Positions 1 through 31,406 of a stretch of 31,406 nucleotides of DNA are shown here, piece by piece; the first letter of the stretch is position 1; every line of letters starts with the position of its first letter. Where the stretch lies: contig JAXHVD010000031.1 in assembly GCA_034189385.1 (NCBI GenBank), positions 1 through 31,406 on the forward strand. The letters are read 5' to 3'. Source of the DNA: Thermodesulfobacteriota bacterium (lineage in GTDB: Bacteria > Desulfobacterota > Desulfobacteria > Desulfobacterales > C00003060). A program made the translations under genes and the position numbers. The notes beneath the pieces were generated by a model. It was given only the letters and a program-made list of their open reading frames with translations. It was not told the origin of the DNA and did not search any database.

Positions 1-63
1 CGCTTGGTGGCGCAGTTGCTGTTGGGCCTCAGTAGAAAGTTTGCGTGCATCTGTCTTTTTCAT
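1..63 (-). CDS. IS630-family transposase, N-terminal fragment (partial)
   Basis: Manual translation MKKTDARKLSTEAQQQLRHQA, open to the window edge; too short for the ORF track. Confidence 0.75.
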   Translation of the reverse strand, partial: MKKTDARKLSTEAQQQLRHQA

Positions 64-119
64 GCACGACTCTATAACATATTATCACAAACAACTCATC
101 TATTTTCTTGCCGGGTTAA
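1..119 (-). mobile_element. IS630-family insertion sequence, left end (continues beyond window)
   Basis: The minus strand reads TA|TTAACCCGGCAAG... then an ATG at 63 encoding MKKTDARKLSTEAQQQLRHQA, which resembles IS630 transposase N-termini. The junction falls at a TA dinucleotide (120-121), the IS630 target, exactly where the YD-repeat pattern of the RHS ORF stops. Confidence 0.8.
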
Positions 120-3100
120 TAGCTCATAGGTGACAGTGCGATCGTCCGGATAAGTCATGCCGGTCAGGATGCCTGCCCTATCATAGGCGTACCCTGCGGT
201 ATAAGTCACACCATCAATGATCTTTACCTTTGTGATAAGGTTGCCCAGTGCGTCATAGGTGTAGGTGTAAGACCCGCTGGGGTCGGTCATGGCTGTGAGC
301 AGGCCCTTGCCGTTCGCCCCCTGATCATAGGTGTAGGTTATATCCTGAGCCGAATCTGGGAAGTGAACCCCGGTCAGACGGCCTAAAGCATCATAGGTGT
401 ATGTGACGGTGATACCGTTTGCAAAGGTCTTTGAGACAAGGTTTCCTGCGGCATCATAGGTATAATCCGTGGTGCCGGTGTCCGGAGATACGGTTCGCAA
501 AAGTCTTCCCATGTCATCATAGGTGTATGAGGTGGAATGGTCTTCCGCATCTGTTACCTGGGCCAGATTCCCGTGGGCGTCATAGGCATATTTGGTGACC
601 ACAGCACCAGGCTGCTCCACTTGTGTCAAACGGCTGAAGTGATCATAGGCGTATGTGGTGGTTCGGCTCAGGGCGTCTGTGATTGACGTCCTATTGCCCA
701 TGCCGTCGTATGCGTAGACTATTTCGCTGTCGTCAGGATAGATCTCTTTCCATAGCCTTCCAGGAGACTCGGGGTGCTGATAATCATAACGCAAATAGCG
801 GCGCCTCGTGTCTCCTGCATCATAAGCAGAATCCTCTATGCGGTTTCCTTGTGCGTCATAGGCATATCGAAGAGAGTTCCCTGCTGGATCGCTTATCCGA
901 GTAAGGCGGCCGTAGGTGGTATCATAGGTGAAGGTGGACGTCCTTGATTCTGCATCTGTCGTTGACTGCAGGTCCCCTGCCAGCGTGTAAGTCTGGCTGG
1001 TCACCACACCGTTTCTATTAGTGGAAAGCACCCTGTTGCGTCCATCATAGGTATAGGTGGTTTGCACGCCATTGATGTCCGTAACGGTTCCCACATTGCC
1101 GGCCGCGTCGTAATTGGCATATGTACTCGTACCCACTACAGGAAGGGTGACAGAAAGTAGGTCTCCGGTTGTTGGATCATAGGAATAAGTAATCATATCC
1201 TGGCTGCCTGAAAGGGGACCATCCACACACAGGACCTGTCCCTTGCTGTTATAATGATAGGTGGTGATGTATTCATAAGACACAATGGCGCCAGTGTTGT
1301 CTCTTGTGTAGCCCCGCTCGATCTGGCGGCTTAAGAGGCGGGTGGGATTTTCATTGGCGTCTGCGTCATAGTCATTGTCATAGTCCCATATGGTTTCCTT
1401 GTTTTCCTGGCCCAGTGTCGAGACCTCGATCTGGGTAAGCTTCTGATCGGTATCAGGGTGATAAGTGTAAAGGATGGTGCGCTGTTCCAGTGTTCCTACG
1501 TCCAAGGTCACGGTTTGCGGATTTCCTCTGCCATCAAAATTATCGTACTGATGAATGGCGCCATTGGCATACTCTTCCTCGATTACATTTAACATGCCAT
1601 CGTAGGAATAACGGATCGGCCTGGTACCGCAGTTTGAACAGCCCCCCGGTTCAGTGATACTCACAACCCGTTTATGTCCATCGTAGCCCTCAATGGCGTA
1701 TGTGCGCGTGACACCGTATACATCTGTAACTACAATGCTCCTGTCGCCCACGTAATTGATGCTGACCCCTCGACCATCTCGGGTGAAACTTTGATAGGCC
1801 CGATCGTCGGTGTCATAGGTCCAACTGCTTAGCAGGTGCCCCAGCTTGTCCCTCTTTTCTGTGAGATTATCATTGGAATCATAGTCATAGGAAAACCCAG
1901 ACCCGTCAGCGTACGTGACGGAGATAAGGTTACTGTCTGCGTCATAGGCATATTGCACCCAGATGCCGTCTGGAACAACCTCTGTGACAGGGCCTGAGAT
2001 GTGGGATAAGCGATTGTCGCCATCGTAATGAAAGGTAAGGATTCTCCCACTTGCTTCGTCCGTGACGGTCTGCAGGCGATGTTGCCCGTCATAGGCAAGG
2101 GTCTGACGATTTCCAAGAGGGTCTTCGATCAATTCCAGTACGCCAACCTGATCGGTGAATCGGTACTTGGAACCGTCCAGGCGGTACCAGGTCCAACCGC
2201 CGTCTTCAAACATGAGATGGCTCGGCTCCTTAAAGGCCCCATCCCAGCGAGAATCTTCATCAAGGTCCAGAAAATAGAACTGACGGCCTGTTTCATCCAC
2301 GATGGTCATGTAGACTATTGGGAACCCCTCAGGGTTAGCGCACACCGGTTCAAGGCGAATATCATAGCCATAGCGCCAGCCACTCTGAACGTCAACGAGT
2401 CCGGTCTTTGCTCTGCTGTTATAGAACCGACTGAAGGTTAACTGCCTTTGGTACGCAGAGGGAAAACGGAGGTCTTCCTGTTTTTCGAAATTGTTGCCGT
2501 TGTAAAGGGTGATGGGGTCTCCTACGTTGCCTGGATCACATTCGTCCCAGTCGTCGGGAGGGGGGACTTCCGGTTCTGGTAGTGCGGGACAGCATTCGTA
2601 TGTGTAGTAGTAGGGATAGAATTCCATTTGCTCCGCAGCCAAGTCACATGAATTGTCGCAATCGTCCGGTATGTATGAGCGCTTGCAACAGACAAGATAG
2701 GCTAATGGACCATAGAAAACCGATCCATCACAGTTAATTCCCATGAGTCCGTGACAGCACGCCTCACTTTGCTTGGGATTACATCTGTTTGGATCTATTG
2801 GACAGATAGTCTCGCAGATTACGTGGGGCGTTGACGCGTAATCTGGATTATAAAAACCGATTCGGATCTCTCCTGTTCCACCTTCCCCATCAGTCACCGT
2901 TACAGTAGTCGGGGGACAATCCCAGGGTGCAGTGAAGTGCACGGTAGTTCCCGTTGTGCCACCCAAAGACCCTCCTCCGCCACTCGCAGTCCAGGTGTAC
3001 TGTGTATCTGTTCTATGATTCCAGACCTGTATCTGCTGATTCGTTCCGAAGGCCATATTTCGGTATCCCATAATAACGGGGTCCCAGTCAGCCAGCACCG

Positions 3101-3191
3101 GTGGGGAGCCGAAAGAACTCACAGCAAGGCATAAGAGAATGACACGAACGAGAAGGGAGAGGCAATATCTCTTCTTTAAGCAATTCATCAT
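96..3191 (-). pseudogene. Secreted RHS/YD-repeat protein with DUF6531-like domain, C-terminally interrupted by IS630
   Basis: GGGAGG RBS precedes the ATG at 3191. The protein has a Sec-type signal peptide, a Cys-rich N-region, a DUF6531-like block (VGDPITLYNGN...FSRFYNS...GWRYGY) and many YxYDxxGxL repeats. The RHS core end (PxxxxDPxG) and toxin tip are missing; the last residues (LTRQENR) come from the IS end. Confidence 0.9.
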
Positions 3192-4337
3192 ACACCTCCC
3201 AAATGGCAAGCTTATCTCTTGGTGCCAATGGCTGGGCAATCCTTTCCAATGTGAATGCTGCATCCGCAGTCTACGAGAATCTGAACCATTACTTGAGGCC
3301 GTGGTGGAACTGCCTTTTTCGTCTCAGGAGAGGCGTTTGTTAGGCCGCCGTGCATCAGTTGTTCCGATGCTCTTTAACCTGGCCAAGTTGTTGCCCATTT
3401 AAGGCCATGCCTCTGCTCCCGATTCCTTGGGTCATCGAATTGCATCGAGGCACGCATGGATCGTCATAACTCCATACTGATGCCATCATTCCAGAGGCAG
3501 ATGACCCCTTGGTCACTGAGAAGAACCACTTGCAGGTTACTCTCCGGTCTCGGTGCTTTCATTTGGTGCGGTAGAGAGGGGGGGTATTTTCAGTTAGACA
3601 AGGTTTCCAGAAGCCACTTCTGCGATGTTCGGACTTGCTTCAAACGTCCGCACCCAAACTGGGCTCAACTTCAAAACCTGGAAATGAAGTCCTCCAATTC
3701 GGCCTATACAGGACCGGAGGCGAGCTGACAATCCCCTAAAGTGACCATTTTCTGACGCAAAAACTAACGATGCTTTGTGCAAAAACTACCTATGGTATCT
3801 TTTGCGACATCGTCAATTATCCGAAGTAACAAACAAATTTTTGTGTGTTGGTCCTGAATCGTCACACATCATGAAATGGAAAAACGGCACTTTTTTTTCT
3901 GGCTTGAGGTGGTTTTGGCAAAGAAAGAGTGGGATCCGGGCATTTTTCACGGGGGAGGGGGTGCATCTGAGGGAAGAAGGCCGGTGTTTTTCTGTGAGGA
4001 GGACGTAGAACATTGAACAAGGAATGCCGCATGTCGAAAGCGGGAACTGCTTCTTGGTGGAAGGAGGAGGTTGGGGGACCTGATTCCCCAAGTCGCTCTC
4101 TTGGGAAAGAAGTATAAGGTGCGAATATTCTTGACTTAAGCAGCAGTCTTATAATATAGAACGCAGGCTGGGTGGATGCACCCTTGCCTGGATCTGGCCC
4201 ACCAGGCCTTAAACCCCCAGCGCGTGAATCATTTGCTGAGATTGATGAAGAAGTAGCGATCATCAAACGCATTTTTCCAACCCGGACTTTTGCGAGACTG
4301 TCATTGTAGCAAGAATAGGAAAGGGGATGACGTCAGG

Positions 4338-4994
4338 GTGGATCTATCAGGCATTAGAGTAGTGATATTTGATGTGAACGGAGTGTTGATCGACTCCAAT
4401 GCGGCCAACGCTCAGGCCATGGCACAGGCCTTTACGGACGACCCTGTCTTGCAGAAAGCCATCGCTTCCCACTATCTTACCCTTACTGGAGTGGACCGAG
4501 GGAGCAAGATACGGATCATCCAGGAACAGGTCATGGGAGCCCCCTTCAAGGAAAAGGAATTTGAGCTTCGCTGGGAAAGGTTCAAGGCCCTTGCCCATGA
4601 GTCCATGGAAAAGGCCCCTCTTATTGCCGGGTGTAAAGAGCTCTTGACTGAACTCGGCAAAGGGGGCATCACCCGTGTGGCGCTTTCAAACACGCCGCTC
4701 GAGGAGCTCGAGGAGATCTTGGCTGCCCATGACATTCAGTCTCTCTTGGATGTGATACGCGGCGGCGGGGATTGGCCGAAATCAGAGTCTTTGGTCCGAC
4801 TTCTGGATGAATTCCAGTTTCAAGGTGATGAATGTGTCTTTTGCGGCGACGGCAAAAAGGATCTGGCAGCGGCCAGGTCGGCTGGGCTGTCATTTGTTGC
4901 CATTGATCCTGGTATAGGGGAATTCGAAGGCGAGGAAGGATTCCACGGCCCCTATAGAGACCTCGCTGAATGGCGGAAGAAGGCGTGGGGTTAG
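4338..4994 (+). CDS. HAD-superfamily hydrolase (phosphoglycolate-phosphatase-like)
   Basis: Motif I FDVNGVLIDS, motif II LSNT, motif III PKS, motif IV GDGKKD. GTG start chosen after an AAGGGG RBS; the start is uncertain. Confidence 0.85.
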   Translation: MDLSGIRVVIFDVNGVLIDSNAANAQAMAQAFTDDPVLQKAIASHYLTLTGVDRGSKIRIIQEQVMGAPFKEKEFELRWERFKALAHESMEKAPLIAGCKELLTELGKGGITRVALSNTPLEELEEILAAHDIQSLLDVIRGGGDWPKSESLVRLLDEFQFQGDECVFCGDGKKDLAAARSAGLSFVAIDPGIGEFEGEEGFHGPYRDLAEWRKKAWG

Positions 4995-5108
4995 AAAAAG
5001 AGGATCATCTCCGCAGACGCTGGAGTGATCCTGAGGGCTCAATCCTTGGACCCTCTTCTCCAACTGAATTGGAACAGTATCAGAATAGCTAAGAGAAAGG
5101 CCTTGGCC

Positions 5109-6020
5109 GTGCAGTATGTCGTGGAAGCAGAGGAGTTGAGCAAGTCATTCGGCAACCTCGTGGCCGTGAACGGGATCTCCTTTCACGTGCTGCCTGGCGA
5201 GTGTTTCGGCATACTGGGCCCTAACGGAGCGGGCAAGACCACCACCATTCGCATGGTATACGGCTTTTCTCCCATGACGGCCGGCAGCCTCAAGGTCTTC
5301 GGCCTGGACATGACGGAACAGTGGCGGGCCATCAAGGCCCGTATCGGTGTGTGCCAGCAGGAGAACAACCTGGACCCTGATCTCACCGTTGAGCAGAACC
5401 TGGAAGTGTTTGCCCGGTATTTTGACATTCCCAAGAAGGCTGCCCGCCAGCGGGCAGAAGAGCTCCTTGCATTCATTGCCTTAAGCCATCGACGAGACGC
5501 CAAGGTGACGGAACTCTCAGGGGGCATGATGCGGCGGTTGGTCCTGGCCCGCGCCCTTATCAATGATCCAGATTTATTGATCCTGGATGAGCCCACTACA
5601 GGACTGGACCCCCAATCTCGGCACCAGGTTTGGGAACGGCTGGATGCGCTGAAGGCAAAAGGCCTCTCGAGCCTGCTTACCACCCACTACATGGATGAAG
5701 CCTCTCGCCTGTGCGATCGTCTCGTGATCATGGATCAAGGCAAGATCCTGGTCCAGGGAAAGCCAGCAGAGCTCATCAATGAGTATGTGGGCCAAAATGT
5801 GATAGAGGTGGAAGAACCCCCCAGAGCCCTTACAGCATTCGTGCATGCGGAAGATGTGAGGCATGAAGATTTGGGCCACAGGCTCATCATTTATGGCGAG
5901 GAGAGTGATAGGCTCTTTCAGGTGATTACTGGTGAATACTGCCATGAGGGCTGCCTTCTGCGCATGGCCACCCTGGAAGATGTCTTCTTGAAACTGACCG
6001 GGAGAGGGCTTCGGGAATGA
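5109..6020 (+). CDS. ABC-2 exporter ATP-binding subunit (NodI-like)
   Basis: Walker A GPNGAGKT, signature LSGGM, Walker B LILDEPTTGLDP, H-loop TTHYMDEA, C-terminal TLEDVFLKLTGRGLRE. GTG start at 5109 is inferred. Confidence 0.93.
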   Translation: MQYVVEAEELSKSFGNLVAVNGISFHVLPGECFGILGPNGAGKTTTIRMVYGFSPMTAGSLKVFGLDMTEQWRAIKARIGVCQQENNLDPDLTVEQNLEVFARYFDIPKKAARQRAEELLAFIALSHRRDAKVTELSGGMMRRLVLARALINDPDLLILDEPTTGLDPQSRHQVWERLDALKAKGLSSLLTTHYMDEASRLCDRLVIMDQGKILVQGKPAELINEYVGQNVIEVEEPPRALTAFVHAEDVRHEDLGHRLIIYGEESDRLFQVITGEYCHEGCLLRMATLEDVFLKLTGRGLRE

Positions 6021-6808
6021 GTGTCAGGGCATCGGGACGCATCTCCAAACGGTTCATCAGGGTCTGGCAGCGAAACCTGACCGTATACCAGAAGCTCTGG
6101 AAGGTCACCTTTGTCCCTCCCTTGCTGGAACCCCTTTTTTATTTGGCGGCCTTTGGGGTGGGATTAAGCGTCCTGGTGGGGGACCTCCAATATCAGGGCT
6201 TCACGGTGTCTTATGTGGCCTTCATTGCCCCTGCCTTGATTGCAGTGAACATCATGTACAACGCCTTCTTTGAAAACACCTATGCCTCTTTTGTGCGGAT
6301 GTATTATCAGAAGACCTTTGATGCCATGATGGCGACGCCCCTTTCCCTAGAAGAGATCATGACAGCTGAGATCATCTGGGGCGCCACACGGGCCGTCATG
6401 GCCACGGTCATCATGGCGGCCGTGATCAGCCTATTCGGTCTTATCCAATATCCAGGGGGCCTGCTGATCATCCCTCTGGCCTTTTTGGGCGGCATCGCCT
6501 TTGGAGCCATCGCCCTCTTTTTTACCGGCACCGTGAAGGCCATAGAGATGTTTAGTCTGCCCATTTTCTTGTTCATCACCCCCATGTTTCTCTTTGGGGG
6601 AACGTTCTTCCCTCTTGAGAATCTTCCTCTCTGGGCCCAGAAGGTCGCCTTTGTCTTTCCGCTGACCCACCTCGTGAAACTCGCACGGGCCTTTTGCTTC
6701 AATGCCATGGACTACAGCCTCCTTTGGAACGTGACCTACCTGTTGGTCTTTTGCGCGGTCTTTTTCCCCCTGGCCATTGCCAAAATGCGCCGGCGCTTGA
6801 TCAAATAG
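6017..6808 (+). CDS. ABC-2 exporter permease (NodJ-like)
   Basis: About six TM helices; motifs LLEPLFYL, YVAFIAP, ATPLS, TPMFLFGGTFFP; ATGA overlap with the ATPase gene. Confidence 0.92.
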   Translation: MSVRASGRISKRFIRVWQRNLTVYQKLWKVTFVPPLLEPLFYLAAFGVGLSVLVGDLQYQGFTVSYVAFIAPALIAVNIMYNAFFENTYASFVRMYYQKTFDAMMATPLSLEEIMTAEIIWGATRAVMATVIMAAVISLFGLIQYPGGLLIIPLAFLGGIAFGAIALFFTGTVKAIEMFSLPIFLFITPMFLFGGTFFPLENLPLWAQKVAFVFPLTHLVKLARAFCFNAMDYSLLWNVTYLLVFCAVFFPLAIAKMRRRLIK

Positions 6809-6978
6809 ATGACATCGCAACCAGCAAGAAGGGCATACACATGGGCCGAGCCAAACTTGTTGAGGCCCTTGTCCTGTTTCTTGTCCTTCCTTCTTGTCTC
6901 TGGTCGGTAGCGGGCAAGGTTTGGCTTTCCGAAAAAAGCCTGACAAGCACGCATACATTGTGGACGACGTCTCTGTCA

Positions 6979-7800
6979 TCAAGGCTTGGCGCACTCAGTG
7001 CGCAGCGCCCTTGCCACTTTGCCCAGGTTAAAGGAAAGGCCCATGTCTGACGTGAACTCCCTGGCTGAGGCGACCAAGGCCTCACGCTCCGGCATGGTCT
7101 CAGAGGCCCTGCCCAAGAGGACCAAGTTAAAACCATCGGCGGTTCGGATGCAGGCAGTTTCGGCAAAAGCCCCGCGAAACCGATGCTCGATGAGCCTTTC
7201 TCGATCCCCCTCGTCCCAGACATTAAGGACTGCCACGCCGCCAGAGGTGAGTTTGGACCGGACCGCCTCAAAGAACTTGTGACTTGCCAGGTGGTCGGGT
7301 GTGCTCTTGCCAGTATGGGCATCAAGCATGATGAGGTCATAGGAATGGGGGGTTTGCTCAATGAAGGCAGCGCCGTCTTCCACGTGGATACGAAAACGCC
7401 CGTCTTCTTCCACGCCGAACCATTCTCTTGCCGCCCGAACGACCACCGGGTCTATCTCCACGGCGTCGATCCACAAGGCGGGATCGTGCCGCCTCAGGAG
7501 TGTGGTAAAGGTACCTGCCCCCAGACCGATCATGAGGACGCGCTCCGGTTTCGGTGCTATGAGCATACCGAGTAGGCTAAAGCGGATATACTCCATGGGG
7601 ACTGCGTTGGGGTCTGAGAGGGAGATGGTCCCTTGGTTTCCGCTATCCGGAGAACCGAATCGGAGGTGGCGCCTGTCGCCTTCGTCCACCACCAGGACGC
7701 GGCCGAAGGCAGAGCGCTTGTCAAAGCGGATCTCCCGGGACGACTTGCCTTCACATCCGAAGACAAAAAAGATCAGGAGATATGGCAAGAACCGTGGCAT
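6979..7800 (-). CDS. Spermidine-synthase-like SAM-dependent methyltransferase, putative lipoprotein
   Basis: VLMIGLGAG, VEIDPVV, DGAAFI, YDLIMLDA motifs; N-terminal hydrophobic stretch with lipobox VFGC. Confidence 0.85.
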   Translation of the reverse strand: MPRFLPYLLIFFVFGCEGKSSREIRFDKRSAFGRVLVVDEGDRRHLRFGSPDSGNQGTISLSDPNAVPMEYIRFSLLGMLIAPKPERVLMIGLGAGTFTTLLRRHDPALWIDAVEIDPVVVRAAREWFGVEEDGRFRIHVEDGAAFIEQTPHSYDLIMLDAHTGKSTPDHLASHKFFEAVRSKLTSGGVAVLNVWDEGDRERLIEHRFRGAFAETACIRTADGFNLVLLGRASETMPEREALVASAREFTSDMGLSFNLGKVARALRTECAKP

Positions 7801-7850
7801 TGAGCAAACATTCAGAAGCCCTTTCCCTGCGGCAGCAGGATGTAAGCTTC

Positions 7851-7879
7851 AGCTGAATCCTCCTCTTAAGGATTCAGCT
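7851..7879. repeat. Perfect inverted repeat (hairpin)
   Basis: AGCTGAATCCT-cctctta-AGGATTCAGCT, an 11-bp stem upstream of the methyltransferase gene. Confidence 0.6.
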
Positions 7880-8038
7880 CAAAAACTCAGGGACTCTGCA
7901 GTCTCTGCGAGAGAGTCGAAAACGAGGCTTCTTGTGAACAGAGACTAGCAGGAAGGGGAAATGGTTGTCAAAGGAGGGTTCTTGATATGCTGCCGGCACT
8001 CTTTCCTAGGCTAGCCGAAAGCGCTATCCAAAAGAAAC

Positions 8039-8071
8039 TTGCGTCCCATTCCCATATCCTTTACAATGTAA
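8039..8071 (+). promoter_or_regulatory. Sigma70-type promoter and palindromic operator of the TA operon
   Basis: TTGCGT (8039-8044), 17-nt spacer, TACAAT (8062-8067). The palindrome TTACA-A-TGTAA overlaps the -10 box, as expected for RHH antitoxin autorepression. Confidence 0.6.
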
Positions 8072-8098
8072 TACAAACACATACACTGGAGGCATTGT

Positions 8099-8317
8099 AT
8101 GAGCACGGCTATATCTGTAAGAATCCCCGAAAAAATGGCGGAAAAACTATCTGAAATTGCAAAAGAAACAGAACGGTCCAAGTCTTTTCATATCCAAAAA
8201 GCCTTGGAAGCCTATCTGGCTGAACTGGCAGATCTCCAAGTCGCTTATGATCGTCTTCACGATACCGCTGATCCGGTCATTTCCAGCAAAGACATGAGAA
8301 AAGAACTTGGGCTATAA
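8099..8317 (+). CDS. Ribbon-helix-helix antitoxin (RelB/CopG-like)
   Basis: MSTAISVRIP...LSEIAKETERSKSFHIQKALEAYL RHH pattern; GGAGG RBS; overlaps the downstream toxin gene. Confidence 0.88.
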   Translation: MSTAISVRIPEKMAEKLSEIAKETERSKSFHIQKALEAYLAELADLQVAYDRLHDTADPVISSKDMRKELGL

Positions 8318-8558
8318 GATTGCTTTCAAGGCCTCGGTGGCCCGTGATCTGAAGAAAGTCGACAGAGATCAGGCCAAAAGGATTCTGGCAAGGGTAGAGG
8401 AGGAGCTGCCGGAAAAGGCAGAGGCGCTCCCAACCTTAAAAGGTCAGTTTTCTGGTTTGAGGAAGTTTCGTGTCGGCGATTATCGGGTCATCTACACGAT
8501 CCTTGGAGACACAGCCCTGGTGCTAAGAATAGGCCACAGGAGCTCGGTGTACAGATAG
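8307..8558 (+). CDS. relE: RelE/StbE-family type II toxin
   Basis: YKIAFKASVARDLKK...LRKFRVGDYRVIY...VLRIGHRSSVYR; TTG start overlapping the antitoxin end. Confidence 0.9.
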   Translation: MGYKIAFKASVARDLKKVDRDQAKRILARVEEELPEKAEALPTLKGQFSGLRKFRVGDYRVIYTILGDTALVLRIGHRSSVYR

Positions 8559-8745
8559 TTCCCCGCCATAAACGGTCCTTTTCTGCATCCCACACGGGTT
8601 GATGTGAATCGTCCCCTCACTCCATGACCTCGTCACGTGTCACTCTGCGCTTTCAGGCGAGGAGTGAGACCAAAAGGACCCTAAGGTCTTGCTAATCCAC
8701 AGTTACGCACAGTCTGTCGACAAACCATTACGATATATTTACAAT

Positions 8746-10017
8746 CATTAGTGTCCGGTTAAGTCATAAAGAATAGGCCTGAACCGAGCCTTTTGTGTTA
8801 TGGTGAGTCATTGCGTAACACACCTACACGAAAGGAGATTCAGGCCATCACTCACTGTAACACAGTTTTTCATCAATTGCTCAAGTTTATTCCTAGACAT
8901 CGTTTTAAGACTCTGGAAAAGGACTACGGCACAGGCCGAAAGGCCAGAAAATTTAGCCGCTGGAATCAGTTCGTGGCTCTCATGTTCATGCAGATAACCG
9001 GTAGAGCGAGTCTTCGCGATTCGGTTGAAAGCCTTACTGTGCGAAACGGATTCCTGTATCATCTGGGGCTCCGTGATATTTGTCGCTCCACGTTTTCGGA
9101 TGCCAACAACAGGCGACCGGCCTCCTTTTTCAGAGCCCTTTTTGATGTTACTTATCAGCAATGTCGCCCGCTGGCTCCAAAACACAAATTCAGATTCAAG
9201 AACAGACTCTATTCAATGGACGCAACCCTCGTGAGCCTGTGTTTGTCCGTATTCCCATGGGCGAGATTCCGTCGAGCCAAGGCTGGCATTAGACTCCATA
9301 CGCTACTGGACCACAGCGGATATCTGCCAGCATTTATGGAAATCTCGAATGGGAAGAAACATGAAATCCGAGTTGCTAAAAGCTTGACACTGCCAAAAGG
9401 ATCCATCGTCGCTGTGGACCGTGCCTATACTGACTACAAGTGGTTTGGTTCCTTGGTTGAGTCCGGCATCTACTTCGTCATCCGTCAAAAACGTAATGCC
9501 ACGTATCGCACCATTGAGAGAAGGGGCGTTAACAAGCGGCAAGGTTTGACATCCGATCAAACCATTCTGCTCACCGGCGTCAAGGCATCCCAGTGTCCTC
9601 ATCCTCTTCGTCGAATTGGCTACAGAGACCCTCAGAGCGGCAAGCATTACATCTTTTTAACCAAGAACTTTGCCCTGGCTGCCAAAACGATCTGCGATAT
9701 TTATAGAGAGCGCTGGCAGATTGAGCTTTTCTTCAAGTGGATCAAACAGAATCTGAGGATCAAGGCTTTTATAGGCAACTCCGAAAATGCCGTCATGACC
9801 CAGATCTACGCCGCTTTGATCACCTATTTGCTTTTGGCCTACATGAAATTCCTAACGAAGCTGAAGATGACTCTCACAGCTTTAATACGAATCCTGCAAC
9901 TGAACCTATTTCAAAGGCTCACCGTTGAGGAGTTATTTAAACTGAAACCAGACAGGCCCAATGTACATCGTGATATCAGACAGTTATCACTGGCCTTTTG
10001 CTAACCGGACAGTAATG
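8746..10017 (+). mobile_element. IS4-family insertion sequence
   Basis: Terminal inverted repeats CATTAGTGTCCGGTTA (from 8746) and TAACCGGACAGTAATG (to 10017), matching at 15/16 positions, enclose a single DDE transposase. Confidence 0.92.
8793..10004 (+). CDS. IS4-family DDE transposase (DUF4372-type N-terminus)
   Basis: Motifs MDAT, VDRAY, YRERWQIELFFKWIKQNL (YREK signature). The RBS-proximal codon is ATC at 8847; the ORF-track start is TTG at 8793. Confidence 0.93.
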   Translation: MCYGESLRNTPTRKEIQAITHCNTVFHQLLKFIPRHRFKTLEKDYGTGRKARKFSRWNQFVALMFMQITGRASLRDSVESLTVRNGFLYHLGLRDICRSTFSDANNRRPASFFRALFDVTYQQCRPLAPKHKFRFKNRLYSMDATLVSLCLSVFPWARFRRAKAGIRLHTLLDHSGYLPAFMEISNGKKHEIRVAKSLTLPKGSIVAVDRAYTDYKWFGSLVESGIYFVIRQKRNATYRTIERRGVNKRQGLTSDQTILLTGVKASQCPHPLRRIGYRDPQSGKHYIFLTKNFALAAKTICDIYRERWQIELFFKWIKQNLRIKAFIGNSENAVMTQIYAALITYLLLAYMKFLTKLKMTLTALIRILQLNLFQRLTVEELFKLKPDRPNVHRDIRQLSLAFC

Positions 10018-10053
10018 GTATGAAAGAAATATAGGTATGGGACAGATGGGAAT

Positions 10054-10137
10054 AGGCTAAAGGCGGAAGGCGCAGGGCGGAAGGAGTGAGAAGCGAGGTT
10101 TAAGGCGCAGGGCGCAAGGCCAAAGGATAAAGTGACG
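10054..10137 (+). repeat. Degenerate heptamer tandem repeat (consensus AGGCGCA)
   Basis: AGGCTAA AGGCGGA AGGCGCA GGGCGGA AGGAGTG AGAAGCG AGGTTTA AGGCGCA GGGCGCA AGGCCAA AGGATAA AGTGACG, a strict 7-nt period. Confidence 0.75.
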
Positions 10138-10225
10138 CCTGACAAGTGACGGGCGAAGAGCAAAGAACGACAACGGATGATCGAAAAAGCAAAGGGGAGG
10201 TGCAACGCATCGTACTTGTCCGATG

Positions 10226-10579
10226 CTACTTGCCAGGCATAATAATGCGTGAATCCCCCTGCTGCTGACGACCCTGTCCGGCTTGCATTTCTTTCGCTTT
10301 TTCAACCATTTCTTCCATGGCCTGTTGCATGGCTTCAGGAAATTTCTCCATGGCTTCTTCTAACGTGGCTGCCTGTATTTTCCCTCGAATCGGTACCATG
10401 CCCTGCGGCGACATGAGTTGGGCATGACCGACATAGAGTCTCTCGCGGCTTTTGTCGTCCGTTCCATCTTTCATGATGGGGATCAGACACCTGATGCCGC
10501 CCATCTTGAGATCTGTTATGGACTCATCACGATAGAGATTATTTTTATCGATAGCAAAATCAATCTGTTCATCCATCAT
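10226..10579 (-). CDS. Conserved hypothetical cytoplasmic protein
   Basis: GGAGG RBS before the ATG at 10579. The pattern NLYRDESITDLKMGGIRCLIP...SRIIMPGK resembles a widespread proteobacterial hypothetical family (recognised from memory). Confidence 0.8.
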   Translation of the reverse strand: MMDEQIDFAIDKNNLYRDESITDLKMGGIRCLIPIMKDGTDDKSRERLYVGHAQLMSPQGMVPIRGKIQAATLEEAMEKFPEAMQQAMEEMVEKAKEMQAGQGRQQQGDSRIIMPGK

Positions 10580-10623
10580 TGCGTTCCTCCATGTCATTAT
10601 TGATTGAGGTTATCCCGACAGCT

Positions 10624-10801
10624 TAGTGCCCATCCACGAAGGCCCGTAAAGTAAGGTGGGCACTGGCGTCAGTTTCCCATTCAGTCCGCCATGGGTGAAT
10701 TCGCAAGGTCAACGAAATCAAGCGATCCCGCAGACTTGTCAGCCTTGGGCTGATTGATCCACCTGAGGCGGAGAAAAGGGCCATTTGTGGATGGAAACTA
10801 G
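10624..10801. mobile_element. Composite MITE-like repeat, copy 1
   Basis: Ends AGTGCCCATCCACGAA / TTTGTGGATGGAAACT form an imperfect inverted repeat; AGCTTAG occurs at both junctions; long shared blocks with 21892-22106. Confidence 0.75.
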
Positions 10802-10993
10802 CTTAGAACCCACTTCGGCCTGGTTGTCAATGTTCGAATTCTAAAAGACCATCGTGACTCCATTGAGATCAATAAAAAAATCGGCAATCAGCTTGCATAT
10901 GGAAAAAGACTGCTTACGTTGTCCAGACCATGCCGTCGCAGGAAGGTGGCGTGAGCTATTACCAACGATGCCAACAGGGCAACAGACAAGGAG

Positions 10994-11557
10994 ATGAAAC
11001 AGATGACAGATCGTTCGCACGTGACGCTTTACAGCGGGGGGCACAGGGGAGCTGAGGCCGAATTCGGAAAACTTGCCGAGCGCTGGGGGATTGACGAGGT
11101 CAACTTTTCGTTCGAGGGGCACAGGATCGAGCGGACTAGGGGAGTTGAGGTACTGACGCCAGAAGAGCTTGACAGGGGGGATGTGAGCATGGAGATCGTT
11201 TCTATGCGCATGGGCCGGAACTATTCAAAGGCTGAAAAAATCCGAAAGGTCATCCAGTCGATATTTCACATGGTCAACAAGGGCTACCACGTGATCGCCG
11301 TCGGATGGATTCAGCCGGACGGGACCGTCAAAGGGGGAACAGGCTGGGGCGTTGAGCTGGCAAAGCTCTTCAACCGGCCCGTCAACGTGTACGATCAGGA
11401 CCGCAAGGACTGGTTCGCATGGAAAGAGAACAGCTGGGTAGCTGAGACGCCGACAATCACCGACAAGACCTTTGTTGGTACCGGAACCGTGAGTCTTACC
11501 GACGACGGCCGCAGGGCGATTCGTGACCTCTTTGAACGCTCTTTCGGACCTGCTTAA
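10994..11557 (+). CDS. Hypothetical protein, SLOG-superfamily-like nucleotide-binding fold
   Basis: AAGGAG RBS; SGGHRGAE and GGTGWGVELA glycine motifs resemble SLOG/YpsA-like proteins. Confidence 0.7.
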   Translation: MKQMTDRSHVTLYSGGHRGAEAEFGKLAERWGIDEVNFSFEGHRIERTRGVEVLTPEELDRGDVSMEIVSMRMGRNYSKAEKIRKVIQSIFHMVNKGYHVIAVGWIQPDGTVKGGTGWGVELAKLFNRPVNVYDQDRKDWFAWKENSWVAETPTITDKTFVGTGTVSLTDDGRRAIRDLFERSFGPA

Positions 11558-12235
11558 TCCAACTCCTTTTTCCCCCATTATTGGCGTTAGGCGCAAGGGC
11601 CGCCTGAAGGCTTTCACCAGATTCAGCTGGAAAAGGCGAGATTTTGGGTCTGCTCTTTGCTTTTGCTTAAAAGGGCTGGGGGGCGAAGGCCGCCTTGGGC
11701 CCATAGGCCTTGCGGTCCAAACAAGAAAAAAGCTAATGTAAAAAATTAAAGAGTCGCTGTAATGCCCCATTTTTTAAATTGATTTTAGAAGACAATACTC
11801 CAAGAGGACACAAGAGCCGGCTGCCGTCAACTCCTTTAGGAGAACAGCCTGACAAGTGTTGAACGATCCAAGGATCGGACTCCTTTGTCATCGTTTCCGC
11901 AGACCAAGCTGCATGGGTAAAGCCTCGCCGATTTTCACCCCGGCCCCGCCAATAAAAATCTAGCGCATAACCCCTTGATGTTATGAATAAAACCAACACA
12001 CATAGGGCTTTTAAATTAATGCTACTTAAGTATAATCTAATGTATTATTAATATAAAATAATATTAAAAAGACATCTTTTATGTATGAAAGATGTATAGG
12101 TACATGACAGACGGGATGCGGCGAGGGGCGGAGGGGCAGAAGATCCCTGGATGAGCACCAAGCACCGAGATTTGACATCGGCCCTTCCATTTGAGACGTT
12201 GAAGGCAGAAAGGGTCTCCTTCCACCTGAGGCAAT

Positions 12236-13144
12236 ATGGCTGGAATGTACGAAGCACAACTGCAATGGAAGCCTGTGGCTGTCCTCCTGGCGCTCGCCCT
12301 GATTTGGGGGGCAAACATGGCCGTCATCAAGATCGGAGCTCGCGAGCTGGCCCCATTGTTTATGGCCGGCCTGCGGTCTTTGGTGGCCAGTGCTTGCCTT
12401 TATGTGTGGATGAAGGCCAAGGGGATTGCTGTTTTTCCCTCCAGGGTTGTGATGCTGCACGGGATTGTTGTTGGCGTGCTCTTCGGTTGTGAGTTCGGCT
12501 TCATCTACGTGGGCCTCCAATACACCCTGGCTTCCAGGACGTACGTACTCGTCTACACAGCGCCCTTTTTCGCGGCCTTAGGGGCCCATTTCTTTCTTCA
12601 GGGTGATCGCTTAAATGCCTTAAAGACGGGGGGACTTGTCCTGGCTTTTGCGGGCGTGGTTTGTCTGTTCATGAGGGACGCCACCTCCTTTTCTATGAGC
12701 GCCTTGAGTGGCGATCTCATGGCCCTGGGAGCGGGTCTGTTATGGGCCGCTACGACGCTCTATCTGAAGAAGTATCTGTCTCAGCGGACCTTGCCATTAC
12801 AGACCCTCTTTTACCAAGTCTTCTTTTCCGCGCCACTGCTCTTCCTCATGAGTGTCGCAGTGGAGGATCCGATTGTGTCAGGGTTTTCCTTTGTCACGGC
12901 CTTCTCGGTGTTTTATCAGTGTATTATTGTAGCCTTTCTTAGCTATCTGGTGTGGTTTCAGCTCATCCACCAGTACCCTGTGAGTCTGCTCCACGCCTTT
13001 TCCTTTTTCGCACCGGTCTTTGGCGTATTCTTAAGCGGTCTTTTGATCTTGGGAGAGTTGATAGCGCCAAACCTTATCGTGGCGTTGGTCTTGGTCAGCG
13101 TGGGGATGGTGCTAGTCAACAAGCGGCCCGAGGCCAAGGGTTAG
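12236..13144 (+). CDS. DMT/EamA-family transporter
   Basis: About ten TM helices in two repeats; IWGAN, APLFMAGLRS, YTAPFF, GDLMAL, APVFGV motifs. Confidence 0.92.
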   Translation: MAGMYEAQLQWKPVAVLLALALIWGANMAVIKIGARELAPLFMAGLRSLVASACLYVWMKAKGIAVFPSRVVMLHGIVVGVLFGCEFGFIYVGLQYTLASRTYVLVYTAPFFAALGAHFFLQGDRLNALKTGGLVLAFAGVVCLFMRDATSFSMSALSGDLMALGAGLLWAATTLYLKKYLSQRTLPLQTLFYQVFFSAPLLFLMSVAVEDPIVSGFSFVTAFSVFYQCIIVAFLSYLVWFQLIHQYPVSLLHAFSFFAPVFGVFLSGLLILGELIAPNLIVALVLVSVGMVLVNKRPEAKG

Positions 13145-13201
13145 AAGCAGGGCACTGTCGCCCGTGCGCAGGGATAAGACAAGGAGATGACTAGCACCGC
13201 G

Positions 13202-13438
13202 CTACTTGTTCTCGCTTGAGCTGGAGTCACAGCCACAGCTTGTCTTTTCACTGCCACCGCCGCCACATCTTGTTTTTTCGCTGCAACTCGTTTGGGAACC
13301 CTCTTCTTGCATCCCGCGACAGCTGGTTTTCCCACTGCAACCGGTCGTGGCACAGCCAGTATAGGTCAACCCGGCCCCCGTGATCAGAGCGGCAATACTC
13401 ATTCCTGCGAGAATCTTCTTGAGCCGATTGTCAGCCAT
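13202..13438 (-). CDS. SbtA/selenobiotic-family-like RiPP precursor peptide (Cys-repeat core)
   Basis: AAAGGAG RBS before the ATG at 13438. The leader LKKILAGMSIAALITGAG resembles the deltaproteobacterial selenobiotic precursor family. The core has seven Cys, four of them in repeated (K/Q)T(S/R)C units. Confidence 0.75.
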   Translation of the reverse strand: MADNRLKKILAGMSIAALITGAGLTYTGCATTGCSGKTSCRGMQEEGSQTSCSEKTRCGGGGSEKTSCGCDSSSSENK

Positions 13439-14172
13439 ATGTCGTCTCCTTTTCATCTATTGGACGAACGGTTCTTGGTCTTAACAGAATCGATTGGATC
13501 TGGAGGACACTCGATCCACCACCTCAAAACCGTGCGGTCCTATTTCTTTAACATGCCCATGAAGTGCCTTCATGTAAATGGGGTCATCGCTGTATTTATG
13601 GAAGATGAACACAGTATTTCCGGGAGATCCAGCATGTGAGTCATGAACGATTCCAAATGAAGCCCCCTCTATCTCTGGCCAAAGGCTTTCGAGAAGAACC
13701 CAGAGACTAAGGCGCCGATTTGACCTCGAAAAGCACATAGGGCTCTCATCTAGTTAAAAAGAAGCAAATATAATTATATTATATGTTCATTTATAATAAA
13801 TATAAATATATATTAATTATACTTAAGAAATGTATATGTATGCTAAATACCACCTCTTCGAAACTCACCTATTCCTTGGTCATAAACATCGTTCTAACAT
13901 CCCTTAGCCCTTTTCTTTTCTGCTTCACATCAAATTGTTGCCGGGCCCCGATTAGTTCCTGTTTACCATACCAGAGCAGGTTGTGGGTGGTATTGGAATA
14001 TGATAACGGTGGTTGAACCGAATAAGCGAGCGCATTCTCCAGAGGAGAGCTACCGCAGCCCCCGTGGGTTCTGCCTGACGGCAGTGCGTCGCGGGCCGCG
14101 GGGAGGGTTCAATAGAGGGGTCTGACGAAGATGTGAATGCTTTATGGAACTGGATCTACCCATGGCAAGGAG

Positions 14173-14967
14173 ATGAAAAGGATTCATATTGTGGGTTGCG
14201 GCCCACGCACTGGGACAACGCTCATGGCAGAGGCCATGATTGCTTGTTTTGAGATCGACCATCACACAAAGCACGAAGACAGGATCTTCGTGCCGCCGCC
14301 AGCCGATGGAAATATCTTTCTCACAAAGGACCCCAAGGACATCCTTGTGATTGGTCCACTTCTGTGGGTCAATCCTGATCTTTATGTCGTATATATGTTA
14401 CGCGATCCCAGAGACATGATCACCAGCAGGCATTGGAGAGATCCAAAGCGCTATTGGGCAAGTCTTCGCTATTGGAAAGCTTATTCTCCCTGGGGGCGTA
14501 AGCTTCAGAAGAATCGAAGATTTATCACCATCCGATACGAGGACTTGGTGTGCAACCCTGATGAGGTGCAGGGCAAGCTTATGGAGAGGATGCCATTTCT
14601 CAAGAAAAGGGCTCCTTTCAGTCGTTATCACGAGATAGCACAACCTTCTGAAGACTCTCTGGAGGCATTGCGTGGCGTCCGCCCGATCTCTCCAGTGGAG
14701 ATAGGCAAGTGGCGTCATCACCTTCCACGTGTAGCTGGCCAGCTTCAGCTTCATGGATCGATCTCACGGGATCTTATTGAACACAGGTACGAGAAGGACG
14801 ATTCATGGCTAAGTGAGCTGGAAGGCGTTGAGCCGGACATAGATGAAAGTCATTGGCCCGAGTATTTTAGCCGGCGAGACCTACGGAAAAGAGAGCGTGG
14901 AAAATACATGGAGGTGGTTAAAACAATCATGCGTCGCGTAGGGTTCAATCCATCAAGAAACAGGTAG
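14173..14967 (+). CDS. Sulfotransferase-family protein
   Basis: AAGGAG RBS; 5'-PSB loop GCGPRTGTTL, 3'-PB RDPRDMITS, IRYEDLV, IGKWR. Confidence 0.88.
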   Translation: MKRIHIVGCGPRTGTTLMAEAMIACFEIDHHTKHEDRIFVPPPADGNIFLTKDPKDILVIGPLLWVNPDLYVVYMLRDPRDMITSRHWRDPKRYWASLRYWKAYSPWGRKLQKNRRFITIRYEDLVCNPDEVQGKLMERMPFLKKRAPFSRYHEIAQPSEDSLEALRGVRPISPVEIGKWRHHLPRVAGQLQLHGSISRDLIEHRYEKDDSWLSELEGVEPDIDESHWPEYFSRRDLRKRERGKYMEVVKTIMRRVGFNPSRNR

Positions 14968-15037
14968 AGCATCGGCTAGTCTGATTGCCGCTGACAAAGG
15001 CTAGTTGCCCCAAAAGAGATTAAAGAGAGTACAATAG

Positions 15038-15937
15038 ATGAACAAATGCAAAACGATTGCAGTCCTTTTTCACGAAAGTGCGACGCCAAAGCAAATGCGC
15101 AACTATCGCGCCTGGCACCTTGCACAAGTCTGGAAGGACTGGGGGATTGACGTTCAACTGCTACGAGGAGCTAATGACTCGATTGATGCCGATCTGGTCA
15201 TTCCTCAGATTGACCTGAGTGTACGTCCTCGAGCATACCGGTTTCTTCAAGACTCAAAGGGCGTGGTCCTCAATCGAAATGTGCTGGACATCCGCAAGAC
15301 CTCCTTTAGTCGGAACTTGGTATCGATGCAGGACGAGTACGATGGTCCAGTCATCGTTAAGACGAATGCTAACTCGGGAGGCGCACCAGAGAATTTGGTC
15401 TTCCGTGCCCTTCCACCCATTAGGCGCAAGATATTTCTGGCGCGACGACTACTCATTCAATTTGTCAGAACAGGCTCAATCGACAGATTAGCTTATGTAA
15501 GAACCCTCAACTCAAATAAATACCCAGTATACCCGTCAAAGCGTGAAGTACCTCGAGGCGTGTTCAAGAACCCCAACCTAGTGATCGAGAAGTTTCTACC
15601 GGAAAAGAATGGAGACTTCTACTATAGTCGGAGCTACGTATTTCTGGGAAATGAAGGTGTTGCGGTCCGGATTAAATCGGAGTGTCCGGTGGTCAAGAAT
15701 ACTGTCCTGCCGGATCTTGAATTCGTTCCCATTGACGAGACCATGGTGGCTGCCCGAGAAGCATTAGGCTTTGATTATGGGAAGTTTGACTATGTGGTAC
15801 ACAACGGGGAACCTGTATTGCTGGACATAAACGCCACGCCATATCTGGGAACATCCTATTCGCCAGAAGTAAAACAACGTATCGTGGCGCAGTTAGCCAA
15901 AGGGATTGCCACGTGGTTCTCCGATTCGTATGAGTGA
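15038..15937 (+). CDS. ATP-grasp-like protein
   Basis: PVIVKTNANSGG, VIEKFLP, GFDYGKFDYV and LLDINATP follow the ATP-grasp motif order. Confidence 0.72.
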   Translation: MNKCKTIAVLFHESATPKQMRNYRAWHLAQVWKDWGIDVQLLRGANDSIDADLVIPQIDLSVRPRAYRFLQDSKGVVLNRNVLDIRKTSFSRNLVSMQDEYDGPVIVKTNANSGGAPENLVFRALPPIRRKIFLARRLLIQFVRTGSIDRLAYVRTLNSNKYPVYPSKREVPRGVFKNPNLVIEKFLPEKNGDFYYSRSYVFLGNEGVAVRIKSECPVVKNTVLPDLEFVPIDETMVAAREALGFDYGKFDYVVHNGEPVLLDINATPYLGTSYSPEVKQRIVAQLAKGIATWFSDSYE

Positions 15938-16034
15938 GGAGCCCTAAAGGGACGTTTAATGTCGAATAGAGGCCCTTTTTTGACGGCTTGTGGGAAAGGC
16001 CCAATGAGTTAAAAGACTACATGAGTGTTGAAAT

Positions 16035-16490
16035 ATGATACGTTGCAAAAAGATGTCGGCTAAATTGCTGCTGGATATGGAGGTTAAGAGGCTAGAAGAA
16101 GAGGTTATATCATGCAAAGCCGCGGCGACTGCAAAAGGAGTGCCGTTGAAAAACGAGTTAAAAACGCTGATCCTAGATACGAGTATTGGTACGGTTGCTT
16201 TGCACATAAGGGGTGACAGATCTGCAGCTCTTAGGAAGGTTAAGAATAGGTTAAGGTGCAAGGAGGCATACTTGTCCTCTCCTGCGCGATTAAGAGAGCT
16301 AGGGGCTGCCCCGGGAACGGTGCACCCTTTCAGATCGAAGATATGGGGTTTAAAGCACTTGATTAGTAAGAGCTTGCTAACACTCAAATATCTTACGACT
16401 AATAGTGGGACATTAACTGAGTACGTCAAATTTTCTCCCGTACTTCTATTGTTCGCAAGAGACAAGATTGTTGATGATTTTGAAATGTGA
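16035..16490 (+). CDS. YbaK/EbsC (aminoacyl-tRNA editing)-like protein
   Basis: AAATAKGVP...ELKTLIL, GAAPGTVHPF and TTNSG resemble YbaK/ProX motifs (KTL, GxxxP). Confidence 0.65.
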   Translation: MIRCKKMSAKLLLDMEVKRLEEEVISCKAAATAKGVPLKNELKTLILDTSIGTVALHIRGDRSAALRKVKNRLRCKEAYLSSPARLRELGAAPGTVHPFRSKIWGLKHLISKSLLTLKYLTTNSGTLTEYVKFSPVLLLFARDKIVDDFEM

Positions 16491-16572
16491 CCCCATGCCC
16501 ATTGGAGAATCTGTAATTCAGGACAATGGAAGCAGTTGGCAAAGGTGTACGTGTATGTTTCAGGAGGTATCC

Positions 16573-17334
16573 ATGTGTATGGATGGAATGAGAACACGAT
16601 TTGGAAAACCAGCAGTGATTTTTCTTTTTCTCGTTGCCTTTGCTTGTGCGTGCTCTTCACCCTTTTCTGCAGAAACTGAGCTCTGGTTTGGGACATACAC
16701 TGACGAGAAGGGAAAAATCTGTCAAGGACGCTATATTGTAAAAAAGACCGGACAGATCGTTGGTGTACAACTTGCTCCCTATGGTTTACTACCCATTGAT
16801 TTTGTAGTGGTTGAGCATGATACATCCAAAGGGTTTCTAAAAATGCAATGGCCTGGCAATCCCCAAAAAAGATGCGCACTCTTTCGATATCATCGCAACT
16901 ACTACGCTGGCAATTGGATCGACGGGACGAGCGTGCAGCCCATGGTCATAAAAAAATTCGACAGGCGAGATGCGCAGCTGCAGGGTAAGTTTTTGGGGCC
17001 GAGCGAAATAGAAATAAGAATCGTCGACTATGCAAAGGAACTCCTATCCAGCGAAGAGAAGTGGAACCGAAATGACAATCGTGTATGTGTAGATGAGAGT
17101 AAGGTTAGTCTTTTTTGTGCCCTATATAGGGCATCCATAGCCGCAGACGGCGAATACCGCCACAAGAGGCCGGCAGTTGAAGTGGTCAGAGACGTGATTG
17201 TGCGAAGACACCCCAGGAAATATGGCCACATCTTGATGGAGTTCAATAATTTGCCCGAGACCTCGTTGGAAGAAGTCCGCGCCGTTTTAGAGGCGGCCAA
17301 AGGGCAATTGATAGAATCAATGAAACACAACTAA
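16573..17334 (+). CDS. Secreted hypothetical protein with DUF6197-like C-terminal domain
   Basis: AGGAGG RBS; hydrophobic signal; C-terminal WNRNDNRVC..SLFCAL..YRHKRPA..LMEFNN pattern. Confidence 0.65.
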   Translation: MCMDGMRTRFGKPAVIFLFLVAFACACSSPFSAETELWFGTYTDEKGKICQGRYIVKKTGQIVGVQLAPYGLLPIDFVVVEHDTSKGFLKMQWPGNPQKRCALFRYHRNYYAGNWIDGTSVQPMVIKKFDRRDAQLQGKFLGPSEIEIRIVDYAKELLSSEEKWNRNDNRVCVDESKVSLFCALYRASIAADGEYRHKRPAVEVVRDVIVRRHPRKYGHILMEFNNLPETSLEEVRAVLEAAKGQLIESMKHN

Positions 17335-17784
17335 CAAATGCACAGACATGGGCATGGCCAGTCTAGTATGCCTTCAGGGGGAATGAGTGGGATTCAGGAA
17401 GATCATCCACTTCCGTGTCATCATAAAGCTTATGAGTTACCTATTCATTCGCTTGGTGTCAAGTCTACCGGGCCAGAACAGTCGCGGGTTGAATGGCTAA
17501 AGCGGCAGAGGGTCGAACGCAATCAAGGTGTCAGAACGGCCACAGCTTCCCACCTATTCAATGTGGTATGATAGCAAAGGATCATCCAAGGCGAGGCACC
17601 TGAATAGCCTGACACATATAGCCCATCAGGGTCAACGATCCAAAATCTAGCGCGTTCAGATCAGATTCGGGAACGCCAAAAGGGTTGTATTTTCAGCCAG
17701 GAAGGCCGGTGATACGTGTTCAACCTTCGGCGAAGGCATAGGGCTGGCGTGATCCATGGCAGGTGATGAAACCTCGCCAAATCC

Positions 17785-18615
17785 TCACTCAATGTAGTCG
17801 TAATGCCTCAGAAGGTATTGGGCTTTAGGCACTTGTAGCAAGCATTTCACGACTTCTCTGTGCTCATCATCTTGCCAGCGTCTCACAGATCTTTCGTGGA
17901 TGGGGGTTGCCCTTTCATGCCATGCTCTGTCTGAGCGTATCTCCGCAGATGCAGGATATTCCATCAGTGCAGGGTCGAATTTTTCACCGATAAACTCACA
18001 GATCCTTCTCAAAACGTGGGCAGAATTACTGACAAGGTCTTCGTACTTAACAGTTAGCACCTGCGGATGGCTCTCAAATATAAGGCCTGCGGAAACATCG
18101 AAAACCCAGCGATCCGATGAAACCCAATAACGGGACGGGGCTCTAGGGTGAGTCGATGTGACCACGTCTCTCCCATCGCGTACCATATGCACAAAGCGTG
18201 CTTCTTTTCCAAAAAAGCCAAGAATTCTATCAATGGAATGCACATTCTTTGGAGTTTTCTCACACCAACGATGACACGATTCTGGAATCGTGCTATTGAG
18301 TAATAACTTATAAATCCGCTCAACGCGGATCTCCGCATTAAGATTTGGATTGTTCGAATATGCTTCGGGGCAAAAGGCATGTGTTTCTTCTTGAATCGCG
18401 AACACCCTCGGATGTGCAGACAGTATCGAAAGCATTAATGTCGTACCAGACCGAGCACAACCACCAATTATAATGGGCCTCCGACTCATACTCACAATTC
18501 TTTTGTAGTTGCGAAAGCTATCACTTTTTAGCCACAAAAAGAGTCTTCCCTTAAAGAAGCGCCCATTAATAGTCGCCAATTGCCGATCAAAACGCTTGAA
18601 CATCATTGTTCCCAC
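17785..18615 (-). CDS. Sulfotransferase-family protein
   Basis: GGCARSGTTL, WCEKTP, VRDGRDVVTS, VKYEDLV, SVRRW. Confidence 0.92.
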   Translation of the reverse strand: MGTMMFKRFDRQLATINGRFFKGRLFLWLKSDSFRNYKRIVSMSRRPIIIGGCARSGTTLMLSILSAHPRVFAIQEETHAFCPEAYSNNPNLNAEIRVERIYKLLLNSTIPESCHRWCEKTPKNVHSIDRILGFFGKEARFVHMVRDGRDVVTSTHPRAPSRYWVSSDRWVFDVSAGLIFESHPQVLTVKYEDLVSNSAHVLRRICEFIGEKFDPALMEYPASAEIRSDRAWHERATPIHERSVRRWQDDEHREVVKCLLQVPKAQYLLRHYDYIE

Positions 18616-18664
18616 TCCGTTCTCTGTTCAGTAATGATTTGATCTTCAAAAATAGCATGTCTAA

Positions 18665-19720
18665 TTAAGTATCATTGTTCATGGTGATTTTGAGCTCAGC
18701 CATAGCAATTCCCATTTCACCACTGATGGAGTAGAAAAGATATGTTTTGCCATCTTCTTCAAAGATGCACGGGTCTCTGAGTTGTTGCACCTCAATTGCT
18801 GAGCCATAGCTAGACGGCTTGTTCGGATATCTTGTGCCCTCATAGTCCTTCTCCGGCCTGATGACATCCATGGGTTCTGATTCCACCCATTTCAACCAAT
18901 CCTTGCCCAAGGCCACTGTTGATGCCAGAATCCTCTCAGGCGCATCACCTTTCCTGGAGTAGAACATAATGAGATGGTTTCGTCTTAGCATTACAGCTGG
19001 ATGGCGCATCATGGCCACGAACCTGCCTCTCGATTTGAAAGGGGTCATGCCATATTCGGATCGGGATAGTTCGCCCCAACCCGTATCTCCTCTCTTGGAA
19101 AGGGCATAATAGAAGCCATTCCATCTAAAGACACGGAAGTAATACGTGCCGAGAATTGTTCCTGATGCCTCAAAGTCCAGGCCGTTCTTTGAAGTAGCGA
19201 CTCCTGTCCATTGCCCTTTTCGAAACCTTGCCTTTCCATGAAAGTACATACGCAGCTCTTTTCGTTCATTGTCGATATATACGTCCGGAGAAGCAATATG
19301 ACCTTTAAAGGCCCTCGCCTGTTCCAGCTTCAGTGTGCCCGGTTCGTAGATCTTCCACGGCCCTGCAAGGAAATCGGCGTAAGCTAGTCGTATAAGCTTA
19401 CCGTGGTGATGGGCAAAATACATGTAGTATTTCCCGAGCGGGTTGCTGATCCATGGCGGTACACGAATCACTGAAGGACCATTGATGTTTTTGCCCAGGG
19501 ACTTTGATGATGAGAATGTAACTAGAGGATTATGGGGGCAGCGAACAGCGACGATCTCTTTGATCGCATTAGTTGCCGGAACAACGTCTTCAGGCCTGCC
19601 ACAGTTGAAAAGGTAGCCGCAGATGGCCAAGCTAGCCACGACCCAGAATGAACACATTCGGTTTCGAGCAGGGGTTATTTGTCTGCAAACCATGATGATA
19701 CCCCGTTCTGGACAGTACAA
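18665..19720 (-). CDS. Five-bladed beta-propeller glycoside-hydrolase-like (GH43/32/130-type) exported protein
   Basis: NGPSVI, YYMYFAHH, HIASPDV, LRDPCIFEEDGKTYLFYS blade motifs; N-terminal hydrophobic segment followed by Cys. Start codon uncertain. Confidence 0.7.
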   Translation of the reverse strand: MYCPERGIIMVCRQITPARNRMCSFWVVASLAICGYLFNCGRPEDVVPATNAIKEIVAVRCPHNPLVTFSSSKSLGKNINGPSVIRVPPWISNPLGKYYMYFAHHHGKLIRLAYADFLAGPWKIYEPGTLKLEQARAFKGHIASPDVYIDNERKELRMYFHGKARFRKGQWTGVATSKNGLDFEASGTILGTYYFRVFRWNGFYYALSKRGDTGWGELSRSEYGMTPFKSRGRFVAMMRHPAVMLRRNHLIMFYSRKGDAPERILASTVALGKDWLKWVESEPMDVIRPEKDYEGTRYPNKPSSYGSAIEVQQLRDPCIFEEDGKTYLFYSISGEMGIAMAELKITMNNDT

Positions 19721-19892
19721 TATCTCTCTTTTCCAGATTCAATCAACCATGAATCATCGGATCAAAGCGTTTCTTTCTAAGAAACACCCCAGCAAGGGCC
19801 CTATTGTCAAAGAAAGGACCACCAAAATCGGGGATGGAGCAGGCTATTGGGATAGAAGAAAAAGTGCCAAAGACAGCAAAATCCTGGTTCTT

Positions 19893-20756
19893 TTACATTA
19901 GCCTAATGGGTATGGCCGGGGACCGGAGCAATTTATGCATGACTCCCTCTGGTCTATAGTCCGGGCAGTAGGGGCAGAACTGATACCTTTCAGGATTGTA
20001 GTCGTTCATATAGTAGTTAAGCTCTTTGCGCTCCACGGTAAATAGATTGAAGAGAGGATGTTCCATCTCTTGGCGCCAGCAAAAAAAACCATCCCCGTTA
20101 CAGCTCAGCAAAAACTGGGTAAGACGCCGACGACATGGAGTAGAGACATCATTCACGGCAGGGCGCGATTCGTGAAAGTGAAGAAGCTCCGAGAAGAAAA
20201 CTCTTATATCCCAATCCGCCTTCAAAGCTAAAATCCGCTGTCGGGTTTCCTTACTGCAGTAGGGCTTTACCACGGTGACATATAACTTCAGACCAGCCGA
20301 CACGATATGGGGGGCCAGACGCTCCAGGATGTCGATGTTCTTGTGTTCGTCGTCACAGCCCACAGCAATATGATCAAAGGTTTCCAGCACCCTTTGATAT
20401 ATCTTAGGATACCAGCCTCGTTTCCACGACATAGGGATCAGATTTGTGCCAAGGGTCAAGGTAACACGCCCCTTGAAGCGCTCTTTCAGAAATGCACAAA
20501 TCTTCAGAAAACGAGGGTGGATGGTAGGTTCTCCACCGTTAATCTCAAGGGAATGGAAACTGGGCTTATCCATCATGTCCAGGAAATAGGCGATGTCCTC
20601 AACCTCCAGACGGCGGGGATCGTTGTGAAAGAGACAGTATGCGCAGTTGTTAACGCACACGCCGTTGATCTTGATCTTCATACGAGAAGCCCTGAGATTG
20701 GCAACGTGGAAACGATTCAGAAGTGAGGCCAATCTTCTTTCAATCATACAGGGCAA
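19893..20756 (-). CDS. Radical SAM protein with C-terminal twitch/SPASM-like Cys cluster
   Basis: CVNNCAYC, GGEPTIHP, and C-terminal C...NGDGFFC...CPYC. Confidence 0.88.
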   Translation of the reverse strand: MPCMIERRLASLLNRFHVANLRASRMKIKINGVCVNNCAYCLFHNDPRRLEVEDIAYFLDMMDKPSFHSLEINGGEPTIHPRFLKICAFLKERFKGRVTLTLGTNLIPMSWKRGWYPKIYQRVLETFDHIAVGCDDEHKNIDILERLAPHIVSAGLKLYVTVVKPYCSKETRQRILALKADWDIRVFFSELLHFHESRPAVNDVSTPCRRRLTQFLLSCNGDGFFCWRQEMEHPLFNLFTVERKELNYYMNDYNPERYQFCPYCPDYRPEGVMHKLLRSPAIPIRLM

Positions 20757-21101
20757 GATCCTTCCGCTAGGATCCCAAAGGGTGTTTTTATGGGTTGGGC
20801 GAGGTAAGACAGAAGGGATCCTTCTTTTCTTGACAGATACAACGCCACCGGGTCCCTGTCAAGGAGGGGATGGGCACCGGTATTAAGACGAACCGGTGCT
20901 GTTCAAGGCTCCTACGGCAAGAATCTGAGCCTGTCTCGTCCGAACCTGCGTGAACGCTTTCTGCCTTCTCTGAATGCTCCCTGTGTTCCACGGTGGGTCC
21001 ACGGCTGATGTGGATTCGGACTTCACCAAGCTCCAGTTGACTGGGGTCTTCTATTTTTGTATTCATGGATTATCTTGGAGAATGGTAAGGAGATTCCACT
21101 G

Positions 21102-21878
21102 ATGGAATCGTGGACCCAAAACGTGCGTTTGTCTTTCATGGAAACCGATCTTAAGTCCGGTTTCTGGAAAATCCATCACTTTCGCCGCTCTTATCCAAGA
21201 AACGTATATGAGCTTACAGCACATGCATCTATCCTTAAACCAGGGGGCATCCCACACGAACCCCACACCCATGCGGAGGAGGAGTTGATCGTCATTCTCG
21301 CAGGAAGCGTTGAAATCATCACACCAGATTGGGAGATGAAACCTGCCCCTTCTGCTCCCATGGGCCCAGGCTCAATCGTATACCATGATTCCAATCGGGC
21401 GCACACGATCCATAGCGTGGGTTCCCAACCAGCGGTGTATGTGTGTTTGAAATGGACGGGGAAAAGGGCAAGGAAAAGGGTACGGCCTCTTCAGCCCTCC
21501 CTCTTCTTTCCTGAATATGAGACGATGAAAAACTCCAATCCATTTCAAACCAAGACCATATTTGAGTCTCCAACAGACTTCTTAACCAACCTCCATTGCC
21601 ATATGAGCTTGCTGCAGCCTGGAGCTGGCTATGATCCCCACAAAGATGCCCATGATGTTCTTATCATAGTGTTAGATGGAGAAGTAGAGACCCTAGGCCA
21701 AAGAGTGGGGCCAAAGGGGATCATATTCTACCGTGCCGGAGAACCTCACGGCATGAAAAACGTGGGAGACATCAGAGCTCGTTATGTGGTATTTGAGTTT
21801 CATAGACAGGGAAAAGTATTCAAGGGATTTTGGAAATTGGCACGCTTGGCGAGGGTCTTGGCGAGAAAGATACGTTGA
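21102..21878 (+). CDS. Bicupin protein
   Basis: AAGGAG RBS; two cupin motif pairs (PHEPHTHAEEE...HTI and PHKDAHD...PHGMKNVG). Confidence 0.85.
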   Translation: MESWTQNVRLSFMETDLKSGFWKIHHFRRSYPRNVYELTAHASILKPGGIPHEPHTHAEEELIVILAGSVEIITPDWEMKPAPSAPMGPGSIVYHDSNRAHTIHSVGSQPAVYVCLKWTGKRARKRVRPLQPSLFFPEYETMKNSNPFQTKTIFESPTDFLTNLHCHMSLLQPGAGYDPHKDAHDVLIIVLDGEVETLGQRVGPKGIIFYRAGEPHGMKNVGDIRARYVVFEFHRQGKVFKGFWKLARLARVLARKIR

Positions 21879-21891
21879 AGGGTCTTTTAGC

Positions 21892-22106
21892 TAGTGCCCA
21901 TCGACGAACGCCCAAGAAGGAAGTGGGCACTGGCGTCAGTTTCCAATTCAGGCCGCCGTAGTCGGATTCGCAAGGTCAAGAAAATCAACGGATTGCGCGG
22001 AGGTCCGCTGAGACGGATCGCACAAGCGATCCGGCAGACTTGTCAGCCTTGGGCTGATTGACGCTGAGATTGCGGAAAAGGGCTACTTATGGATGGAAAC
22101 CAGCTA
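21892..22106. mobile_element. Composite MITE-like repeat, copy 2
   Basis: Same architecture as 10624-10801 with an extra internal segment; AGCTAGT at both junctions; lies between convergent genes. Confidence 0.75.
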
Positions 22107-22934
22107 GTACTCTGTGAGAACAGGCCTCTGCCGTCTGTACTTTTCGTAGGCTGTTTCCCAGGCCGGTGAGATTGGTTTTCCATGGGCAATACCACGATAG
22201 ACTCTGAACCTTCCACAAAATGGGCATAGCATTTCTGCCTGGTCAGTCATCTCATCATCAGTAGAAGGTAGTTCTCTTCTGCCTATGTCCATCCCGAAAA
22301 CGCGATCTATGCCGGAGGCGTTAGAGCAAAGATAGTATCCATACTTAGACAGCCCCGTGCCACAACTCCACACAACATCACACTTGTTAGAGTAGTCTGC
22401 ATTCTTATAAGCTCGAAGATCTATAGGGGCCACGTTGAATGCATAGAATTCCTTTTGCCGCCTAGATTTCTTATTGGTATTTCTGACCCTCATATCTGAC
22501 GGTAATTGACGTAGTATGTCCTTTACCTCAGGACCAAAACCATTTGTTGCCAGTATCAGCTTTACATCATGATTGCTCTCTCTTTTGTATGAGAAGAACA
22601 TGTCCACTATCTCAAGGATAGCAGGATGGACGGTTGGTTCACCACCCATAAGGACGATTTGCTCCCACTTCCTGGCTTTCTCCTGGGATTCCTTTATGAA
22701 TTTTTCTATCTGCTCAAGGGTCATGTGATCTTTAGCTGGTGCCTGGGAACAAGATCTATTGCAGTTCAAACATTTTAGATTACAGTCAAAGGTGATATTA
22801 ATCTCTATTCTCCTGTGATTGATTCTGTTCTTAGGACCGAAAAGACGGGTGGGTATTTTCAGCAGTCTCTTTGGTGCCAGAAACCTGTCTATCGTGTGAA
22901 GAGATTTGAGAGCGCAAACTCTGGCCCTATTCAT
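22104..22934 (-). CDS. Radical SAM protein
   Basis: CNLKCLNC, GGEPTVHP, ATNG, and C-terminal Cys set (CDVVWSCG, YLC, CPFC); GGAG RBS before the ATG at 22934. Confidence 0.88.
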   Translation of the reverse strand: MNRARVCALKSLHTIDRFLAPKRLLKIPTRLFGPKNRINHRRIEINITFDCNLKCLNCNRSCSQAPAKDHMTLEQIEKFIKESQEKARKWEQIVLMGGEPTVHPAILEIVDMFFSYKRESNHDVKLILATNGFGPEVKDILRQLPSDMRVRNTNKKSRRQKEFYAFNVAPIDLRAYKNADYSNKCDVVWSCGTGLSKYGYYLCSNASGIDRVFGMDIGRRELPSTDDEMTDQAEMLCPFCGRFRVYRGIAHGKPISPAWETAYEKYRRQRPVLTEY

Positions 22935-23040
22935 CTCTCCACTACCTCTTTGCCCTTCTAAGCGCCCGTTAATGGTTGAAAACAATCCCATGAAAGCTGC
23001 CACCTTAGGATGGGTTTGGTGATTGAAATCGCATTATCTG

Positions 23041-24252
23041 CTAGTCCTGCCGCTGATTCTCAGCCAGCTCTGCATATAGGTCTACGGTTTTATCGATCAT
23101 GCGATCTTGGGAGAAGAGCCTTTCCGCTCGCTCACGAGCACGGCGTCCCATTTGAATTCGAAAACCCTCCTCGTCCATCATTGTAGAAATGGCCATTGCT
23201 AAATGACTGGTGTTATGGGCCGGCACAACCAGGCCAGTGACCTTGTGGAGATTGATTTCAGGAAAGGGGCCGAAATCAGATGTTATCAGGGGAGATCCGC
23301 ATGCCATTGCTTCGATCAGGGTCTGGCCGAAACTTTCGTGGGCAACGGAGGCCGATACCGTACAGTCCGTTTTTCGGTATAGGGGGACCACATCTTCCAC
23401 ATAGCCAAGGAACCTGACTTTGGACGACAAGTTCAAGTCTGACACCAACCGTTCCAAGCCTTCTTTGTGTTGCTTCTCCCCATGGCCAGCAATAGACAAG
23501 ACAACATCCTTATTCCGCAACAGGCGTATTGCTCGGACCAGCACGTCCAAGCCTTTCATTGGGTGAAGTCTTCCAACTGCCAAAAGCCGGAAGGGCCTTC
23601 CTTGAGCCGCGGGCTCTCGTTTTTTGTATCCAAATTTCTGCAAATCCACCCCATTCCAGATGAACCGGCACTTGTGGCTAGACAGGTCACAAAGGCGCTG
23701 CCATGCATTGATGCAAGCCAGCGATTTGCTCGCCACAGCGGTATGAAGCTTAGGAATCCATCTGGTAAGGTGGCGTTGGCGGTACCCCTCGTTCTTCCCG
23801 GGGAAGGCGCAACACATACCCAGACAAGGTATTCCCCTTAGCTTGCAGGCAATCCCAGCCACCTCGTAGTATTCATTAATATTCACATGCATGACATCCA
23901 CAGGTTCATGAGAAAAGAGCCGCAAACATGCAGCCAGTTCGCTGGCATCGCAGAGGATGTGTGCTACTCCAGAAGGCGACATTCTCAGGATGCACTTCCT
24001 AAGCCGGCGTGCATGCGGCCCTTTGCTTTTCCCTTCAGACACTCCCCCAGCATGGGCCGGGCCGATCCATTTTGATCTTCTCCAGCTAAGGCATGTAATG
24101 CCCGCCTTCATTGCCTCTTCGAACAACCGGGTTCCGTATATACCAAAAAGGACTGCTTGATGACCCATGTCGCCCATCCTCATCATCAACGACTTGAGGT
24201 ACATTTCCGATCCCCCCCAGCCGTCAACTGAGGTAAAAAAACCAATGCGCAT
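23041..24252 (-). CDS. GT4-family (GT-B) glycosyltransferase
   Basis: GGSEMY, IWNGVD, VGRLHPMKG, ESFGQTLIEAMACG. Confidence 0.93.
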   Translation of the reverse strand: MRIGFFTSVDGWGGSEMYLKSLMMRMGDMGHQAVLFGIYGTRLFEEAMKAGITCLSWRRSKWIGPAHAGGVSEGKSKGPHARRLRKCILRMSPSGVAHILCDASELAACLRLFSHEPVDVMHVNINEYYEVAGIACKLRGIPCLGMCCAFPGKNEGYRQRHLTRWIPKLHTAVASKSLACINAWQRLCDLSSHKCRFIWNGVDLQKFGYKKREPAAQGRPFRLLAVGRLHPMKGLDVLVRAIRLLRNKDVVLSIAGHGEKQHKEGLERLVSDLNLSSKVRFLGYVEDVVPLYRKTDCTVSASVAHESFGQTLIEAMACGSPLITSDFGPFPEINLHKVTGLVVPAHNTSHLAMAISTMMDEEGFRIQMGRRARERAERLFSQDRMIDKTVDLYAELAENQRQD

Positions 24253-25205
24253 CGCTCACTCCAGCAGTCTTCAGTGAGTGGAATAAGTCTTATGGAAGAT
24301 TCATGACACGTTCTTTTTTGGTTCTACTCCATTTCTAGTTGGAAGAAAGGGGGCAGGGGTCCAGTTTGGAAATGCTCTTTTTTTTATCGCATAGTAGGAA
24401 AGGAGGTCTTGTATGTCAAGAAAGAGACTAGCCGCACACATGGTGAAAGCGCGAAAACGGGGCAAAGAATCAAATCATCATTCCAAAGAAAGTTGTCAAT
24501 CAACTCCCTGCGGTGAAGTCCATGTCTAAGTGCAGGGTGGGGCGGTGGCGCTGGCCCCCCTTTTGCTCCTGAAGAAACGGTGCAGAGTGTATCACCTTGG
24601 GCTGGGCATGCAGAGACCTTTCAGCCCGTTGGCTTTACTCCTCCATGGGTCGACCTGGGTTGTCTCACAGACCGAACTTGGATAGGGGGACCCTCCAGAA
24701 TGTCTGCTCAAAAGCTTTCCTGACCAGTGGGGAAGATAGCCCCCTGATGTTCTGTAAAAACCCACAGGAATGGGGTTTGAAAATTAATATTAGTTGCATA
24801 TAGTTTAATATTATATTAAATTAATAATATAATAAATGATCTAATATTATGCATAAAAGATATATAGATAGATGACTCAATGTTTCGCGCCCTTATCAAC
24901 CATATGAAATAATAGCTAAAAATGTGCCATGGCTTCTAGGCGGCGGCGGGGCTCTGGTTCGAGTCTTTTCTATGCCCTTGAAGCCTCGAGATAAAGAAAT
25001 CCGCTTCTTTTCGGCCTTCAATGTCGTTAGTAGCTGTGCAAAGATGGTGGGCGGCAGTGGCTGTAGGCCTTGGTTCAGCGAATTTTCCCATTTAGATTAC
25101 ACTTCCCATAATGAAGTCCCTATGCTACGTAGCAATCCATCATAAGGGGCTCTTTGAGAGGGGTATTTTCTTTCAAGTTTTTCACATCTAGGGGGCATCT
25201 CCCCT

Positions 25206-25234
25206 TTGACACAGATCCAGAAATGTGCTAACCT
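25206..25234 (+). promoter_or_regulatory. Sigma70 promoter of tRNA-Leu
   Basis: TTGACA (25206-25211), 17-nt spacer, extended -10 TGc-TAACCT (25229-25234), 27 nt upstream of the tRNA. Confidence 0.7.
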
Positions 25235-25261
25235 CTTAAGACCATTGTTAAATAGTCAGCC

Positions 25262-25350
25262 GCCTGGGTGGCGGAATAGGTAGACGCAAGGGACTTAAAA
25301 TCCCTCGGAGCATAGTCTCTGTACGAGTTCGATCCTCGTCCCAGGCACCA
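25262..25350 (+). tRNA. tRNA-Leu (anticodon UAA)
   Basis: Acceptor GCCTGGG/CCCAGGC plus ACCA; anticodon arm AGGGA-CTTAAAA-TCCCT; long variable arm; T arm ACGAG-TTCGATC-CTCGT. Confidence 0.97.
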
Positions 25351-25358
25351 AGAAACAA

Positions 25359-26462
25359 CTACTTAGCCACTCCCTTGAGCCTACCATTTACGCCACCCTT
25401 ACAAATTGTGCCCGAAACTGTGCCCGTGCCCATTTGAGATTTCAGGTATTCCTCTTGCTTACGTGCTGCCAGTTTCAGGTCTGTGTCATTCACGATGTTG
25501 TAACGGTCAAAGACCGATCTTGTCTTGTGGCCTGAGATCATCATGGCCACCCTTTCAGGCACCCCTGAACGGACCATATTTCTGACAGCCGTTCTCCTGA
25601 AGTCGTGAAAAAGGCGCTTGCCAATGCCGGCATCATCACAAGCCTTTGTCCAGGCCCCCCGAAAGTCCTTGACCGTGCCATGGCCGTCTTTGCCCGGGAA
25701 AACGTGAGGGGTCAGCTTCTTTCGTCGCTTCCGGGCCTTCCATTGGCCCTTGAAAACGTCCCTCAGTTCATCGTCAAGATAGACGGTCCGGGCTTCATCG
25801 TTCTTGGTTTCTCCTGTCTCAAGTCTCACAATGCCTTGCTTTAGATCCACTTGGCCCCAGGTGAGGTTCCTGATTTCGGACACTCTCCATCCGGTCTTGT
25901 ATGCGAAAGTGACAAACCCCCTTAAATAAGAGGGAAGGGCCTTTCTCAAGGCCACAAAGTCCCCATGTTCAAAAAATCCCTTGCGGACATTGTTTTCCTT
26001 GAGCATGGGAATATAGGGGACCCTGTCCACTTTTGGAGGGGTTTGACGCGCCCCCAGGTTCAACAGACGCTTCAGGGCCGACAGTTCTCGGTTGACTGTA
26101 GCATTGGCCGCACCTTCCTTGAGTCTCTTTTCAATAAAGTCACCTATCCGAGGGGACGTTATATCCCTCACCTTGTCCCCCTTGAAAGTGGCCTTCAAGC
26201 GCTTGACGCTTCGCTCGGCCCTGTCCAGAGACTTCTTTTGATTGATCCTGTAGTCTCTAAGGAAGTCCTCTGCCAGTTCATCAAACTTGACCCGGTCAAA
26301 GTATATCCCTGGCAGCTTACCGGCTGAAATTTCGCCTTCACGCTTCCTGAGAAGGCGCTTTGCATCGGCCTCTTTATGGCTCTTGGATGACTCCCTGTAG
26401 GGTTTGCCGTTCCGGTAATACTTGACCCAATAAACTTGGCCCCGTTTGTAGATCATGCCCAT
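25359..26462 (-). CDS. Tyrosine recombinase / phage-type integrase
   Basis: N-terminal arm-binding-like domain; catalytic R (TGWRVSE), K (ETKN), HDFRR, SGH and Y (FDRYN). Confidence 0.95.
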   Translation of the reverse strand: MGMIYKRGQVYWVKYYRNGKPYRESSKSHKEADAKRLLRKREGEISAGKLPGIYFDRVKFDELAEDFLRDYRINQKKSLDRAERSVKRLKATFKGDKVRDITSPRIGDFIEKRLKEGAANATVNRELSALKRLLNLGARQTPPKVDRVPYIPMLKENNVRKGFFEHGDFVALRKALPSYLRGFVTFAYKTGWRVSEIRNLTWGQVDLKQGIVRLETGETKNDEARTVYLDDELRDVFKGQWKARKRRKKLTPHVFPGKDGHGTVKDFRGAWTKACDDAGIGKRLFHDFRRTAVRNMVRSGVPERVAMMISGHKTRSVFDRYNIVNDTDLKLAARKQEEYLKSQMGTGTVSGTICKGGVNGRLKGVAK

Positions 26463-26690
26463 CTAGTCTTCACCCCCTTTGGGTTCCTTGAACAAGTAGT
26501 TCAAAACGTCATTCTGCACGTCAATCACGTCTTGCAATATGTCCGCCACCCCCGCAAAGTAGATTTCACTTACTATGGGCCTATCCTTTGTGGCCTGGAC
26601 CCCGGCCTCATAGATAACCTGAGCAGAGCCCTGTAAGACGCTTACCTGATTCTGTGCTTTTGTGAGCCGATCATATAAGTTTTCACTCAT
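26463..26690 (-). CDS. Small hypothetical protein
   Basis: AAAGGAAGG RBS before MSENLYD; its stop codon directly abuts the integrase ATG. Confidence 0.65.
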   Translation of the reverse strand: MSENLYDRLTKAQNQVSVLQGSAQVIYEAGVQATKDRPIVSEIYFAGVADILQDVIDVQNDVLNYLFKEPKGGED

Positions 26691-26706
26691 CCTGCACCTT
26701 CCTTTC

Positions 26707-26771
26707 TCATTCCCCTTAAGGCTCAATTCCACGAGCTTTGATCATTCCCCTTAAGGCTCAATTCCACGAGC
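26707..26771. repeat. 30-bp perfect direct repeat, 35-bp period
   Basis: TCATTCCCCTTAAGGCTCAATTCCACGAGC at 26707-26736 and 26742-26771. Confidence 0.95.
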
Positions 26772-26950
26772 CTCAGTTTGGCTTCAAAAAGCTCTAGAGC
26801 GTCCACGTTCTTTTCGTCGGCTTCCTCCACAAGGGCAAGCAATGTATCCTGTGCCTCTTCCCTTAGTGACTCCCAAAACCGCCTTAGCCTGTGCCTTTCT
26901 TCCATCTCTTCGTCTGTCATTGGAATGCCCGCAAGCTCACCTTTACCCAT
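26723..26950 (-). CDS. Small acidic helical hypothetical protein
   Basis: AAAGGGGGT RBS before MGKGELAG; lies in the same leftward operon as the integrase. Confidence 0.65.
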   Translation of the reverse strand: MGKGELAGIPMTDEEMEERHRLRRFWESLREEAQDTLLALVEEADEKNVDALELFEAKLRLVELSLKGNDQSSWN

Positions 26951-27052
26951 CAAATCACCCCCTTTCTCAATTTGCCCATACTCGGACATGCACCAAGCCG
27001 AGATCGTCCAAATTTCGCAGCCTGGTGAAGCCTGGTAGGGCTGTAGAAATAG

Positions 27053-27110
27053 AAAACCCCGGGAATCCAGGGTCCGCCAAGACCTTGCCCTTTCGGGCTC
27101 CCAGGGTTTC
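27053..27110 (-). ncRNA. c4-like antisense RNA (three-way junction)
   Basis: Minus strand: closing stem AAACCCTGGGA/TCCCGGGGTTT, hairpin GCCC-GAAA-GGGC, hairpin GGTC-TTGGCG-GACC, then TGGATT. TGGCGG and TGGATT are complementary to upstream CCGCCA and AATCCA (27136-27150). Confidence 0.7.
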
Positions 27111-27159
27111 AGTGTTATGGCAGCTTGTGTTTTCATGGCGGTTTTGGATTTGGGTTAAA

Positions 27160-27197
27160 GGTGATACAGTGATATCACCGCATAAAGTGTATGTCAA
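27160..27197 (-). promoter_or_regulatory. Leftward promoter with palindromic operator
   Basis: Minus-strand TTGACA (27197-27192), 17 nt, TATCAC. The palindrome GGTGATA-N6-TATCACC (27160-27179) overlaps the -10/+1 region. Confidence 0.6.
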
Positions 27198-27243
27198 GCG
27201 GTTTCTGTTGATAATCTGGCAGAAATGGAATATGTGTCTTTTT

Positions 27244-27408
27244 ATGGCCACCGAAAAGCCCAGGATTCTCATAACCGTTGATAAAGACTTCCTAAAACGG
27301 ATTGATGATTTCCGTTTTGATAACCGGATAAACACCCGGTCAGAGGCCGTTCGCCGCCTCATAGACGAAGCCCTCAAAAAGTACGAGAAGAAGGGCAAGG
27401 GGAAATAG
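27244..27408 (+). CDS. Ribbon-helix-helix (CopG-like) regulator
   Basis: MATEKPRILITVDKDFLKRIDDFRFDNRINTRSEAVRRLIDEAL; divergent from the integrase operon. Confidence 0.85.
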   Translation: MATEKPRILITVDKDFLKRIDDFRFDNRINTRSEAVRRLIDEALKKYEKKGKGK

Positions 27409-27429
27409 CCACCACACAGGGAAAAGCCA

Positions 27430-27702
27430 GTGGGAGAACAGTTGAAAGGCACCATCAAGAAAGGAGATAGCATCCTATTTAAAGACATTGAGATTTGGCT
27501 CGGTATTCCCGAAAAAAAGACGTTCTCGTCCCTTGTGGGAGGATTTTTTGAGTTTCCACAAAGCCAGTTCATTGACGTAGGCGGCCCCTACCAGCTTATC
27601 CTGGAAGATGGACGTAGCGGTGAAATTGACGTTATGGCTTTGAACGGAGATGTACAAATAGGATTTACAGCACTCTTCACTTCCGCTCGCGGTTTTTCTT
27701 AG
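27430..27702 (+). CDS. Hypothetical protein
   Basis: Plausible beta-rich 90-aa ORF co-oriented with the RHH gene; start uncertain. Confidence 0.55.
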   Translation: MGEQLKGTIKKGDSILFKDIEIWLGIPEKKTFSSLVGGFFEFPQSQFIDVGGPYQLILEDGRSGEIDVMALNGDVQIGFTALFTSARGFS

Positions 27703-28092
27703 GGTCCTCAATCCTCATCCACAATCTTCTTAAGCCACTTATCAGCCACTTCCTCAATCCCCGGGCCAATCTCTTCCTCTGCTGGAAGCATCGCGGAGCA
27801 TGCCCATAAGCTTGTTGATCCACTCGACTACGTAGTTTCGCCTACGTAGTTTTCGCGTCAAAATATGGTTACTTTGTGCCATTGATTTCCTCTTTATGGT
27901 GTGGTACGCACCCTCATGTAGGACTTGGTCAGTCAATAGCTGGTTTTCTTTGACGTATTTTTGCATCATTCCAGAGTCACCCGCGTGAATACACACCTCA
28001 AATGCTGCTTACCTAGCTCCTGACAGGGCATCGTCTGTTCTGTTGGGAGATACAACAATCCACGAGAACAAAAACCGAGAGGGAGGAGAGAG

Positions 28093-28368
28093 ATGAAAAG
28101 AAAAGCAAATGTTTTGGCAGTGGGCTTAGCCTCAGCAGCGTTGCTCTTAGCCAGCATGATAGGGTCCGGTTGCTCCAGTTCCACAGAAAAGGTTCCGCCT
28201 CCCAGCGCTGAGGAGCGTGGCAAGGGTCTTTACCCCAGCGACACGCTTTATCCGAGCGAGACTCTGTATCCTAGTGATGAGACTCAACGTGGCAATGATC
28301 TTTGCCCAAGTGATGATCTTCATCCTAGCGAAGACCTTTATCCAGGCGGAGGGAAAAAGCCTAAATAG
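28093..28368 (+). CDS. Small lipoprotein with LYPS(D/E)x hexapeptide repeats
   Basis: GGAGG RBS; signal peptide with lipobox-like GSGC; six L(Y/C/H)P(S/G)xx units. Confidence 0.75.
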   Translation: MKRKANVLAVGLASAALLLASMIGSGCSSSTEKVPPPSAEERGKGLYPSDTLYPSETLYPSDETQRGNDLCPSDDLHPSEDLYPGGGKKPK

Positions 28369-28391
28369 AGTTGGGATTTATTAAGAGCACC

Positions 28392-28484
28392 ATGCCTCCT
28401 GTTCCTATCCCGGGGGCGATCTGGCTCCTCGGCTCTGGAATGATCGGGGTTGCAGGTCTCAGGAGAAGAGCCTTGGGGGGCTAG
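28392..28484 (+). other. Stand-alone VPLPA/PEP-CTERM-like sorting-signal mini-ORF (30 aa) or gene remnant
   Basis: Manual translation MPPVPIPGAIWLLGSGMIGVAGLRRRALGG: VPxP motif, TM helix, basic tail. An in-frame stop lies upstream at 28362. Confidence 0.75.
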
Positions 28485-28487
28485 CGC

Positions 28488-28604
28488 ATGATCATTGTCA
28501 AAATCCTATACGCCATTGCCTGTGCCTTCGCCTTTTTTCTCTTCTGTGGGGTGATTGCGCTGTTTCAAGATCTGGTCAAGAATAGAGCCAAGAAACAACC
28601 ATAA
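28488..28604 (+). CDS. Putative single-TM small protein (38 aa)
   Basis: MIIVKILYAIACAFAFFLFCGVIALFQDLVKNRAKKQP; tightly packed between the flanking ORFs. Confidence 0.5.
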   Translation: MIIVKILYAIACAFAFFLFCGVIALFQDLVKNRAKKQP

Positions 28605-28617
28605 CCAAGAGGTTGCC

Positions 28618-29769
28618 ATGAGCCTCATACCAAGACCCCTGATTAGGACAATTACCTACCTCCTTATGACGTTCGTAATCTCAGGATGCGCTACGCCACC
28701 CCCCTATAGAGAACACCTCCGGAAATCCTTTTGTGCACCAGGATTTGAACCTGAGAGGATTTATGTGGAAAAAATTAGTCAAAGACTTGACGAAGCAATG
28801 CTGAGCGATGATGCGGTAGAGGATTATTGGGACAAGTTAATTCTGCTTCCACTGGAACCTTTCATCGAATTTGACGATGTATGGATGGATTTTTTGGATA
28901 AGAAAGCAATGGAGTATTCCAACGTCTTGGTTCCAACATGTGAAAGAATAATAAGAGACAGCTTTGCCAAAATTGGTGCTATGCCACGAGAAGAGGCTTA
29001 TTCTCTCATAAGGACGGAATTCATATTGGTTTGCATGAGTAACATTGACTATGAGGAAGTACGCATTTCAGCATTCAGTGAAATGAATGAAGCTATTAAA
29101 CGTTTCTTTGAGCCAATTGCGAGAAAAGCTGTTTCCGAAGCTGAACGGAATCAAGAAGCGTTGTCGGGAGCTTTGAAAGAAAGCCAGTCTTTATGGCAAT
29201 ACCACACAATTCTATACAACTACTCTCAAAAAGAAGAAGGCAAGTTGCGACTCAGAATAGAACTCGATGAGAAATATACTCCAATATTGTTACAACAACA
29301 GCGAAGGTGGGAAGACAGTGTTACAGATGAACAGCGGCAACAATTCGCAGGACAACAGGTGAGCCTCCAAGCTAGTCCCAGCCCCGAATATTCTGTTAAG
29401 CAGTTTTTGATGAGGCTCACCCCTGCTCAATATGCTTTACTAGAACGGCAACTCTACCACTGGCAATTGTTACAGCAAGAAAGACACATCTTTAGTAAGA
29501 GGCAAAAGAAATATGAAGATTTGGTAAAATGGCTTGATGAAAACAGAACTCAGTCGGAAGCCTCTTACAATCGTGAAATGGAATATAACCGACTTCAGGC
29601 TGCGAGAATGCAAACAGCAGCTATGATGCTAATAGGAATTTCTTCAATGGTCAACGCTTATGCCAACTGGCAAAATACTTACTATAATTCATATGCCGTT
29701 GTGGGCGGACACAAAAACTTTCAACTCTACGACCAGTTTGGACGGTACTATTATGGCACTATACGTTAG
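28618..29769 (+). CDS. Hypothetical lipoprotein, helical/coiled-coil rich
   Basis: GAGG RBS before the ATG at 28618; lipobox ISGC; Gln/Glu-rich helical C-terminal half. Confidence 0.75.
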   Translation: MSLIPRPLIRTITYLLMTFVISGCATPPPYREHLRKSFCAPGFEPERIYVEKISQRLDEAMLSDDAVEDYWDKLILLPLEPFIEFDDVWMDFLDKKAMEYSNVLVPTCERIIRDSFAKIGAMPREEAYSLIRTEFILVCMSNIDYEEVRISAFSEMNEAIKRFFEPIARKAVSEAERNQEALSGALKESQSLWQYHTILYNYSQKEEGKLRLRIELDEKYTPILLQQQRRWEDSVTDEQRQQFAGQQVSLQASPSPEYSVKQFLMRLTPAQYALLERQLYHWQLLQQERHIFSKRQKKYEDLVKWLDENRTQSEASYNREMEYNRLQAARMQTAAMMLIGISSMVNAYANWQNTYYNSYAVVGGHKNFQLYDQFGRYYYGTIR

Positions 29770-30094
29770 GCCCTGAGCGACAATTAGGCCAGCTAGACCA
29801 AAGCTGATGTCTCGTTCACATGCAAGACCACCATTTTCCGGTTAGGTTTGCTATCCCTGAACCGAGGTCGCTCTACCATCCAACGTTCAGGGACGCCAAT
29901 CGTGCCTACCGTAGTGCGAGGTGCGATGGGGGCGGGGTAGGTTATCAAACAGCTGGGGTCGGCAGTTGAAAAAAGGAGATTGCTGTATAATTAGAATAAT
30001 GCCGAGAATTATTATACCGGAAAAATGAAATATAACACCCCTGTGGCTGTGTCATGTGGCTAAAAGGCCGTATTGTTCCGATTATCCTGCAAGA

Positions 30095-30142
30095 AAGGCG
30101 TATTATAAGACGGCTTACAGGCAGACTAGATCAAAATTAGGC
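30095..30142 (+). other. attI-like integron recombination site (degenerate core A|TTAGGC)
   Basis: TTAGGC (30137-30142) is the exact complement of the downstream attC R'' GCCTAA, as expected at a cassette 5' end. No attC hairpin precedes it. Confidence 0.45.
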
Positions 30143-30178
30143 GGTCAACAATAGTCTTTAGGAAGGACGAATGAAACG

Positions 30179-30613
30179 ATGAGCGCTGAATTGCCGCGTG
30201 CAGACGCACCTTCAGCGGAGGAATTGGATCGACTCCATACAAGCGTGATCGATGTATGGAAGGTCTACATGACATGGTTCACGTTCTTCTTCACTGCTAA
30301 CCTCATAGTGATGAGTTGGGTGTTAACGGAAACGGAAAATATATCGAAGTCTGGTGCAGTCTGGTTGGTTGCTGTCTTTTGGATCTTCGTGAATCTAACA
30401 GGTACCATTACTTCCATTGGATTGGCCATTTACAGCTACCAGAGTGTGTCAAGGATGGAAATAATGCTTCAGAAACTTGCAGCCAAAGGTGGTATCTTCG
30501 ATCTTAAGTCACCATTCCCAAAGACGCTAAGTGTCCTTGGGGCTTTATTCAATAGTGCCGCATTGTTGGGTAACATCGTTGTGTGGTCCTACATCTGGGG
30601 CAAATTTGGATAG
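30179..30613 (+). CDS. Hypothetical 3-TM membrane protein (gene cassette)
   Basis: Three hydrophobic helices; bounded by TTAGGC upstream and an attC site downstream. Confidence 0.75.
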   Translation: MSAELPRADAPSAEELDRLHTSVIDVWKVYMTWFTFFFTANLIVMSWVLTETENISKSGAVWLVAVFWIFVNLTGTITSIGLAIYSYQSVSRMEIMLQKLAAKGGIFDLKSPFPKTLSVLGALFNSAALLGNIVVWSYIWGKFG

Positions 30614-30626
30614 TGAGTCGAGCAAT

Positions 30627-30692
30627 GCCTAACACGCGCCTGCAGATGTCGGTCCGCTTTGCGTCCCGCAGGTGAGGTGCAGACCGTTTTGG
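30627..30692 (+). other. attC integron cassette recombination site
   Basis: R'' GCCTAAC 13 nt after the stop codon, 5-nt spacer, L'' CCTGCAG, central region, L'-like GGTGAGG, and R' GTTTTGG 13 nt before the next ATG; 66 bp in total. Confidence 0.7.
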
Positions 30693-30705
30693 CAGGACCA
30701 CAAAA

Positions 30706-31335
30706 ATGAACTTACTTGAATTTAAAAAGAGAATAAGTGCTAACAAAACAACGGCAAAAAACTGGCCGGAGATTATCAGGTTCAGAGAGAAACTTGAAGA
30801 CTCTAAAGAAAATATCATATGGATATATAGAGGGCAAAGTAGTAATAAAGGACTAAAGACGTCACTTGAACGAACAATCAAAGATTACAAATTAGGAAAA
30901 GAAGATCCATTCGATATTGAATTTGTCCTAACTGATCGATTCAGAAGAAATCTAACTACTGTTGATCCAACTGTATCCAAAGATTTAAGTCCGGTAGAGC
31001 TTTTTGCTCTCATGCAACATTATGGTGCGCCTACAAGACTTGTTGATTTTACTTATTCATTTTATATTGCACTTTTTTTTGCTCTTGAAAACTTCCAAGG
31101 TAATTCTCCAACAATCTGGTGTATAGATGGATTATGGTTTCAGGAGCAGACTATTAATCATCTTGGCATTACTGAAAAAGAGTTTATGCCTGGTAAATGT
31201 GGGAAAGACTTTAAAAAGTATTTCATGAAAGTTAATGGAAAGAGTGTTAAACGGGCAGTGTATCAATTGACTCCTTATCAACTCAGGCGATGGACCCAAT
31301 TAGTTGGACAGCCTGAGAGGCAGAATAAGCTCTGA
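30706..31335 (+). pseudogene. FRG-domain protein, C-terminally interrupted by an IS3-family element
   Basis: WIYRGQ, MQHYGAPTRLVDFT, ALFFA motifs. AT-rich coding sequence switches to IS sequence near 31286. Confidence 0.85.
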
Positions 31336-31406
31336 GCCGCCAGCGTTAGAGAACCAGGCCTCAGGCAGCCTCCTTGAACGGATGAGGAAGGGCGAAGTAG
31401 ACCTCA
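31286..31406 (-). mobile_element. IS3-family insertion sequence, right end (continues beyond window)
   Basis: The minus strand encodes ...EVYFALPHPFKEAA* (stop at 31361-31363), resembling IS3 OrfB C-termini, followed by an IR-like TGTCCAACTAATTGGGTCCATCGCC. Confidence 0.72.

What the first reader, a model, noticed from the sequence alone, without database searches (positions are those of the whole stretch)
27053..27197. Unannotated c4-like antisense RNA switch upstream of an integrase operon
Seen: downstream of a TTGACA promoter, the leftward transcript carries AATCCA-aaa-CCGCCA (27150-27136). About 25 nt later is a three-way junction with a GNRA hairpin and a second hairpin. It exposes TGGCGG and TGGATT, the exact complements of those two boxes. 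Established: bipartite a/b target plus a'/b' antisense geometry defines P1/P7 c4 RNA and P4 CI-type immunity. Inference: this element uses RNA-based control of two unknown small ORFs and the integrase. No ash/icd/ant-like gene is recognisable, so this may be a new variant.
Basis: partly seen in the sequence, partly recalled or inferred. Interest (0 to 1): 0.8.

Follow-up and report, generated by a model that had tools for sequence, protein, structure and literature searches.

The report
Antisense RNA switch before island integrases
A small folded RNA at the front of a mobile DNA island's integrase operon pairs with the start of its own message, and in dozens of related islands the two pairing partners have changed in step, which points to an RNA lock-and-key that shuts the operon off, related to but distinct from the known phage C4 RNAs.

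Summary
Real, and not a one-off. No Rfam model scores the RNA. The same leader lies beside the divergent ribbon-helix-helix gene of many Desulfobacterota islands: 88 distinct copies, window included. All 26 model pairs show compensatory change. Box and loop sequences differ between islands but stay complementary: cognate duplex -17.6 versus -10.3 kcal/mol, best of 10,000 permutations -11.7. Two features were missed. An AUG abuts the target box in 69 of 83 copies, and its frame stays open through the RNA in 63 of 69 (other frames 24 and 16). A U-tract follows the closing stem. Best model: the released RNA masks the leader start, ribosomes no longer melt the stem, and transcription stops before the integrase. 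The family is a sister of Rfam c4-2, whose hits my model scores at 30-40 bits; it lacks C4's downstream target and icd/ant genes. The window copy is a divergent short-hairpin form that my models score only 9-11 bits. No expression data were available.

The parts
27192..27197 (-). -35 hexamer of the leftward (integrase operon) promoter
   Evidence: a TTG[AC]N motif lies 37-55 nt before the first box in most family members
27169..27174 (-). probable extended -10 (TGn-TATCAC), non-canonical; start of transcription inferred near 27162
   Evidence: not called by the consensus scan; inference
27160..27179 (.). inverted repeat GGTGATA-N6-TATCACC over the -10, candidate operator of the RHH protein
   Evidence: read; similar palindromes in relatives; binding is inference
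27145..27150 (-). target box a (AATCCA), pairs with the junction
27136..27141 (-). target box b (CCGCCA), pairs with the P3 loop; its last A is the A of the leader AUG
26723..27136 (-). leader ORF running through the RNA; here 137 codons and in frame with orfA, because 27037-27035 reads TAC where relative L435 has a stop
   Evidence: no Pfam or PHROG match, one weak NCBIfam match far below cut-off
27111..27135 (-). A/C-rich unstructured linker (first codons of the leader); candidate processing site
   Evidence: processing is inference
27053..27110 (-). three-way-junction RNA: P1 27110-27099/27064-27053, P2 GAAA hairpin 27098-27087, P3 27084-27071
   Evidence: family covariation
27074..27079 (-). 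antisense b' (TGGCGG) in the P3 loop
27064..27069 (-). antisense a' (TGGATT) in the P3-P1 junction
27047..27056 (-). U-rich tract after the G+C-rich P1 stem, candidate intrinsic terminator
   Evidence: (82 of 88 members with at least 5 T in 8 nt)
26975..27045 (-). long imperfect hairpin between the RNA and orfA, shared with L435, role unknown
   Evidence: (z -0.36 for 26945-27060, not significant)
26723..26950 (-). orfA, 75 aa, unknown function
26463..26690 (-). orfB, 75 aa, unknown function; stop abuts the integrase start
25359..26462 (-). tyrosine integrase, 367 aa, intact
   Evidence: (PF00589 E 3e-26)
25262..25350 (+). tRNA-Leu(TAA), probable integration site; the other att copy is not in the assembly
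27244..27408 (+). divergent ribbon-helix-helix (CopG-like) repressor, 54 aa
   Evidence: PF01402; phrog_4738 E 1.2e-16
27208..27236 (+). probable RHH promoter ending 7 nt before its ATG, so a leaderless mRNA
   Evidence: TTG at -35 in 51 of 70 and TA at -12 in 43 of 70 RHH loci; inference

Best explanation
A C4-clan antisense attenuator that controls the integrase operon of a tRNA-targeting island. The leftward transcript starts about 12 nt before boxes a and b, which lie directly 5' of a leader AUG. When no regulator RNA is present (newly arrived element), a ribosome starts at this AUG and translates through the three-way junction and the U-tract, so P1 cannot act as a terminator and orfA, orfB and the integrase are transcribed. 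Transcripts that do terminate, probably trimmed in the A-rich linker, fold into the stable junction RNA. Its P3 loop and junction pair in trans with boxes b and a of new transcripts, mask the start region, and let P1 plus the U-tract terminate, which makes more regulator. The result is delayed self-shut-off and immunity against elements with the same boxes; box changes create new specificity types. The RHH protein adds transcriptional control at the overlapping promoters. Shown: fold, covariation, AUG position, open frame, U-tract, gene context. Inferred: transcription, processing, action in trans, translation of the leader, termination, sign of regulation.
For: Fold: 36 non-window copies aligned by MAFFT, 90.9% of cells paired, 24 of 26 pairs with two-sided change, covariation 0.572 against 0.247 shuffled and at most 0.182 slid; 93 model-aligned matches, 94.6%, 26 of 26 (fitted to the model). 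Box/loop covariation: 88 distinct leaders, cognate -17.6 vs non-cognate -10.3 kcal/mol; own leader ranked first for 24, top five for 60; window ranks first; after stricter de-duplication (40 left) -17.1 vs -10.3. Loop vs b 7.4 vs 4.4 paired nt, junction vs a 4.5 vs 3.8, both beyond 5000 permutations; 64 loop types in 83. Leader ORF: AUG at the box in 69 of 83, control windows 13 and 11; open through P1 in 63 of 69, expected 34.3 sd 3.8. The open frame follows the AUG, not the RNA: 41 of 45 for one phase, 19 of 20 for another, no preference in 14 copies without AUG; the peptide is not conserved. U-tract in 31 of 35 seeds chosen without regard to it. Same-strand recombinase downstream in 53 of 87 (34 of 48 with at least 1.5 kb), 33 within 330 nt. 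The genome's second copy (C34:131403-131479, before a serine recombinase) has other boxes and poor cross-pairing, -5.5 and -11.7 vs -16.9 and -17.8. Precedent: P1 b2 lies just before icd and is annotated as repressing icd-ant translation.
Against: No RNA data (one search listed no RNA holder). The leader AUG has no Shine-Dalgarno: median anti-SD energy -0.8, 1 of 69 below -4. 14 of 83 copies with a good duplex were scored as lacking the AUG (at least two of these look like mis-placed duplexes), and 6 of 69 leaders stop before the end of P1. Boxes can also pair in cis: 76 of 83 truncated transcripts fold that way, which supports a rival. The window copy scores only 9.3 bits (E 3.3) and 11.3 bits (E 2.2) with models built without it, has a weak -10 and lacks the leader stop. 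Some co-resident copies share boxes (L342 and L355). Members are related, so permutation values overstate independence.
Confidence: 0.55

Rival explanations
1. Same repression in trans, but without translation: in the nascent transcript boxes a/b pair in cis with a'/b' before the 3' strand of P1 appears and so block the terminator; mature RNA titrates the boxes, P1 forms and transcription stops (or Rho loads on the C-rich leader).
For: Cis duplex is the predicted fold in 76 of 83 transcripts cut before the 3' strand of P1, but in only 6 of 83 full ones; in the window the forced cis state costs only 1.7 kcal/mol. It explains copies without AUG and the missing SD. The leader is A/C-rich and G-poor. 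P4 CI causes premature termination by pairing with seqA and seqC (PMC4825925, passages).
Against: Does not explain why the AUG frame stays open (63 of 69) and tracks the AUG phase. Family median penalty of the cis state is 7.6 kcal/mol in 76 copies, so it would be a kinetic trap only. The two routes may act together.
Confidence: 0.22
2. The pairing activates rather than represses (IsrK-like), or works only in cis as a folding switch: the cis duplex hides the leader start and free RNA or another signal opens it.
For: The cis duplex covers the bases just before the AUG. Gifsy-1 IsrK activates orf45-anrP translation in trans, and orf45 keeps its nucleotide but not its amino-acid sequence (PMC4825925, passages).
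Against: In full-length folds the boxes are free in 77 of 83, so there is little to open; RNA bound in trans would itself cover the start region. Presentation of the antisense bases in a loop and junction matches the repressing P1 C4 geometry.
Confidence: 0.1
3. The family is functional but this window's copy is a decaying relic that now acts only as a fixed terminator or not at all.
For: Short P2, low model scores, non-canonical -10, lost leader stop, no second att site in the assembly. Decayed leaders occur in the family (L159, L274, L346, L347, L358).
Against: L435 from another metagenome contig has the same short-P2 form (51 of 65 core columns) with paired changes in P1 and P3; the window's RNA ranks its own leader first of 88; integrase, RHH and tRNA are intact.
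Confidence: 0.12
4. An ordinary branched terminator or promoter-proximal hairpin with chance complementarity to upstream sequence.
For: Nested complementary boxes are common by chance; the scan calls a terminator-like site here.
Against: Covariation of boxes with loops across 88 copies; no such signal for downstream sequence or the RHH-side strand (78 copies, permutation fractions 0.71 and 0.77).
Confidence: 0.01

Closest known systems
Rfam c4-2 (RF02944, clan CL00128; Weinberg et al. 2017, PMC5737381)
   Same: Three-way junction with a GNRA hairpin, variable P3 loop, short junction and terminal U-run (consensus). My model R3 scores the 6 over-cut-off c4-2 hits and the one in L426 at 30-40 bits, E 1e-5 to 2e-8. 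By eye these also have upstream boxes complementary to loop and junction.
   Different: The c4-2 model does not score the window or the leader RNA of 16 member loci; its hits lie at other places than the R2 hits in the same 151 genomes. c4-2 has a bulged P2 and an internal loop in P1; most of the c4-2 copies I saw have a small hairpin after the boxes and a longer leader rather than box-AUG-A-rich linker. The paper's main text only calls c4-2 a likely distant homolog of a known RNA; its supplement was unreadable and may describe targets or a leader ORF.
P1/P7 C4 antisense RNA (Rfam C4 RF01695; targets c4-a1b1 RF03163)
   Same: Same topology and target order: box a pairs with the junction, box b with the loop; targets upstream in the same transcript; a target next to a start codon. 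Few-base changes set P1/P7 specificity (PMC5320573, passages).
   Different: C4 has a 17-pair P1 with AUGG...CCACC ends and no U-tract, hairpin-presented a1/b1, a second target a2/b2 downstream, and icd-ant genes. Here P1 is about 12 pairs, the boxes are unstructured, there is one upstream target only, and the targeted ORF overlaps the RNA. R3 gives no match at P1 C4 or at five C4 copies from the same order.
Satellite phage P4 CI RNA with seqA/seqC, and Gifsy-1 IsrK/orf45
   Same: Leader-encoded RNA causing premature termination (PMC4825925, PMC3632133, passages). An annotated ORF crosses the P4 RNA: cI ORF 569-985 of L443 over the C4 hit 821-908. Recalled, not from a call: translation of P4 kil/eta governs termination.
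   Different: No seqC-like downstream target, no IsrK-like 5' hairpin, no Icd/Kil-like domain; the controlled gene is usually an integrase and the partner repressor is RHH.

Membership tests
Rfam C4 (RF01695) | Score above the family's gathering threshold | tested here: not met
   No hit in the window at gathering or E<=10; positive controls P1 68.8 and P4 74.9 bits; 7 of 151 genomes of the order carry true C4, not G000
Rfam C4 (RF01695) | Three stems with a' and b' single-stranded in junction and P3 loop, complementary to bipartite targets | tested here: met
   P1 geometry
Rfam C4 (RF01695) | Long (about 17 pairs) tRNA-like closing stem with AUGG...CCACC ends, no U-tract | tested here: not met
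   C4 consensus, rows; here 12 pairs plus U-tract
P1 C4 / P4 CI immunity systems | Second target downstream of the RNA (a2/b2, seqC) | tested here: not met
   78 members, downstream 150 nt: cognate -13.7 vs non-cognate -13.9, permutation fraction 0.71
P1 C4 / P4 CI immunity systems | Hairpin-presented upstream target (c4-a1b1 / IsrK / seqA) | tested here: not met
   No Rfam hit; boxes unpaired in full-length folds; controls hit
P1 C4 / P4 CI immunity systems | icd/kil/ash or antirepressor gene under control | tested here: not met
   NF033153 hits both controls and 0 of 7 window proteins; no Ash or Icd family among 74 first downstream ORFs, one short Rha match in an atypical member
P1 C4 / P4 CI immunity systems | Mature 75-80 nt RNA released by RNase P; repression in trans | not testable with these tools
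   No RNA run listed
Rfam c4-2 (RF02944) | Score above gathering threshold for the window or family members | tested here: not met
Rfam c4-2 (RF02944) | Homology seen in the reverse direction (family model scores c4-2 copies) | tested here: met
   7 of 7 c4-2 hits at or above cut-off score 30-40 bits with R3; the 4 sub-threshold c4-2 hits score at most 10.9
Rfam c4-2 (RF02944) | GNRA-capped P2 and 3' U-run | tested here: met
   consensus; GTGA, GCGA, GCAA or GAAA loop in 71 of 88 by automatic fold; U-tract
RHH/integrase-leader family defined here (models R2, R3) | Window copy scores significantly with a model built without it | tested here: not met
   9.3 bits and 11.3 bits
RHH/integrase-leader family defined here (models R2, R3) | Same position, topology, box-AUG layout and a sequence bridge to scoring members | tested here: met
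   L435 (196 of 262 columns with the window leader) scores 23.0 bits, E 0.0014; L426 scores 33-41 bits and shares 40 of 66 core columns

The most novel reading that the evidence does not exclude
A self-overlapping antisense attenuator: one short leader is at once target, translated ORF, terminator and source of its own repressor RNA. It controls the integrase directly and has diversified into dozens of non-cross-reacting box/loop types that act as immunity groups among the genomic islands of sulfate-reducing and syntrophic bacteria.
Probability: 0.45. Interest if true: 0.76.

Novelty: new variant of a known kind. Interest (0 to 1): 0.62.

Why it matters
RNA-based immunity of the C4 type is known from a few enterobacterial phages, and c4-2 is a bioinformatic motif whose mechanism I found no account of in the text I could read. 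This family gives a large natural set of target/antisense pairs with clear covariation, a testable mechanism (translation of a leader across the RNA against a terminator), and a direct link to integrase control in Desulfobacterota islands that Rfam misses. It also offers a model for c4-2. A 115-nt self-contained switch with many natural specificity types could serve as a set of orthogonal RNA regulators.

Tried and rejected
Rfam scans of the window: only the tRNA. Integrase relatives as anchor: 2 of 33 other loci carried the leader, because these integrases sit behind several leader types; the RHH anchor worked. Pattern scans of viral contigs (120 and 86 stretches): those printed after energy or complement filters looked like chance (output was cut). 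RHH search of viral contigs: 2 distant loci without the RNA. Phage records by blastn: 1 weak match of 50,697 records, not followed. Model R1 lacked P3 and was not used. Four weak R2 matches (three 35-nt hits in G005, one in G011) are not counted as members. No RNA holder listed; contigs of three DNA runs gave no excision joint; neither says anything about expression or activity. Targets downstream or on the RHH strand: none. orfA and orfB: no family in Pfam, PHROGs or NCBIfam above cut-off, Atlas scores under 0.9. My first frame control (19 of 138) was biased by the TGA inside ATGA and was replaced. Tight translational coupling to the next gene was rejected: stop positions vary widely. Paper searches listed nothing on this family; the library lacks most subscription papers, and the supplement of PMC5737381 could not be read.

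Full report
1. Observation. The sequence is as described: TTGACA at 27197-27192, box a AATCCA 27150-27145, box b CCGCCA 27141-27136, then after 25 nt a three-way junction 27110-27053 with a GAAA hairpin, a second hairpin carrying TGGCGG and a junction carrying TGGATT. The core folds at -32 kcal/mol, z -3.23. One base of each antisense box is stem-paired, and the -10 is non-canonical. The geometry alone proves little, since a generic scan finds many such nested boxes by chance. Rfam gives nothing here even at E<=10.

2. Setting. The leader heads a leftward operon: orfA (26950-26723), orfB (26690-26463) and an intact tyrosine integrase (26462-25359) ending 8 nt from a tRNA-Leu. A 54-aa ribbon-helix-helix gene (27244-27408) is divergent. 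The contig ends at 31406 and no second att copy is in the assembly. The named relatives carrying the RNA are mostly Desulfobacterales and Syntrophales/Smithella.

3. Homologues. Two of 33 integrase loci had the same plan with different boxes. Anchoring on the RHH protein, which does not select for the RNA, gave many more: 32 of 80 genome loci by constrained folding and inspection (three repeat earlier loci) and 44 of 80 metagenome loci by model. The Firmicutes RHH hits lacked it by eye. A model of 36 non-window copies (R2) matched 16 of 151 genomes of the order, 14 after dropping four weak hits; R3 matched 8 of 151 in the phylum. For copies found by the RNA model (plus L026), 10 of the 12 divergent ORFs I submitted (of 14 extracted) hit an RHH-type family. 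A recombinase lies downstream on the same strand in 53 of 87 members; 23 of the 74 first ORFs I submitted (of 78) hit an integrase or recombinase family. The window's genome has a second copy at C34:131403-131479 with other boxes, before a serine recombinase.

4. Structure and target covariation. In the MAFFT alignment 24 of 26 pairs change on both sides and 90.9% of cells pair; shuffled and slid controls are far lower. The model-fitted alignment of 93 matches gives 26 of 26. For 88 distinct leaders (95 before de-duplication at 90%), the loop-plus-junction segment pairs with its own leader at -17.6 kcal/mol and with others at -10.3; no permutation of 10,000 went below -11.7; the window ranks its own leader first. 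Five copies with a duplex weaker than -12 were set aside for later counts. Loop/box b and junction/box a each covary on their own, with 64 loop types among 83. The signal holds for 40 more distant copies. No target exists downstream or on the RHH strand. Members are related, so these tests are not strict probabilities, but the effect is large.

5. An AUG abuts box b in 69 of 83 copies, against 13 and 11 in neighbouring windows; its frame is open to the end of P1 in 63 of 69, the other frames in 24 and 16. The open frame follows the AUG when the spacing shifts (41 of 45 and 19 of 20), and copies without AUG show no preferred frame. The peptide is not conserved, so the act of translation seems to be what is kept. 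In the window the AUG is at 27136 and the ORF runs on into orfA because a stop present in L435 is absent. A U-tract follows P1 in 82 of 88, and in 31 of 35 seeds picked without regard to it. Against efficient translation: these AUGs have no SD. The RHH mRNA looks leaderless.

6. Is the window copy a member? Models built without it score it 9.3 and 11.3 bits, not significant: P2 has only four pairs and P1 differs. Membership rests on position, layout and a bridge: L435 matches 196 of 262 leader columns and scores 23.0 bits (E 0.0014), and L426 shares 40 of 66 core columns and scores 33-41 bits. I take it as a divergent short-P2 subtype.

7. Mechanism. Most likely (0.55): translation of the leader keeps P1 from terminating; released RNA pairs in trans with boxes a and b, blocks initiation, and P1 plus the U-tract stop transcription before orfA, orfB and the integrase. 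This gives a burst of integrase on arrival, then shut-off and exclusion of islands with the same boxes. Rival (0.22): cis pairing of boxes is the antiterminator and the RNA titrates it; 76 of 83 truncated transcripts fold that way but only 6 of 83 full ones, with a median penalty of 7.6 kcal/mol. Activation or cis-only action (0.10), a relic window copy (0.12) and chance (0.01) are less likely. That the family is a real antisense regulator of its own leader I put near 0.93.

8. Known systems. It works like P1 C4: same target order, and a box beside a start codon. It is not a C4 member: no score where controls score 69-75 bits, short P1, U-tract, no downstream target, no icd/ant, and true C4 occurs separately in 7 of 151 genomes of the order. 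The nearest family is c4-2: R3 scores all 7 c4-2 hits at or above cut-off at 30-40 bits, while the c4-2 model misses the window and the leader RNA in the 16 member loci scanned. An ORF across the RNA has precedent in the P4 cI annotation and Gifsy-1 orf45. Papers seen: PMC2864571 passages and parts of supplements 5 and 6; PMC5737381 passages only, supplement unreadable; PMC5320573, PMC4825925, PMC3632133, PMC10695390, PMC8546580 passages. P4 kil/eta translation control is recalled. Nine searches listed no description of this family; the unread c4-2 supplement may already cover part of it.

9. Verdict. Real; a new variant of the C4-clan antisense systems, sister to c4-2, missed by Rfam, with strong comparative support and a specific untested mechanism. 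Interest 0.62.

Noticed in passing
L003, L005-L007, L009-L016, L018, L019, L027: last 35 nt before the integrase start: Many relatives of the window's integrase have another conserved leader: a hairpin starting CCATCTTG that pairs with and hides the GATGGAGG ribosome-binding site. Not scanned against Rfam.
   Followed up: no
L022 (last 70 nt before the integrase), L298, L341, L393, L408: A further recurring motif with GGATAGGCAC / GCCGACAAG and a CAGGG..AAGTGAG end lies between leader and integrase.
   Followed up: no
G000:C34:131107-133325 (L351): Second island in the same genome: RHH gene, family RNA with boxes TTCCA and CAGTAC, then a 604-aa serine recombinase.
   Followed up: partly
window 27954-28049 and G000:C34:130918-130823: A 96-nt stretch 86% alike lies downstream of the RHH gene in both islands, with shorter copies on C22 and C12; in the window it precedes a small exported ORF and a PEP-CTERM fragment. 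Possibly a shared cargo promoter.
   Followed up: no
L426 2195-2264 and L276 2254-2330: Tandem switches: a c4-2 RNA with its own boxes and an open leader frame 600 nt behind the family RNA in L426, and a second family RNA without a cognate box in L276.
   Followed up: partly
L454, L455, L458, L461, L449, L451, L453: c4-2-type leaders have a small hairpin, often opening with GGAGG and followed by a U-run, between boxes and RNA; 5 of these 7 loci show an AUG in a frame open across the RNA or nearly so by eye.
   Followed up: partly
window 27160-27179 and RHH loci: Operator-like palindromes over the -10 differ between islands (GTGATATCAC, GGTTATATAACC, GGGTATAAACCC types) and may covary with the RHH recognition strand.
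   Followed up: no
L159/L271, L438, L439: The same deletion joins the boxes directly to the 3' end of an integrase gene, removing the RNA.
   Followed up: no
L264 865-933, L268 1761-1828, L158 2734-2801: int-alpA RNA matches inside member islands; L264 also has a tRNA-Sec nearby.
   Followed up: no
window 31286-31406: The contig ends in a repeat identical to the ends of contigs C7 and C21, at raised depth; probably a mobile repeat that broke the assembly, next to an FRG-domain gene (30706-31335).
   Followed up: no
window 28216-28345: The 91-aa ORF at 28093 has a six-residue repeat (LYPS-type) near its C-terminus.
   Followed up: no
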